The position numbers and the translations under genes were made by a program. From NCBI GenBank assembly GCA_025358055.1, contig JANYKV010000121.1, positions 585 through 64,584 of the forward strand: DNA of 64,000 nt, given 5' to 3'. Shown one piece after another: positions 1 through 64,000 of this stretch; the stretch's first letter is position 1, and each line of letters begins with the position of its first letter. This DNA comes from Gemmatimonadota bacterium. Its GTDB lineage: Bacteria > Gemmatimonadota > Gemmatimonadetes > Gemmatimonadales > GWC2-71-9. The notes under the pieces are model-generated. The model was given only the letters and a program-made list of their open reading frames with translations, was not told the origin of the DNA and did not search any database.

Positions 1-781
1 GCTTGCCGGAGACGGGGCTCGCTGCCGTGAGGGTGGTGGTGACACTGAAGTGGTGATCGGCGTATACCTTGGCGCCTGCCTTGGTGGTGGTGTCATCCTG
101 ATAAAACAATTCCAGGTTCGCCCCCCACTCGCGCACGCCGGCAATACCGTCGCAGGCGGTTTGTCGGACATTCAGCACGGCGGGCAGACTGACAACACTA
201 CCTGCCGTCGCGGTGACCACAGTCTGGCCCGGCGACACCCCGGTGGCGATCCCGGCCGAAGAGATGGTGCCGATTGCTGGGTCGCGAGATGTCCAAACGA
301 TTGCCGGGGTCGGAACCACCTGCCCGCTGCTATTCGTCGCCACCACACTGTACTGCGCAATTCCCGCCACCAGAACGGTCGCGGTGTCCGGAGCCACTTT
401 GAGCGTGAGCTGGTCCACCACCAGTGTGGCCGGCGTGCTAACGACGCTGCCCGCCGTGGCGACAATGATCGTCTGGCCCGGGCTCACCCCGGTCGCGAGC
501 CCCGTTGTCGAGATCGTACCGACCGCGGGGTCGGCGGACGTCCAGACCACGGCCGGTGCCGTCACCACCTGCCCGCTGCTATTCGTCGCCACCACGGTGT
601 ACTGCGTCGTTCCGCCAACGAAGACCGTCGCGGAACCTGGAGCCACGACGAGCGTCAGTTGGGTTGCGCCACCACCCGGCGCGGTGGTGCTGCCACCGCA
701 GGACAACAGAGCGAACGTCAGGATGAACAGGCCGAGCCGAGCGAGATAGGCGAACCGGCGGTCGTCGTGGTAAGTACTCAT
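1..781 (-). CDS. Big_2 (bacterial Ig-like group 2) repeat lipoprotein, N-terminal part; gene runs off the window start
   Basis: Absent from the ORF track because there is no stop in the window. My reverse translation from ATG (complement of 779-781): MSTYHDDRRFAYLARLGLFILTFALLSCGGSTTAPGGGATQLTLVVAPGSATVFVGGTTQYTVVATNSSGQVVTAPAVVWTSADPAVGTISTTGLATGVSPGQTIIVATAG... Lipobox LLSC. Two ~83-aa units carry the Big_2-like pattern QY.VVATNSSGQVV...VWTS.DPA.GTIS..G.ATGVSPGQT. Confidence 0.8.
   Translation of the reverse strand, partial: MSTYHDDRRFAYLARLGLFILTFALLSCGGSTTAPGGGATQLTLVVAPGSATVFVGGTTQYTVVATNSSGQVVTAPAVVWTSADPAVGTISTTGLATGVSPGQTIIVATAGSVVSTPATLVVDQLTLKVAPDTATVLVAGIAQYSVVATNSSGQVVPTPAIVWTSRDPAIGTISSAGIATGVSPGQTVVTATAGSVVSLPAVLNVRQTACDGIAGVREWGANLELFYQDDTTTKAGAKVYADHHFSVTTTLTAASPVSGK
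213..710. repeat. Tandem ~249-bp duplication inside the Big_2 gene (two Ig-like domain units)
   Basis: Identical 32-nt run ACCACCTGCCCGCTGCTATTCGTCGCCACCAC at 315-346 and 564-595 (offset 249 bp = 83 codons). Flanking sequence is similar but diverged. Confidence 0.85.
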
Positions 782-928
782 GGCGAAACCTCGGTGGTGT
801 AGTGAAGGCAATGGCAGTCTCTTGTGCATCGTCTGGCGAACCTCTCTCCAACCGCGTCGCGCACGACGGCGCTACGGCGCGGGCTCCGGCAGAATCGCTC
901 CCAACGCATCCCTGCCCGACCACACTCC

Positions 929-1540
929 CTAACGTTTCTCCGCCATCCCGAACGGGACGCCGAGGCCGAGTTTGAGGTGGACGTCTTTCTGCTTGAGCTT
1001 GCTGGTCGTCTGACTGGTACCGATGTAGTCGGCGTCATAGCTGTAGAGGTCGGCGCCGAGGCTGAGACCGATTCCGCCGAGTCGAAGCCCGGCGCCCGCG
1101 CCCACCACGCCGGTCATGTAGGTCGTCTTGGCCGCGTTCGTGAAGGCCACGCCGCCCCGGCTGATGACCCCGAGGCCGCCGTTCACGAACACGGTGAGCG
1201 GACTGGTGATCGGAAGAAGAAAGACCACCAGCTGGCCCGCTCCCGTAAAGAGCTTCGCGTCCTTCTTCTGGAGGCTGCTCCCCGTGCCCAGCTGGTAGGT
1301 CGTGGGCACGTAGTTGCCACTGAACGAGACGCCGAGGTGTTTCCCGAAGGTCGCTCCGATCCGGGCGCCGAATGAGATGCCGCCCTCGAGCGAGTCCACA
1401 GTGCCAGTTCCGTTGGCGACGCTCTGGAGCTTCTCGGTCGGAATGTAGAAGCCGATCTGGGGGGCAAAGCTCAGCCGGGTCTGCGCCTGAACCGGCAGGG
1501 CGACCAGGAGGGCCAAGAGGACGAGTCGGTACGAACGCAT
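929..1540 (-). CDS. Outer-membrane beta-barrel protein (OmpW/porin-like; family unresolved)
   Basis: ORF 929..1597 trimmed to ATG at 1540 (GGAG about 8 nt upstream), giving signal peptide MRSYRLVLLALLVALPVQAQ. Gly/Ser/Thr-rich with an alternating beta-strand pattern (GVSFSGNYVPTTYQLG, GAGLRLGGIGLSLGADLYSY). Confidence 0.7.
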   Translation of the reverse strand: MRSYRLVLLALLVALPVQAQTRLSFAPQIGFYIPTEKLQSVANGTGTVDSLEGGISFGARIGATFGKHLGVSFSGNYVPTTYQLGTGSSLQKKDAKLFTGAGQLVVFLLPITSPLTVFVNGGLGVISRGGVAFTNAAKTTYMTGVVGAGAGLRLGGIGLSLGADLYSYDADYIGTSQTTSKLKQKDVHLKLGLGVPFGMAEKR

Positions 1541-1575
1541 CGGAACACTCCGGTCGAGAGAGATGGGTACGGCCC

Positions 1576-1821
1576 TCACGAATTCCGGCCCGACCACTCG
1601 GCGATGAGTTGCAGTAGTTGGTCGCCGGTCTCAAAACTCCGCTTCTCACCAGTTCGGAGTGCCTCGGCCAGGCCGCTGATCAGCTCCGGGTCCCCGTCGG
1701 TGCGGACTAGGCGGAGCATCAGGTAGTCGAAGCGTGGCGGCGTCGGCGGGGTCATCCCGGATTCCTCTGGCGTGATCACCCAGCTACGATACTCCTCGAG
1801 GCGCAGCCGGGCGTCAACCAA
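1576..1821 (-). CDS. Small hypothetical protein (81 aa)
   Basis: ORF track. High third-position GC. No motif I can name. An alternative start at M23 is possible. Confidence 0.4.
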   Translation of the reverse strand: MVDARLRLEEYRSWVITPEESGMTPPTPPRFDYLMLRLVRTDGDPELISGLAEALRTGEKRSFETGDQLLQLIAEWSGRNS

Positions 1822-1967
1822 GGTGTCAACCCGTTGTCACAGCGTCAGTTGGGCGGAGAGCGAACGGGTCGTTGGCTTTTGCTTCGCAATGCCTATGCGA
1901 CCAAGACCCCACGTGCCGGCATCTACGGTGGAGAGCTCTTCAAAGACGTTCCCCATGCGATTGGTAG

Positions 1968-3002
1968 GTGTCTGTGCGGCCTCGGCCGAGGTTTCTCGTG
2001 CTGGTCGTGTTTGTCTCCGTGCTCTCGGCGGGCCGCAGCGAGGCGAGACTCGTAGCGGACCGGCCAACCGGCCGCATCGAGGAGGCCGGTTTCGTGAGGC
2101 TCGGGGGCATTGAACAATGGATCACAATCCGCGGGGATGACGACCGCAACCCGATCCTGCTTCTCATTCATGGCGGGCCCGGGGACGTCCAGTCGACGCT
2201 TGTTTCAACCTACAAGCCGTATGAGCATGATTTTGTGCTCGTTCAGTGGGATCAGCGTGGAGCAGGCAGGACGTACGGTCGCTACGGCGAGGCTACCCCC
2301 GAACTCACGCTCGATCGGGTCGTCGAGGATGGGATCGAGCTCGCCAAGTATCTACGCGGACGTTTTCGGCGCAACCCGATGGTTCTGCTCGGACATTCTT
2401 GGGGAACAGCGATCGGCACGAAAATGGTTCTCGCGAGGCCCGATCTGTTCGCGGCGTATGTCGGGACCGGGCAAATCGCGAGTTGGCCCGAATCGGTGAA
2501 TGCGCAATTCGATTTCCTCAAAGCGAAGGCGCGTGAGACGAACAACGCAGCGTTGCTCGCGGGACTCGATAGCATCGGGCGTCCCGATCCAATGAACTCG
2601 ACTCAGTACTTCAGGTTCACGCGTCCGTTGCGCGAGTACCTCGACGACTCGGATGCGGCGTGGCTCGCGGGTCTGCTCCCGCTCACCAAAAGCTCTCCCG
2701 GCTTCACGGATGACGACCTCAAAGCGCTCGGAGACGGAATGGGTTTTTCAGGGCGCACCTTGTTACCGACCCAAATGCAGGAACGTCTTTCGACGACTGC
2801 GTTGAGTTTCGGACTGCCCTATTTTGTGATTCAGGGGCGTGACGACCGCTTTACGCCGACGGCCCCGGCCGCGGCCTACTTCGACAAGGTCACCGCCCCG
2901 AAAAAGCGGATGGTCGTGATCGAGGGCGCCGGGCATTTCGCGCTGGCCACGCACGCCGAGGTCTTCGTTGCCAGGCTGAAAGAGCTGCTGGTCCCCGACT
3001 GA
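1968..3002 (+). CDS. Secreted alpha/beta hydrolase, prolyl-aminopeptidase-like (S33)
   Basis: GTG start. Signal-like N-terminus RFLVLVVFVSVLSAGRSEA. HGGPG oxyanion motif, GHSWG nucleophile elbow, C-terminal GAGHF. Confidence 0.8.
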   Translation: MSVRPRPRFLVLVVFVSVLSAGRSEARLVADRPTGRIEEAGFVRLGGIEQWITIRGDDDRNPILLLIHGGPGDVQSTLVSTYKPYEHDFVLVQWDQRGAGRTYGRYGEATPELTLDRVVEDGIELAKYLRGRFRRNPMVLLGHSWGTAIGTKMVLARPDLFAAYVGTGQIASWPESVNAQFDFLKAKARETNNAALLAGLDSIGRPDPMNSTQYFRFTRPLREYLDDSDAAWLAGLLPLTKSSPGFTDDDLKALGDGMGFSGRTLLPTQMQERLSTTALSFGLPYFVIQGRDDRFTPTAPAAAYFDKVTAPKKRMVVIEGAGHFALATHAEVFVARLKELLVPD

Positions 3003-3083
3003 AGGGACAAGGGAAGCATCAGGTAGTGGGAGCGGGTGGCGTCCCTCATCAGCACACTATTCGAGCGCCAGCGTTCCTGAGCC

Positions 3084-3383
3084 TTACTCGACGATGTTGA
3101 AGATCTCGCGCGATCCTGATTCGGCGTATGGGATGAACGTCTCGTACCACGCGCGCCATTCGGCTGAGCTGGTGACCTTCCTCATTTCCAGCTCGAACGC
3201 CGCGAGGCCCTCGAATTGAAGTTCGTGCACGATCGTGTACGAGGTGCCGACGAGGTCCGTGAGCAGACGGGACTCAGCGTTGAGGCCGAGCTTCTTGATG
3301 AGAGCGCGGCCTTCCTTGAATGCCGCCACGGCGGGCTTCGACTGGCCGAACTTGATCCGGAACAGGTTCCTCACGACGATCAT
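3084..3383 (-). CDS. Small alpha+beta (NIPSNAP/Dabb-like) protein of unknown function
   Basis: ORF 3084..3563 trimmed to ATG at 3383, which has GAGGAGG 5 nt upstream. Product MIVVRNLFRIKFGQSKPAVAAFKEG...EWRAWYETFIPYAESGSREIFNIVE (99 aa). The fold assignment is only a resemblance. Confidence 0.55.
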   Translation of the reverse strand: MIVVRNLFRIKFGQSKPAVAAFKEGRALIKKLGLNAESRLLTDLVGTSYTIVHELQFEGLAAFELEMRKVTSSAEWRAWYETFIPYAESGSREIFNIVE

Positions 3384-3561
3384 GACGTCCTCCTCAGCTG
3401 TCGGCCCGAGGGCCGGGTGCGTTGATGTACCGTAGACAGGTACCATAGCATACCGTCTTCGTGACCCGGCCGAAACCCACGCACTGTTGATACCGGCCAC
3501 CCCAACTCGCGTTACTCGAAGTCTCGCAGCAGATTGAGGGGTCCCAATCCAGGCTCGTCTC

Positions 3562-5781
3562 ATGGCTGTGTTGCCCGACCCGCTGGTGAACGCCCTTCAT
3601 GACCGCTACCGCCTCGAGCGTGAACTCGGCGCGGGAGGCATGGCCACAGTCTATCTCGCCCACGACCTCCGGCACGACCGCCAGGTGGCGCTCAAGGTGT
3701 TGCTACCCGAGCTCGCCCGCGTGGTTGGGCCGGAGCGCTTTCAGCGCGAGATTCGGCTCGCGGCCCGCCTCCCGCACCCTCATATCCTGAGTGTTCACGA
3801 CTCGGGCGAGGCTGCGGGCTCGCTCTGGTTCACGATGCCTTTCGTGGACGGCGAGTCCCTCCGCGAGCGACTTCGGCGAGAGACCCAACTTCCCGTCAAG
3901 GACGCACTCCAAATCGCCAAGGAGATCGCGAGTGCGCTGAGCTACTCCCATGCTCGCGGCGTGATTCACCGCGACATCAAGCCGGAGAACATCCTCCTTT
4001 CGAACGGGATGGCGATGCTGGCCGACTTCGGGATCGCGCACGCGTTGGACCCGAGCGAAGGGCCGCAGTTGACCGCGACCGGACTGGTGATTGGAACACC
4101 GGAATACATGTCGCCCGAGCAGGGATATGCGGAACACGAGCTCGATGCCCGCAGCGATGTCTATTCCCTTGGCACCGTGCTCTATGAGATGCTCGCGGGA
4201 GAACCACCGTTCAGCGGGCGGTCCGCTCAGGCAGTCATCGTTCGGCGGCTGTCGGGGGTAGTGCCGCCGCTCCGGCCGGTGCGTCCGACGGTGCCGGTGG
4301 CAATCGAGCGCGCGGTGATGAAGGCGTTGGCCTTGGCGAAGGCTGATCGGTTCGCCACCGCGGAGGAATTCGCGAGCGCGCTTTTCGAGAGCGACGTGGC
4401 CCACCCGAAGCTTCCGTCCGTTGCGATACTCCCGTTCCTCAACTTGAGCCCGGACCCGGAGAACGAATATTTCGCCGACGGGATGACGGAGGACGTCATT
4501 GCCCACGTATCCAAAATCCGCGCCCTCAAAGTGATTTCGCGGACCTCGGTGATGCTGTTCAAGAAGCGGACTCAGAGCCTGCGTGAGATCGGGGCCGCAT
4601 TGGAAGCGACGACGCTTCTGGAGGGCAGCGTGCGCCGCGCCGGCGATCGGGTGCGAATCGTGGCCCAGCTGATCGATGCCGAGACCGACCAACACCTGTG
4701 GGCGGAAACGTATGACCGTCAGCTCACCGACATCTTTGCGATCCAGACCGACGTCGCGTTGCGTATCGCAGCCGCGCTCCGGGCCGAGCTCACCCGGGAT
4801 GAAACCATCCGCATCAGAAAGGAGCCTACCAGCGACCTGGAAGCCTATCAACTCTATCTGCAGGGCCGGCATGCCCACATTCGGTGGACTGAGGAAGGGC
4901 TCCGGAAAGGCATCGAGTACTTCGAGCGAGCGATCGCCAAGGACCCCAAATATGCCATGGCCCATGTCGGTGTGGGCATGGCCTATACGGAGCTCGGCGA
5001 AACGGGGGTCCTGAACCCGGCAGAGGCCTATCGTCGAGCCAAGGAAGCGGCGGTAAAGGCACTCGCCCTCGACAGTGAGCTGGGCCAAGCCCATTGCGTC
5101 CTGGCGTTTGTGAAGTTCGTCACCGAGTTCGACTGGCTGGGAGCAGAGGAAGAGTTCAAACGCGCGCTGGAGCTGACTCCCAACGACGCCGACACCTATG
5201 ATCTTTACGGGCGCTTGTGCTCGGCGCTGGCCCGGCATGACGAAGCGGTTGTGATGCAGAAGCGGGCTCAGGAACTCGACCCGTTGGCCCACAAGGCGGA
5301 CGCTGCCACGGCGCTCCTCCGGGCGGGCGCATATGATGCGGCCTTGCAGGCGGCCGAGCGCGCCATCCACCTCGATCCGCGCGATGCTCGGGGGCACGCG
5401 ACCCTCGGATGGGTCTACGTGAAGAAGGGCCGCTACGAAAAGGGCCTGGCGCACCTGGAGACTGCGGTCTTACTCACACCGGACGCCACCATGTGGCTGG
5501 CACAACTCGGGCAGGCCTTCGGAATCGCGGGCAACATGGACAAGGCTCGGGACGTGCTACGACAGTTGGAAGAGCGGTCGGCTCACGGATATGTGTCACC
5601 CTACCACTGGGCCTATGTCTACACCGGCCTTGGTGAACCAGACCGCGCGATCGACTACTTGGAACGCGCCTATGATGAACGAGCCGGCGCGGTGTATGGC
5701 ATCAAAGGCTCCTTCCTGTTCACGACTCTCCACTCGCACCCCCGATTCACGGCGCTACTGCGCAAGATGAACCTGGCCTGA
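3562..5781 (+). CDS. Hanks-type Ser/Thr protein kinase with central TolB-N-like module and C-terminal TPR repeats
   Basis: GAGGMATVYLAHD...VALKVL (Gly-loop/Lys), HRDIKPEN, DFG, GTPEYMSPEQ. Then SVAILPFLNLS...YFADGMTEDVI, followed by multiple TPR-like repeats. Confidence 0.9.
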   Translation: MAVLPDPLVNALHDRYRLERELGAGGMATVYLAHDLRHDRQVALKVLLPELARVVGPERFQREIRLAARLPHPHILSVHDSGEAAGSLWFTMPFVDGESLRERLRRETQLPVKDALQIAKEIASALSYSHARGVIHRDIKPENILLSNGMAMLADFGIAHALDPSEGPQLTATGLVIGTPEYMSPEQGYAEHELDARSDVYSLGTVLYEMLAGEPPFSGRSAQAVIVRRLSGVVPPLRPVRPTVPVAIERAVMKALALAKADRFATAEEFASALFESDVAHPKLPSVAILPFLNLSPDPENEYFADGMTEDVIAHVSKIRALKVISRTSVMLFKKRTQSLREIGAALEATTLLEGSVRRAGDRVRIVAQLIDAETDQHLWAETYDRQLTDIFAIQTDVALRIAAALRAELTRDETIRIRKEPTSDLEAYQLYLQGRHAHIRWTEEGLRKGIEYFERAIAKDPKYAMAHVGVGMAYTELGETGVLNPAEAYRRAKEAAVKALALDSELGQAHCVLAFVKFVTEFDWLGAEEEFKRALELTPNDADTYDLYGRLCSALARHDEAVVMQKRAQELDPLAHKADAATALLRAGAYDAALQAAERAIHLDPRDARGHATLGWVYVKKGRYEKGLAHLETAVLLTPDATMWLAQLGQAFGIAGNMDKARDVLRQLEERSAHGYVSPYHWAYVYTGLGEPDRAIDYLERAYDERAGAVYGIKGSFLFTTLHSHPRFTALLRKMNLA

Positions 5782-6925
5782 GCGAACCACTGTGGTTGCG
5801 GAGTCCTGGGCCCAGTAGGGCTTTGTGCTCCAGGGCCTGCTTCGCCGCTTTGGATTGAGGATCGAGCGTCAAGGCGCGGCGGAACTCGGCGCGCGCCGTC
5901 TCCAGACGGCCGGCGCTCTCGTACGCGCGTCCGAGGCCGAACGCAGCCGTCGCGGCCTTGGGGTATTCGGCCGCGTTTTCCTTCAGGAGTTCGACTGCAG
6001 AGCAGACGTCCCCCATCTTTAGCATCTGGTAGCCGACGAACTCCACGCCCTCGTGCGTGTTGAGGTCGGGATGCGCGCCGCGAAAGTCGTGGTACGACCA
6101 CATCACAGCCCCGACATCGGCTCGTTCGGCATAGAGGTGTTCGAGGAACGCCTGCAGGGGCGTACGGGTGAACACCGGCGGAGAGAACGCCGCCAGGTCG
6201 AGCGCTCGGTTCACGGTGATGCTCGTGTATCGCATCTCATTGAGCACCCGGCCGGTCGCGATCTCGATCTCCCGTGCCGAAAAGGGAAAGAGGACGCCTT
6301 CAACCGGACGGAAGTCGCTAAACCTCAACTCCGACGCGACTCTCCTCCCGAACGCGTGAATCGCCGCCACCTTGCGCTCCGCGATGAGCAACCAGGTCTC
6401 CCGATCGAGGAACTCCTCCTGTTCGAAGCCGTCGGCCATTCGAACGAGAAGACGATACGCCTTGCGGTCGCCGATGTTCGTGACGCCCTTCACCGAGACC
6501 GTCCATCCGCGCTCCTTGTGCCCCAACAGCGGCCCGTCCATATAGACGGCGTGGCGGCCGGCCGCGGACGCGGCGCCAACCGTGCGGAGCACAATGCCCG
6601 GGTCGGCATAGAACTCCCACGCGCTGCCGTCGTATCCCTCTGCGAAATCGCGGGAGGGCTTTTCCGCATCTCCAACGAGCTTGTAGTAGGGCCGCATCAA
6701 CGAGAGGACAGCGTCGTCGAGCGTGTACGCCCCCTCCCGGTAGACACCTCGGTAGATGATCGTTCGGATCGCCGTGATCCTCGGGAGCCCGCCCCGTGCA
6801 TCGACGTACCGCGCGATGATCGCATCGGCGGCCGGAGTCTGTCCGGCGTCACAGTCGTTCGCAGAGAAGGCAACACTCACCACAATGGCCGCACACCGGC
6901 AGAGGAATCCAGAGGTTGTGATCAT
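5747..6925 (-). CDS. Secreted hypothetical protein with C-terminal TPR-like repeats
   Basis: ORF track. Hydrophobic N-terminus. C-terminal GLGRAYESAGRLETARAEFRRALTLDP is TPR-like. Its 3' end overlaps the convergent kinase by 35 nt. Confidence 0.6.
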   Translation of the reverse strand: MITTSGFLCRCAAIVVSVAFSANDCDAGQTPAADAIIARYVDARGGLPRITAIRTIIYRGVYREGAYTLDDAVLSLMRPYYKLVGDAEKPSRDFAEGYDGSAWEFYADPGIVLRTVGAASAAGRHAVYMDGPLLGHKERGWTVSVKGVTNIGDRKAYRLLVRMADGFEQEEFLDRETWLLIAERKVAAIHAFGRRVASELRFSDFRPVEGVLFPFSAREIEIATGRVLNEMRYTSITVNRALDLAAFSPPVFTRTPLQAFLEHLYAERADVGAVMWSYHDFRGAHPDLNTHEGVEFVGYQMLKMGDVCSAVELLKENAAEYPKAATAAFGLGRAYESAGRLETARAEFRRALTLDPQSKAAKQALEHKALLGPGLRNHSGSLRPGSSCAVAP

Positions 6926-7161
6926 GCTCGTTCGACACCCCCTCAGGCAATTGGGTTGCGTTCGAATGTAGTCCTTCGTCCCACCGCCGATGGAGTACCG
7001 AGTCAGAGGTCGTTAGGGTCTGAGTCGCAAGAGCATGGGGAAGAAACCAAGCGAGAACTTGTGAGTATGCGCCTGCTCGTCACGAGTCCACCGGCGGGCG
7101 AAGCTGGGCGTGAAGACACGTTGAGACCCACCGCTTTCTCTCGGAAGGTGAGGAATGCCCC

Positions 7162-7262
7162 TGTCTTCCCGAGCAGCGCGAGGGATCTCAAAGCCCGCCC
7201 GGGTAGGCTCTCAAAGACGCATGCCTTGAGATTCCTCAGCCGCTACGCGCTCTGGGAAGACA
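7162..7262. repeat. ~100-bp hairpin-forming extragenic repeat (family 1, copy 1)
   Basis: Left arm TGTCTTCCCGAGCAGCGCGAGGGATCTCAAAG is an imperfect inverted match of right arm CTTGAGATTCCTCAGCCGCTACGCGCTCTGGGAAGACA. Homologous to 45791-45889. An extra partial arm (CGCTTTCTCTCGGAAGGTGAGGAATG) lies at 7132-7157. Confidence 0.75.
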
Positions 7263-7286
7263 AACCTGGACTTGTTCGGAACCCCG

Positions 7287-9593
7287 CTAGAATCGGACCT
7301 TTCGGTATACGATGCTGATATCGCCGGTTTGAGAGGGAAGGACGTGCTCGGGCCGCGGTGGAATCAATCGACTCGGCAACGACGGCAGTCCGGCCGATCG
7401 GCCGGTGAGTTCGATCGTCAGCGAATCGCCCTTCGGGACCGTGAGCCCGAGTGTGAACCCAGACTCGAGCGGTCCAGCGAAGCTCAGTTGCCATGTCGGC
7501 GTGTGGTATCGAAAATGGCTGGGGTCAATCACCCTGCCGTCGACCGAAGCGGAGAGAACGGTGCCCTGCATGGCGCGGAGTCCGATCGAGAGCGTCCCAG
7601 GTGCCGGGCGGATCAACACGGTCAGGTGACGACCGTCCTGTGCTTGTGAATCGACAATGACCTTGGTCGTGGGCGCAATGAGCGCGACTCTCGGCGCCCG
7701 AACGGCCACAACGCTGAACTCACCTTCGAGCATTCGGGTAAGCCATACCGGCGGCCCGTCCGCGGCCGCGCCTCCACCGGGCATCACCGCTCGGGCCCCG
7801 GATCCCAACGCGTTCGCGGCCCACGATCCTGGCTGTGCATACGCCGCCGACGTTCCGAGCCACGCGCCGCTCCCGTCCGCATCCTGAGCATAGGCGAGGG
7901 CCGAACGCGAGGGATAGTCCGCATATCTGGGGCCGACCACGAACCCGATGGTCCCCACCACGAGCGCGAGGACCGCGGTGAAGAGAGCGGTACCCCATGG
8001 CCGTGGGCCGGCGAGTGCTTCGAGATCCGAGGCCAACAACCACGCCAGCAGCGGGGTCAGCCCTCCGATCGCCACGCCACCGACCCCAACCACCCCCAGA
8101 GCCACCACGCTCATTCCGTAGAGGAGCGGTACGATGATGGCACTCGCGAGGATGGTGGCGATCCATCCCACCACTCTCGCCGCGCGCAAATTGGGCCCGC
8201 CCGCACTTAGGATCGCGGCCCCGGCCGCGCCAATCAGCGGCCATGTAGTGACGAAGCTCGTCCCGGGCGCCTTCCAAGCCAAAAAGATCGCCAAAGGAGC
8301 CCAGACCACCAATGCGCCGAGATGGGCGCCGGCCGCGCTGGCCCATCGGCGAATCAGGGCCCAACAGGCCAAGGCAATCGCGAGTGCGAGAGCCGCGATG
8401 GCGAGCGCATAGAGCCCGCGCCATTCCGGGCCGCCGATCTCCGGTGCGGCGCGGAACACGGCCCCGAACGCAGCCAGTCCTCCAAGCCCGACAGCCACCA
8501 ACGTCCCCACTATCCCAAGCAACAGATCTCTCAACCACCGTTGCTCCCGGCGGCGTACGCGCACGATCGCAACCAGTACGAGCCCGACGGCGAGGATCGC
8601 GATCGGCCGAGCCCAGCCTTCGGGATACCACACCAGACCAAGAAGCGGTAGGTCGAAGAAAATGGCATCCGCGGTTTTGGGGCGGGGCAGGGGTTCGGCT
8701 CCGAACGTCCGCGCCAACTCGAGTGCCGCCCTTCCTTCCTCCTGCACGGTTCCGGGATCCAGGTGCGCGTAATCATCCTCGCTCGTGTGGTAGCGCTCGA
8801 CGCCATCGGCAAAGGCAAAGTTCAGAGCCGGAGTGTCGAGGGCAAAGAACTCGGACAGGTCCGTGTCGTTGGGAAGGAAGCGGTACACGGTCACGGCGAG
8901 CGACGTTGCGTCCACGCCCAGGCCGCGAAGCAAGCGTACCTGGTCCAAGTTGCCCGGCCCGGTCTGGAACATGCTTGGTCGCCCCCCGGTGCCACGAGCC
9001 TCGAAATTGAGAATCACCTGTACGTTGTGGGCCCACGGATGCTCTCGCACGAAAGCTGCTGCGCCGAGGAGACCCGACTCCTCGCCATCGGTAAAGAGCA
9101 GAATGACGTCGTGCAACAGTGGAGGCCCGGCCCGTAGTGCCCGCCCGACTTCGAGAAGTACCGCCGACCCTGAGGCGTCATCCCCGGCGGCCGGAGCGGC
9201 TCCCACCCCATCATAGTGCGCCGCCAGCAGCACCGCCGGACCACCCGGGCTCGTGCCGGGAATGCGCGCGAGCACATTCTCCACGCGGCCCGCCACCTGA
9301 AATCGCGTGCTCACCGCGGTCGCCCGTTGAAACTCCGGCTTGGTTCCGAGGGCGGCCAGTTGTGTCATGATATAGTCCTGCACCCGCGCGTGGTCGGGAC
9401 TCCCGACCGGATGTGGTCGGGCCGCGATCATCTGCACGTGCCGCATCGCCCGTTCGGCCGAGAAGGCGGTCGGTGGGGCGGTCGATGGGGAGGGCCGTGG
9501 AGGCCGGCGACTCGCGTAGAGAATGATTGCGGCGAACACGATTGCCATCGCGATGATGCGGGCGAGCCGTGCCTGAGAAGCGTTTAGGTTCAC
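7287..9593 (-). CDS. Membrane-anchored M28-family metallopeptidase
   Basis: AAHYDGVG...GDDASGSAVLLE...LFTDGEESGLLGAAAF are M28 metal-ligand motifs. These are followed by several long hydrophobic helices. Confidence 0.85.
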   Translation of the reverse strand: MNLNASQARLARIIAMAIVFAAIILYASRRPPRPSPSTAPPTAFSAERAMRHVQMIAARPHPVGSPDHARVQDYIMTQLAALGTKPEFQRATAVSTRFQVAGRVENVLARIPGTSPGGPAVLLAAHYDGVGAAPAAGDDASGSAVLLEVGRALRAGPPLLHDVILLFTDGEESGLLGAAAFVREHPWAHNVQVILNFEARGTGGRPSMFQTGPGNLDQVRLLRGLGVDATSLAVTVYRFLPNDTDLSEFFALDTPALNFAFADGVERYHTSEDDYAHLDPGTVQEEGRAALELARTFGAEPLPRPKTADAIFFDLPLLGLVWYPEGWARPIAILAVGLVLVAIVRVRRREQRWLRDLLLGIVGTLVAVGLGGLAAFGAVFRAAPEIGGPEWRGLYALAIAALALAIALACWALIRRWASAAGAHLGALVVWAPLAIFLAWKAPGTSFVTTWPLIGAAGAAILSAGGPNLRAARVVGWIATILASAIIVPLLYGMSVVALGVVGVGGVAIGGLTPLLAWLLASDLEALAGPRPWGTALFTAVLALVVGTIGFVVGPRYADYPSRSALAYAQDADGSGAWLGTSAAYAQPGSWAANALGSGARAVMPGGGAAADGPPVWLTRMLEGEFSVVAVRAPRVALIAPTTKVIVDSQAQDGRHLTVLIRPAPGTLSIGLRAMQGTVLSASVDGRVIDPSHFRYHTPTWQLSFAGPLESGFTLGLTVPKGDSLTIELTGRSAGLPSLPSRLIPPRPEHVLPSQTGDISIVYRKVRF

Positions 9594-9599
9594 AATGCC

Positions 9600-10391
9600 T
9601 CAACCGGCGGAGTGGGTGGCGGCCGGCTCGACCTTCCGGAGCTGGCCGGTTGCTATGAGCAGGAGAGCCGCAACCATGATTCCAAGGCTCCAAGCCAGGA
9701 ATGCGACGCGCGTGACATCGCCGGCGTGGTTCGCCATGAGGTGGGCGAGGATGGCAATCAGGAGGCTCCCGCGGCTCCGCAGCATGAGCCATGTCATCAC
9801 CGTCGCGATCCCCGTGGCTCCCAAGACAAAAACCGGGAAGGACAACTGACTCTGAGAGAGAGTCGAAAAGTAGAAGGCGGGGAGATGCCAGACTCCCCAG
9901 ATGAATCCAAGGATCAGGCTCGACTTGGTGGGAGACCAACGATCCAGCATGCGGGGCAAGGCAAACCCGCGCCACCCCAATTCCTCGCCGAGCGGGCCGG
10001 GATCGAGGAAGAGGGCCGCGGCGAGTGAAGGTAGGAAGCCTCGGAAGACAAGGGTTGGGGTTGGCCCACCAAATAGGGTCCCGACGACACCGGAACAGTA
10101 TGAGACGGCGATGAACCCGCCCACGACGACCAGATACCAAACCCAGTGGGTCCGAAGCGGATTCAGCCGGGCGAACAGGCGCTTGAGTCCGGGCCGGCCT
10201 TCGAACCAGGTGGTCAACACCAAGGAAGCCATCGCCGGGGCGTAGACAGCCAAGAAGAAGAGAGGGCTCGTCTGATTCATCGAGCCGAAGACCCGCTCGA
10301 TTAGGTGGGGTGCGATCAAAGCGGCTCCCGCGACTCCCCAGGTCAGGATGAACACGAGGACAAAGTACGTGAGAAGTGGTCGGCTTTTCAC
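9600..10391 (-). CDS. CPBP (CAAX protease/Abi) family intramembrane protease
   Basis: Polytopic membrane protein with EELGWRG (EExxxR), WGVWH (FxxxH-type) and HLMANH motifs. Confidence 0.85.
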   Translation of the reverse strand: MKSRPLLTYFVLVFILTWGVAGAALIAPHLIERVFGSMNQTSPLFFLAVYAPAMASLVLTTWFEGRPGLKRLFARLNPLRTHWVWYLVVVGGFIAVSYCSGVVGTLFGGPTPTLVFRGFLPSLAAALFLDPGPLGEELGWRGFALPRMLDRWSPTKSSLILGFIWGVWHLPAFYFSTLSQSQLSFPVFVLGATGIATVMTWLMLRSRGSLLIAILAHLMANHAGDVTRVAFLAWSLGIMVAALLLIATGQLRKVEPAATHSAG

Positions 10392-11005
10392 AGGCGCCCT
10401 CTACTGTGGATGGCTGCGCTTCCTGGGTCGGGGACGGTAGGGAGGTAATAAAATGGCGGAAAGGCTGGAAGGCGGGAAGGGGGCTCTTCGACACGCCGTA
10501 CGGGCGCGCTTTCTTTCATCCCGGGCACAATTCCGGCACCCAAAACTATGCGGTGGTGTACCGCGACCGTGGAATCGGCATCGTGCTGCTCGGCAACAGT
10601 GACAATTTCGAGTCGGTGGCGCGGGAAATCGTTGCCGCGGGCATCGGCGATACCTTGTCTCCTTTCGATTTTCTGGGCTATACACCGTTCGACCCGGCGA
10701 GCCATCGGCCCGCGCCACCCCGGCGAGTAGCGATCCAGCTATCTCCGGCGGTCATCGCGGGCTATGCCGGCAAGTACCAGGGCGATCAAGAAAAAATGGT
10801 GGTGTTCATCAAGATCGAAGACGCCCGTCTGTATGTGTCGGACGATGGTACCTCATGGGATGAGGCGTACGCTGCATCGGATAGTGTGTTCTTCTTCAAA
10901 GGGAGAGACGTGACCCTCACTTTCCGAAAGAGTGCAAACGGAAAGGTCTCTCGGCTAGATGTTGGCATCGAGGGTTCCACCATGGTCGCCGGGAAGGTCG
11001 AGTAG
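10376..11005 (+). pseudogene. N-terminally truncated beta-lactamase-family serine hydrolase remnant with DUF3471-like C-terminal domain
   Basis: The ORF holds only the C-terminal third of a class-C-like serine hydrolase (FFHPGHNSGTQNYAVVYRDRGIGIVLLGNSDN) plus YAGKYQGDQEKMVVFIKIEDARLYVSDDG...LTFRKSANGKVSRLDV. No SxxK or YxN region is present. The upstream space is occupied by the divergent CPBP gene, whose first 16 nt overlap this ORF. Confidence 0.55.
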
Positions 11006-11105
11006 CGACCCCTCAACGCGCCTTCGCCAAACCTTCAATGAACCCCACGATTCCCTCGATCAACACCGAGACCAGCGGCGGGCTCGGATCGTGTGCGCTT
11101 GATGG

Positions 11106-12530
11106 TCACGAATCCATCGGCGGCCGAAGCTGAGCCCACGGGGCCATCTCCTCGAATGCCGCCGCTGCCCGAAGCACGGTCGCGTCGGCATGCCACCGTC
11201 CCACGATCTGGAGACCGATCGGGAGCCCGTCCGAATCGAATCCGCAAGGAACGGTGGCGGCCGGCTGGCCGGTCAGGTTGAAGGGTGCGGCGAAGGGGGC
11301 CCAGTCCATGGGGGTCTTCAGGGGTTGCCCTGCTATGTCCGAAGGACCGTCCGCTCCCGCGGTGAACGCGGTTCGGGCCAGTGTCGGCGTCAAGAGAAGG
11401 TCGTATCGCTCCATGAACTGGCGCACCTGCTGGTAGTAGCCGTTCCGCCGAATGGTGAGACGAGCTACCTCCACACCGGTAAGCTTTTGCCCCCACTCAA
11501 CCAAGCCGAGGCGGCCGAGCTCGATCTTGTCGCGAACCCGGTTCAGGTCGTCCGCGTGAAACGCCGCGGTGGCACTGGCCCACAGCTTGGCCCAAATATC
11601 GAGTGGGTCGTCAAACTGGGGTGCCACTTCCTCAACGACACAGCCGAGTTCGGTGAATCGATGTGCGGCCTTCGCGGTCGCTGCGGCAACCACGGGGTCC
11701 ACCATCGCGCCCCCGAGAGCGGGAGCCCATGCCGCTCGGAGTCCCTTGATTCCGCCATCACAGGCCGCGAGGTGGTCCAAACCGCTGGACCAGGACAATC
11801 GATCGCGCGCATCGGCGCCGGCGGTCACATTCATGAGCAACGCCGCGTCGCGCACCGTGCGGGTCATCGGGCCGAGGTGCGAGAGATCTCCGAATGCGCT
11901 TGGTGGATACTGCGGCACGAGATTGGCTGATGCCTTAAGACCGAAAATCCCACAGAAGGACGCTGGAATCCGGATTGATCCGCCCCCATCGCTTCCCTGG
12001 GCGAGAGGTCCCATGCCCGCCGCCACCGCCGCTGCGGCGCCACCACTGGAGCCGCCCGCGGTCTTCCCGTGGCGCCAAGGATTGTGGGTTGGTCCGACCA
12101 GCTTGTTTCCGGAATCGCCCTTCCACCCGAATTCCGGCGTGTTGGTCTTTCCCAACATCACTGCACCCGCGCCGTACACCCGTTCCATGAAAGGGGGATC
12201 GTAGTCCGGAACCCAATCGGGGTCGATCAGGGACCCACGAGTTGTCCGAATCCCTTTCGTCGGAGTCAAATCTTTGATCGAAATCGGGACGCCTTCCAAT
12301 GGCCGGGGTGTTCCGTTGGCTCCATAAGCACGTTCGGCGGCCACTGCTTGAGATCGAGCGAGATCGGCGGTAACAGTGATGAAGGCGGTATAGGCGGCGT
12401 TAAAGCGATCGATTCGGGCCAGAACGGCGTCGGTCACCTCCACGGGAGAGAACTTCCGACGGCGATACCCCTCGATCAGTTCGAGAGCGGAGAGATAACA
12501 GAGATCGGTGGCGTGAGACGGGATTCCCAT
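11106..12530 (-). CDS. Amidase (amidase-signature family)
   Basis: GGSSGGAAAAVAAG signature and an upstream KDL..TKGIRTT segment. Length of 474 aa is typical for the family. Confidence 0.9.
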   Translation of the reverse strand: MGIPSHATDLCYLSALELIEGYRRRKFSPVEVTDAVLARIDRFNAAYTAFITVTADLARSQAVAAERAYGANGTPRPLEGVPISIKDLTPTKGIRTTRGSLIDPDWVPDYDPPFMERVYGAGAVMLGKTNTPEFGWKGDSGNKLVGPTHNPWRHGKTAGGSSGGAAAAVAAGMGPLAQGSDGGGSIRIPASFCGIFGLKASANLVPQYPPSAFGDLSHLGPMTRTVRDAALLMNVTAGADARDRLSWSSGLDHLAACDGGIKGLRAAWAPALGGAMVDPVVAAATAKAAHRFTELGCVVEEVAPQFDDPLDIWAKLWASATAAFHADDLNRVRDKIELGRLGLVEWGQKLTGVEVARLTIRRNGYYQQVRQFMERYDLLLTPTLARTAFTAGADGPSDIAGQPLKTPMDWAPFAAPFNLTGQPAATVPCGFDSDGLPIGLQIVGRWHADATVLRAAAAFEEMAPWAQLRPPMDS

Positions 12531-12618
12531 TTTGCTTTCCCTTAGACAAACCGAAGGAGAGATCGACGAACGGTTGGGTGCGCTGGGGCTGGGTCGGTGG
12601 AGTTGCGGCTGTTATGGA

Positions 12619-15570
12619 TCACCGGTGTCGGACTGGGCCGAGCGTCTGATCGAGCCAGGCATTGATGGCTGGGACTCGGTCTTCGGCGAGAGGTACGTGG
12701 CCCGCGCCATTGATGAGGACGAGCTTCTTCGGCTCTCGTAGCAAATTCCAGAACGGTAGCCCGCGGCTGAGCCAGGTGTTCTCCTCGTCGTCGTGGCCAT
12801 TGAGCAACAATTTGGGGGGCTTGAGGTATGGCGCGAAATTGATATTGCTGGCTTCTGGGAGCGTGGGTTGAAGCCGCTCGTCGATGCCCCCCCCGACGAA
12901 CACGATGGTGTGAAATCGATCGTCCACGCCGGCCAGCAACGAACGCGAACCGGCTCCCCAGCTCAGCCCCAAATATGCTAGTCGGTTCATATCAATGTCG
13001 CTTCGGGTTTCGAGATAATCGAGCCCGGTCCGAAGCTCGATCCCCCGAAGTACCATCTCATCGCGGAACTGGACGCTGTTCGACTCAGCCGCCGGATGAT
13101 TTGGCTCCCACTCCCTCCCGATCATCCCCTTAAACACGGTTGCCCAGACGGCTCGACCGGCTTTGATGTGGGGGACGAGAAAGGACTCGACTTCATCGGG
13201 CATGGCGTGCGAATAGAAGGCCCCCGAACTCGCCACAAAGACGATGGTCTGGTATGGCGCGGCCGCCTGGCGCGGAAGGTACAGGTAGCCGAACACCGAG
13301 TCGTTGTTTGCCGCAAGGTATTGGATCTTCTCGCGGGTCCACTCCGACGCCGTGATCCTTTCGATGACCCGGGATTGGAGGGGGCGGCGATCGTATTGGT
13401 AATGACGGAGGAGCGCACGGAACTCCGTCTCACGGACCGGCTGATACGTGGGTGTGCGTTGCGCCAAGCTGAGTGGGGCGCTCCCTTGATCACTCTTCGG
13501 TTGTGCCGACGTTTTGGCGCAGCGGAATCCAAGCGTCCGAGAAGACGTGAAGGGACCGTACAGGCCATAGCGAGCGAACAGGTACACCGGGTCCTCGTAC
13601 GAACCCCCGGTCGCCACGAACTCCTCCCCGACTGCTGTACGCGTCCACTCCTTCACATTGCCGGCCATGTCATACGCGCCGTAGGGGCTAATCCCAAACG
13701 GGAAGCTTCCAACATCCGTGGTGCCCGTCGTGCCCAGGTTGGCCCGAAACGTGGCAGGCTCCCGCGGCACAGCGGCGCCCCATGGCATCACCAGCTCCTC
13801 AGCATGGGGCACCTCCGAGCTTCGCCCCGCCTGCTCCCATTGAAACAACGTCGGCAGCTCCCGCCCCTTCCATTCGCAGTAGGCCTCGGCTTCGTACCAG
13901 GAAATATCCGTCACCGGATGTCGGGCCATGCCAGGCTGGTATTCCTGGTTGCTCCACGAGCGAGGCCCGGGCAAGCCCGTACGGTCCATGAATCGGAGCG
14001 ACGCTTCCGTTCCGCTCAGTTGCTTTCCATGCTCGCGGAAAGGCGGGTGCCACCATCGAGGGTTAGTATAGCCTCCGGCCCGGAGGAATCCTGAATACTC
14101 CTGGTTGGTGACTTCGTAGCGATCAATGGCAAAGTCGTCGAGATGAGCAACCGCGTTTGCCGGCGCGTCGGGGCTCATGAGTCGATGATCACCGCCGGGC
14201 ACCCGGAGCATTCCGGTGGGAAGCGAGTCTCCCGGTTCCAGTTTGACCTGCACAGTGATGACCGAATCCGGTCGGAACAATTGCTCCGCCCTCGTGTAGG
14301 CGCTCGAAGCCATTCGCTCGATGGGCGCGAACCCCTGCTTCTTGATCACGACGCGATAGTCACCCCTCGCCACCCGGAGAAGCTTGATCGGTGTTGTGCC
14401 GGCCGAGACCGGCGCGATTTGATTTCCGGTGGGTACGAACCGTTGCAGCGTGACCTCCGCGCCAGTCGGCTCGGACGTGATGCTGAGTTGGTCGGAAGTC
14501 TGGGGCATGAGGTGGCTGAGCATGGAGTCGTCTGGGATCTGTCGCGCTGCTCGGCGCGCCATCTCGTACGCCTCAGCGAATTTACCCTGGTTCACCAAGA
14601 GTGCGATTTGCGGGAGCGAGGCTCGGGCCCGCTCCCGTTGCAGAGTGACCCAGAGCGGCCACGCCGCCAGGAACGCCAACATCGCGACGACGAGGGCAGC
14701 CAGGGCGAGTGGTCGGCGGCGTTTGGACACCGGCGCCACCGTTTTCTCGCAGGCGTCGGCGAACTCACCGATGGTTGGAAAGCGGTCGTCGACCACAGGG
14801 GCCAGCGCCCTCTTGATTGCCGCGTCCAACTCATCGGGAATCTCCGGCCGCATTGCTCGAGCCGACGGGACCGTCTCGGACACGCGCTTCCCAATGATCG
14901 CCTGGACGGTGGAAGCCCGATATGGTGCCTGCCCCGTCAGGCACTCAAACAGGACCGTCGCGAGCGCGTACTGATCCGCACGACCGTCGACCTCACGCTC
15001 TCCCATCATCTGCTCAATGCTCATATAGGCCGGAGTACCCAACACGATTCCCGTGGCGGTCAGGCGGTCGGTTCCCGATGTCGAGTAGGCGCGGGCGATC
15101 CCAAAATCGGTGACGACCGCCTCTCCCTGGTGCATCAGGATGTTTTCAGGTTTGATGTCCCGGTGTACCACCCCCTGTTGGTGCGCATACTCGAGGGCGC
15201 TGGCCACCTGCCTGACGATTTGAATGGCCTCGGAGATCGGAAGCTGCCCCACATGGTCCAGCTTTGCCCGAAGCGATTCACCTCGGACATACGGGAGCAC
15301 ATAATAGAGGACGCCGGCCGCCTCGCCCGAGTCGATCAACGTCAAAATATGGGGGTGGTCGAGCTTGGCCGTGATCCGCGCTTCCTGGAGGAACCGCTCC
15401 GGGCCAAGCACGGTGGCGAGTTCGGGTTTGAGGACCTTGATCGCGACCCGCCGGTCATGCCGGAGGTCGTGCGCGAGGTAGACCGTCGCCATGCCCCCTT
15501 CGCCGAGCATTTGTTCGATCTCATAGCGCTCGGCAAGGGCAGTCCGAAGCCGGTCTACCGCATCGGGCAA
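12619..15570 (-). CDS. Multidomain Ser/Thr kinase: kinase - TM - PEGA-like - FGE-sulfatase (SUMF1) - alpha/beta hydrolase
   Basis: GEGGMATVYLAHD, HRDIKPEN, DFG. TM helix PLALAALVVAMLAFLAAWPLWV. PEGA-like ITSEPTGAEVTL...TTPIKL...GDYRVVIKKQGF. FGE-sulfatase motifs YEVTNQEY, HPVTDISWYEAEAYCEW, MAGNVKEW, GFRCAK. C-terminal hydrolase-like LGLSWGAG...GHDDEE...GAGHVP. Confidence 0.85.
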   Translation of the reverse strand: MPDAVDRLRTALAERYEIEQMLGEGGMATVYLAHDLRHDRRVAIKVLKPELATVLGPERFLQEARITAKLDHPHILTLIDSGEAAGVLYYVLPYVRGESLRAKLDHVGQLPISEAIQIVRQVASALEYAHQQGVVHRDIKPENILMHQGEAVVTDFGIARAYSTSGTDRLTATGIVLGTPAYMSIEQMMGEREVDGRADQYALATVLFECLTGQAPYRASTVQAIIGKRVSETVPSARAMRPEIPDELDAAIKRALAPVVDDRFPTIGEFADACEKTVAPVSKRRRPLALAALVVAMLAFLAAWPLWVTLQRERARASLPQIALLVNQGKFAEAYEMARRAARQIPDDSMLSHLMPQTSDQLSITSEPTGAEVTLQRFVPTGNQIAPVSAGTTPIKLLRVARGDYRVVIKKQGFAPIERMASSAYTRAEQLFRPDSVITVQVKLEPGDSLPTGMLRVPGGDHRLMSPDAPANAVAHLDDFAIDRYEVTNQEYSGFLRAGGYTNPRWWHPPFREHGKQLSGTEASLRFMDRTGLPGPRSWSNQEYQPGMARHPVTDISWYEAEAYCEWKGRELPTLFQWEQAGRSSEVPHAEELVMPWGAAVPREPATFRANLGTTGTTDVGSFPFGISPYGAYDMAGNVKEWTRTAVGEEFVATGGSYEDPVYLFARYGLYGPFTSSRTLGFRCAKTSAQPKSDQGSAPLSLAQRTPTYQPVRETEFRALLRHYQYDRRPLQSRVIERITASEWTREKIQYLAANNDSVFGYLYLPRQAAAPYQTIVFVASSGAFYSHAMPDEVESFLVPHIKAGRAVWATVFKGMIGREWEPNHPAAESNSVQFRDEMVLRGIELRTGLDYLETRSDIDMNRLAYLGLSWGAGSRSLLAGVDDRFHTIVFVGGGIDERLQPTLPEASNINFAPYLKPPKLLLNGHDDEENTWLSRGLPFWNLLREPKKLVLINGAGHVPLAEDRVPAINAWLDQTLGPVRHR

Positions 15571-15779
15571 GCGTACCTCGCTGAAGGAGGGCAGGCGCTA
15601 CAAATCAACTATGAGGCAGATGCTTCCGGCAGTCCAGCGGCCGGGTCCACCCCTCTTGTCGTCCGTGTGCCCCCATCATCGTCGAATCCGCGATTCGTTC
15701 GCTGACGCCGGGTAGAAGGGATGATCGCGAGGATGGTGAGGCAGAGGCCGATCGGGTTGCCGCGCATGAACCGATGGAG

Positions 15780-16187
15780 CTACGGTATCCTGACAAAGAC
15801 CTTACCATCGCGAACCCGAGCCCGAAACTCCGGAAGCGGGTCCTTGGCCGGCCCGCGCGTCACCTGTCCTGCGGCATCGAAGGCGCTGCCATGACAAGGA
15901 CAGCGAATGAGCTGTTGGCGAGGGTTCCATCCGAGCTCGCAGCCCTCATGGGTGCAGAGCCCCGAAAAGGCGCGAACCGATCCACCGACGTTCAGCAGTA
16001 TGACCGGTTTGTCGCGATAGGTCGCCATTAGTGCCGATCCCGCCGGGACGCGGTCGAGATCGACGATGAGCGACGGATCGTCATCGGCGCAGCCAACCAG
16101 AGGACTGAGTCCCACAACGAGGGCCGCCGAGGAACAACGGAGCAACACGTCGACCGCCGCGCGCCGGGTGACCGGCTCGCCGCTCAT
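15780..16187 (-). CDS. Rieske [2Fe-2S] domain protein
   Basis: CTHEGC...CPCHGSAF Rieske cluster ligands. Hydrophobic or Tat-like N-terminus. 4-nt overlap with the upstream gene. Confidence 0.85.
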   Translation of the reverse strand: MSGEPVTRRAAVDVLLRCSSAALVVGLSPLVGCADDDPSLIVDLDRVPAGSALMATYRDKPVILLNVGGSVRAFSGLCTHEGCELGWNPRQQLIRCPCHGSAFDAAGQVTRGPAKDPLPEFRARVRDGKVFVRIP

Positions 16188-17290
16188 TGCGAGCCGCTTC
16201 CCGCTCGCTCGCCGCTCGGCCTTCGCGGCACTCGTGCGACCGTCATCCGCTGCGGATAGTGCCCAGCCTTGATCCGAGTCACTTCCTTCTGATCGGCCAA
16301 TGAGATGACGGAGATGTTGTCGTCCCCGCGGTTGCTCACATACGCGTACTTGCTATCCTTGCTGAACACCACCCAATTGGGTTGCGTGCCCACCGTCACC
16401 GTGCCGAGCAACGTAAGCGCGGGGTAAGAGTAGATCGCGGTGAAGCCGCTCAAGGACCCGTTCGCCACGAGGTAGTGGTGGTCGGGTGAGAGCCCCAGGC
16501 CGTGATTCATTACGAAGTTCGAGCCTTTCTCGGTCGGCGTCGGCAGGGGCTTGAGGACCGGAAGATTGACCGTTCGCACCACCTTGTCGCTTGCCAGGTC
16601 GACGACCACAAATCCGTGCAGCTTGGAGAGTTGAACGTATGCAAAACGCTCGTCGGGCGAGAGCTGGAATGGCCGCACGCCTTCGCTGAGTGGAATGACG
16701 CGTTTCACCGCGTGGGTGCCGCCGGCGTCGACTACCGCAAGCTGATTGGCGCCCATGGAGCCGACGTAGACGCTCTTCCCGTTGGGCGAGAGCAGAGTGC
16801 CGTGGGCGCCCATGCCGACGTTGGGCTTCGCGACGATGCTCCGGGTTTTGAGATCGACGACCACCAGCAGGCCTTTGTCGAACAGCGGTACGAAGAGGAA
16901 CTTCTCGTCGGCGGAGAGCGTGAGATGGTTGGGCACGCCGCCGACCGGAACCTGCCAGAGGACCTGTTCCGTCTCCGTGCTGATCGCGATCACGTCTTCC
17001 GCGTCGAGGCGGCTCACGAACAGGATGGTGCCATCCCGGTTCGAGATGATGTCGTCCGGGTGCTCGCCCACGAGTTTGGCTGGAATCGTCCCGACGACCT
17101 TGTGGCCCGGGATCTCGATTACACTGATGTCGCCGCTGAGGCTGTTCCCGACGTAGAGATACTCCTTCGCCGTTTGTGCCGCGATCGGAGTGGCGAACAG
17201 CAGGGCCGGCAACAGGAGAGCGAGCGCGAGGGACAGCGGGTGAGTTGGTTGGCGGGGGGGCATGGTCCGCTCCGGTTCATGGTGATCCAC
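16184..17290 (-). CDS. Secreted YVTN-type beta-propeller repeat protein
   Basis: Signal peptide PLSLALALLLPALLFATPIAAQ. Repeated ~40-aa units (YVGNSLSGDISVI, LFVSRLDAEDVIAI, VYVGSMGANQLAVVD, YVSNRGDDNISVI). A likely internal start is near 17263. Confidence 0.75.
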   Translation of the reverse strand: MDHHEPERTMPPRQPTHPLSLALALLLPALLFATPIAAQTAKEYLYVGNSLSGDISVIEIPGHKVVGTIPAKLVGEHPDDIISNRDGTILFVSRLDAEDVIAISTETEQVLWQVPVGGVPNHLTLSADEKFLFVPLFDKGLLVVVDLKTRSIVAKPNVGMGAHGTLLSPNGKSVYVGSMGANQLAVVDAGGTHAVKRVIPLSEGVRPFQLSPDERFAYVQLSKLHGFVVVDLASDKVVRTVNLPVLKPLPTPTEKGSNFVMNHGLGLSPDHHYLVANGSLSGFTAIYSYPALTLLGTVTVGTQPNWVVFSKDSKYAYVSNRGDDNISVISLADQKEVTRIKAGHYPQRMTVARVPRRPSGERAGSGSQ

Positions 17291-17441
17291 GGTGGCATCG
17301 GGTGCGGCCCAAAGGTCGCTCTCTTCGGCCCCGTCTTCAATAGGTCAGGCTTGGGCTGACCAAATCCACGGCGCGACTCGAACTAACCGAACGTGGCGCA
17401 CGCGAGTAACAACGCCCCCCCCGGTGGGGCAAACCATCCAT

Positions 17442-18023
17442 TCATGGATGAAATGCTTCTCCTTTGGCCAACATCGCAAGCATCGCTTTCATGCGCTTCT
17501 CTCGCGTTTCCGGTTTCGCTGCCGTCCGAAGCCTCCACGCGATCGAGTACCTATTCGCCTTGTTGAGCGTCTCGAAGAACGCTTTGGCTTTCTTATCTTT
17601 GGACAGTTCTTTGAGGAAGTCATCGGGTACGGACATGTTACCCGGCGAGTCGTATGCCCTCTGCCAACGGCCATCGCGTTTTGCCGCTTCAACTTCTGTG
17701 ATTCCGGCCCGTGTCATCCTACCCGCCGCGGTGAGTCGCGTGACATGCTCGGTATTCCGCTTTGACCAGACGCTCCGCGCCCGTCGCGGGGTGAACTTAC
17801 GAAGCCACGACGCCGCGTCATACGGTTTCAACTGGCCGTCAATCCATCCGTAGCACAGTGCGGCGTCAAGTGCCTCAGCGTAGCTGATGGTTTGTTTGCC
17901 GGAGGCCTTTTTATGAAACTGTAACCAAATGCCGTCTGATCGCGCATGATTAACCGCGAGCCACCCTTCCCATTTCTTCTGGGATTGAAACGCAACGATT
18001 GGGGCGTCGGTTTTGGGATTCAT
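17442..18023 (-). CDS. YdeI/OmpD-associated family protein
   Basis: WEGWL..NH....GIWL.F.KK.SGK.TISY.EALD.ALCYGWIDGQ...D......KFTPRR..S.WS..N is a pattern typical of the family. The gene has visibly lower GC than its neighbours. Confidence 0.7.
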   Translation of the reverse strand: MNPKTDAPIVAFQSQKKWEGWLAVNHARSDGIWLQFHKKASGKQTISYAEALDAALCYGWIDGQLKPYDAASWLRKFTPRRARSVWSKRNTEHVTRLTAAGRMTRAGITEVEAAKRDGRWQRAYDSPGNMSVPDDFLKELSKDKKAKAFFETLNKANRYSIAWRLRTAAKPETREKRMKAMLAMLAKGEAFHP

Positions 18024-18053
18024 GTCGCAATTTATCCCGCTTCACCTTTGGCC

Positions 18054-19436
18054 TCAACGCCTATTGGGATCAAGGAAGCCGGACGTCGTCTCGAGGTGCC
18101 GCAATAGTCTTCGCCGCGTTTCCGCATTGATAAGGCGTCCATTGGCGACGACGGCCACGACGCGTCTCGTGTTCCGGATGTCCTCGAGCGGATTCGCCTC
18201 CAAGAGAACCAAATCGGCAATCTTTCCGGGCTCGACGGTGCCGAGCGAATCGAGCATCCCGAAGTAACGGGCAGGCTCGATCGTTGCCGAGGCGAGGACG
18301 TCGAACGTCGACATGCCTCCGCGGGCGAAAAGCTCTAGCTCACTGTGCAATCCAAAACCGGGCGGGCTGTTGCGAAGCGGCGCATCGGTACCCGGCATCA
18401 CCACCACACCAGCCCGGTGCATGGCACCAACCAATGCCACCCGCTTTTCAAACAATGCTTGGCCGGTGGAATCGGCCCCCGGTGGCACATCGCTTGGCAT
18501 CTCGAAGATCTGCGCGACGTAACGCCGCAAGGAATCGGGCAAGTAACGCGCGTAGGCATCACCCGGGAGGTCGCGTTTCGGCCAGTGTGCCACCTCATAT
18601 TGCGCGACCAAGGTTGGCACGACCCACGTGCCGTTCCGCGCCAATCGGGCCCAGAGAGGCGCGAAATCCTCCGAAGTGCACCGCCCGAGGACAACCTGGA
18701 TTGCGAACTTCGGGCGGAGGGCCGCGGAATCCTCTGGGGTACAAGGGGTGGGGAACTGCAGGAGATGCTCCAGGCTTCGCTGACCCGAATCCGATGCCTC
18801 CGCGACCGATATGCTCTTGGGAACATGGCCGACGAAGGGGATGCCCCGCGCGCGCGCGCGCCGGGCCGCGGCGAAAAAGACCTCGCGTTTGAACTGACTG
18901 TGGAGCTTTATGAAATCAACGCCCAGGCGGACGAGGGAATCGACCGCATCGCGAGCCTCCTCGGGAGTGCGGGCGAGGAGGTGCGGAATCGGTACGTCAC
19001 CGCCCTCGATGTAGGGACCGGATGCTATGATCCTTGGACCGGTCAGTTTTCCAACGGCGATCGCCTTTCTCCACGTGGTCAGCTGGGTCCATTCACCAGC
19101 CATGTCTCGAACGCCGGTCACGCCGTTGGCCACATAGAGCGCGAGCGTAGCCTGGCCGCCCGGCATCGTCGTATGGACATGCATATCCCAGAACCCGGGG
19201 ACAAGGTACTTGCCGGTGCCATCCAGCACCCGCGCACCCCGCGGCGCCCGCACCGCGTCCGCCGGCCCGACCTTGGTGATTCGGTTGCCCTGAATCAACA
19301 CGGTCTCGTCGAGTCGCGGTTGTGGGCTGTTCCCGTCGATGACAGTGACATGGGTAATCGCAATGATGCTCTGTGCTGGCGCTTGCCGAGGAAAGAGAGC
19401 GCCGATCAGGGTCAAGAGAAAGACGAACCGTCTCAT
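18054..19436 (-). CDS. Secreted amidohydrolase-family metal hydrolase
   Basis: Signal peptide MRRFVFLLTLIGALFPRQAPAQ. GFWDMHVH metal-binding motif. C-terminal GKIADLVLL motif. Confidence 0.8.
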   Translation of the reverse strand: MRRFVFLLTLIGALFPRQAPAQSIIAITHVTVIDGNSPQPRLDETVLIQGNRITKVGPADAVRAPRGARVLDGTGKYLVPGFWDMHVHTTMPGGQATLALYVANGVTGVRDMAGEWTQLTTWRKAIAVGKLTGPRIIASGPYIEGGDVPIPHLLARTPEEARDAVDSLVRLGVDFIKLHSQFKREVFFAAARRARARGIPFVGHVPKSISVAEASDSGQRSLEHLLQFPTPCTPEDSAALRPKFAIQVVLGRCTSEDFAPLWARLARNGTWVVPTLVAQYEVAHWPKRDLPGDAYARYLPDSLRRYVAQIFEMPSDVPPGADSTGQALFEKRVALVGAMHRAGVVVMPGTDAPLRNSPPGFGLHSELELFARGGMSTFDVLASATIEPARYFGMLDSLGTVEPGKIADLVLLEANPLEDIRNTRRVVAVVANGRLINAETRRRLLRHLETTSGFLDPNRR

Positions 19437-19677
19437 GTGACGAGCCTCGACACTGTTCGATCTGAGGAGTGGCCGCTGAGCCGTGAGCCGCTAACGGCGA
19501 TGGGTCCTAAATGAAGATAGGTTCCGGAGACTCGCCTCGTCCACGCCCCGCGTTGTCAGCCGGTATGCTCAACTTGAGCGGGAGGTAGGGTTACGAGTGC
19601 CTTCCGATGCCGGCCTGCTGGCTCCCCGGCGTCTGGGGGGTCATATTTCCGCCACTCCACACCCTCGCTGAGGTACC

Positions 19678-22329
19678 TTGACCGGCACTTTCGAGGCGTT
19701 ACGCAGTTCACTGGCGGACCGATACCGACTCGAAAAGGAAATCGGGCGGGGTGGTATGGCCACGGTCTACCTGGCCGAGGACGTCCGCCACCATAGGCGG
19801 GTTGCCATCAAGGTGCTGCTCCCCGAACTATCTGCGTTGCTCGGCCCCGAGCGATTCCTCCAAGAAATCGAACTCACCGCGTCGCTCCAGCATCCAAATA
19901 TTCTGCCCCTGTTCGACTCCGGCAGCGCCAACGGGCTGCTCTACTACGTAATGCCCTTTGTTGAGGGTGAATCCCTTCGGAAGCGTCTCGAGCGCGAGCA
20001 TCATCTGCCGGTGGCCGACGCTCTCCGGATCATTACCGACGTGGCCGATGCGCTCGAATACGCGCACAAGCGGGCGGTGATTCACCGGGACATCAAGCCG
20101 GAGAACATCCTTCTGCATGAAGGCCGGCCCCAAGTGGCCGACTTCGGGATCGCGTTGGCGGTCCAGCAAGCGGGTGGCGCCCGAATGACCCAGACCGGCA
20201 TTAGTCTCGGGACGCCGCAGTACATGGCACCCGAGCAGGCGATGGGCGATCGAGGCGTCGACGCCCGGGCCGACGTGTATGCCCTCGGAGTGGTTGCTTA
20301 CGAGATGCTGGCAGGTGAGCCGCCGTTCACTGGGCCGACCGCGCAGGCGATCGTCGCCAAGGTTATGACCGAATCGCCGAAGCCGCTTGGCGAGCTCCGG
20401 AAGAGCGTCCCGCCTCACGTGGACGAGGCGGTGCTCACGGCGCTGGAGAAACTGCCCGCCGACCGATGGGACAGCGCGAGGGCGTTCGCCACAGCGCTCC
20501 ACTCGGAGGCAACGGGAACCGTTGGCGCTCGAGCGCGGGCGGTCGAGAAGGATCGTTCGCCCGGGCGCCGAGTGGCCGGCGCGTGGGCGATTGCCGGTTT
20601 AGCCGCCGGCGTAGCGGTCGGGATCGGCGTTCACGCACTCTGGAACCGGTCGGCTTCCGAGGCCATCCAAACTCGCCGGACCATCTTCGACCCCAATGCC
20701 ACCGACGTGCGGGGCAGCTTTGGCCGGTTCGCACTGTCGCCCGACGCTCGGTATGTGGTCAACCGCGATCCGACTGAGGCCAAGCGGCGGCTCACCCTCC
20801 GACGAACCGATCAGCTGACCAGCACCCCGATTGCGGGCTCCGAGGGGGCCCTGAGTCCCTTCATCTCCTGGGACAGCCGCCAGCTGGGGTACGTCGAATC
20901 GGAGGGCATCTACGTACTGCCGATCGAGGGCGGGGTGCCCACTCGTCTGGCGAACGCCACGCCGAGAAGTGTCGGGACGCCGGCCTGGACGCCGGATGGC
21001 CGGATCGTCTTCACCGATAGAATGGGTGGGCTCTCGATTGTGAAGGCCGACGGGAGCGACCCGCGAACGATCACCGTCCCCGACTCGGGCCGCACCCACG
21101 TCTCGCCCATCGTGTTGCCAACCGGGAAGGGCGTCCTCTTCACGATCACGAGTACCAGCGGCTTTACCAGGCGGACGACGGTGGCGGTGGTATCGCTCGG
21201 GGGCGGGTCGGTGTTCGAGCTGGTGAAGAACGACGGGGCGGCCCCGCAGTACGATGACGGCCACCTGCTTTATGTTCGGGGGGACGGCGCCCTGATGGTG
21301 GCCCCGTTCGATCTCGTTGCCATGCGAATCACGGGGCCGGCGGTTGCGCTGGGCGACCGGGTAACCCAAGCACTTGCGGGTGTCGCTTTCCTCTCGGTCA
21401 ACCACGGGTTGATCATCTACCAACGCGCGACCGTAGCTCGGCTGTTCACCATCGACCGGGCCGGCACCCGGACTCAGTTGCTCGACCAGGTGGCAGTCTT
21501 CCATCGGCCGGTGTATTCGCCCGATGGGCGGATGATCTCGGTCGATATCGCGGGCGACCGCGACGGGCAACGCGATGTCTGGCTGCTCGAAGTCGCGACG
21601 GGGACGCTCTCTCGGCTCACCAACGTCGGGGATGGGCACGACGCCGGCTGGACCCCCGATGGCCGAAGAGTCACCTTTTTCACCAACGATTCTCGGGACG
21701 GCCCCATCTTCACCGTCCCGGCTGACCGAGGCGGAGCGCCAGTGCGGCTGCCGATTCCTCCTAGTCTCGATGCCAGGCTCGTGGCGGTGCCCGGCAACTG
21801 GCTTCCGGACGGGACCACCTATCTGGCCGCCACGGAGGACCCGATCACCCTGGGCGACATTTGGGCGCTTAAGGCGGATGGATCGGCCCCGACTCGTCTG
21901 GCCGCGACCGCATCCGACGAGCATTCGCCGACCGCTTCGCCTGACGGCCACTGGTTTGCGTACGTGAGCGCGGAGAGTGGGCGAGAGGAGGTCTACGTTC
22001 AGCGGCTGGCTGAGGGTGCGGCGCGGGTGCAAGTGTCCCGTGTCGGCGGCCGATCACCGGTGTGGTCCCGGGACGGACGCTCGTTGTTCTATCTCGAGTC
22101 GGAAGGAGTGACCAATACGCTGATCGAGGCGTCCCTTCGGCTGGCGGGCGCCCCGCAGGTTGCATCCCGCCACTCCGTCCTCTCGGGATTGTTCCTGACC
22201 CTCGCCTCGAATCACGCCAACTATGACGTCAGTCCGGATGGAAAGCGATTCGTCTTTGTAATTCCGGAGCCCAACCAAGGTCTGATGGCCGTGTTGGGCT
22301 GGGAGGGTGCACTCGCCGGCAAGCCATGA
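19678..22329 (+). CDS. Ser/Thr protein kinase with C-terminal TolB-like (PD40/WD40-like) beta-propeller
   Basis: TTG start. GRGGMATVYLAED, HRDIKPEN, ADFG, GTPQYMAPEQ. One TM helix. Then repeated SPDG/TPDG...F motifs (WTPDGRIVF, YSPDGRMIS, WTPDGRRVTF, ASPDGHWFAY, VSPDGKRFVF). Confidence 0.85.
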   Translation: MTGTFEALRSSLADRYRLEKEIGRGGMATVYLAEDVRHHRRVAIKVLLPELSALLGPERFLQEIELTASLQHPNILPLFDSGSANGLLYYVMPFVEGESLRKRLEREHHLPVADALRIITDVADALEYAHKRAVIHRDIKPENILLHEGRPQVADFGIALAVQQAGGARMTQTGISLGTPQYMAPEQAMGDRGVDARADVYALGVVAYEMLAGEPPFTGPTAQAIVAKVMTESPKPLGELRKSVPPHVDEAVLTALEKLPADRWDSARAFATALHSEATGTVGARARAVEKDRSPGRRVAGAWAIAGLAAGVAVGIGVHALWNRSASEAIQTRRTIFDPNATDVRGSFGRFALSPDARYVVNRDPTEAKRRLTLRRTDQLTSTPIAGSEGALSPFISWDSRQLGYVESEGIYVLPIEGGVPTRLANATPRSVGTPAWTPDGRIVFTDRMGGLSIVKADGSDPRTITVPDSGRTHVSPIVLPTGKGVLFTITSTSGFTRRTTVAVVSLGGGSVFELVKNDGAAPQYDDGHLLYVRGDGALMVAPFDLVAMRITGPAVALGDRVTQALAGVAFLSVNHGLIIYQRATVARLFTIDRAGTRTQLLDQVAVFHRPVYSPDGRMISVDIAGDRDGQRDVWLLEVATGTLSRLTNVGDGHDAGWTPDGRRVTFFTNDSRDGPIFTVPADRGGAPVRLPIPPSLDARLVAVPGNWLPDGTTYLAATEDPITLGDIWALKADGSAPTRLAATASDEHSPTASPDGHWFAYVSAESGREEVYVQRLAEGAARVQVSRVGGRSPVWSRDGRSLFYLESEGVTNTLIEASLRLAGAPQVASRHSVLSGLFLTLASNHANYDVSPDGKRFVFVIPEPNQGLMAVLGWEGALAGKP

Positions 22330-22351
22330 CCTCCAGCACCGTTGACGATGA

Positions 22352-22519
22352 CCAAACCGGAACCGACACCCACTCTCCCGCATCCGTATCGCGGATTTTC
22401 GAGTCATCTATAGTATTGAGGATCGCGGGCTCCTCATGCTCCTGATTCGTGTGGGCAAGCGGGCGCAAGACGAGGTTACCTTCACTGCATTGGCGGCTTC
22501 GGTAGCGGTCAGGGCCTGA
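22352..22519 (+). pseudogene. RelE/ParE-family toxin remnant (C-terminal ~55 codons, no start, no antitoxin)
   Basis: My translation of the frame opened after TGA 22349-22351: PNRNRHPLSRIRIADFRVIYSIEDRGLLMLLIRVGKRAQDEVTFTALAASVAVRA*. This matches the RelE/ParE C-terminal pattern (R.R.GDYRVIY.I.D....V.VLRVGHR..VY). There is no Met/Val start, and it begins 22 nt after the kinase stop. Confidence 0.5.
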
Positions 22520-22578
22520 CGGCGGTCCGCCGGTGAGATGGGGAAGGTTTTTTCGAAGGTTGGAGCAGAGGTGTTCAC

Positions 22579-23286
22579 ATGACCGCACGCTCAGGGCGCC
22601 TGGTTTCGCATGAATCACTATTTGTTGTGGTCCTCGCGATCGCATGCGGCTCCGAGGGCCCGACTTCCGCCGGTCCTGGCCCGGTCTTTCAGTCGTTGGC
22701 ATTCCACATCGAGCCCAACAGTTTTATTGTGGCCCCCGGTGACAAAGTCCGCCTCCGAGCGGTTTCCGATTCTGGGGTCGACGTCTCTGTGCTATGGCGG
22801 CTGGCGGACTCGGCGTCTGGGTCAATCACCGACCGGGGCCTTTTTTCAATCTGTTTCAGCGGAGGTTCGTATGAGGTGGTGGCCCTCCTCAAGGCGGATA
22901 CGACCAAGATTGCTCGCGTCACACCGGCGCTCCGCCTGACTATACCGCTTTCGATTCAGGCCATTCGCAATGTGAGCTCCCATGATGCTGTCGCGTTGGA
23001 CTCGGTCGCCGATAGTGTTGCGGTGGAGGTGAACCTAGATCCAAAGGGATTAGCCTGCCGCCGCATCGAAAAGGTTAGCCTTCAGGCCATTGCGGGAGAC
23101 GGTTTGGTTACTGAACTCGCCGGAGTGACTTACCAAACTACACCGGGCGACAGTTTCACCGAGCACCTCTCGTGGAATTCTCACCAGCTTCCGAATGCGG
23201 CGTATGCGCTTCGAGTCACGGCTTTCCTTGACCGGTACGGGCCAGTCGAGTCCAGCGAGACAAACATCACAGTGCGCAATCGGTGA
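22579..23286 (+). CDS. Lipoprotein with Ig-like (Big_2-like) region, function unknown
   Basis: Lipobox VVVLAIAC|G. IEPNSFIVAPGDKVRLRAVSDSG...GSITDRGLF resembles a Big_2 domain. Confidence 0.6.
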   Translation: MTARSGRLVSHESLFVVVLAIACGSEGPTSAGPGPVFQSLAFHIEPNSFIVAPGDKVRLRAVSDSGVDVSVLWRLADSASGSITDRGLFSICFSGGSYEVVALLKADTTKIARVTPALRLTIPLSIQAIRNVSSHDAVALDSVADSVAVEVNLDPKGLACRRIEKVSLQAIAGDGLVTELAGVTYQTTPGDSFTEHLSWNSHQLPNAAYALRVTAFLDRYGPVESSETNITVRNR

Positions 23287-23307
23287 TACCCCCGGTCCCC
23301 AGTTCCC

Positions 23308-24663
23308 GTGACTAGTCCCCAGATCCTGATCGCCGACGATCAGCCCGATCTACTCGAGGCACTTCGGTTGTTGCTCAAGGCCGAGGGGTACCGCACGGTC
23401 ACGGCGCACGTGCCGGAGGGAGTGCTTTCCATCATCGATCGCGAGGAAGTCGATGCGGCGCTGATCGATCTCAACTACACTCGGGACACGACGTCAGGGC
23501 GCGAAGGAATGGACCTCCTCTCGCGTATTCGCGCCCATGATCCGACGTTGCCCGTGATCGTGATGACCGCGTGGGGTAGTGTGGACAAAGCCGTGGAGGC
23601 GATGCGACTCGGCGCTCGCGATTTTGTCGAGAAGCCGTGGGACAATACCCGCCTACTCACGACCCTCAAGGCGCAGGTGGAGCTCGGCCGCGCCCTTCGG
23701 GTGAGCCAGCGCCTCGCGATGGAGAACCGGCTCCTGAAGAAGGACGGACTCCCGGAGCTGATCGCCGAATCACCGGTGATGCGCCCGATTCTGGAAGTGA
23801 TGCAGCGGATCGCGCCGTCGGATGCCAATGTGCTCATCACCGGAGACCACGGAACCGGCAAGGAGGTCGTGGCGCGGTGGATTCATGCGGCTTCGCGCCG
23901 GGCGGACAAACCGCTAGTGATCATCAACGCCGGAGGCCTGTCGGAAGGCGTTTTCGAAAGTGAGCTGTTCGGGCACGTGAAAGGTGCCTTCACCGACGCC
24001 AAGACCGATCGCGTGGGACGATTCGAGCTCGCCGACAGTGGCACCATGTTCCTGGACGAGATCGCGAACATCGGGTTGGCGCAGCAGGCCCGTTTGCTTC
24101 GCGTCCTGCAAACCGGGGAGCTCGAACGCGTCGGGTCCTCCCAAACCCGGCGGGTCGATGTCCGCCTCATTGCGGCGACCAACGCAGATCTCCGAGCCGC
24201 CGTCGCTGCGGGCCGGTTCCGCGAGGATCTCCTCTTCCGGCTCAATACGATCGAAATTCACCTTCCCGCGCTCCGGGACCGGCCGGAGGACATCCTCCCG
24301 CTGGCCCAGTCATTCCTCACCCGTCATGCGGTGCGGTACGGAAAGCCCTTGAGCCGCTTCAGCCATGAAGCGCTGGCCGCACTCCGGCGCTATGCCTGGC
24401 CCGGCAACATCCGCGAGCTTGATCATGCGGTAGAGCGCGCGGTCCTGCTCGCTCGGGCGGAGGAAGTGCAAGGGTCCGATTTGGCGCTGGTCTGGCCGGA
24501 AGGCCCACCGGGAACGGGAACCCGGAGCCTGGACGAAGTCGAGCGCGACACGATCCGCAATGCGTTGGATCGGGCCGGCGGGAACGTCAGCCTCGCGGCG
24601 AAGGAACTGGGCTTAAGTCGGAGCGCACTCTACCGGAGGCTTCAACGGCATCGGCTCCTGTGA
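23308..24663 (+). CDS. Sigma-54-dependent response regulator (NtrC-family enhancer-binding protein)
   Basis: GTG start. REC domain (ILIADDQPD...DLNY). AAA+ sigma-54 interaction domain (GDHGTGKE Walker A, GAFTDA, ESELFGH). C-terminal Fis-type HTH (AAKELGLSRSALYRRL). Confidence 0.9.
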   Translation: MTSPQILIADDQPDLLEALRLLLKAEGYRTVTAHVPEGVLSIIDREEVDAALIDLNYTRDTTSGREGMDLLSRIRAHDPTLPVIVMTAWGSVDKAVEAMRLGARDFVEKPWDNTRLLTTLKAQVELGRALRVSQRLAMENRLLKKDGLPELIAESPVMRPILEVMQRIAPSDANVLITGDHGTGKEVVARWIHAASRRADKPLVIINAGGLSEGVFESELFGHVKGAFTDAKTDRVGRFELADSGTMFLDEIANIGLAQQARLLRVLQTGELERVGSSQTRRVDVRLIAATNADLRAAVAAGRFREDLLFRLNTIEIHLPALRDRPEDILPLAQSFLTRHAVRYGKPLSRFSHEALAALRRYAWPGNIRELDHAVERAVLLARAEEVQGSDLALVWPEGPPGTGTRSLDEVERDTIRNALDRAGGNVSLAAKELGLSRSALYRRLQRHRLL

Positions 24664-26027
24664 GGTGGCTGCGCAAACTCACCCATGATCAAAGGATTGT
24701 TGCCTACATCCTGACTGCGGCCGCGCCGGCGCTCGGTCTTGCGGTCTACTTGTTGTGGGCCCAGTCCTGGTCAACGACCTGGCGCTGGCTTCTCATCAGC
24801 TTCCTCGTGCTCTGGTTGTTGCTGGCGGTGCGAGCAGCTCGGATCACCGTCCTTCGCCCACTTCAAATCATCGCGAATCTCTTGGCCGGTCTCCGCGAAG
24901 GGCATTTCACCATGCGAGCCCGGGGTGGCGACGATCGCGAAGATGAACTCACGTCGGTGTTCCGCGAGGTGAACGCCCTCAGCGATACCCTGGAGAGCCA
25001 GCGAATCGGGGCGGTGGAAGCCGATGCCTTGCTCCGCCGGGTGATGGAGGAGATTGAAGTGGTGGTCTTCGCGTTCGACGGCCATCGTACCCTTCGCCTC
25101 GCCAATCGGGCCGGGCAGCGGCTGCTGGGGCTACCGCTCGAGAACATCTTGGGGAAAAGCGCCGATACGCTGGGTCTCCGAGAATGCGTCGAAGGTTCGA
25201 CGCCGCGAACTATTGAGGCGGTCTTCCCCGGTGGACGCGCCGGCCGTTGGGAGGTACGCCGCAGCAGCTTTCGCCAAGAAGGCCTCCCGATGGAGCTCGT
25301 GGTGCTGGCCGACTTGAGCCGCGCCCTTCGCGAAGAGGAACGTCAGGTGTGGCAGCGGCTCGTGCGAGTGCTCAGCCACGAGATCAATAATTCGTTGGCT
25401 CCGATCAAATCACTCGCGGGTACGCTGCGCGGCATGCTCGATCGGTCGCCGCGAGCCCCGGACTACGAAGAAGATCTGCGATCAGGACTCGAAGTCATCG
25501 GTGGTCGTTCGGAAGCCCTCGAACGACTGATGGGGTCGTATGCCCGTCTGGCGCGACTTCCTCCCCCGACCCTGGGGCATCTCAAGATCGACGAGCACGT
25601 GCGTCGGGTCGCCGAACTGGAAGCCCGCCTTCCCGTCCAGGTGGTACCAGGGCCTCGCGTCACCGTGCGCGCCGATGCGGACCAACTCGATCAGCTGCTG
25701 ATCAACCTGGTCAAGAATGGGGTCGAGGCGGCTCTGGAGACTGGCGGGGGAGTCGAGATGGGTTGGTCGGTCCAAGACCATGCTCTCGACCTGTGGGTCC
25801 GAGACGAAGGGAAGGGATTGAGCTCCACCGCGAACCTGTTCGTGCCGTTCTACACCACCAAACGCGGCGGCTCTGGTATCGGGCTCGTTTTCAGCCGACA
25901 GGTCGCCGAGGCACATGGGGGTACACTCACGCTCGCGAACCGACGCGATCATCGCGGATGTGAGGCACGACTCCACTTGCCGAACGCCGCGGAGACTGCT
26001 GAGGAGGTCTCCGATCCTCGATCCTGA
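24660..26027 (+). CDS. Sensor histidine kinase (TM-HAMP-PAS-HisKA-HATPase)
   Basis: GTGA overlap with the regulator stop. Two N-terminal TM helices. H-box LSHEINNSLAPI. N/G boxes LINLVKNGVEA, DEGKG, GSGIGL. Confidence 0.85.
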   Translation: MRWLRKLTHDQRIVAYILTAAAPALGLAVYLLWAQSWSTTWRWLLISFLVLWLLLAVRAARITVLRPLQIIANLLAGLREGHFTMRARGGDDREDELTSVFREVNALSDTLESQRIGAVEADALLRRVMEEIEVVVFAFDGHRTLRLANRAGQRLLGLPLENILGKSADTLGLRECVEGSTPRTIEAVFPGGRAGRWEVRRSSFRQEGLPMELVVLADLSRALREEERQVWQRLVRVLSHEINNSLAPIKSLAGTLRGMLDRSPRAPDYEEDLRSGLEVIGGRSEALERLMGSYARLARLPPPTLGHLKIDEHVRRVAELEARLPVQVVPGPRVTVRADADQLDQLLINLVKNGVEAALETGGGVEMGWSVQDHALDLWVRDEGKGLSSTANLFVPFYTTKRGGSGIGLVFSRQVAEAHGGTLTLANRRDHRGCEARLHLPNAAETAEEVSDPRS

Positions 26028-26046
26028 AATCACCCTTGGTGGCTAT

Positions 26047-26334
26047 ATGAAGCGCCACGATCGCGCAGCAGCATTCGGGGGCAGCGACGGGCACGCCTAT
26101 TCTGTCGCCATCTATGTCGACGAAACCCCGGACGAGCGGGGTCGGCATGGGGCGTCTCTGCTGTTCGTCCGCTGGAGCCCTGCCGGCGACGCCCCCGTGG
26201 GTCACGTGGAGACCGACGTTCTCGCATGGGACGTGAGTCCCGACGCCGCCTCCGACCGCCTCAAGGCGTACTCGCTTTTCGACGTGAAGGCGGCGCTCGA
26301 CGAGGCGATCGCTCGACAACCGGAGGAGTGGTGA
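26047..26334 (+). CDS. Small hypothetical protein (95 aa)
   Basis: ORF 25915..26334 trimmed to ATG 26047, just after the kinase stop. Its stop overlaps the rsgA GTG (GTGA). No recognisable motif. Confidence 0.45.
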   Translation: MKRHDRAAAFGGSDGHAYSVAIYVDETPDERGRHGASLLFVRWSPAGDAPVGHVETDVLAWDVSPDAASDRLKAYSLFDVKAALDEAIARQPEEW

Positions 26335-27242
26335 GCGACCTCGAAGGGACAGTGCTCTCGCGCGAGGGTGGGCAATATCGCGTTGCGACCTCGATTGGTG
26401 AGGTCACCGCGGTGCTCCGGGGGAAGGTGCGGCGGGCGGAGTCCGCAGGAAAGGTCGTGCCCGGCGACCGAGTGGTGCTTGAGTCGTCCGACACCGGAAC
26501 GACGTACGGCATTTCCGCAACCTTTCCGCGCAAGAATGTGCTGGAGCGCCGGACGCCCGAAGGTCGAGGTACTAGGCCGGTGGCCGCCAATCTCGACCAT
26601 GTCTTCGTGCTGACCGCGACCGTCGATCCCGCGCCCATCCCGCAGTTGATCGATCGGCTCCTCGTCCTCGCCGAGGCCAACGAGATTCACGCCTCGGTGA
26701 TCATGAATAAGACCGATCTCGACCCCGGGACGCAGCTGATCGAGCGGATGCGGAAGGCCGGCTACGAAGTGTTCCCGGTCTCCGTCAAGCAAAGTCTGGG
26801 ACTCGAGCCTTTGGCTGAAAAACTGCTGCATCACACTTCGGTTTTGGTGGGTCCGTCCGGCGCTGGGAAATCGAGCCTGCTCAACCGCATCGAGCCCGGA
26901 CTGGCGCTCCGCACCAATGAGATTAGCGAACGGGTCCGCCGCGGAAAGAACACGACTGTTTCCGCCGTTATGGTGCCGCTCGGGCAGGGCGGGTTTCTCG
27001 TCGACACGCCTGGATATAGCGAGGTGGGACTTTGGGGGATTGAGCCGCGGGAGCTGGCGAGTTGCTTTCCGGAGATGCGGCCCCTGTTGGAGCGCTGCCA
27101 CTTCGCGGACTGTCGCCATCTTACGGAACCTGGGTGTGCCATCAAGGCAGCGGTGCGCACCGGTGAAGTGGCAGCGGACCGCTACGATAGCTACCAGGTG
27201 TTGCTCAACGAGCTAGTGACCGCGCCCCAGGACTGGGAGTGA
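26331..27242 (+). CDS. rsgA: Ribosome small-subunit-dependent GTPase A
   Basis: GTG 26331 with GGAGGAG upstream. Circularly permuted GTPase order NKTDL (G4) - GPSGAGKSSL (G1) - DTPG (G3). C-terminal zinc knuckle CHFADCRHLTEPGC. Confidence 0.9.
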   Translation: MSDLEGTVLSREGGQYRVATSIGEVTAVLRGKVRRAESAGKVVPGDRVVLESSDTGTTYGISATFPRKNVLERRTPEGRGTRPVAANLDHVFVLTATVDPAPIPQLIDRLLVLAEANEIHASVIMNKTDLDPGTQLIERMRKAGYEVFPVSVKQSLGLEPLAEKLLHHTSVLVGPSGAGKSSLLNRIEPGLALRTNEISERVRRGKNTTVSAVMVPLGQGGFLVDTPGYSEVGLWGIEPRELASCFPEMRPLLERCHFADCRHLTEPGCAIKAAVRTGEVAADRYDSYQVLLNELVTAPQDWE

Positions 27243-27295
27243 TCCCGGGCCAGTGAGGCGCAAGATCTAGAGATGAGGGGTCGCGTGAAGCCACG

Positions 27296-28342
27296 ATGCG
27301 TTCGGTTGTGACGTCACCCTCGGCGAAGACAGCTGGAGGCGTGCACCCTTTCCTCATGTTGGTGGCGTTCGCTGCGTGCAGCAACGCGACCGATCCATCG
27401 GCTCGCGCGTCATGGGAATCCGAGCAGGTCACCCGCCAAGACACCGCGGTCGTCGTTGAGCAGGTCACCTATCGATCCAGCGCTTTGGTGGTGCGCGGCG
27501 TTTTATGCCACCCGACGCGCGCGGGCCGATATCCCACGATCATTCTCAATCACGGCGGATGGTCGGGGTTGGGAACCGAGCTCAACTCCACGGGTAGCGT
27601 GTGCGCGGTCTTCGCGCAAAGCGGCTACGTAATCGCGGAACCATCCTACCGAGGCGAGGATACTTCCCAGGGCACCATCGAAATGTGTCTTGGCGAGGCG
27701 GAGGATGTCGCCCGGATGCTCACCATCGTGCGCGCTCTGCCCTACGTCGATTCCAACCGGATCGGGATCATCGGAGGATCCCACGGTGGTTGCATCACGC
27801 TCCGATCTCTCACGCTCGGTATCGTGGCTCCGCGAGCCGTCGCCGTGGCGGGGCCAACCGACTGGGCCGGGATCTATGCGAAATCGAGGGAGCATGTTGC
27901 CCACATGGACGCGCCGAATCTTGCGTTCCACCAGTTGATCCTCGCCACTCTGGATCGCTACGTGGGTGGGAGTCCTGAGCAGGTACCACAGGCGTATGCC
28001 GATCGCTCGTTGCTCACCCGCGCCGGGCGAATCGCGGCGTGGGACGGACGCCTTCTCATCCAGCATGGGGTGGAGGACGATATCGTGCCGGTCGGTCAGT
28101 CCTGCGCTCTGGCGGCGCTCATCGGCAACGTCGCCGCCTATCATATTGACTACCGGGGCGAGGTGGTCGCTGCTCCGCCAGCTGCCTGCGTAGGGGCGAC
28201 ACTCACCTGGCGTTCGGACCGGCTGCCGACCGATTGGCCCGCCCGACACTATCTGGTCGTGTACGACTCCCTCGATCATGGGTTTGGTCTCAACCTCGCC
28301 CGCCAGAACACGGACGCCCTAAGTTTCCTCCTGTTCCCCTAA
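27296..28342 (+). CDS. Lipoprotein alpha/beta hydrolase (S9/dienelactone-hydrolase-like)
   Basis: Lipobox VAFAAC. GGSHGG nucleophile elbow. HGVEDDIVP acid region. Confidence 0.75.
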   Translation: MRSVVTSPSAKTAGGVHPFLMLVAFAACSNATDPSARASWESEQVTRQDTAVVVEQVTYRSSALVVRGVLCHPTRAGRYPTIILNHGGWSGLGTELNSTGSVCAVFAQSGYVIAEPSYRGEDTSQGTIEMCLGEAEDVARMLTIVRALPYVDSNRIGIIGGSHGGCITLRSLTLGIVAPRAVAVAGPTDWAGIYAKSREHVAHMDAPNLAFHQLILATLDRYVGGSPEQVPQAYADRSLLTRAGRIAAWDGRLLIQHGVEDDIVPVGQSCALAALIGNVAAYHIDYRGEVVAAPPAACVGATLTWRSDRLPTDWPARHYLVVYDSLDHGFGLNLARQNTDALSFLLFP

Positions 28343-28400
28343 GGAGCCTCTGCACCAGGTCCCGGCCCCGCCACGACACTTGCTCAGAGCTTCCCGTAGG
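28338..28400. repeat. CTAG-centred palindromic extragenic element (family 2, short form)
   Basis: Arms CCTAAGGAGCCTCTGCAC (overlaps the TAA stop at 28340-28342) and TCAGAGCTTCCCGTAGG form an imperfect inverted repeat about 28 nt apart. Related to 43404-43580 and 45904-45930. Confidence 0.6.
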
Positions 28401-28413
28401 CGCCTTCCTCCCC

Positions 28414-28448
28414 TTGACGCTTTAGGGTAGAACCTCTATCTTCCCTAA
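28414..28448 (+). promoter_or_regulatory. Putative sigma-70 promoter plus dyad operator upstream of padR-1
   Basis: TTGACG (28414-28419), 17 nt, TATCTT (28437-28442). Inverted repeat TTAGGGTAGA (28422-28431) / TCTTCCCTAA (28439-28448) spans the -10. Confidence 0.45.
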
Positions 28449-28521
28449 GAGGTTTAGGTGATACGGCACTACCACCCAACACCCAGGGAACCACGGTACC
28501 CGGGACCACCAGGACCTCTTC

Positions 28522-28857
28522 ATGACCCAATCCGTCGACCTCATGCAGGGCACGCTCGAATTCCTCATCCTCAAGACCCTCACGTGGGGCCCGATGCACG
28601 GCTTTGCCGTCGGACGGTGGATTCGGACCACCACGGACGACGCTTTGGAGATCGAGGAGGGAGCGTTGTATCCCGCGCTTCACCGGATGGAGCGCCGCGG
28701 CTGGGTGGACGCGGAGTGGGCGCTGACCGAGAACAACCGGAAAGCCAAGTACTACGAGATCACGCGGTTGGGCCGGGAGCAGCTTCGTAAGGAGGAGCGC
28801 AGCTGGACCCGGTACGTTGCGGCGGTGGCCAAGATCATGGCAGCGGCGAAGGCCTAG
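28522..28857 (+). CDS. PadR-family transcriptional regulator
   Basis: LQGTLEFLILKTLTWGPMHGFAVGRWI...EEGALYPALHRMERRGWV...NNRKAKYYEIT is the canonical PadR winged helix. Confidence 0.9.
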   Translation: MTQSVDLMQGTLEFLILKTLTWGPMHGFAVGRWIRTTTDDALEIEEGALYPALHRMERRGWVDAEWALTENNRKAKYYEITRLGREQLRKEERSWTRYVAAVAKIMAAAKA

Positions 28858-28861
28858 CCCC

Positions 28862-31543
28862 GTGAGGAGGCTCTTTCGTCTGGCCACCGGTCGATCCACC
28901 AGCGACGAAGACTTCGCCGCCGAAGCCAAACTTCATGTGGACCTTCGCACGCAGGAACTCATCGAGGGAGGGATGTCTCCCGCCGCGGCCCGGGAGGCTG
29001 CGTCCAGGCACTTCGGGGATCTGGAGCGGATTAGCCGGAGTTGCCGAGAGATAGACCAGAATCGGGAGCGATCGATGCGGCGGACCGAATTGTTCCAAGA
29101 GCTGCGACATGATGTGCGATTTGCCTATCGCACCCTCGTCCGGAGCCCCGCGTTCACCGTCGTTGCGATTCTCACCCTCGCTCTTGGCATCGGTGCCACC
29201 GCGGCGATGTTTACCGTTGTAAACGGGGTACTCCTGCGCCCCTTGCCCTATCCGAACGCTCCGGGCTTGGTGCTCGTTTGGACGACACCCAAATCCTCGC
29301 CTGGAGTGGAGTGGCCGTTCGCGGCCGGGAATTTTCTCGATCTCCGCAACGAGTCGCGCGTCTTGGAGCATGTGAGCGCCTTTCGCGCGCGATCCTTCAT
29401 CCTCACGAGCGACGGCAATTCGGAACTGCTCGAAGGTGCCCGAGTCACCGCCGGATTTTTCGAGGCGTTGGGAATGCAGCCGTTGCTTGGTCGGACGATC
29501 GCAACGGAGGATGACCGAGCCGGGGCGCCGCACGTTGTCCTTCTAGGTTACGGGCTGTGGCAGCGCCGGTTTGGCGGCGATCCGAACATCCTTGGCCAGC
29601 TCGTGGCCCTCAACGATAGCAGTTATCAAGTGGTCGGCGTCATGCCCAAGGGTTTTGCCTTCCCGAGAGGGGCGGAATTGCCGAGCGGCCTCGGATTTCC
29701 GGGGCGCTCCGAGCTGTGGATTCCCATGGCTTTTCTCCCCGCGGATGCCGAGAACCGAGGGAGTCAGAATCTCGCAGTCGTGGGCCTTCTCAAATCCGGT
29801 CGTACGGTGGAGGATGCGCGAGCGGATATCGCGCTCTTTTGGCGCGGGCTGATCCAACGAGTTCCGCCGCTGGCGGAGGTCTTGTCGCCTTTGGTGGTCG
29901 CGCTGCAGGATGATGCCACCCACGGCATTCGTCGCTCACTGATCGTGTTGCTTGGGGCGGTCGCATTCCTTTTGCTCATCGCCTGCGCCAACGTTTCCAA
30001 CCTGCTGCTCACCCGGTCGACGGCGCGCCATCGCGAAGTGGCCATTCGGGTTGCACTGGGCGCGGGAAACCGGCGGTTGGCCCGCCAATTCCTCGTTGAG
30101 AATCTTCTGTTGGCCTTGGCGGGTGGCGCGTGCGGCGTGCTTCTAGCCGTGGCCGGTAAGGGAGCGCTTTTCGGGATGCTACCCGGCCACCTTCCGCGGG
30201 TGGACGATATCACCGTCGACTGGAGCGTGCTGGCCTTGATGCTCGGGATCGTCATCGTCGCAGGCATCGCCTTCGGTATCACCACGGCCGCCCACATGAC
30301 GCGGAGTGATCATAGCGAGGTCTTGCGCGGTACTGGGAAATCCAGCGTGGGCCGGGCCCACCGCCGCACCCGACAAGGGCTCATCGTGGCCGAGGTGGCC
30401 CTCTCGTTCATTTTGCTGGCCGGGGCCGCGGCGTTGGGCCGGAGTTTCATCGTGCTGCAGCGGGTGCAGTCCGGCATGGATTCGCAGGGCGTATTCACGG
30501 CCCAACTGATTCTGCCCCTTACCGAAACGTTCGACCCCGCGCGCGATCCGCCTCGCTGGGCCCGCTTCTTCCGTGAAATCACCGATCGTCTGGCGACCCG
30601 CCCTGGTGTCATCGCGGCCGGAGCCGTGACCGCCCTGCCCTTGAGCGGGGCCTGGGAGAGCACCGGTTTCTCAATTGAAGGCCGGCCGGCCGCTGAACCT
30701 GGACAAACCCCCATAGCCCAATACGCCGGTGTGTCGGATGGCTATTTTCGCGCACTCAGGATCCCGCTTCGGTCCGGCCGATTCTTTGGCGCCGAGGAAC
30801 GAAGGGACTCCGCCACCAGCATGATCATCAGCGAATCGATGGCCGCTCGCTACTTCCCGGGAGAGAACCCTATTGGCCGCAGGATCAAAGCCTTCTTCCC
30901 ATTCGCGCTGGAGATCGTTGGCGTCGTTGGCGATGTGCGGCAAACGACGCTGGACTCGCCCATCGTGCCAAGTATCTATTTCCCGCTCGCCGAGTACCCT
31001 GCGCCGAACATGAGCATCGTGGTACGAAGCCAGCAAGACGCTCGTGCGCTCGAATCGCTCTTGCGCGAGGTTCTGAAGGAAGTGGACCCCGGCATTCCAC
31101 TGAGCCGGCCCGAGACCATGTTGGACGTCCTCGCGGGGTCACTCGCCCAGCAGCGCTTCAGTCTCATTCTGCTCGCCTTCTTCGCGTGCGCTGCGCTCGG
31201 TCTCGCGACCGTGGGGATCTACGGCGTTATCGCGAACGTGGTCAGTGGCCGAACCCGTGAGCTTGGCATTCGCCTCGCCCTCGGGGCCGAGCCCAAGGCC
31301 GTTCGCCTGCTGGTGCTTCGCGATGGGCTTGTGCTTTCGGGCCTCGGGGTGGTGATCGGGGGACTCGGCGCAATGGCTCTCGGCCGCGTACTTGCCAGCC
31401 TCGTTTACGCCGTGAACCCGGTTGATCCGCTGGCCCTGGCTTGCGTCGCTGTTCTCCTGTTGGGTGTCGGTACGGCCGCTTCGATCCTCCCGGCACTGCG
31501 GGCTATGCGGATTGACCCGATCGCAGCGCTGCGCGCGGAGTAG
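28862..31543 (+). CDS. Duplicated FtsX/MacB-type ABC permease (ADOP family), no cognate ATPase nearby
   Basis: GTG 28862, 4 nt after the padR stop. N-terminal prefix VRRLFRLATGRSTSDEDFAAE...H. Two MacB-periplasmic plus 4-TM FtsX modules (...IACANVSNLLL... and C-terminal RAMRIDPIAALRAE). Confidence 0.85.
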   Translation: MRRLFRLATGRSTSDEDFAAEAKLHVDLRTQELIEGGMSPAAAREAASRHFGDLERISRSCREIDQNRERSMRRTELFQELRHDVRFAYRTLVRSPAFTVVAILTLALGIGATAAMFTVVNGVLLRPLPYPNAPGLVLVWTTPKSSPGVEWPFAAGNFLDLRNESRVLEHVSAFRARSFILTSDGNSELLEGARVTAGFFEALGMQPLLGRTIATEDDRAGAPHVVLLGYGLWQRRFGGDPNILGQLVALNDSSYQVVGVMPKGFAFPRGAELPSGLGFPGRSELWIPMAFLPADAENRGSQNLAVVGLLKSGRTVEDARADIALFWRGLIQRVPPLAEVLSPLVVALQDDATHGIRRSLIVLLGAVAFLLLIACANVSNLLLTRSTARHREVAIRVALGAGNRRLARQFLVENLLLALAGGACGVLLAVAGKGALFGMLPGHLPRVDDITVDWSVLALMLGIVIVAGIAFGITTAAHMTRSDHSEVLRGTGKSSVGRAHRRTRQGLIVAEVALSFILLAGAAALGRSFIVLQRVQSGMDSQGVFTAQLILPLTETFDPARDPPRWARFFREITDRLATRPGVIAAGAVTALPLSGAWESTGFSIEGRPAAEPGQTPIAQYAGVSDGYFRALRIPLRSGRFFGAEERRDSATSMIISESMAARYFPGENPIGRRIKAFFPFALEIVGVVGDVRQTTLDSPIVPSIYFPLAEYPAPNMSIVVRSQQDARALESLLREVLKEVDPGIPLSRPETMLDVLAGSLAQQRFSLILLAFFACAALGLATVGIYGVIANVVSGRTRELGIRLALGAEPKAVRLLVLRDGLVLSGLGVVIGGLGAMALGRVLASLVYAVNPVDPLALACVAVLLLGVGTAASILPALRAMRIDPIAALRAE

Positions 31544-31566
31544 ACCGCTCGATCCTGGGAGTTGCC

Positions 31567-34257
31567 ATGCCTGAGAGACCAACGCTCCGTCGTCTGTTTC
31601 GGCTCGCAACCGGCCGATCCACCGTCGAAGAGGACGCGAGGGACGAACTCACCCTCCATGCGGAGCTTCTGACCCAGGAACTCGTCGACGCCGGCATGCC
31701 GCCACAAGAGGCATCCGCCGAGGCAACTCGGCGCCTGGGCAATCTCTCCCGAATCACTCGCGAGATGATCCGCATCGATCGGAAGCGCAGAAACTCGGCG
31801 GGCCGAGCCGAGTTCATCAATCAGTTACTCCTCGAAATTCGGTACGCTTTTCGGCGTCTCCTACGCGCCCCGGCGGTTTCGATCGGGGCGATCGCTGCCT
31901 TCGCCATCGGCATCGGTGCCACGACGACGATGTTTTCGATCGGGCATAGCATCATGACCCCCCTTCCGTTTCCCGAGCCCGACCGCATGGTGATGATCCT
32001 GGGGACCGATCGGGTCAAACGACTGCGCCGAGTCGGCGACCTGGGTCTCCGGGCGCGAGAATTCCTAGATATTCGGGAGCAGAACCGCACCCTCACCCAG
32101 GTCGCGGTATTTGCGTCCGACGGATTCCACCTGGGCGATGGCCGGAGCGCCGCGGAACGGGTGCGAGGGGCCCGGGTTACGGGGCGGCTCTTTACCTTGC
32201 TCGGCGTGCAGCCTGAAATCGGGAGAGAGATCCTGCCCTCCGACGAGACTCCAGGCGCTTCCCCGGTCGTGGTCTTGGGCCATAAGCTCTGGCGCGACCG
32301 CTTCGGGGGCGATCCTGGCGTTCTGGGGAGCACGATTAGGGTCAGCGGAACGCTTGCGACTGTGATTGGTGTGATGCCGGCGGACTTCGCGTTTCCCGGG
32401 TTTGAGAGTATCTGGATGCCCCTAGCGGTGGACCGCATCACCGCTACGAAGGATACCTCGCCGCAGTACGAGGTCATCGGTCGCCTCCGAGATCGCGTGT
32501 CGATCGATCAGGCCCGCGCTGAGGTCATACGCTTGGGTGCCACGATCACCGCCGATCGAGGAGGCCATCTCGATCGCGAAGGCCTCACCGTTCTGCCGGC
32601 CGCCAACTGGTCCATTCAGCCTGAAGGGCGGCTGCGACTCTACGGTATGACCCTGATCATCTCATTCGTCCTCCTGATCGCCTGCGCGAACGTCGCCAAC
32701 CTCCTCATTGCGCGGGCGGCGGCAAAGAGTCAAGAAACCGCTGTTCGCGTGTCGCTCGGAGCCTCGCGATTCGCAATCGTTCGATCCTTCGCGACCGAGT
32801 GCCTGATCCTGGCACTCATCGGCGGAAGCCTGGCCGCCTGCCTGGCTCAGGTCGGCGTCACGCTGTTCGGTCGAGCCGTAGCGTTCGAATTGCCTAGCTG
32901 GATTCATTTCGGCGTGGATCGGACGATTCTCCTGTTCGTGTTCGGCCTGATTCTTCTCAGTGCCTTGGCGACCGGGCTCGTACCTGGGAGCCGGTCGGCC
33001 AACGTGAATCCGGCGGATCTGCTCCGTGGAGCAGTGGCTGGGGGTACCCAATTTCGATTGGCACGCTTAAGCCAGGGGCTCGTCACTATACAGGTTGCGC
33101 TGGCCGCCACCTTGTTGATCATCGCGGGCCTCATTATTGAAGGCGACCTGATCTCCCTCGGCCGGACCCCGGTCCGCGCACCGGAAGAGATTGCAAGCGG
33201 CCGGATCGAGCTTCGTACGGAGGCGTACCCCACCGCGGTCGAACAGGGTCGGTTTGTCACGGAGGTCCTGGATCGATTACGGCAAATTCCCGGTGCGACG
33301 GCGGTCGCCGCCGGAACCGCGACACCGGGCTTCGGTGGTCCGACCCTCGAATTCGAAACCTCCGGAACCGCTTCGGATCCGAAGCACCCGCTCCAGGTAG
33401 CCGTTTCGGCCGTCTCTCCGGATTTCTTTGCCACGTTTGGTATCCCAATCCTCTCCGGACGGGAGTTCGCCATCACAGATAGGGTTGGAGGAACTCGAGT
33501 TGCGATCGTGACCCAGCGGTTCGCCGCGCGATATCTTCACGACCGGTCGGCGGTGGGAAGCACGATCAGGATCGGCGATCCTCGCGCGCCGTTTCATCCC
33601 AACACAGCTCGGCCGGAATGGGTGACGATCGTGGGAATAGTGGCCGATGTGCCCGCGGTCGACGCGAATGCGTTCGACGAAAGCGGGGTCTTTCTTCCGA
33701 TACTCCAAGTGGGTGACGAACGGGTGGCTTTCGCCATCCGAGGCAAAGGAGCCCCAGCCGATTTGCTCAAACCGTTCCGCCAGGCCGTGTTCGCTGTCGA
33801 TCCTGATGTTCCGGTGTTTGGGGCGGGCTTGCTCTCCGAGAAGTATGCCGAGGCTACGGCCTCGCAGAAGGTCTTTAGCGGATTGTTCGCGGCCTTTGGC
33901 CTGGCTGGGTTGGTGCTGGCCTCGGTCGGGCTCTTCGCGCTTGTCGCGTTACGCGTTCGCCAACGGGCGCGCGAAATCGGGATCCGAATGGCCCTGGGGG
34001 AACCTGGCCGAACGATTCTCTGGAGCCTTACGAATGGAGTGGGGCGGCGAATCGCCGTCGGCCTGGCGATCGGGGTGGGTCTCGCCTACCTGTTGGCGCC
34101 CCTGCTGGGTGAGGTGCTATTGGGCGCGTCTCCACACGATCCGTTGATCTTCGGCGGAGTGACCGGCGCCATCGTCCTGGTGAGTGGGCTCGCCGTCCTG
34201 CTCCCAGCCTATCGGGCACTTCGGCTGGACCCGATCGCCGCGTTGCGTTCGGAGTAG
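31567..34257 (+). CDS. Duplicated FtsX/MacB-type ABC permease (ADOP family), paralog 2
   Basis: Same prefix (LRRLFRLATGRSTVEEDARDE...H). IACANVANLLIAR. C-terminal RALRLDPIAALRSE. Confidence 0.85.
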   Translation: MPERPTLRRLFRLATGRSTVEEDARDELTLHAELLTQELVDAGMPPQEASAEATRRLGNLSRITREMIRIDRKRRNSAGRAEFINQLLLEIRYAFRRLLRAPAVSIGAIAAFAIGIGATTTMFSIGHSIMTPLPFPEPDRMVMILGTDRVKRLRRVGDLGLRAREFLDIREQNRTLTQVAVFASDGFHLGDGRSAAERVRGARVTGRLFTLLGVQPEIGREILPSDETPGASPVVVLGHKLWRDRFGGDPGVLGSTIRVSGTLATVIGVMPADFAFPGFESIWMPLAVDRITATKDTSPQYEVIGRLRDRVSIDQARAEVIRLGATITADRGGHLDREGLTVLPAANWSIQPEGRLRLYGMTLIISFVLLIACANVANLLIARAAAKSQETAVRVSLGASRFAIVRSFATECLILALIGGSLAACLAQVGVTLFGRAVAFELPSWIHFGVDRTILLFVFGLILLSALATGLVPGSRSANVNPADLLRGAVAGGTQFRLARLSQGLVTIQVALAATLLIIAGLIIEGDLISLGRTPVRAPEEIASGRIELRTEAYPTAVEQGRFVTEVLDRLRQIPGATAVAAGTATPGFGGPTLEFETSGTASDPKHPLQVAVSAVSPDFFATFGIPILSGREFAITDRVGGTRVAIVTQRFAARYLHDRSAVGSTIRIGDPRAPFHPNTARPEWVTIVGIVADVPAVDANAFDESGVFLPILQVGDERVAFAIRGKGAPADLLKPFRQAVFAVDPDVPVFGAGLLSEKYAEATASQKVFSGLFAAFGLAGLVLASVGLFALVALRVRQRAREIGIRMALGEPGRTILWSLTNGVGRRIAVGLAIGVGLAYLLAPLLGEVLLGASPHDPLIFGGVTGAIVLVSGLAVLLPAYRALRLDPIAALRSE

Positions 34258-34268
34258 CTCCACTCCTC

Positions 34269-34308
34269 TTGACCTTCTATAGAAGTGAGATATCTTCTCC
34301 TGTAGAAG
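34269..34308 (+). promoter_or_regulatory. Putative sigma-70 promoter plus palindromic operators upstream of padR-2
   Basis: TTGACC (34269-34274), 16 nt, TATCTT (34291-34296). Perfect 12-bp palindrome CTTCTATAGAAG (34274-34285) and CTTCT-N5-AGAAG (34294-34308). Confidence 0.45.
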
Positions 34309-34323
34309 CTTGAGAGGATACCC

Positions 34324-34653
34324 ATGTCCCCATCGACCGATCTGCTGCAAGGCACCCTCGACCTCCTCGTGCTCAAGGTCCTCGCGCGGGACTCCACCCA
34401 CGGATGGGGTATCGCCCAGAGGATTCTCGAGGTGTCCCGTGAAGTGCTCGCCGTCAACCAAGGCTCTTTGTATCCAGCCCTCCACCGGCTGGAAGATCGG
34501 GGCTGGGTTACCGGAAGCTGGGGCATCACCGAGAACAACCGGCGAGCCCGGTACTACCAGTTAACCTCGGCGGGGCGCCGTCAGCTCGAGTTGGAGCGCG
34601 GGGAATGGAACCGGTTCAGCGGTGCCGTCGAAGCAATTCTCCGGTCCGCCTGA
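34324..34653 (+). CDS. PadR-family transcriptional regulator (paralog 2)
   Basis: LQGTLDLLVLKVLARDSTHGWGIAQRI...NQGSLYPALHRLEDRGWV...NNRRARYYQLT. Confidence 0.9.
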   Translation: MSPSTDLLQGTLDLLVLKVLARDSTHGWGIAQRILEVSREVLAVNQGSLYPALHRLEDRGWVTGSWGITENNRRARYYQLTSAGRRQLELERGEWNRFSGAVEAILRSA

Positions 34654-34656
34654 CCG

Positions 34657-37278
34657 ATGATCTCACCTCCTCGGGCTCTTCGCCGCCTTCTCGCTTGGTT
34701 TCGGTCCTGGAGCCTCGACCGAGAGACCCAAGAGGAAATGGATTTCCATCTCGAAATGGAAGCAGCGAAGTACGAAGCGCAGGGGACCCCCCCTGCGGCC
34801 TCCGCTCGGCTGGCGAAACGAGAGTTCGGAAATACCACCAGGGTTCGCGAAGAAGTTCGAGACGCGCACGGGCTGGCCTGGTGGGATGACCTCTGGCAGG
34901 ACATCCGTTTCGCGGTTCGCTCCATTCGCCGATCGCCCGGCTTCCACGCGTTGCTGATCGGGACACTTGTCTTGGGGATCGGGCTCACGACGGTCATCGT
35001 GAGCGTGGTCGACGCGATAATGCTTCGGCCGGGTCCGTATGTGGACGTCGCGCATACCGTCAATCTCGGGGAGCGGCGCGCTGATGGTTCGGTGGATGTC
35101 GATCTTCGCCCAACGGCCTATGACCTATGGCAAGGTCAACCCAGCGTATTCGACGCGACCGCATGGTATGATATTCGTGGAGCGGAATACCGGGGTCCAA
35201 CGGCACCAGAAAGTCTCATTGCGTCGCAGGTCTCTCCCGACTTCTTCCCGATACTACGGGCCCCCGCTTTTCGTGGTCGTACTTTCCAACCCGGCGACAT
35301 CGATTCCGGAGCCGGATCGCTTGCGGTGGTCAGCTATTCCTTCTGGCGGGTAAGGCTCCAGGGCGACCTGAATGCCATCGGACGAACGCTCGTTTTCGAT
35401 GGGATGCCCCATACCCTGATCGGGGTCATGCCGGCCGATTTCGGCTACCCAGAGCGGCGCACCGAAGTGTGGTTTTTGACGGCGCGGAAGGCGCCTCATG
35501 ATGGCGCCTTGTCCTTCATCGGACACATCCGAACCGATCTGGTAACCGCGCAGCTGGCGGTCGACAACGTCGGTAGAATCCTCGCGCCGGAACACGAATG
35601 GCTGAAGGACTTCAGGTGGGCCTTGGCGCCGTTCCCGGTCCGACGACTCAACCCTGACGTCGTTTTGGGACTGAAGGTGCTGGCGGCTGCTGCGTTCTGC
35701 GTTCTATTGATCGCTTGTGTCAATGGCGCGAATTTATTGCTTTTCCGGGGCGTCACTCGCCGCCGCGAGTTCGCGGTCCGTCTCGCCCTTGGCTCCGGGC
35801 GGTGGCGCCTCGTCCGTCTCGTGCTGGTAGAAAGCTTGGGGCTCGCGGCTGTGGCTGGCAGCTTGGCGATCCTCCTTTCCTTCGTTGGCGTTGCGACAGT
35901 CGCGCACTCCATTCCAATCGACTTTACTTGGACGTCATTTCACGACATCGAAGTGAGTCGCCGGGTCTTGGCTTTCACGGGCATTCTCTCCCTGGCGACC
36001 GGCGCTCTCTTTGGGTGCCTTCCCGCGCTTCGCGCTGGACGGGCCGACGCGCAGGTTTTTCGCCTCGGGCGGCTCGCGGGTGGCGCCAGACATCGCGGAT
36101 CGCTCCGACATGCCCTCGTCGGAGGCGAGATTGCCTTCTCGGCCGCGTTGCTCCTTGCCGCCGGACTCTTCGTCCACAGCTTTCTCCGGTTGACATCGGT
36201 CCGGCCCGGGATCGATGTGGCTCGTTTACTGGCCCTGCACGTGGGCATGTCGTCGAGCCGATTTCCGGACAGCGCCAGCCGGCGGAGTTTTCTCGGGCGG
36301 CTCGAGGAAGCACTCACTCGAACCCCTGGGGTGGTTGGGATAACCCTTGCGGCGGGCTTACCTCCGATGTCCGGTGGTCTCCGCTTTGCGGAGCACATCG
36401 AGGTGGAAGGCGATACGCCGCCTGCCGGTCAGCCCGGAATTATTCCGAACACGGCGGTAGACGTCGACTACTTTCGAACCGTGGGCACGCCGATCCTTCT
36501 CGGTCGCTCCTTTACCCAGGCGGATGTGCGAGATCCGGCCCGTCCCGTCATTGTCGATCCTGATTTTGCGAGATGGCTCTGGCCGGAACGCAGCCCCATC
36601 GGACGCCGGTTTCGCTTCTCGTCGACTGAGGGTTGGCTCACTGTCGTCGGGGTTGCGGCGGATGCGAAGCTGTTCGGGCCGGATGACCGGCAAGGGCGGT
36701 TTGAGCTCTACTACCCCGCGGATCCCCACGAGTTTCAAGGCGAGATTGCCATCGGAATTCGATCCGCAGGGGATCCTCGTCTTCTCCTGGAGCCCATCCA
36801 AAGCCTCATGAGGCGATTCGACCCGGTCATGCCCGTGTGGTCGATAAGCACTCTCGAAGACGAGTTTGGAGCCGCAGTGTCGAAGCCGCGATTTCTCACG
36901 GACTTGGTCCTGGGGTTTGCTACGACCGCCCTGTCCCTGATGCTGATCGGTTTGTACGGGGTGCTTTCCTACTCCGTGAGCGAGCGGACCGGGGAAATCG
37001 GCCTGCGGTTGGCCTTGGGCGCGAACCCACATGGTATCATCGCCCTGTTCATGCGTCAGGGGTCGGTGGTCATCGCGGTCGGTGTCGCGGTAGGGTTGCT
37101 GCTGGCGTTAGCCGCTTCGCGCTTGATTGGTAGCCTGCTGTTTGGGGTGACGCCATACGACCCGGCCATCTTCACAATTGTGCCTTGCCTGATTTTTGGC
37201 GTGAGCCTGCTGGCCTCGTTCGTGGCTGTTCGACGGGCCAGTAACGTGGACCCGATGACCGTACTCCGGGTGGAATAG
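34657..37278 (+). CDS. Duplicated FtsX/MacB-type ABC permease (ADOP family), paralog 3
   Basis: ATG 3 nt after the padR-2 stop. Prefix region RRLLAWFRSWSLDRETQEEMDFHLE. IACVNGANLLLFR. C-terminal RRASNVDPMTVLRVE. Confidence 0.85.
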   Translation: MISPPRALRRLLAWFRSWSLDRETQEEMDFHLEMEAAKYEAQGTPPAASARLAKREFGNTTRVREEVRDAHGLAWWDDLWQDIRFAVRSIRRSPGFHALLIGTLVLGIGLTTVIVSVVDAIMLRPGPYVDVAHTVNLGERRADGSVDVDLRPTAYDLWQGQPSVFDATAWYDIRGAEYRGPTAPESLIASQVSPDFFPILRAPAFRGRTFQPGDIDSGAGSLAVVSYSFWRVRLQGDLNAIGRTLVFDGMPHTLIGVMPADFGYPERRTEVWFLTARKAPHDGALSFIGHIRTDLVTAQLAVDNVGRILAPEHEWLKDFRWALAPFPVRRLNPDVVLGLKVLAAAAFCVLLIACVNGANLLLFRGVTRRREFAVRLALGSGRWRLVRLVLVESLGLAAVAGSLAILLSFVGVATVAHSIPIDFTWTSFHDIEVSRRVLAFTGILSLATGALFGCLPALRAGRADAQVFRLGRLAGGARHRGSLRHALVGGEIAFSAALLLAAGLFVHSFLRLTSVRPGIDVARLLALHVGMSSSRFPDSASRRSFLGRLEEALTRTPGVVGITLAAGLPPMSGGLRFAEHIEVEGDTPPAGQPGIIPNTAVDVDYFRTVGTPILLGRSFTQADVRDPARPVIVDPDFARWLWPERSPIGRRFRFSSTEGWLTVVGVAADAKLFGPDDRQGRFELYYPADPHEFQGEIAIGIRSAGDPRLLLEPIQSLMRRFDPVMPVWSISTLEDEFGAAVSKPRFLTDLVLGFATTALSLMLIGLYGVLSYSVSERTGEIGLRLALGANPHGIIALFMRQGSVVIAVGVAVGLLLALAASRLIGSLLFGVTPYDPAIFTIVPCLIFGVSLLASFVAVRRASNVDPMTVLRVE

Positions 37279-37281
37279 CCT

Positions 37282-37638
37282 TCAGTCAGTCCCCTTTCTT
37301 CCCGTTCCCTTTTCCCTTTTCCCCGTTTTCTTCGTCCACCGATCGACATCCCGGCTCTCGACTTTGTCCATCATCCGGTCGAAGGCGACTTCCAAATCCA
37401 GCCCTTCCCGGTTGGCCATGCAGATCAGAACGAACAGAATGTCCGCCATCTCCATGGCCATGTCCCCTTCGGGCTCTTCCTTTTTCTTCGTCTTCTGCCC
37501 GAACTGGTGGTTGACCTCGCGGGCCAGCTCACCGACCTCTTCGGTGAGCCGTGCGAGGTTCGTGAGCGGATGGAAATAGCCCTCCTCGAATTGGGAGATC
37601 CATCGATCCACGCGCTGTTGGGCTTCCTTCAAAGGCAT
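37282..37638 (-). CDS. MazG-like nucleotide pyrophosphohydrolase
   Basis: LTEEVGELAREV and EMADILFVLICMAN (EExxE / ExxD helices of the MazG fold). Lys/Gly-rich tail. Confidence 0.75.
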   Translation of the reverse strand: MPLKEAQQRVDRWISQFEEGYFHPLTNLARLTEEVGELAREVNHQFGQKTKKKEEPEGDMAMEMADILFVLICMANREGLDLEVAFDRMMDKVESRDVDRWTKKTGKREKGTGRKGTD

Positions 37639-37648
37639 CCTCGGTTTC

Positions 37649-38128
37649 TCAGGCTTTCGTGTAGACGAGCGTCGATTCCATTTTGCCTTGTGGTGTATCG
37701 GACGTTCGGTGGATCGTCAGCGTTTTTCCGTCGGCCGAGAGATCCCACAGGTCAATCGAAGTGACGGTCATGGCATTTCCACCCATGTTCATGGAGCGAA
37801 CCGAACTGGTCTGGAGTTTCTTGCCGTCCTCCATCCACTTGGCCGTGAGCTTCGCGGTGCCGGGCATCCGGCCGGTCATCTCAGCGGTCGTTTCGCTGCC
37901 GTCCAGATTGTAGGTGAACTTGGTCGTCGGCATCGCCTGACCACCCATCGTCGAGGTCGATTCATTCGTCAAGGTCTTGGCGTCTTGACTGATCACCAGC
38001 TTCTGAGAGTCCAAGTTCTGCATCATCCGCGGAAGCTGACTCTTCGCCTTGTCGAGGGTCCAGGTGCCGGCGTAGTTGGTTGGCGCAAGCACTACCAGCG
38101 TCAACAAGGTGGTGAAAAGACTCATCAT
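37649..38128 (-). CDS. Secreted hypothetical protein (lipocalin-like beta-rich)
   Basis: Signal peptide MMSLFTTLLTLVVLAPTNYA. YAGTWTLD start is typical of lipocalin-like domains. No catalytic motif. Confidence 0.55.
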   Translation of the reverse strand: MMSLFTTLLTLVVLAPTNYAGTWTLDKAKSQLPRMMQNLDSQKLVISQDAKTLTNESTSTMGGQAMPTTKFTYNLDGSETTAEMTGRMPGTAKLTAKWMEDGKKLQTSSVRSMNMGGNAMTVTSIDLWDLSADGKTLTIHRTSDTPQGKMESTLVYTKA

Positions 38129-38224
38129 TGAGGTAACTCCTTGGAGCGAGAAAGTTTGTCCAATACATGAACCAGTCGCAACGATACTACGGCCGCTATC
38201 GGTGGCCCGTTGAGATCGGGCCGG

Positions 38225-39463
38225 TTAGGGCATCCGCCCGTACTTCTTCATGGCGGCAATCACCCGATCGCCCGGGAGACCATGAACTCGGAGACCATCG
38301 GCTCCGGTCATCGTCTCGGCCGCCAACATTGCGTTCACCACAGCCTCCTCGGTTGCGTCGATGGTCGCGCGGAAGAAGCGATTGATCAATCCGTTGGGCC
38401 ACATCGACAAGGTCACTTCAGCCGTATCAACCGCAGCGCCCTTGTTGGCGGTGGAAAAAGCGAGAAAGAGGTCGCCCGATGTATTCCCGGCCAAACTGCC
38501 GAGCCTGCCGAGCCCCATTCCCACCCGTTTGGCCAGTCGTTCCAGTTGGTGCGGCAACATGGGTGCGTCGGTGGCAACGATCACGATGATCGACCCTCGG
38601 CCGAACGTGCTCTCGTCGGCGGGCGCGGCATCGCCGGGCCGACGCGTCCGGTCGTCATCGGGACACGCAGGGACTCGCGAGAGCCAGGGCCGAGACTGTG
38701 GTTCACGCTGGGTTGTGCACTGCCCCAGATCGGTGATCTCTCGCCCCACGGGCACGCCGAGAATGTGAAGGTCGCCACCGTAGTTGCATTGAACCAGCAC
38801 GCCCAGTGTGTAGTAGCTCCCGTCGGGCTTACCTTTCTCCACCAGGCGCGATGAAGTACCAATCCCACCTTTGAACCCGTTGCATCCCATCCCCGTGCCG
38901 CCCCCGACCGCGCCCTCCTGCACGGGTCCGGGTTTCGCCGCATCGAGTGCGGCCCACGCGTGCTCCGGTTTCACATGCTGGCCATTGGCGTCGTTCAAGA
39001 AGTCGAAGGTTTCGGCGACGATCGGGTAGGTGAATACGAACTGGCGGCCCCGCGCGATCTGCCATTGTATCGCCGCGTCGCGGACCGTGCCTACGCTGTG
39101 TGTGCCGGTGAGAAGAATCGGTCCTTCGAGGAATCCGGATTCCTTGATCCAATTGATCCCCGTCATATCACCATTGCCGTTCTGGTTGAACGTCGCGGCC
39201 ATCACGAAGTCCCAGTCGCCTTTGGGCCGCGGAAGGATCGCAGTGACCCCGGTCCGGATCGGGCCTTGACCAGGGACCAGTTTGCCATCGCCCTGAATGA
39301 TGGTCACGTGGCCGACGGCGATTCCCGGCACGTCGGTGATGGCATTGTAGACACCGGTGCGGCCCTCGAATGGGACTCCCAGGTCGCGTCCACGGGGGCG
39401 CTTCTGAGCGTCGAGCAGGGCCGGTACCAAGCCAATCACCACCAGCAGGTGAAATCGTGACAT
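38225..39463 (-). CDS. Secreted P1/S58 (DmpA-type) aminopeptidase, paralog 1
   Basis: Signal peptide. NAITDVPGIAVGH. Self-cleavage-type GRGS|IIVIVATDAP. C-terminal NAMLAAETMTG. Confidence 0.8.
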   Translation of the reverse strand: MSRFHLLVVIGLVPALLDAQKRPRGRDLGVPFEGRTGVYNAITDVPGIAVGHVTIIQGDGKLVPGQGPIRTGVTAILPRPKGDWDFVMAATFNQNGNGDMTGINWIKESGFLEGPILLTGTHSVGTVRDAAIQWQIARGRQFVFTYPIVAETFDFLNDANGQHVKPEHAWAALDAAKPGPVQEGAVGGGTGMGCNGFKGGIGTSSRLVEKGKPDGSYYTLGVLVQCNYGGDLHILGVPVGREITDLGQCTTQREPQSRPWLSRVPACPDDDRTRRPGDAAPADESTFGRGSIIVIVATDAPMLPHQLERLAKRVGMGLGRLGSLAGNTSGDLFLAFSTANKGAAVDTAEVTLSMWPNGLINRFFRATIDATEEAVVNAMLAAETMTGADGLRVHGLPGDRVIAAMKKYGRMP

Positions 39464-39984
39464 TAGCGGAGTGCTCCTATGAGGGCCTTCATGAAATGTG
39501 GCAGATCGGCCGGCGTCCGCGAGGAGATCAGGTTCCCGTCAACCACCACGGGACTGTCCTCCCAGATCATTCCCGCGTTGACCAGATCGTGCCGGATCGC
39601 ACCCACGCTGGTTCCTCGCTTCCCCCGAACGATCCCGGCTGAAATGGGGACCCACCCGGCATGGCAGATAAATCCGATCGGCTTGCCTGCGTCGAAAATC
39701 TCCTTGGTGATTTGGAGCAAACGTTTCGATCGACGCATGATGTCCGGCGCGTATCCGCCCGGAATGACGAGTCCATCGAACTCCAGCGGGTCGATTTGGT
39801 CGACGTCCGTGTCGACCGTCAGCGGATAGCCTCTTTTCCCTTGGTAAGATTTCTCTCCGGTGCCGGCCACCACTGTTCTCGCGCCCTCTTCTTCGAGTCG
39901 GATCTTGGGATACCAGAGCTCGAGGTCTTCATAAAGAGGCCCTGCGAAAAAGAGTACTGTCTTGCCCGTCAGTGGCATATCCAC
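39463..39984 (-). CDS. DJ-1/PfpI-family protein (type-1 glutamine-amidotransferase-like protease)
   Basis: GFICHAGW nucleophile-elbow Cys. FDGLVIPGG. Stop TAA overlaps the DmpA-1 ATG (TAATG). Confidence 0.8.
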   Translation of the reverse strand: MDMPLTGKTVLFFAGPLYEDLELWYPKIRLEEEGARTVVAGTGEKSYQGKRGYPLTVDTDVDQIDPLEFDGLVIPGGYAPDIMRRSKRLLQITKEIFDAGKPIGFICHAGWVPISAGIVRGKRGTSVGAIRHDLVNAGMIWEDSPVVVDGNLISSRTPADLPHFMKALIGALR

Positions 39985-40012
39985 CCCGATCTTTTAGCGT
40001 CTCCATCGCGAC

Positions 40013-41203
40013 CTACATCCTCCCGTATTTCTTCAATGCAGCGATCAAGCGCCCGCTGGGAAGCGCGTACACCCGGTGCCCGTCCCCGCCCGTCATGGTT
40101 TCCGCCGCGAGCATTGCGTTGAGAATGGACTCCTCGGTCGCTTCGACCGTGGCCTGGAACAGCGGGTTCATCTTTTCACTTGGGAACACTTTGATGGTCG
40201 AGACCGTGCTGTCGTTCCACGCGCCGGCATTTGCGGTCGAGAACGCGATGAAGATATCACCGGAAGAGTCCTCGCCGAGGCCGCCCATCCTCCCGACTCC
40301 GAGTGCGACCCGTTTGGCCAATCGTTTGAGTTGATGCGGCAAGAGCGGGGCGTCGGTGGCAACCACGACAATAATGGAACCACCGCCGCTTTCATCCAGC
40401 TCCGGCGTGCAGGGAGCTTGTGCGCGTGCGGTGGATTTGCCCCCTTTCGTGACGCAGGGCTTGAGGTCCATAATCTCCGCTCCAACCGGGGTGCCGAGCA
40501 CCGACAGTCGGGGTCTGCGTCCGTAGTTGCATTGCACTAACACGCCGACAATGTAACCACCGAGATCGACCGCGATTTTTCGGGAAGAGGTGCCGATGCC
40601 ACCTTTGAATTGATGGCACACCATGCCCGTACCGCCACCCACATTGCCCTCGGGGACTCGCCCGGCACCAGCGGATTCCAGGGCTGCGAAAACATGCTCC
40701 TTCTTTACATGAAATCCTTGAATGTCGTTGAGCCCGCCGTCCCAGGTCTCCGCCACCACCGGAAGCGAGAACAAGAAGTCGTTCCGGCCGTGTTTCACCA
40801 ACCATTCGATGGTTGCGTCCCGAACGGTTCCTATGCTAAGGGTATTCGTCAACATGACGGGGCCCCAGAGGTATCCGTTCTCTTCGAGATATGTCGTCCC
40901 GGTCATCTCTCCATTTCCGTTGAGCGCAAACCAAGCCCCGAACACCGGATCGGGTGAGTCTGACCCCCGGGGAAAGATCGCGGTGACTCCCGTTCGGACC
41001 GGTCCTTTCCCAACGACGAGCGGGCCCTCACCTTGGATCAAGGTCGTATGCCCGATCATGACCCCCGCTACGTCTGTAATGGCGTTGAGGGGTCCTGGAC
41101 TTCCGGGCAACGGGATTCCTAGGTCGCGCGCTCGGGGTTTCTGGGCCTCGAGGGGCGTCAGCAGGATGGCGAGGAAGAGTATGGGGAGAGGGCGTAGGCG
41201 CAT
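40013..41203 (-). CDS. Secreted P1/S58 (DmpA-type) aminopeptidase, paralog 2
   Basis: Collinear with 38225..39463 at roughly half the positions by eye. NAITDVAGVMIGH. GGGS|IIVVVATDAP. NAMLAAETMTG. Confidence 0.8.
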   Translation of the reverse strand: MRLRPLPILFLAILLTPLEAQKPRARDLGIPLPGSPGPLNAITDVAGVMIGHTTLIQGEGPLVVGKGPVRTGVTAIFPRGSDSPDPVFGAWFALNGNGEMTGTTYLEENGYLWGPVMLTNTLSIGTVRDATIEWLVKHGRNDFLFSLPVVAETWDGGLNDIQGFHVKKEHVFAALESAGAGRVPEGNVGGGTGMVCHQFKGGIGTSSRKIAVDLGGYIVGVLVQCNYGRRPRLSVLGTPVGAEIMDLKPCVTKGGKSTARAQAPCTPELDESGGGSIIVVVATDAPLLPHQLKRLAKRVALGVGRMGGLGEDSSGDIFIAFSTANAGAWNDSTVSTIKVFPSEKMNPLFQATVEATEESILNAMLAAETMTGGDGHRVYALPSGRLIAALKKYGRM

Positions 41204-41331
41204 GATCGTCTCGGCTCCGGAGGCTTGCCAGCGTGACCTTCAAACTACATCCTTCCGGCATCCAGCACCCAGTATCCGGGCTACATTCCTGGTTCCACCT
41301 CAGCCACTTCACCCCTGACTCGTAGGCGACC

Positions 41332-41580
41332 ATGCGCCCCCGCGAACGCATTCTGGGCAATCTCGAATCGATTTACCGCGAGTCTTACGACGGCGCCAAA
41401 GCTGCCGGAGAGCCCCATCGGATGGTGGATTTGGAGAACGCCTACATGCGGGATCAGCTGATGCTCGAGATTCTGCTAGACATTCGTGACCTATTCTCGG
41501 TGGCCCCAGCCGCTCCGAGCCCGGGCAAGAGCGCTTTGGAACAGCTTGAGGCCATCCGCCGGCTCACCAAGTTGCGGTAA
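41332..41580 (+). CDS. Small hypothetical protein (82 aa)
   Basis: ORF track only. Helical-looking, with no motif. Confidence 0.4.
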   Translation: MRPRERILGNLESIYRESYDGAKAAGEPHRMVDLENAYMRDQLMLEILLDIRDLFSVAPAAPSPGKSALEQLEAIRRLTKLR

Positions 41581-41660
41581 ACCGCACCGGCCTTACTCCA
41601 CCCAAGCCCGCGGGGTATACTCTGACCTCTCCTTCAACCGATGATGATCGGAACCCTGCC

Positions 41661-43325
41661 ATGGCCCTCCGTGCCTACACGAGCGTTGTCGCCTTGTTCA
41701 CCCTCACAATCATCGGTTGTGCCACCCCACAACCCGCCGACACCGTGTTCTATGGGAAGACCTGGACGGGCGACTCCACCAAGCCGATGGCGGCCGCTGT
41801 GGCGGTGCGAGGAGACTCCCTCGTCGCGGTGGGGGACAGCACGGCCATTGCTCGGCTCGTCGGCCCCAAGACCACCGTCATTGCCGCCGGCGGTGGGCTC
41901 ATCGTGCCTGGCTTTATGGACGACCATGTTCACTTCTTCGAGGGCGGGCAGCATGTGGGGAGCGTTCTGCTCCGGGACGCAGCCAGCCCAGCGGAGTTCG
42001 TTCGACGGATCAAAACCTATGCGGCCACGCTCAAGCCAGGGGAGTGGATTCTAGGCGGGGATTGGGACCATGAAATGTGGGCCGGCACCCCGCTGCCCGA
42101 TCGGTCTTGGATCGATTCCGTGACGCCCGCCAATCCGGTCGCGTTGAACCGCCTTGACGGACACATGATCCTCGCAAACTCTCTCGCGCTCAAAGCGGCG
42201 GGTCTCTCGCGAGGTACGGCAGCGATCCCGGGCGGAGAAATCGTCCGGCGACCGAACGGCGAACTCACCGGGGTGCTGAAAGATGAAGCCCAAAACCCGG
42301 TCTATGCCCGGATTCCTCCGGCGACCGCGGAACAGCTCGATTCACTCTTCAGCAAAACCATGACGTATGTCCTGCAACGCGGAGTGACCGGAATTTCCGC
42401 GGTGAGTATCGCGTGGCCTGAGGTGGCGGCGTTCCGGCGGGCCCACGACCATGGGAACCTCCTGCTCCGGGCTTCCCTCTACGTTCCGTTGGGCGATTGG
42501 CGCCGCATGGCGGATACCCTCAAAGCGCGTGGTCCGGGGGATGAGTGGCTTCGGGTAGCTGGTGTGAAGGGATTAGTGGATGGCTCTTTGGGCTCCACGA
42601 CCGCGCTCTTCTTCCAGCCGTTCAGCGATGCGCCCAACACGTCGGGCCTGTTCGTCACTCCGGAGGACTCGCTCCGCCGCTGGATTGCCGGGGCGGATTC
42701 CGCCGGCCTTCAGGTGGTCGTGCACGCCATCGGTGATCGGGCCAACGCCCTGTTGCTCGATGTGTTCGACAGCCTCGCCAAACTGCGTGGCCCTCGCGAC
42801 CGACGTTTTCGAATTGAACATGCTCAACATTTGCGTCGCGAAGATATTCCCCGTTTTGCCGCGCTCGGCGTCATCGCTTCAATGCAGCCATACCACGCGG
42901 TCGATGACGGCCGCTGGGCCGAAAAACGGATCGGCCCGGAACGAATCAAGACAACTTATGCCTTTCGCTCTCTCATCGATGCGAAGGCCCATCTCGCGTT
43001 TGGGTCCGACTGGTTCGTTGCGCCGATTGATCCTCTCCTCGGCCTCAAAGCCGCGGTGACTCGACAAACCGCCGATGGCAGGAATCCCGGTGGGTGGGTG
43101 CCGGAACAAAAGGTCACCCTCGCGGAAGCACTCCGGTCCTACACGGCGGAAAACGCCTACGGGATGTTCGCCGAAATGCGGGTCGGGAAGCTCATTCCCG
43201 GGTTCAAAGCGGATCTGGTACTGCTGGATCGGGATTTGTTCAGCATTCCGGCGGAGACTATTGACCAGGCCAAAGTCCGACTCACCATGGTGGGAGGAAA
43301 AGCAGTATACCGCGCCGGGAATTGA
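41661..43325 (+). CDS. Lipoprotein amidohydrolase (Amidohydro_3 / YtcJ-like)
   Basis: Lipobox LTIIGC. GFMDDHVHF metal motif. VHAIGD. C-terminal ADLVLLDRD. Confidence 0.8.
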   Translation: MALRAYTSVVALFTLTIIGCATPQPADTVFYGKTWTGDSTKPMAAAVAVRGDSLVAVGDSTAIARLVGPKTTVIAAGGGLIVPGFMDDHVHFFEGGQHVGSVLLRDAASPAEFVRRIKTYAATLKPGEWILGGDWDHEMWAGTPLPDRSWIDSVTPANPVALNRLDGHMILANSLALKAAGLSRGTAAIPGGEIVRRPNGELTGVLKDEAQNPVYARIPPATAEQLDSLFSKTMTYVLQRGVTGISAVSIAWPEVAAFRRAHDHGNLLLRASLYVPLGDWRRMADTLKARGPGDEWLRVAGVKGLVDGSLGSTTALFFQPFSDAPNTSGLFVTPEDSLRRWIAGADSAGLQVVVHAIGDRANALLLDVFDSLAKLRGPRDRRFRIEHAQHLRREDIPRFAALGVIASMQPYHAVDDGRWAEKRIGPERIKTTYAFRSLIDAKAHLAFGSDWFVAPIDPLLGLKAAVTRQTADGRNPGGWVPEQKVTLAEALRSYTAENAYGMFAEMRVGKLIPGFKADLVLLDRDLFSIPAETIDQAKVRLTMVGGKAVYRAGN

Positions 43326-43403
43326 GCGCCAGTCGGCCCGGTAGCCCCCGTGAACTCATCGATTGGTTCGCGCGCGGCGCAACTCGGACCCAGCTAGATT
43401 GTG

Positions 43404-43580
43404 CCCTAGGGAAGCTCTGCACCGGTCGCGGGAAGGGGAGAGGCCGCAGGAATCCTGGAGGGCGCGTGGCGTAGCTGGCCCTTACCGCGTTCCCGTCCCC
43501 TACCACAAAGCCGAGCGCCCCGGAGGGACCCTGCGGTCGAACCCCGGGACGGCACAACCCTTGTTCAGAGCTTCCCTAGG
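43404..43580. repeat. CTAG-centred palindromic extragenic element (family 2, long form)
   Basis: CCCTAGGGAAGCTCTGCAC (43404-43422) and GTTCAGAGCTTCCCTAGG (43563-43580) are inverted copies sharing a perfect 15-nt core, CCTAGGGAAGCTCTG. The two arms lie about 140 nt apart. Confidence 0.7.
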
Positions 43581-43627
43581 ACAAGCTTTTTGCGTTGTTG
43601 CACCTTAGCGCCCCGGGACCCCACGAC

Positions 43628-45760
43628 ATGGCTACTCGTGCCACAACCCGATCCAAAGCCTCGACCCGGCTCGACAAATCGGACCTCCTCGATCTGTATC
43701 GGATCATCCGGCTGTCTCGACGCCTGGATGACAAGGAGATCCAACTCAAACGGCAGAACAAGATCTTTTTCCAAATCTCGGGCGCGGGGCACGAAGCGGT
43801 TCTCGCCGCGGCCGCCCGCGTTTTCCGCCCGGGGTATGACTGGTTCTATACCTACTATCGCGACCGCGCCTTGTGCCTTGGGCTTGGCATGACCGCCACG
43901 GAGCAACTCCTGTCATCGGTCGGTGCCGCGGACGATCCGAATTCGGGTGGTCGGCAGATGCCCAGTCATTGGGGTCACAAAGAACTGAATATCGTGAGCG
44001 CTTCGAGCCCGACGGGAACCCAGTTTCTCCAGGCGGTCGGGTGCGCCGAGGCGTGGCTACGTTATTCCCAGAACGATCTGATCCCCGTCTCCGATCGCGA
44101 TCAAGTAATGCGGGGTGACGAGGTCGTGTTGTGCACGACCGGAGACGGCACCACGAGTGAAGGCGAATTCTGGGAATCGCTGAGCAGCGCTTGCAACCTC
44201 AAACTTCCGGTCGTGTACCTAGTGGAGGACAATGGCTACGCCATCTCCGTGCCGGTCGAGGTCAACACACCGGGTGGGTCGATCTCCAAACTCGTCGCGA
44301 GCTTTCCGGAGCTGTTCATTCAGGAAGTGGATGGGTGTGATCCGCTGGCGTCGTTTGATGTGCTTTCCAAAGCCTGGGACTACGCTCGTCAACGAAAGGG
44401 TCCTGCCCTGGTACACGCCCAGGTCATTCGGCCCTACAGTCACTCGCTCACGGACGACGAGGTGCATTATCGGCCTCCGCGCGAGCGCGAGGTCGATGCC
44501 GCCCGCGACCCGCTCACCTGTTTCCCGCGCTACCTGGTTGAGCAGGGCATCGCTTCGGTCGCCGAGATCGATGCCATCAAGGCAGACGTGGAAGAAGAGG
44601 TAGCTGTTGCCACCGAAACTGCTTTGGCTTCTCCGCAGCCGGCGACGACCACCGTTTACCAATATGTCTATTCGCCCGATGTCGACCCGACCTCCGACCA
44701 ATTCGACACCGAGGACGATCCCAAGTTTTCGGGCGATCCGACGACGATGGTCGATCTGCTCAACGTGTGTATGAAAGAGGAAATGACCCGTGATGCCCGC
44801 ATCCTGGTCTTTGGCGAGGATGTGGCGGATACGAGCCGCGAGGAGTATCTGGGCGAGGTGAAGGGCAAGGGCGGGGTCTTCAAGGTGACCTGGGGTCTCC
44901 AGAAGATGTTTGGAGGCAATCGGGTCTACAACTCGCCCCTGGCGGAGGCAAACATTGTCGGTCGGGCCATTGGTCTTGCCACCCGCGGTCTCAAGCCGGT
45001 CGTCGAAATTCAATTTTTTGACTACATCTGGCCGGCCTATATGCAGATCCGGAATGAGCTCGCGATCATGCGTTGGCGGTCCAACAACGCGTTCGCCGCC
45101 CCCGTGGTGGTGCGGGTAACGTATGGGGGATATCTCAAAGGCGGGGCACCGTACCATTCGCAGACCGGCGCTGCGGTGTTCACCGGCATCCCCGGGCTTC
45201 GGGTCATCTGCCCATCGACCGCGCTCGACGCAAACGGCTTACTCCGCACCGCCATTCGTTGCGACGATCCGGTTCTGTTCCTCGAACACAAGCACCTTTA
45301 CCGCCAGACCTATAACAAGGCGCCGAACCCGGGTCCGAATTTCATGATCCCCTTCGGGAAGGCGAAGGTGGTTCGGGCCGGCACCGACTTGACCGTGGTG
45401 ACCTACGGCGCCGTGGTGCAGCGCACGTTGGTCGCGGCGAAGGAATTGGAAGAAGAGCAGGGGCTAAGCGTCGAGGTGATCGACCTTCGGTCGCTCTCTC
45501 CTGTGGATTGGACCACCATCTATAATTCCGTGCGCAAGACGAGCCGAGTCATCGTAGCCTACGAGGATGCGCTCTCGTGGGGCTATGGCGCTGAAATCGC
45601 CGCGCGCATGGCCGATGAGATGTTCCCGTGGCTCGATGCTCCAGTTCGGCGGGTCGCTTCCACCGACACCTTCGTGGCCTACGCGCCGGAGCTGGAAGAA
45701 GTCATTCTTCCCCAGACCCCGGACCTCAAAAAGGCTATGGTGGAGATTTTGTCGTTCTGA
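43628..45760 (+). CDS. Fused alpha/beta E1 component of a 2-oxoacid (branched-chain type) dehydrogenase
   Basis: N-terminal TPP-binding E1-alpha part ([14 protein letters not shown]). C-terminal transketolase-like E1-beta part (VFGEDV...[21 protein letters not shown]). An alternative TTG start lies at 43595. Confidence 0.85.
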
Positions 45761-45790
45761 CCTCTAGAAGGTCGCTGAAATACACACCTT

Positions 45791-45889
45791 TGTCATCCCG
45801 AGCAACGCGAGGGATCTCAAAGCCGGCCGGGGCCGGTTAAAAATTCATGGTTTGAGATTCCTCGATCGCTTTGCTCTCTCGGAACGACA
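45791..45889. repeat. ~100-bp hairpin-forming extragenic repeat (family 1, copy 2)
   Basis: TGTCATCCCGAGCAACGCGAGGGATCTCAAAG ... central CCGGCCGGGGCCGG ... TTTGAGATTCCTCGATCGCTTTGCTCTCTCGGAACGACA. Aligns with 7162-7262. A degenerate partial copy (TGTCATTGCGCGTAGGCCCGAAGGGCCGGGG) lies at 45950-45980. Confidence 0.75.
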
Positions 45890-45903
45890 CCCGTGGAGTT
45901 TTT

Positions 45904-45930
45904 CAGCAGCTTGCTAGGGAAGCTGCGCAC
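45904..45930. repeat. CTAG-centred palindrome (family 2, compact form)
   Basis: CAGCAGCTTGCTAGGGAAGCTGCGCAC. Arms GCAGCTT/AAGCTGC abut around CTAG. Matches the arms of the 43404-43580 element. Confidence 0.6.
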
Positions 45931-45992
45931 AAGGCCGCATTGCCCTTCTGTCATTGCGCGTAGGCCCGAAGGGCCGGGGAACCAACCTGTGA

Positions 45993-46796
45993 CTACTTCA
46001 CCTTCTGGCACACCATCAGTTCGACGCTCGGGCTTTCTTTCATGAAACGATTGAGGAGGTATTCAACCGGATAGAGCAGAGCCCCCAAAATCCATCCTAG
46101 CACCTCGCTCAACATCGCCGGCGAGACCAGCGCGGTCCACAAGTACTTCGGTAGCCGCGACCTCGTGTCGGCTGGATAGTTCATCACGACGAACATGGGC
46201 ACCCGCCGGACTACCTCGAATCCAGCTTCTCGAACTCGCGCCTCGCTTTCCGCCAAAGGCCGACTTGCCTGATGGGCCACTCGAACGGTGGCCTCGTGAA
46301 TGAAATTGTCACTCCATAAGAACCACCCGCCCGGCTTGAGCAGCGACGCGACGTTCCGAAACGCCTGGGCGTATTGGGCATCGTCGACAATGTGAAAGAA
46401 GATGTCGAACGCGGAGATGGCGTCGAACGAGCCGGGTGTGAGAGTCCCCCGTTCGAGCGGGAGACCGATATCACCCCGCACAAAGGCGCAGTCCGGATAT
46501 TTCTTCGCGAGGGTATCGACCACCACTTGGGTCAAATCGACCCCGGTGATGTCCCGGCAGCCATGCTCCTTCCAACGGTCTACATAGAATCCCGTTCCCG
46601 ACCCGATGTCGAGAATGCGGGCGCCGGGCCAATCGATCGGGAGGGTTTCGGTGACGCGGTCAAAGACGGGTATGCGGACGCGGTAGAGCCACTCGTTATA
46701 TTGTCGGCCGAGTCTGAGGTAGCCGACGCCTTCGAGACTGAAGTGGGTCCGGAGCCGTTGTTCCCAGTAATCCCGATTCTGGAACGACCCGTTCAA
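45993..46796 (-). CDS. Class I SAM-dependent methyltransferase
   Basis: ILDIGSGTGFY (motif I). TTG start overlapping the kinase stop (TTGA). Confidence 0.8.
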   Translation of the reverse strand: MNGSFQNRDYWEQRLRTHFSLEGVGYLRLGRQYNEWLYRVRIPVFDRVTETLPIDWPGARILDIGSGTGFYVDRWKEHGCRDITGVDLTQVVVDTLAKKYPDCAFVRGDIGLPLERGTLTPGSFDAISAFDIFFHIVDDAQYAQAFRNVASLLKPGGWFLWSDNFIHEATVRVAHQASRPLAESEARVREAGFEVVRRVPMFVVMNYPADTRSRLPKYLWTALVSPAMLSEVLGWILGALLYPVEYLLNRFMKESPSVELMVCQKVK

Positions 46797-48751
46797 CCCA
46801 TAGCCTCGCGAATCTCCGCGGCCGCTGCGATGGCGTGGTCCACGTCGCGGGAGATGGCGCGGGCCTTTTGGGTGGTCTGAGTGAGGTCACCAATGACCGC
46901 GCCCACGCCGGCTGATCGGAGCCGCAGCAAATCGAACCGGAGGTTTTGCATGGCCAGCACGCTCGATTCGAGGCGGTCCGCGAGACCGGAGCGCCGGCTG
47001 GCCAGATCCGTGGCCGTCTTCAACTGCGATTCGAGTAGGGTGATCCGCCGGTCGCGCTCCTCGCTTGGCGTCTCCTTCCTCAGCGTCTCCAAACGGCTGG
47101 TGACCCGGGCCATGCCCTCTTCGCCGAAGTTGGTATCCATCTCGTAGAGCGCCCGGGCCATCTCGATTGCCTTTTGGTACAGGCCTTCGGTCGTCGCCTC
47201 GATGTCGGTGTCCTGGAGCATCTCGCGATCTGCCGGTGGCAGTTTCGCCACCAAAGCCAGAATCGCCGCCCGGTCGTTATGAACCTGCATGACCGAGGCG
47301 TAGTGGACCCCGAACTCCACCGGCTTCGGAGGCGGAATCTGGCGTCGTGCTTTGGAGTTCTTCGACCCGGGCACCGTGATTGCGTCGGGGGCGGGTGGAC
47401 GGTTCAACACGTCGCGCCAACTGTACCCGGCGTGCCAGAGTTGGGCATAGCTCTTCACGAGCCCAATCCCCATGAACGCGGCGACGATCAACGACCATGG
47501 CGTCGAGATATCCGTGACGAGGTTCACGAAAAAGAGTCCGCCGGAAATACCGGCCCAGCGCGCGAACTGACCCCGGACCTTCTGGACGATTGCCGGCTCG
47601 CCGGTATCGGGGACCGCGTAATTGCTCGGGTCGCCGGTTCGGATCCACTCGCCCCGCTCGTTCCGAACCCACTGTCCCTGGGCGATCCGAGCCTGCATTC
47701 CCCCCGCGTTCCGTCCCTGCCCGCCGACCTGCGGCAACCGTGGCGGCCGCGCCGGCATCGGGACATTCGGGCTCTTGGGAATCGATCGCTGCGCCAGGGG
47801 GCGCAGCGGAGAGGCGGGAGCGGTGCGGGGACGCGTGTTCGTGGCGTTCCGGGAGGACTTCATCCCGGTGAGCGTCGGGCGATAGCCGGTAACCTGTCGG
47901 CTCTCCAACGCTCGACGCAGCGCATCCGCCGTGGCCCAACGATTTTCCGGGTCCTTCTCGAGGCATCGACTCACCGCCAACGACAAATCCTCCGGAATGT
48001 CTCCTCGCTTTTCGTGGAGAACCGGTGCGGGTTCCGTGATCTGCTTCATCAGGATGCCCGCGACTGTTGGGGCGTTGAAGGGGAGCTCACCAGTGAGCAT
48101 TTGAAAGGAGACCACGCCCAGACTGTACAGGTCGGAACGACCATCGATCTCTCGCTCGCCGGCGGCTTGCTCGGGGCTCATGTAGGACGGAGTGCCGATC
48201 GCGACACCGATCCCAGTCAGGGTAGCCCCAGAGCCGGTCGACAAGGCTTTCGCGATGCCGAAGTCCGTCACCATCACTCGGCCCCGCGTTCCCTCCAGGA
48301 GAATATTGTCCGGTTTGATGTCGCGGTGAATGACCCCCGCGCCGTGGGCGGCGCTCAACGCGTCCGCCGTTTCCTTCATGATTCGCCGCGCCTCTTCGGT
48401 CGGCAGTCGCCCGCGCCGTTTGATGCGGGCGCCCAGCGACTCCCCGTCGACCAATCCCATGATGAAATAGACGAGGCCTTGACCTTGGCCCACATCGTAA
48501 ATGGGGACGATGTGCGGGTGCGAAAGGCGTGCGGCGGTCTGCGCCTCTCGAGTGAATCGTTCTTTGATGTCCTTCTGGAATGCGAGCTCCGGGGGCAAGA
48601 CCTTGATCGCCACCCGTCGCTGCAGGCGTTCATCCCGAGCTCGGTAGACCACGCCCATTCCGCCGCGGCCGATTTCGCCCTCAATGGTGTAGGTGTCACC
48701 GAGGGTGTCCTTGAGCCGCTGGACTAGAGATCGGTCTCCCGAGTCAGTCAT
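46793..48751 (-). CDS. Ser/Thr protein kinase with Pro/Arg-rich linker, two TM helices and C-terminal coiled-coil domain
   Basis: GRGGMGVVYRARD, HRDIKPDN, DFG, GTPSYMSPEQ. Hydrophobic segments GISGGLFFVNLV / LIVAAFMGIGLV. The helical C-terminus is unassigned. Confidence 0.85.
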   Translation of the reverse strand: MTDSGDRSLVQRLKDTLGDTYTIEGEIGRGGMGVVYRARDERLQRRVAIKVLPPELAFQKDIKERFTREAQTAARLSHPHIVPIYDVGQGQGLVYFIMGLVDGESLGARIKRRGRLPTEEARRIMKETADALSAAHGAGVIHRDIKPDNILLEGTRGRVMVTDFGIAKALSTGSGATLTGIGVAIGTPSYMSPEQAAGEREIDGRSDLYSLGVVSFQMLTGELPFNAPTVAGILMKQITEPAPVLHEKRGDIPEDLSLAVSRCLEKDPENRWATADALRRALESRQVTGYRPTLTGMKSSRNATNTRPRTAPASPLRPLAQRSIPKSPNVPMPARPPRLPQVGGQGRNAGGMQARIAQGQWVRNERGEWIRTGDPSNYAVPDTGEPAIVQKVRGQFARWAGISGGLFFVNLVTDISTPWSLIVAAFMGIGLVKSYAQLWHAGYSWRDVLNRPPAPDAITVPGSKNSKARRQIPPPKPVEFGVHYASVMQVHNDRAAILALVAKLPPADREMLQDTDIEATTEGLYQKAIEMARALYEMDTNFGEEGMARVTSRLETLRKETPSEERDRRITLLESQLKTATDLASRRSGLADRLESSVLAMQNLRFDLLRLRSAGVGAVIGDLTQTTQKARAISRDVDHAIAAAAEIREAMG

Positions 48752-49113
48752 TCCTGCTCTTTTCAGAAGGTCCTACGGTATACCCTAAACCATTAATCTG
48801 AAGGGTTTTCCCTCTTTGGGCAACCGGTTCCCGTCGCGGATGGTCGGTACTACGGCTGAACCGATTAGAATGTTCCTCGTCGATTGTCATGGGAGATCGA
48901 ACGTCAAATTGGCAGAAACAACCAATCTCATGTGCTGAATCCATGCCAGAACACTCCCTAGTTAAGGGCCATCACCGCCGTTTGCGTGCCCAAGTCGTTA
49001 CTCGGTAACACGATCCATTTTGGTACCCGTCCCTGGCATAGGTGATGCCCTAGACTAGCACGATTACCAAACACGCGGCATTCTTCCCCTAACTGGGGTT
49101 GAGGAGACTATAA

Positions 49114-51660
49114 ATGGGTGAGCGACTTACTCTACCAGTTTTGCCCCTTCGGGAAGTGGTCCTTTTCCCTGGGGTCACTTCTCCGATCGGCGCCGGGCGA
49201 CCCGGTACCCTTCGGGCGATCGAAGCAGCGCTAGCCACCCCGGACAAATTGGTCTTCGCGGTGACCCAGCGCATCAACACCGAATCCGTCACCTCCGAAG
49301 CGCTCTATACCATCGGCACCATCGCGCGCATCGGCCAGCTGCAACGTGGACTGGCCGGGATCCAACTGCTCCTCCACGGCGAGCGGCGCGGAATTGCGAT
49401 GCATGTGAGCGAACATGAAGGATATCTCCAATCCATCGTGGTCGACGCGGAGGAAATGCCACCCCTCAACCCCGAGGACCCCGGCTTCATCGCTTTGCAT
49501 CGAGAGATTCGGGCGCGCGCGGGGGAGTTAGGGCAGAAATCAGGCCTCCCCGAAGAGGTGGTCCAACAGGTCCTGAGTGGCGTCCACGATCCTGGCCGTT
49601 TCGCGGATCTGGTCGCGGGCTACATCGATATTACTCCTTCGCAGCGCCAAGGACTGCTTGAGACCTTGTCGGTCGAAGAGCGCCTCCGGCGCCTCTTGGT
49701 TCACGTTCAGCGACAGATCGCAGTGTTGGATGCGCAGGAAGACATTAAGTCGCAAGTGCAGGAAGAGCTCGGTGAGCGGCAGCGGGAGATGTTCCTGCGG
49801 GAGCAACTCAAGACGATCCGTCGCGAGTTGGGTGAAGACGAGGAGGGGGACGAACTCGACGAACTTCGGACCAAACTCGCTTCGTTGGACCTCGCGCCTG
49901 AGGCCCGTAAAGAAGTCGACCGCGAACTGAGTCGGCTCGGACGCGTCGGCCGGGAGTCCATGGAATCTCAAGTCGTGCGAAACTACCTCGAGACGATTGC
50001 CGAGCTTCCGTGGAATACTCGAAGCGATGAGCATCTCGACCTTGGGAGCGCCTCGGCCATTCTCGAGACGGACCACTATGCCCTCGCGGACGTGAAAGAT
50101 CGGGTGCTCGAGTTTCTCGCTGTGCGCCAATTGCGCCAGGCCCAACAACAGGCCGAGAAGGCCGCCGCGGCCAAGGATGACGTGCCCGTCACGAAGCGAA
50201 AGGCCGGGTCGGAAGAAAACGACTCCGAACCGGGGGAGCTTTCACCCCTGTTGATTCCCACCGAAAAAGCCACCAAGAAGGAAGGGGAAGAAAAGTCGGC
50301 CAAGGGTCCCATCCTGCTGTTCGTCGGTCCCCCTGGTGTCGGCAAGACCTCCGTGGCGAAATCCATTGCGCGGGCCATGGGACGGAAATACGTCCGGATT
50401 TCATTGGGCGGAGCCCGTGACGAAGCGGACATTCGAGGCCACCGGCGGACCTATGTTGGTGCGATGCCGGGAAGAATTTTGCAAGGGATGAAACAGGCGG
50501 GCACGAAGAATCCGGTCTTCCTCCTCGACGAGGTCGATAAGCTTGGGGTTTCCTTCCAAGGCGATCCGGCCGCAGCGCTGCTCGAAGTTCTGGATCCGGC
50601 GCAAAACGACAGCTTCACCGACCACTACCTCGGTATACCGTTCGATTTGAGCGAAGTCCTGTTCATCGCGACCGCCAACTTCATCCAGAGTATTCCCGCG
50701 CCACTGCTGGATCGGATGGAAGTCGTTGAATTCTCCGGGTACACCGAGCGAGAGAAAACCGTGATCGCGCGGAAGTACCTGATCCCGCGGCAATTCGAGG
50801 AGAACGGCGTCGCGGGCGAGCAGCTCGAAATCACCGAGACCGCCTTGTCCTCGGTCATCACCGGTTACACCCGTGAGGCTGGGGTGCGTCAACTTGAGCG
50901 CGAGTTGGGCAAACTCGCCCGCAAGGTGGCGCGCAAGGTCGCCGCCAAAGAAGTGATCAAACTCTCGGTTGGACCGGATCAGGTTACCGACTTACTCGGC
51001 CGGCCGAAGGTGCATCCGGAAAAGGCGGCGCGCGAAGACGCTGTGGGTGTCGCCACGGCGATGTATTACACGCCGGTAGGGGGCGACATCATGTTCGTTG
51101 AAGCCTCCACCATGAAGGGGAAAGGTGAGTTGGTCCTTACTGGCCAGCTCGGTGAGGTCATGAAGGAGTCGGCTCGGGCCGCTTGGACCTATGCTCGATC
51201 CCATGCGGCGGCTTTGCGGATTCCCGACGAAATGTTCGACCGGGATGTTCACATTCACGTTCCCGCGGGGGCGGTGCCGAAGGAAGGCCCTTCCGCCGGA
51301 GTAACCATGGCGACCGCGCTCGTGTCCGCCATGTCGGGCCGGCCGGCTCGCCACGACATTGCCATGACCGGTGAAATTACGCTGCGTGGCCGTGTCCTTC
51401 CAATCGGCGGTGTGAAGGAGAAAATCTTGGGTGCCGTCCGGGCCGGGATCAATATCATCGTGATCCCCAAGGACAACGAGCCGGACTTGGAGGACCTGCC
51501 CGAGGAGGTGCGCAAGGTTCTCGAAGTCCACACCGCCCGCGAGTTGGGCGAGGTGCTGGCAATAACGCTGCGGGGCGCGAGCTTTAAGGAAGGCCGGCTG
51601 CTGTTTGGGGAGGAATCCCCGCGCGACGTGGCCCCGCTGTCGACCGGGTATCGGCACTAG
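49114..51660 (+). CDS. lon: ATP-dependent Lon protease
   Basis: LON N-domain (LPVLPLREVVLFPG). Walker A GPPGVGKTS. Protease domain with PKEGPSAGVTMATAL (catalytic Ser) and GGVKEKILGA (Lys). GAGGAG RBS upstream. Confidence 0.95.
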   Translation: MGERLTLPVLPLREVVLFPGVTSPIGAGRPGTLRAIEAALATPDKLVFAVTQRINTESVTSEALYTIGTIARIGQLQRGLAGIQLLLHGERRGIAMHVSEHEGYLQSIVVDAEEMPPLNPEDPGFIALHREIRARAGELGQKSGLPEEVVQQVLSGVHDPGRFADLVAGYIDITPSQRQGLLETLSVEERLRRLLVHVQRQIAVLDAQEDIKSQVQEELGERQREMFLREQLKTIRRELGEDEEGDELDELRTKLASLDLAPEARKEVDRELSRLGRVGRESMESQVVRNYLETIAELPWNTRSDEHLDLGSASAILETDHYALADVKDRVLEFLAVRQLRQAQQQAEKAAAAKDDVPVTKRKAGSEENDSEPGELSPLLIPTEKATKKEGEEKSAKGPILLFVGPPGVGKTSVAKSIARAMGRKYVRISLGGARDEADIRGHRRTYVGAMPGRILQGMKQAGTKNPVFLLDEVDKLGVSFQGDPAAALLEVLDPAQNDSFTDHYLGIPFDLSEVLFIATANFIQSIPAPLLDRMEVVEFSGYTEREKTVIARKYLIPRQFEENGVAGEQLEITETALSSVITGYTREAGVRQLERELGKLARKVARKVAAKEVIKLSVGPDQVTDLLGRPKVHPEKAAREDAVGVATAMYYTPVGGDIMFVEASTMKGKGELVLTGQLGEVMKESARAAWTYARSHAAALRIPDEMFDRDVHIHVPAGAVPKEGPSAGVTMATALVSAMSGRPARHDIAMTGEITLRGRVLPIGGVKEKILGAVRAGINIIVIPKDNEPDLEDLPEEVRKVLEVHTARELGEVLAITLRGASFKEGRLLFGEESPRDVAPLSTGYRH

Positions 51661-51687
51661 ACCGGGAGCGGTTGGTTCGACTCGTCC

Positions 51688-51718
51688 CTGAGGGGCCGGC
51701 GGGACGCCGACCCCTCAG
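51688..51718. terminator. GC-rich hairpin between convergent lon and GGDEF genes
   Basis: CTGAGGGGCCGGCG-GGA-CGCCGACCCCTCAG. A 14-position stem with one C/A mismatch. It overlaps the stop of the minus-strand gene. There is no clear U-tract on either side. Confidence 0.45.
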
Positions 51719-53328
51719 TCGTTCCGGTTCCCGCCCGCCGCGGTCACCCGATCACGGCCGGCTCCCTTTGCGACGGCCAGGGCCTGGGCGGCCGCAAGGA
51801 ACAGATCGGGTCCGGTCACGCCCTGGGTGGGGTAGCAGGCCATGCCGGCTGAGAATCGAATCGGGATGCTGGTCCCATCAGGAAGCGAGGCGGGGTTGCC
51901 CGCCAACGCCGCCCGGATCTTCTCAGCCGCTAGCAACGCTCCGGATGGATCGCAGTTGCGCAGAAGCACTCCGAACTCGTCGCTCCCACAACGCCCGATC
52001 AGGTCGCTTCCCCGCACTGCGCCTTGCAGAGTGCGAGCGACATGCGAAAGGGTCATGTCACCCACACGATGTCCGTGCCGTTCATTGATGCGGCGAAAAT
52101 GGTCGACGTCGATCAACACGAAAGAAAACGTTTCGTGGTTGCGTTTCGCGTACGCGATCACAAAGTCAAATTCCGCCATGATCGATGCGTGGTTCCGAAG
52201 TCCGGTGAGCGGATCGCGGGGTGCCAGCTCTCGGACCCGGCGACCTCGCTCGACCCGCAGGGCGACTAGCTGGAGGAACAGATTTCTCGGCATCATTTTG
52301 CTCACAGCGTCATCTACCCCGGCCCGGATCAGCTCGAGTCGGTCATGATCTCCTGGTAGCTCCGTGAGGGCGAGGATTGGAAGCAGCGATAGTCGGTCGT
52401 CCCGCCGGATCATGCGCGCGAGGGCAATGACGTCCGAAGCGATGAGACCATCACTGAGAATCACCATGTCAGGGACTTCGGTCGTGAGGATGTTTGCCGC
52501 GGCGGGCGTATCGGCCACCAGGACCAGCCGCATTCCAGCGCCTTCGAACATCGAAGTGTAGGTCGCCACTTCGATTGGTCGCTTCTCCACGAGCAAAACA
52601 CTCGGAGGTGCAGCCTCGATCCGGCCCAGGTCCAAGGCGAATCGAACCAGTTGCGCGTCTTCGTCCTCACCCCAGAACGCGCAATCGATGCCGGCCCCGC
52701 TCTGGTCCAGCGGCGGGAACGGGCCCTTCCCGACTACGACGGCCGCTCGGGGGCGATCCGGCCTTGGCAGAGACCAGAGCGTGCCCGTTGCGAGGGGATC
52801 GGGGAGTCCGGGGGCAAAGAGGACAACCAGATCCGGCCGCTCCGAAATGGGAAGACTGCTCGGATCAATCGTGCCGGGTGCGCTCGAAACCGTATACCCG
52901 GCTGACTCCAGAGATCGCTGCAACCGGATGGCCTCCTCACCGGAAGCCCCGAGGATCAACGCGCGCCATCCAAACCCAGGCTGCGTCGTCTCCGGTCGCT
53001 CGAGACCCAGTTCTGCGGCGGCTGAATCGAATGATGCGGCGACCCACGCGATCCCGGTCTCCAATCGGCCGGCATGTTCCGGGGTAATGGCCGGGTGATC
53101 GAGCAGCCATTGCTCGAGTTCCCGGCTGGTTTTGCTGATACTAGGGAATCCGTACGACCCGCCACTCCCGGCGAGTCGGTGAAACCGGGAGCGGAGGGAT
53201 GCGAAGGCGTCGGGTTCACCGGCACGGAGTGCCGCGAGGTCCTTCCGAAGCTCTGCAAGTCTCGCCGGCGCTTCTGCGAGGTACTCCCGGCGGAGCTCCG
53301 AGAAGAAGGCATCCATCTCCTCACTCAT
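51715..53328 (-). CDS. Hpt - degenerate REC - REC - GGDEF diguanylate cyclase-type protein (motif GSDEF)
   Basis: Hpt (FHRLAGSGGSYGF). Second REC has DMVILSD...AVSKM. GGDEF domain reads RCGSDEFGVLL with an RGSD (RxxD) I-site five residues upstream. ATG 53328 overlaps the upstream stop by 8 nt. Confidence 0.8.
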   Translation of the reverse strand: MSEEMDAFFSELRREYLAEAPARLAELRKDLAALRAGEPDAFASLRSRFHRLAGSGGSYGFPSISKTSRELEQWLLDHPAITPEHAGRLETGIAWVAASFDSAAAELGLERPETTQPGFGWRALILGASGEEAIRLQRSLESAGYTVSSAPGTIDPSSLPISERPDLVVLFAPGLPDPLATGTLWSLPRPDRPRAAVVVGKGPFPPLDQSGAGIDCAFWGEDEDAQLVRFALDLGRIEAAPPSVLLVEKRPIEVATYTSMFEGAGMRLVLVADTPAAANILTTEVPDMVILSDGLIASDVIALARMIRRDDRLSLLPILALTELPGDHDRLELIRAGVDDAVSKMMPRNLFLQLVALRVERGRRVRELAPRDPLTGLRNHASIMAEFDFVIAYAKRNHETFSFVLIDVDHFRRINERHGHRVGDMTLSHVARTLQGAVRGSDLIGRCGSDEFGVLLRNCDPSGALLAAEKIRAALAGNPASLPDGTSIPIRFSAGMACYPTQGVTGPDLFLAAAQALAVAKGAGRDRVTAAGGNRND

Positions 53329-54010
53329 CGTGGCGTTGAAGATCGCGAATGGCGAGAGTAGCTGCGGCGACCAGGGTGGCCGCACTGCCCCAATGGCCGC
53401 TCACCTGGTCCCCATCGCGCGAGGCTATGACGGCGCTGCGCCGGTCGACGACCATGAGCAGTGGCTCGAACGGCCAACGGGCGCCGGGCGTGACCGTCTG
53501 GACCTCGGTGAATGAAAGGGTGGTCGGCGCCGTCGCGGAGAGTGCGAGCCCGACCCCGTTTGAGTGGGCACGACGGAGGGCGGGCGTCAACACAGGATAG
53601 GCGTCTGCGGGGGCAAGCATCATCACCGACTGCGAGGCCCGGGCGACCTCGTGCGCGATCAATTGCAAAGCCGCTCGGGGTGAATGAATTTCCACCAATG
53701 TCGGCGAGGAAGGCACCCCGGCGGATGCGAGGGCCGCACTGAGCTCATCGATGGCGTTGCCTTGCCGTTCAATGATTTGTCCGAGGAGCGTTGCAGGTGG
53801 CTCCGGACGGAAGCGTTTGGGCCGCCCATCCTCCGCTCGCGCGGCGCCCTTCGTGACCAAGCCTTCCAGCGCTGAATAGGCGTTGGCGCGGGCTAAGCCA
53901 GCGGCGCGGGCAATGGCGTACCCCGTTCCAGGACCACCGGTGAGAAGGACCCTATAAACGAGGCTCTCAGTGGGAGTGAAGCCAAAAGGGGTCAGATCCA
54001 GAGGGGGCAT
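53321..54010 (-). CDS. TrmB-like winged-helix transcriptional regulator
   Basis: FGFTPTESLVYRVLLTGGPGTGYAIARAAGLARANAYSALEGLVTKGA is a typical TrmB N-terminal wHTH. Confidence 0.65.
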   Translation of the reverse strand: MPPLDLTPFGFTPTESLVYRVLLTGGPGTGYAIARAAGLARANAYSALEGLVTKGAARAEDGRPKRFRPEPPATLLGQIIERQGNAIDELSAALASAGVPSSPTLVEIHSPRAALQLIAHEVARASQSVMMLAPADAYPVLTPALRRAHSNGVGLALSATAPTTLSFTEVQTVTPGARWPFEPLLMVVDRRSAVIASRDGDQVSGHWGSAATLVAAATLAIRDLQRHDE

Positions 54011-54041
54011 GTTGGGATGGGCCTAACGAGCGCTCATTCCT

Positions 54042-55184
54042 TCAAACATACTCGAGACCCCATCCCAACAATTTGGCGATGAGCGCAAGCCGGAACGTCA
54101 CATCCACTTGTCGAGATTCTACCGCTTTACTCTCCCCCTGAAGGGGGAAACAGTGGTAGCTCATTTTGTTCCCCACTTTGGGAGCGCCTCGAAGACCCTT
54201 AGGGTGCCACACACCATGCTCATTACAATCCGACAAAAGCCTGGTTAGAACCTTGGTGGCGACCGGAGCGGTGTGCAGCGCCCGCACCCGGGCCAACAAC
54301 TCGATGTAGTGGAGGGCCAATGGCACATCCGCCGCATTCCCTTTTGCATCGGCCACAATGGGATCGCCCAAAAGGAAGAGGTCCGGCTTTATCGATCGCT
54401 TCCCCAATTGGATCACATATCCCTTTTTCGGAGCCGGCTGCGCAAGATACTGGCCCAGACGCTCGGTGAATCCGGCCCGTTCCCGCTGGAGATTGGGCAT
54501 GGCCGCAATCATGGCAACCGAATACCAGGTTGGTGGATAGGCGTTCGCGGCAAGGACGACACTCTTACCGGACTTGACGAACGGCTTCTCCGCGAGCGGA
54601 CTCCGGAGGAACTGAGAGACAGAACTGGCAATCTTATGCGCCGCACCTCGAAGCCGAGGGTCTTCCATGTAGCCGGCTTCGGCGAGGGCACAACACGCGG
54701 CCTCCCGCAGGTGGTCTCGGATCCATTCCGCCGCGATGGGCACGTCCTTGACTAGTTTTTGGAACTCGAAATGCAAGGCCGGGTCCTCATCGCGCGACAA
54801 GACCCGAAAGAGCAGACGATCGGCCAGCTTGAACGGGCGTCCTGCTCTGGGATAACCCAGTTGCAGGAGTCGGCGGTATTGGGGTACCGTCCCGACGTCC
54901 TTGATGCCGGCCGCCACCGACGGGGCCAATCCGAGGAAATTCCCGCCCCAAACGCCGCTGTCTTTTTGTTTCTTGACAATGGCTGCAGTGGGTTTAGCGG
55001 TGATGATTGTTTGAGAAGCAGCTTCCATGACCTCGAGGGAAGCGGTTCCCACGGGCACCAGATCTACATAGGTCCGGTACCTGATTGACTCGCTTCCATG
55101 CTCAAGGAGCCAGGAGTAGGGGACCCGATGGTGGGTAGGTAGTTCCAGAAACACCCCCGCGATGGGAGGGAACAGTGGCAGCAA
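54042..55184 (-). CDS. Hypothetical protein (380 aa), helical repeat-like
   Basis: Long ORF with high GC3 and no motif I recognise. Same strand as, and closely spaced with, the TrmB-like and GGDEF genes. Confidence 0.6.
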   Translation of the reverse strand: MLPLFPPIAGVFLELPTHHRVPYSWLLEHGSESIRYRTYVDLVPVGTASLEVMEAASQTIITAKPTAAIVKKQKDSGVWGGNFLGLAPSVAAGIKDVGTVPQYRRLLQLGYPRAGRPFKLADRLLFRVLSRDEDPALHFEFQKLVKDVPIAAEWIRDHLREAACCALAEAGYMEDPRLRGAAHKIASSVSQFLRSPLAEKPFVKSGKSVVLAANAYPPTWYSVAMIAAMPNLQRERAGFTERLGQYLAQPAPKKGYVIQLGKRSIKPDLFLLGDPIVADAKGNAADVPLALHYIELLARVRALHTAPVATKVLTRLLSDCNEHGVWHPKGLRGAPKVGNKMSYHCFPLQGESKAVESRQVDVTFRLALIAKLLGWGLEYV

Positions 55185-55262
55185 ACCGTTGCGAAAATAG
55201 TAGTTACATGCCGATTCAACCAGCCCCCCGTTCGTAGGAGTAGCCCGAACGCCTCCGAAACA

Positions 55263-56171
55263 TCACGGTAGGGCCGGCCGCGCTGCGTCGCAGGAGGGTC
55301 GTCTAAGGAAGGCCAAAACGGCCACCAAGACCTCATTCGGCGCCTCCACATGCGGCCGGTGGAGTCGATTCTGGAGTGGGACCCACTTCACACAAGGAAT
55401 GGTTCGGGCGAGCTCTTCCCCAATCCGAAACGGGATGACAGGGTCCTCGTCACCCCAGATCAACAGGGTCGGCTGGCCAAGGTGGCCGAATTGGCCTCGG
55501 AGGGCTACGAAATCGAAATCCTTGAGCAGTCTTTCCACTGCCGGCCGGAACCGTTCGTCGGTGAAAGGATCGTACTCGCTCCGACCGGCCGGTTCCTGCA
55601 GCCATTCGGCGTCGTGGATTGGTAGCAGGAACGACCGTGACGCCTCCCACCAGGCGATTGCCGATGCCTTTCCCGCCCTGACGGTGTCGAGGAAGCCACC
55701 CATGCCGATGGCGATTCCAGCCGGCGCGATCAACACCAGGGCGTTGACCCGCGTCGGCCGAGACAACGCCATGGCGACCGCGAGTTCGCCTCCCATCGAA
55801 TGACCAATGACCACGAGCGGACCCGGTATCCAGCGATCGACCAGGCGATTCAGGCGATCAGTCATGGAGCCGATGGAGTAGTCGCCGGATGGCTTGTCGC
55901 TCACCCCAAAGGGGGGAACGTCCACCGCGACCACCCGAAAATGCTTCGCGAGGGGATCTACCAGGCTGCGCCACGCCAGCAGCGATTCGCCAAAGCCATG
56001 GAGGAGAAGGAGCGTCGTATCCCCCGCTCCGGCCCTGATCCCTCGTAGTTTCGCATCCCCCGCATCCAGCCACTCAGCGTGGTGAACCGATTTCGAGCTG
56101 CGGGGACGGTCGAGGAGGAGAATGACCGCAACGAGGGGCGGGAGGATCAGCAGCCAGCGCCGGAGGGGCAC
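55263..56171 (-). CDS. Alpha/beta hydrolase
   Basis: LLLLHGFGES, GHSMGG nucleophile elbow, C-terminal His region (LHRPH). Confidence 0.8.
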   Translation of the reverse strand: MPLRRWLLILPPLVAVILLLDRPRSSKSVHHAEWLDAGDAKLRGIRAGAGDTTLLLLHGFGESLLAWRSLVDPLAKHFRVVAVDVPPFGVSDKPSGDYSIGSMTDRLNRLVDRWIPGPLVVIGHSMGGELAVAMALSRPTRVNALVLIAPAGIAIGMGGFLDTVRAGKASAIAWWEASRSFLLPIHDAEWLQEPAGRSEYDPFTDERFRPAVERLLKDFDFVALRGQFGHLGQPTLLIWGDEDPVIPFRIGEELARTIPCVKWVPLQNRLHRPHVEAPNEVLVAVLAFLRRPSCDAARPALP

Positions 56172-56174
56172 CGA

Positions 56175-57089
56175 TCAGTCCTTTGGCGGGCAACGGAGGA
56201 GAATGATCGTCCCCGGCAACCTGCGGCGGCTTTCACTCGTGAGAACGAGGGTGCTTTCGTCCCACCAATCGATCCCTTCCCCTTGAGGTTCAAAACCAAA
56301 AACGGAGCATTGGTTTGGGCCCCTCGCAGGCACCAAATGGCCATCGAGCGACCGTTCAAACAGGAAGAGATCACGGTAGGTCCGCACCACCACTGCTTTT
56401 CGATCGGGCGACAGGGCAGCACCGGTCACCAGCCGGCCCGTGGCCGCGTCGATAGAAATCGGTAGCCGTTCAACGAGCGTGGCGGTGTGGCGGGCCCCAT
56501 CGTTCCATCCCAGAGCGGGTAGTACGAAATGCTCTACCGGCCCACTCCGGCCCTTGGTGATGAGATGGACCCGGCTCCCTTCGTCCACGTACATCGCCTC
56601 GACGTCATGGGGACCATCGGGATAGACGAATAGGAGCGAATCGGCCGGCGCCGTAGCCCCGGACGCTCCCGCGACTTTTCCGACCAGGGGTTCAGGAACC
56701 CGGTACAGCCGGACGAAGTGACGGCGTTCGCGGTTGTCTCCGGTGTCGGCGATGTAGATGCAGAGTCCGCGCGGACAGGCGCCGAATGCAATCTCTTCCC
56801 AATCCTGATTTGAGGCGCCGGTGACGGCGAAGATGGCTCGGGTCTCACCCGTGGTATCCACCGCAAAGAGCCAGGGATCGTTTCCAGAATCATTCTGGGT
56901 CCAGAGGATTCCGGGTTGCGTGCGACTCACGGCCGCACCGGAACTCTCCACGAGATGAACATTTCGAAAGACGCCGGTGCGCCTGACCTGGCTGGGCGCG
57001 ACCGGGCGCCACTGGGCGGACGCACGGACCGGCCAAATTAGCGACCCGAAGAGAAGGCCGAGGAGGGCCGGATGCGTTCCGTGGCGCAT
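56175..57089 (-). CDS. Secreted hypothetical protein (beta-propeller-like)
   Basis: ORF trimmed to ATG 57089 (TGATG overlap with the upstream stop), giving signal peptide MRHGTHPALLGLLFGSLIWPVRASA. Motifs ESSG...NDSG, DWEEIA, IADTGDN. Family unknown. Confidence 0.6.
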   Translation of the reverse strand: MRHGTHPALLGLLFGSLIWPVRASAQWRPVAPSQVRRTGVFRNVHLVESSGAAVSRTQPGILWTQNDSGNDPWLFAVDTTGETRAIFAVTGASNQDWEEIAFGACPRGLCIYIADTGDNRERRHFVRLYRVPEPLVGKVAGASGATAPADSLLFVYPDGPHDVEAMYVDEGSRVHLITKGRSGPVEHFVLPALGWNDGARHTATLVERLPISIDAATGRLVTGAALSPDRKAVVVRTYRDLFLFERSLDGHLVPARGPNQCSVFGFEPQGEGIDWWDESTLVLTSESRRRLPGTIILLRCPPKD

Positions 57090-58858
57090 CACATCCCGAA
57101 AACCATGAGGACACCACCCGGATTCGTATAGTTCCCGAGGTCGGTAAACGCCGGAGTGCCCCCCACACCGGGCCATTGTCCTAGACCACTTAGAATCGCC
57201 AGGTATTGGTGACCATCGCGGTCGCTGAACGTGATTGGGCTCCCGGCGATCCCAGAGGGCATCTTGAACTTCCAGAGTTCCTCACCGGTCTTGTGGTCCA
57301 CCGCCTTGAGCCACCCATCCATCGTACCATAGAATACAACCCCTCCGGCGGTCGCGAGAGGTCCGCCCAAGATGCCGAGCGATTCCTTGCTCTCCCATGC
57401 GATGGTTCCATTGGTGGCGTCCCACGCGATAAATCGCCCCCGATTTCCGCCGGGCCCGGCAGTGAAGGCGATTTTGGTCCCGATATATGGCTTGCCGGGG
57501 ATATACGTCACCGGGGTTCCTTGGATATCCATGCACACGTTGGTGATCGAAACGTAGAAAAGGCCACTCAACGGTGAGAAGGCCGCTGGTTGCTGTCCTT
57601 TGATGCCTAGTGATGAAGGGCAGACCCCTAGCGTCTTCCGTTCAGTTCCAACGCTATAGCGCCCGTCGCGAACCGGGAGTCCAGTCCCCAAGTCAATCGT
57701 GCTCGCCCAATTCACCGGGCCGAACCGTTCCGCCAGCAAGAGTTTGCCATTGGTACGATCGATCGTGTAGGCGAACCCGTTGGGATCAAAATGCACGAGG
57801 GCCTTCACTGATTTTCCGCCCACCGTGAGATCAGCAAGAATACTTTCGTTTGATCCACCGTACGCCCATTCATCATGTGGAGTTACCTGATAGGCCCAGC
57901 GGACCTTTCCCGTGGTGACGTCGCGGGCGAAGATGGTGGACGACCACTTGTTGTCCCCGGGACGCAGGGTCGCGTTCCCGGGGGCCGCATTGCCGGTTCC
58001 GTAGTACAGGAGATCCAGGTCGGGATCGTAGGAAATCCATCCATCCGGCGCTCCGCCGCCGTTGCGCCACGCCTCGCCCGCCCACGAGGACACGCCAAGA
58101 TCTTTCCCTTGATGAGAGGGGTAGTGCGGATTGGCGGTTCCGGTGAGAAGGACGTCGGCGTCCGGGCCTGTGCTGTAAGCCCGCCAGAGCAATTGCCCAG
58201 TTAGCGCGTTGAGTGCTGTCAGGTATCCGCGCACGCCATGATCCCCGCCCGCCATTCCCATGAGGACCATATCGCGAATGACGAGGGGTGCGGGGGGAGT
58301 CGTCGCGCCGGTTTTGTAGTCTGCTGTCTTCACGCGCCAAATCTCGTGTCCTGTTTTCGCGTCGATCGCCGCGAGGTCGCCCTGGAGTAGAGGTACGTAG
58401 AGCTTCCCGCCCGGATGATACGCGAGCCCCCAACTCGTGCCGTCGCAGCAGGAAGTCGGCATCGCGTCTTTGGGCGGTGTCGGTGCGTATTTCCATATGA
58501 TGGGCGCGCCGGGTCGGGCGAGGTCCAGGGCGAATACGACGTTGGGGTAAGGGGTGTGAACGTACAGGGTTTGCCCCACCACGAGGGGGTTTCCCCCATG
58601 ATTGCGGAGCGAGCCCGTGGCGAACGACCAGATGGGCCGGAGGTTCCGGACTGTTGCGGCATTAATGGCGGTGAGCGGACTGAAGCGGGTGAGAGCATAG
58701 TCCTTTGCCGGGAGTTGCCACTCGCCCACCGGCGCCGTCGCTGGCCAAGCCGGAGGCTTGGCGGCGGGGGTCTGTCCGGCACTGCGGAACGACAGACTCA
58801 GCAGAGCGAGAAGCATGAGCCTCCCGCCCCGGTATGGTCTGACAGACCTCCGCTTCAC
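57089..58858 (-). CDS. PQQ-dependent dehydrogenase (methanol/ethanol quinoprotein family)
   Basis: ORF trimmed to GTG 58858 (GTGA overlap with the upstream stop), giving a signal peptide. Vicinal-Cys SCCDG motif. Repeated W-docking propeller pattern. 590 aa. Confidence 0.8.
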   Translation of the reverse strand: MKRRSVRPYRGGRLMLLALLSLSFRSAGQTPAAKPPAWPATAPVGEWQLPAKDYALTRFSPLTAINAATVRNLRPIWSFATGSLRNHGGNPLVVGQTLYVHTPYPNVVFALDLARPGAPIIWKYAPTPPKDAMPTSCCDGTSWGLAYHPGGKLYVPLLQGDLAAIDAKTGHEIWRVKTADYKTGATTPPAPLVIRDMVLMGMAGGDHGVRGYLTALNALTGQLLWRAYSTGPDADVLLTGTANPHYPSHQGKDLGVSSWAGEAWRNGGGAPDGWISYDPDLDLLYYGTGNAAPGNATLRPGDNKWSSTIFARDVTTGKVRWAYQVTPHDEWAYGGSNESILADLTVGGKSVKALVHFDPNGFAYTIDRTNGKLLLAERFGPVNWASTIDLGTGLPVRDGRYSVGTERKTLGVCPSSLGIKGQQPAAFSPLSGLFYVSITNVCMDIQGTPVTYIPGKPYIGTKIAFTAGPGGNRGRFIAWDATNGTIAWESKESLGILGGPLATAGGVVFYGTMDGWLKAVDHKTGEELWKFKMPSGIAGSPITFSDRDGHQYLAILSGLGQWPGVGGTPAFTDLGNYTNPGGVLMVFGM

Positions 58859-60066
58859 TTCTTCTTCCTGAAAATTGTGGGGTCGTAGACGCTCCGAGGA
58901 TTCCAAAGGACCCATGACTTGAGCCCCACGTCCTCTACCGCTTGGATTTGGGCTCGGACCATGGCAGGCGTGTAATGCGGCGGCCCCAGAGTGAAGGCCT
59001 GCAAATAGGGGCGAATCTCGGCCCGTTGGGCCAGTGGGCCCGAGCGGCGGACAGCATCTTCCAACGCATGACGAACGACCTTGTACGGCTCGCTGTTTGG
59101 ATGTCGCATTTTGTAGAAGGTGTCGTAGTAGTGGCTGGGGTACACCATTGGAAGGACGACATCCGCGGTGCTGGCGAGATCCTCCCAAAGTTGCCCGATG
59201 CCCATGTCGATCGGGACGGTGGTGGTGAGGCCGAACACATCAATTGTGAAGGGAACGCCCAACGGCTTCGTCCGATCGCGCATGAGGCGAAGGTTTCTGG
59301 CGATGCCGTCCCGAACCGTTTCTTGCCCCCGGCGCGCCGGGAAAATTGCCGTCGCAAGCCGATGAGGAGGCTCGTCGGGAAAACGCACATAGTCGTATTG
59401 AACCTCCGCGAACCCTGCCTTGACCGCTTCGGACGCAATCTGGGAAGCATATACCCACACTGAATCGTTGAACGCGTCCACCCAGGCGAAGTTCTTCCGA
59501 TCTCTCCACAGCCCACCGGCGGTGCTCTTCACTGCCCACGCCGATTTGCGCGTGGCAAGAAGCGGATCCTTCGCGACGACAATTCGAGCGATGGGGTAAA
59601 TGTTGTGTGCGATCAGCGTACGCAACCGTTGGCGAGTGTCCCGGGCCCGCAACTGCTTGTCGGCCCCGATCTCCTTCACGGTCGGAATGTCCATTCCATA
59701 GGTTAGGTACCCAGTATCGTCCTTGACGTCGATAATGAAGGCGTTGATCTCCGTCGTATCGGCCAGCCGAACCAGGTCGTTCAGTTTACGAGATCCAAAA
59801 ACCCACGCATTGAGGTAGATCCCGTGTACGGCCGCGGGTGGCTTCTGGAGTGGGGGTGCTGGATGGGCGATCGGGGCCGTTACCAGGAGTCCGTGGGGAT
59901 AGGGAATCCGTTTTGGGGCGTGAGGCGGGGCCAGTTCATCGCCCCACCCGCCCTTAACGTCACTGGATTGACCCGAGAGCGACACCCCACCGAGGAGGAG
60001 GCACGACAGAAGTTGAGGGAGCCGGGTCGAACGTCGCATGGGGGTCGATGTCAATCGGGTGAGCAT
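58855..60066 (-). CDS. Secreted putative glycoside hydrolase (DUF4015-like TIM barrel)
   Basis: INAFIIDVKDDTG, WVDAFN, QYDYVRFPDEP are motifs characteristic of the DUF4015/GHL family. Confidence 0.65.
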   Translation of the reverse strand: MLTRLTSTPMRRSTRLPQLLSCLLLGGVSLSGQSSDVKGGWGDELAPPHAPKRIPYPHGLLVTAPIAHPAPPLQKPPAAVHGIYLNAWVFGSRKLNDLVRLADTTEINAFIIDVKDDTGYLTYGMDIPTVKEIGADKQLRARDTRQRLRTLIAHNIYPIARIVVAKDPLLATRKSAWAVKSTAGGLWRDRKNFAWVDAFNDSVWVYASQIASEAVKAGFAEVQYDYVRFPDEPPHRLATAIFPARRGQETVRDGIARNLRLMRDRTKPLGVPFTIDVFGLTTTVPIDMGIGQLWEDLASTADVVLPMVYPSHYYDTFYKMRHPNSEPYKVVRHALEDAVRRSGPLAQRAEIRPYLQAFTLGPPHYTPAMVRAQIQAVEDVGLKSWVLWNPRSVYDPTIFRKKK

Positions 60067-60215
60067 ACACGGTCTGAACCAACCTTAGGAAACATACGGG
60101 GATAAATAGGCCCGGCTCCATCGGTTTACAAGGTGATGCCCTTGGCCCGCACCGCTGGTTTGGGTACGATTCGAAGGCAGCTAACCTCCCAATTCGCGTA
60201 AGGGGTACCCAATCG

Positions 60216-60449
60216 ATGAAAGTTTCCATCGAATACTGTACCGTTTGAAACTACGAGCCCCGGGCCGTCAGTTTGGCGGCCGAAGTCAGATCGAAACATC
60301 CCCAGGCGACCGTCGAGTTGATTCCCTCCAAGGGGGGGGTCTTCGAGGTGGTGGTCGAGGGCCGGTTGGTGTTCTCGAAAAAGGCCGAGCATCGGCACGC
60401 CAATCCGGGAGAGGTCTTGAGAAAAATCAGGATGGCTAAGGAGACGTAA
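60216..60449 (+). CDS. SelW/Rdx-family redox protein with in-frame TGA (candidate selenocysteine, CxxU)
   Basis: Not in the ORF track because TGA splits it. My translation: MKVSIEYCTV-U(TGA 60246-60248)-NYEPRAVSLAAEVRSKHPQATVELIPSKGGVFEVVVEGRLVFSKKAEHRHANPGEVLRKIRMAKET*. Matches the Rdx pattern IEYCxxC/U..RA..LA.E......V.L.P...G.FEV.V.G.L.FSK. The frame stays open for 66 codons after the TGA with high GC3. AAGGGG lies 10 nt before the ATG. Stop TAA overlaps the pfk ATG (TAATG). Confidence 0.7.
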
Positions 60450-61591
60450 TGCGCATCGCCATTTCCACGGGCGGAGGAGATGCTCCTGGACTGAACGCAG
60501 TCATTCGAGCCATCGTGCTGTCGGCGCTCCAGCGCGGCTGGGAGATATTCGGGATTCGGCGGGGTTACGACGGACTCTACATTCGTGGCCGGACGACGTC
60601 GCTCTCCGCAACGCACGTTGGGCAGGAGCGACGAAAGGGCCAAAGCCAAGGTGGCTTGATCGCAATGGGCCCCGAACAGGTTCGCGGGATTACCCACCTC
60701 GGGGGCACGATCCTGGGGACGACCAATCGAGGTAACCCTTTCAAGTGGCCCACCCGGCAGCCCGACGGCTCCATTCTGGAAGTGGATCGGAGTGATGAAC
60801 TGCTCCGTGCGTTTCGCGAAGCTAAGCTCGACGCATTGGTCTCTATCGGCGGGGATGGTAGCCTACAGATTGCTCACGATCTCTGGAAGAAAGGCATCCC
60901 CGCCGTCGGCGTGCCCAAGACCATCGATAACGATGTGGTGGGCACCGATTCTACCTTCGGGTTCGACACCGCCGTCAGTACCGCGACCGACGCCATTGAT
61001 AAGCTGCACTCCACCGCCGAAAGCCATGACCGGGTGTTCGTCGTTGAGCTCATGGGTCGCTATGCCGGATGGATCACGCTTCACAGCGGGCTCTCCGGCA
61101 GCGCCGATGTGATTCTCATCCCGGAAATCCCGTTCGACATCGAGAAGGTATGCCAAAAGATCCGCGACCGAGATGCCCAGGGTAGGCGATTCTCCATTGT
61201 GGTAGTGGCGGAAGGCGCCCGGCCGTATGGCGGCGCGATCGTGTTGAAAGAGTCCGCTCAAAGGGGAACGGTGGAGCGGCTGGGAGGCATTGGTGCCGTG
61301 GTAGCCCAGGAGATCGTCGAACGCACTGGGAAAGAAACGCGTAGCCTAGTACTCGGCCACCTTCAGCGCGGGGGCAGCCCCTCAACCTTCGATCGCCTGT
61401 TGGCGCTTCGCTTAGGCTCCGCCGCGGCACGGGCGATTGCCGACCGGGACTTCGGAAGTGTGGTGGTCTATACGCCGCCCACCGTGAGCCGCCTCCCGCT
61501 GTCGGCCGTGATCGGGAAAACCAAGCTAGTGCCGCTCGACAGCGGAGTAATTCTCACTGCGAGGAGCCTCGGAATCTGTCTCGGAGATTGA
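60449..61591 (+). CDS. pfkA: 6-phosphofructokinase (ATP- or PPi-dependent; donor not resolvable)
   Basis: GGGDAPGLNAVIRA, IGGDGS, PKTIDNDV, ELMGRYAGW. Confidence 0.9.
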   Translation: MRIAISTGGGDAPGLNAVIRAIVLSALQRGWEIFGIRRGYDGLYIRGRTTSLSATHVGQERRKGQSQGGLIAMGPEQVRGITHLGGTILGTTNRGNPFKWPTRQPDGSILEVDRSDELLRAFREAKLDALVSIGGDGSLQIAHDLWKKGIPAVGVPKTIDNDVVGTDSTFGFDTAVSTATDAIDKLHSTAESHDRVFVVELMGRYAGWITLHSGLSGSADVILIPEIPFDIEKVCQKIRDRDAQGRRFSIVVVAEGARPYGGAIVLKESAQRGTVERLGGIGAVVAQEIVERTGKETRSLVLGHLQRGGSPSTFDRLLALRLGSAAARAIADRDFGSVVVYTPPTVSRLPLSAVIGKTKLVPLDSGVILTARSLGICLGD

Positions 61592-61599
61592 GGCCGGCA

Positions 61600-61953
61600 C
61601 TACAATCCGCGCACGAACGGCTTCGCCGGACCGGATAGGTGGCTCTCGGGGCCCGGCTTCCAGAGCACCTGGCGTTCGATCAATTCCGCGACCTCGAAGT
61701 CCTTGACCGTGATCCCGCCGGCGCTGTGAGTACTGAGGGACACCTCCACGGCCGGCCAGCTTACCTGCAGATTGGGATGGTGGTCCGCCGCTTCACACAC
61801 AAAGGCGATAGCATTGACTACGAGTAGCGTTCCTCGCCAACCATCCGTACGATACGTCCTCTGAATGGATCCACTCCGATAGGTCCATCCCGGCACGGTT
61901 TGAAGCCGCTCCCCGATCTGCTGATCCGTAAGCCTGACTTCATCTCCTGACAT
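61600..61953 (-). CDS. Pterin-4-alpha-carbinolamine dehydratase (PCD/DCoH family)
   Basis: GW.......I.R.Y....W......VN.IAFV.E..DHHPNL...W..V...L.THS.GG.T..D is the family pattern. Confidence 0.8.
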   Translation of the reverse strand: MSGDEVRLTDQQIGERLQTVPGWTYRSGSIQRTYRTDGWRGTLLVVNAIAFVCEAADHHPNLQVSWPAVEVSLSTHSAGGITVKDFEVAELIERQVLWKPGPESHLSGPAKPFVRGL

Positions 61954-61986
61954 GAAGCGCCCCCTTCCTGTCCCGTTCGAGAGGTT

Positions 61987-62544
61987 CTAAGACCCGAAGG
62001 GCACCGTGAAAAATGCGGATTGGCCTATGGTCTCCTCGATTTCGACTTCGATGGTCGAAAGCGTACTCAGGCCCGTCTGAACCAAGTTATCGCGAATCAT
62101 GAGGGCAAAGTATTCCGCAATCATTTCCGCCGTTGTGTTCGTCACCGGGAGCAGGGCGCAGTCGGCGCGCGGGAACGTATAGCGCACGCGACCGAGGTAG
62201 TCGACCTCGAGACTGTCCCCCTCCTCGCGAAGGACCAGCTTGGGGTTTTTGGTGGGAAGCAGCACTCGATGGTCGATTTTCTCGACGTGCGGTCGGACTA
62301 TTCGCTTCAAGACACCGAAATCGACCACGAAGGAGCACTCGGGGTCCACGTCTCCAACCACGGTTACACCCACCCTGTAGTTGTGGCCGTGGAGCGACTC
62401 ACACGTATGACCAAGGAGTGTGATAAAGTGGGCAGAACTGAACCCGAGATAGTCCTTACAGACGGTCACTCTAAAGTTGCGCGACACGGCTCTCCCGCAC
62501 GGTTCAGGTCGACCTTCCCCCAGGGTCTGGGTCTTCGCGGCCAA
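61987..62544 (-). CDS. 6-pyruvoyl-tetrahydropterin synthase / QueD-family enzyme
   Basis: FSSAHF...CESLHGHNYRV (Cys plus HGH zinc and catalytic motifs). The track start at 62544 is TTG. An alternative GTG at 62487 is preceded by GGGAGAG. Confidence 0.75.
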   Translation of the reverse strand: MAAKTQTLGEGRPEPCGRAVSRNFRVTVCKDYLGFSSAHFITLLGHTCESLHGHNYRVGVTVVGDVDPECSFVVDFGVLKRIVRPHVEKIDHRVLLPTKNPKLVLREEGDSLEVDYLGRVRYTFPRADCALLPVTNTTAEMIAEYFALMIRDNLVQTGLSTLSTIEVEIEETIGQSAFFTVPFGS

Positions 62545-62574
62545 ATATAGCCCCCGCCCGCGAACCCACGGGTG

Positions 62575-62606
62575 AAACGAGACGGGACACGCCCCTGTCT
62601 CGTTTT
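62575..62606. terminator. A-tract / hairpin / T-tract dyad (bidirectional terminator-like; alternatively an enhancer-binding dyad)
   Basis: AAACGAGACGGG-ACACGC-CCCTGTCTCGTTTT. 12 bp pair (with one bulged T) if the A/T ends are included. Lies 31 nt upstream of the PTPS TTG start and about 60 nt upstream of the sigma-54-like -24 box. Confidence 0.4.
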
Positions 62607-62664
62607 GCGGACATTTCCCGTAGTGAACCTAGCGGATCTGATTGTAAATCAATGAGATATGAGA

Positions 62665-62680
62665 TGGCACGGACCTGGCA
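62665..62680 (+). promoter_or_regulatory. Sigma-54-type -24/-12 promoter match (P1)
   Basis: TGGCACG-GACC-TGGCA versus consensus TGGCACG-N4-TTGCW. GG (62666-62667) and GC (62678-62679) have the canonical spacing. One mismatch. Confidence 0.45.
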
Positions 62681-62856
62681 CATGGTCGAAGGCAGTTCGG
62701 CACTCAATCTTTGGACCATTTTGCCGAAAGTACATAGGAAAGACATTCAAAATGGACGGGCGGTGTTTTCGCCCTATTGAACTGAGCCTGGCCGTCCTAC
62801 CAACGCGCAGTGTTTCCGGCCGACTCACTAAACCCATGGCTCCCCGCCTGGGTTCG

Positions 62857-62890
62857 ACAGGCCCCGCTTCGGCGGGGCCTGTTGTTTATA
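62857..62890 (+). terminator. Rho-independent terminator with no annotated gene upstream on its strand
   Basis: ACAGGCCCCGC-TTCG-GCGGGGCCTGT is a perfect 11-bp stem with a UUCG tetraloop, followed by TGTTTATA. The complementary strand lacks a T-tract, so it is directional (+). Confidence 0.7.
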
Positions 62891-63024
62891 GCAGGTTGCC
62901 CCTCGACAACCCACCATTCCGAGCTTGCAGTGCTGTCCCGATTGAGCTTCAACGTCCAGGGCGAGCGACAGTCTCGATCCAGCCGCCGGGTGCTATGATC
63001 TGAAAATTCAAGAGGATACTCATC

Positions 63025-63040
63025 TGGCACGAGGTTCGCT
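63025..63040 (+). promoter_or_regulatory. Sigma-54-type -24/-12 promoter match (P2) upstream of the 63091 gene
   Basis: C-TGGCACG-AGGT-TCGCT versus YTGGCACG-N4-TTGCW. GG 63026-63027 and GC 63038-63039 have canonical spacing. The predicted start is about 40 nt before the ATG. Confidence 0.5.
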
Positions 63041-63090
63041 TTCCTCCATCGACACGTGTTCATCCGGTGAAAAATTAGAGGAGGCGCTCG

Positions 63091-63603
63091 ATGTCCAGGT
63101 CGATGCTTGTTGGTTCTGTTCTCGTGGCTGTCCTTGCCTCAGTCCCGTCTTCAGTGAACGCGCAACGCGAGTCGAGGGACCATGACTCCCGGTCCCGGCG
63201 CGCGGAAGGTCGGGTGAATGATGGCCGACACTACACCACCGAACGGTATCGCCACGGGCCCCCTGTGGTCGAGCGCCGGGCGTATGTCGCGCCAAGAATC
63301 ATTGAGCGCTACGCTCCACGTACCCTTGCTATCGAATCGTGGCCGTTTCCAGGCCACCGCGGGGTGCGCTTCCAACGCTTTCCGGTTCGATATGTGACCG
63401 TGTATTTCGATCCCAGGAGCGAGGAGTACTTTGATAGTTACCGTCCTGGGTTGCGGGAGGTGGAAGTCTGTGAGTCCGGGGGCCGCTACTATTACCGGGA
63501 GGATCGAGACGAACGGTATTATCAGGACCGTCACTATCGCCGGTACGACCGGGATCGGGATGATCGGTCGCCCGTAGACTCTCACCAAGGAATCTCGTGC
63601 TAG
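63091..63603 (+). CDS. Small secreted Arg/Tyr/Asp/Glu-rich protein of unknown function
   Basis: GAGGAGG RBS. Signal peptide MSRSMLVGSVLVAVLASVPSSVNAQ. The mature part is extremely charged (RYYYREDRDERYYQDRHYRRYDRDRDDR). Flanked by a sigma-54-like promoter and a strong terminator. Confidence 0.75.
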   Translation: MSRSMLVGSVLVAVLASVPSSVNAQRESRDHDSRSRRAEGRVNDGRHYTTERYRHGPPVVERRAYVAPRIIERYAPRTLAIESWPFPGHRGVRFQRFPVRYVTVYFDPRSEEYFDSYRPGLREVEVCESGGRYYYREDRDERYYQDRHYRRYDRDRDDRSPVDSHQGISC

Positions 63604-63609
63604 GATTCC

Positions 63610-63644
63610 GATGCGGGGCCCGGAGCGGGCCCCGCATCTTTTTT
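63610..63644 (+). terminator. Rho-independent terminator
   Basis: GATGCGGGGCCCG-GAG-CGGGCCCCGCATC (13-bp perfect stem) followed by TTTTTT, 7 nt after the stop codon. Confidence 0.9.
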
Positions 63645-63702
63645 GGTGTTACCTACTCGGCTTATCTTTCGCCAGCGCCTTTCAAGCAACCGTGAGGATC
63701 GA

Positions 63703-64000
63703 ATGAAAGAAGCCGAACGCGCTCTCGATCAACTCCAACGCGCCTTCGCAGGCGACCCCTGGTACGGCGCACCCTTAATGGCCTTGCTGGAGGGTATCGA
63801 TGCCCCGATGGCCGCGGCCCACCCGATCCCTGCGGCGCATTCTATTTGGGAGATTGTACTCCACATCATCGCCTGGAAGAACGAAGTTCGAAAGCGCCTG
63901 GCCGGCAAAGCGCCGGCCGATCCCGAAGAGGGGGATTGGGTAAAGACCCCATCACCGACCGACACCGGTTGGAGAGCCACGATCGATCAACTCGAAATCG
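63703..64000 (+). CDS. DinB-family protein, N-terminal part; runs off the window end
   Basis: Absent from the ORF track (no stop in window). GAGGA RBS. My translation: MKEAERALDQLQRAFAGDPWYGAPLMALLEGIDAPMAAAHPIPAAHSIWEIVLHIIAWKNEVRKRLAG... (DinB_2-like, with HSIWEIVLH helix). Confidence 0.75.
   Translation, partial: MKEAERALDQLQRAFAGDPWYGAPLMALLEGIDAPMAAAHPIPAAHSIWEIVLHIIAWKNEVRKRLAGKAPADPEEGDWVKTPSPTDTGWRATIDQLEI

Follow-up and report, generated by a model that had tools for sequence, protein, structure and literature searches.

In the current study, we characterized a selW-like gene of the Rdx family at positions 60216–60449 (+ strand) of a 64,000-nt stretch of Gemmatimonadota DNA (hereafter, the window), whose 77-residue product carries a CTVU motif. 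On the basis of its translation, profile scores and orthologous loci, we consider it highly probable that this is a genuine, functional gene encoding a selenocysteine-containing SelW-like protein. This reading is supported by family membership, conservation of an in-frame UGA, RNA-level constraint and covariation in a hairpin downstream of that codon, and a recurrent arrangement with pfk, the gene for 6-phosphofructokinase. The product would be a thioredoxin-fold selenoprotein with a Cys8-x-x-Sec11 redox centre. Beginning 13 nt past the UGA at 60246, with its apex at 60263–60281 and a G and a U in its loop, a SECIS hairpin would recruit SelB and Sec-tRNA to read this codon as selenocysteine. 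The gene would also serve as first cistron of a two-gene selW-pfk operon, with the final nucleotide of its stop codon doubling as the first of pfk. Judging from sequence, Sec is presumably inserted at this UGA, and the SelW-like product presumably acts as a thiol/selenol oxidoreductase.

The selW frame opens with an ATG at 60216–60218, preceded at a spacing of 10 nt by a Shine-Dalgarno-like AAGGGG (60200–60205, + strand); AAGGGT or AAGGTG occupies the same place in related loci of the window's subgroup. Ten codons (MKVSIEYCTV) lead up to a TGA at 60246–60248 (+ strand), read here as selenocysteine at residue 11, and 66 sense codons follow it. The translation thus consists of MKVSIEYCTV, an internal stop, NYEPRAVSLAAEVRSKHPQATVELIPSKGGVFEVVVEGRLVFSKKAEHRHANPGEVLRKIRMAKET and the terminal stop, and the product begins MKVSIEYCTV-U-NYEPRAV. 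The first residue of the CxxU redox motif, Cys8, is encoded by TGT at 60237–60239 (+ strand) and is Cys in 81 of 81 sequences compared; codon 11 is TGA in the same 81 of 81 and aligns with Cys in homologues. At the distal end, the terminal TAA (60447–60449) gives its last A to the pfk ATG at 60449–60451 (TAATG). The initial annotation had marked this start, Shine-Dalgarno sequence, frame, TGA and TAATG overlap, and each was found in the sequence where it had been placed. It had also described the third-position GC content as high and typical of the genome, which agrees with values of 0.74 in the selW frame vs. 0.70 in pfk. Finally, it had stated that gene callers miss the gene. Indeed, the mechanical list of ORFs holds for selW just a 58-aa ORF from a TTG at 60273, so a standard caller truncates the gene or misses it altogether.

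Membership in the Rdx family, proposed at the outset, was borne out by profile searches in which the U of the 77-residue product was replaced by C. The product scored 76.7 bits against Pfam Rdx (PF10262; cut-off 22.6, E = 1.6e-21) over profile positions 1–73 of 74, 62.8 bits against NCBIfam TIGR02174 (CXXU_selWTH; cut-off 34.2) and 100.1 bits against NCBIfam NF041051 ('SelT/SelW/SelH family (seleno)protein'; cut-off 88), all three above the curated cut-offs. A sequence search of the PDB returned Atu0228 (2fa8, E = 1e-9), MIEN1, SAV_2001 (3dex), 2obk and mouse SelW (2npb), with CTVC of the query aligned to CTQC of 2fa8 and CEPC of MIEN1. In the window protein, the redox motif C8-T-V-U11 lies directly after the first beta strand. 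For structure prediction, we modelled a natural Cys orthologue, P0001, that is 66% identical to the window protein. The model (pLDDT 87.6) shows the order strand, CxxC, helix, three strands, helix, with CxxC placed after strand E2–8 and before helix H14–27. Its best PDB matches are all SelW-related (rmsd 1.3–2.0 Å). As modelled on this Cys orthologue, the product is predicted to adopt a thioredoxin-like beta-alpha-beta-beta-beta-alpha fold. The same fold is found in the Cys-containing Rdx structures of Atu0228 (2fa8), SAV_2001 (3dex), Pseudomonas fluorescens (2obk) and Vibrio cholerae (2p0g), with TM scores of 0.8–0.88 to the model; 2fa8 aligned over residues 2–72, with its CxxC at the position of the window's CxxU. 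These solved structures differ from the window protein in having Cys at the site of the predicted Sec. Mammalian selenoprotein W (2npb) and MIEN1 (2ljk) also belong to the Rdx family and share the CxxU/CxxC after strand 1 and the thioredoxin-like fold. However, identity to them is only about 26–33%, and the eukaryotic SECIS is of another type and resides in the 3′ UTR.

Whether the TGA is part of the gene was addressed by comparison with relatives. A scan of one genome per species gave 541 stretches encoding relatives, of which the best 80 were analysed; these derive from Gemmatimonadales or Gemmatimonadota MAGs, except for one labelled Methylomirabilota, and share 55–71% identity. Among these best 80 of 541 loci, codon 11 is TGA in 80/80 and TGT or TGC in none. 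The residues ahead of it follow the pattern M-x-V-x-I-E/Q-Y/F-C-x-x in 80/80, and at least 60 residues, covering the whole domain, are conserved after it. Again within the best 80 of 541, no additional in-frame stop precedes the terminal one and no other lesion was seen. The orthologue comparison of Cys against TGA that the initial annotation had put forward therefore came out uniformly for TGA. These data bear directly on two alternatives. A decayed Cys-form Rdx pseudogene, in which the Cys codon was mutated to a stop, would look just like this in one genome after a single change from TGT or TGC to TGA, and a Cys-form relative (P0001) does exist. Decay of this kind is nevertheless extremely improbable, given an identical TGA in all of the best 80 of 541 loci at this level of divergence, an absence of further stops or frameshifts, protein conservation on both sides of the codon and a GC3 as high as that of pfk. 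Alternatively, the real gene could be limited to the 58-aa ORF from the TTG at 60273, devoid of the redox motif, with the upstream portion serving as an untranslated leader. ORF finders and many database entries do report products of 42–62 aa, but the shortened entries begin at differing, non-homologous positions. Moreover, conservation at the protein level extends to the ten codons ahead of the TGA in every locus (best 80 of 541), Cys8 is invariant, and the shorter product would have neither strand 1 nor the CxxU centre, both of them defining features of the fold. We therefore give hardly any credence to a downstream start: the TGA in 80/80 of the best 80 of 541 loci, with protein conserved on both sides, argues against it and against a pseudogene alike. 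In a few related loci the frames themselves are irregular. In L023 (6001–7167), the selW frame has no normal terminal stop and runs 388 codons on into pfk, and in L019 and L052 (around 6240–6850) pfk is split between frames. These irregularities are probably not biological but due to frameshift or assembly errors in the MAGs.

If the UGA is translated, as the preferred Sec reading holds, the question becomes which amino acid it specifies. The codon had initially been assigned to the second redox residue, and it does align with the second Cys of CxxC in Cys homologues and solved structures: Cys occupies the position in P0001 (CVIC), P0008 and P0012 (CAPC), P0021 (CKPC) and 2fa8. Some full-length database relatives show W there instead (CVVW, CTAW and others), and many others are fragments of 42–62 aa that start at varied places past the codon. 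The entries with W, or shortened to 42–62 aa with arbitrary starts, include P0002–P0006, P0009, P0019, P0037, P0038 and P0007–P0102. The W residues could be taken to mean that UGA is read without a Sec system, either by near-cognate insertion of Trp, Cys or Arg or through lineage-wide reassignment, a view with which the failure to observe Sec machinery in the window or flanks is also compatible. The W is explained, however, by translation of TGA under another translation table. Furthermore, TGA is no reassigned codon: it is the commonest genuine stop in the window, at the end of 23 of 35 long ORFs, and terminates most selW orthologues as well. Directly after the codon there is, in addition, a selected hairpin with an fdhF-like GGUCU apex, and L089, the single natural Cys form inspected, has GGC there instead of GGT and hence no loop U. 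Taken together, these points make read-through by means other than Sec very unlikely. We conclude that W-for-U and shortened entries constitute a systematic annotation artefact for the SelW-like family, and that public annotations of a widespread group of environmental bacteria omit a real, conserved gene, shorten it or render its U as W.

The hairpin provides further evidence for Sec decoding. The predicted bacterial SECIS element, assessed by pairing counts, frozen synonymous sites, folding and comparison with fdhF, lies at 60259–60284 (+ strand). It comprises a lower stem (60259–60261 with 60282–60284), a bulged G (60262), an upper stem (60263–60269 with 60275–60281) and an apical loop at 60270–60274 (AGUUU, + strand) that contains G60271 and U60272. 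When the U of UGA is numbered 1, such that position n corresponds to window position 60245 + n, the hairpin spans +14 to +39. The structure tested on a gapless alignment of 81 sequences pairs 14–16 with 37–39 and 18–24 with 30–36, leaving G17 bulged and 25–29 as the loop. The initial annotation had pointed to a GGCCG/CGGCC hairpin, which is present at 60263–60267/60277–60281 and is lengthened by U-G, C-G and A-U pairs into an 8-bp stem with a GUU loop. It had suggested a SECIS role as well, which comparison among loci supports for this hairpin that it had called "modest". The 65-nt stretch it had singled out for folding (60246–60310) is unremarkable in energy (z = 0.06); it is therefore by comparing loci, and not by energy, that the hairpin is supported. 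The 26-nt element by itself folds in the window at -14.2 kcal/mol (z = -2.8 vs. shuffles), and values in relatives are similar.

Across the alignment, standard pairs occupy 85.6% of cells, vs. 22–51% when the 3′ partners are slid by 1–3 columns, and changes occur on both sides in 5 of the 10 pairs of the tested hairpin. The pair 18–36, for example, is G-C in 50 sequences but A-U in another 21; both bases occupy third positions, of Arg and Ala codons, so that pairing in the RNA is restored with no change to the protein. Similarly, pairs 22–32 and 23–31 jointly become A-U and U-A in two sequences. Within the loop (25–29), which reads GGUCU in most loci, G26 never varies and U27 is kept by at least 90% of loci. 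Codon choice is frozen over the same region: Ala17 is GCC in 74/81, Ala18 GCC in 41/41, Gly19 GGT in 57/58, Leu20 NTG in 80/80 and Ala21 GCG in 78/79. Third-base entropy at codons 17–21 is accordingly low, at 0–0.5 bit vs. about 1.0–2.0 bits at the other four-fold codons of selW, and GGT elsewhere in the gene is a minority Gly codon (8–19 of about 80 sequences). In the Cys-form orthologue L089, codon 11 is TGT and GGC replaces GGT in the loop, meaning that the loop U has been lost. In two distant SelW-like loci, L098 and L099, TGA is followed by GCCGUCGGUCUGACGG, in which the loop is unchanged and the stem sequence is altered yet still pairs. These comparisons support the interpretation of the hairpin as a putative SECIS under RNA-level selection.

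The element resembles the SECIS of E. coli fdhF, which likewise follows the UGA immediately, within the coding region, and has an unpaired base below its upper stem. The fdhF apex, GCAGGUCUGC, contains in-frame GGU-CUG (Gly-Leu) and a GGUC(U) loop, as in most selW loci. The two differ in the placement of the loop G/U (+26/+27 from the U of UGA in selW vs. +23/+24, G23 and U24, in fdhF), in the upper stem (7 bp and G+C-rich in selW vs. 4 bp) and in the bulged base (G vs. U). The loop of the window itself, AGUUU or a GUU triloop, is also unlike the GGUCU of fdhF. Searches of Rfam at gathering and permissive thresholds gave no SECIS family and no other credible match to the hairpin. A different 5-bp helix (24–28 with 33–37) in the RNAalifold consensus showed weak covariation and was rejected, since covariation is much stronger and controls are better for the structure described above. 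As a side observation, three independent short-read contigs with identical pfk (Logan contigs L001, L002 and L004) all start 195 nt before the pfk ATG, at about window position 60254, between the Sec codon and the hairpin. This element, G+C-rich and highly conserved, may be a point where short-read assemblies break.

Genes for Sec decoding were sought in the available sequence. ARAGORN found no tRNA gene in the 64-kb window, tblastn with E. coli queries found no SelA, SelB or SelD homologue there, and about 0.9 Mb of sequence flanking the 80 related loci yielded no selA, selB, selD or tRNA-Sec. Contigs with identical pfk extend to at most 7.8 kb. Because the window and flanks are small samples of their genomes, these negative results are uninformative. 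The conserved UGA and SECIS, in turn, suggest that the Sec machinery is present in the host genome. By the same token, selW would imply that Gemmatimonadales decode selenocysteine. In the literature searched, we found no statement that Gemmatimonadota do so, and Gemmatimonas aurantiaca appeared merely in a list of genomes analysed.

Further selenoprotein genes were sought in the window and flanks as well. Three scans, of read-through ORFs filtered by GC3, of conservation across TGA between loci and of TGA followed by a GU-loop hairpin, all returned just selW and out-of-frame noise. One candidate, formed by ORFs at 9600–10391 and 7287–9593 (- strand) that share a frame and are separated by a TGA and two codons, was rejected as read-through, with Pfam identifying two unrelated genes, for an Rce1-like CAAX protease and a peptidase M28. 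Roughly 3–5 kb upstream of selW, related loci (L017:600–2300, L022:1200–2900) contain a conserved, internally repetitive region with out-of-frame matches between loci of the form GQPxASTxAPAGVxGH-TGA-SxPSGTPS; this region probably encodes a repeat-rich gene on another frame or strand. A different arrangement was noted in a Myxococcales MAG (JAGQJP010000713.1; L095:5825–6243), which has a tandem pair of Rdx genes. A Sec form (CRE-TGA-NYYP…) whose TGA is followed by GCUGCCAGUCUGGCGGC, and which is called just as a 55-aa fragment, comes first, and 8 nt downstream of it is a Cys form (P0021, CKPC).

Another feature of the locus is the pairing of selW with pfk. The latter (60449–61591, + strand) encodes a 380-aa 6-phosphofructokinase (PF00365, 348 bits; TIGR02483, 417.6; NF002872, 360.5), and has a Shine-Dalgarno sequence of its own, AAGGAG (60438–60443, + strand), which is spaced 5 nt from the pfk ATG and falls within the 3′-terminal part of selW. 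Since the neighbours on both sides, a DUF4015 glycosyl-hydrolase-like gene (58855–60066), a pterin-4a-carbinolamine dehydratase gene (61600–61953) and a 6-pyruvoyl tetrahydropterin synthase family (PTPS) gene (61987–62544), are on the opposite (-) strand, selW and pfk constitute an isolated two-gene unit. The direct coupling had been called unusual. The pairing is not confined to this DNA: in 66 of the best 80 of 541 loci the next gene after selW, in the same orientation, is pfk, and the pairing is kept in about 80% of the Gemmatimonadales loci sampled. Of the same best 80 of 541, 14 are without pfk, several having a helicase-like gene downstream, like the Cys form L089. Six other inspected loci have no pfk nearby, namely L089 together with L092, L095, L098, L099 and L100/L101. 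Within the loci sampled, therefore, the selW-pfk pairing appears to belong to the Gemmatimonadales clade.

The junction between the two genes was compared in the window and in 65 loci for which the pfk N-terminus could be aligned, 66 sequences in all. The gap measures -10 to +3 nt in 53 of the 66, and a 4-nt overlap is found in 29, where pfk starts with GTG (18) or TTG (11) and never with ATG. The claim that the selW stop adjoins the pfk start in the window (TAATG) was correct, and overlap or near-overlap is common among its relatives. None of the motifs GGAG, GAGG or AGGA precedes pfk in 44/66 sequences, which is a weak point when taken alone, since Shine-Dalgarno motifs are also rare before selW. 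This geometry suggests that translation of pfk is coupled to that of selW. In the window, where pfk has its own AAGGAG and an ATG, the dependence of pfk translation on selW may be weak, and coupling may matter less.

Two functional explanations of the pairing can be envisaged, singly or together: translation of pfk may need ribosomes that have passed the Sec-UGA, and the phosphofructokinase may have the SelW-like protein as its dedicated redox partner. We offer such a functional link as a speculation that is more likely wrong than right by a wide measure. The corollary, that by either route pfk expression or activity would be tied to selenium through selW, is just as doubtful. In favour of Sec-gated translation, the pfk start is often a GTG or TTG that overlaps the selW stop and has no recognisable Shine-Dalgarno sequence. 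If such gating were true, synthesis of phosphofructokinase would follow selenium supply or Sec-decoding capacity. We know of no function for bacterial SelW-like/Rdx proteins, and either link, if true, would provide the first defined one. The order-wide placement of selW before pfk thus gives a modest functional lead, connecting a selenol/thiol redox protein with control of glycolytic flux. Within the phosphofructokinase itself, Cys235 (EKVCQKI), a possible redox target, is conserved in 53/60 selW-linked enzymes, a count that covers linked enzymes alone; C377, the other Cys in the window enzyme, lacks such conservation.

CxxU SelW-like proteins with a SECIS directly after the UGA were among the first, and are among the most abundant, bacterial selenoprotein families described. 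They form the largest family of the Sargasso Sea selenoproteome, with 48 genes (PMC1088965), and were listed in many complete genomes in 2006, with Cys forms described as rare in Sec-using organisms (PMC1794560). The window protein shares with these bacterial SelW-like selenoproteins (PMC1088965, PMC1794560) a length of about 75–100 aa, an N-terminal strand followed by CxxU, and the GGVFEV and FSK motifs. Also shared are the in-frame UGA with a SECIS directly downstream, the G in a small apical loop and the mixture of Sec and Cys forms. It differs in coming from the Gemmatimonadales clade, a group for which we found no published selenoproteome, and in the position of its gene as first cistron before pfk (66/80 in the best 80 of 541 loci, and not in the six other loci inspected). 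Since descriptions of the family, of the CxxU motif and of this type of SECIS date back about twenty years, the gene itself will be no surprise to a specialist; it lies within established selenoprotein biology, in an already known family. To our knowledge, neither a clade-wide Sec form in Gemmatimonadales nor selW as the lead cistron of a pfk operon has been described.

Promoter-like elements were also found upstream of the gene pair. In the window, TTGGCC (60142–60147), a 17-nt spacer and TACGAT (60165–60170) form a putative selW-pfk promoter at 60142–60170 (+ strand), 46 nt upstream of the selW ATG. A consensus promoter scanner called no promoter here, with TTGGCC-N17-TACGAT falling just below its threshold. 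Some two dozen related loci have the arrangement CTTGGC…N17…TACGATTCG upstream of selW as well. Another subgroup, amounting to about 40/80 loci (L009–L063 and others; e.g., L017:5080–5126), carries a nearly invariant GTGGCGCGG-GTGTCAAGCGCGAC-TATCGT-TTACGCC within the 45 nt before selW, abutting the ATG. Read as a -35/-10 pair (GTGGCG/TTGGCG, N18, TATCGT) with 7 nt to the ATG, this sequence would make the selW mRNA of that subgroup leaderless. In the window's own subgroup, where the conserved pair is instead TTGGCC-N17-TACGAT, the leader would measure about 39 nt and include AAGGGG.
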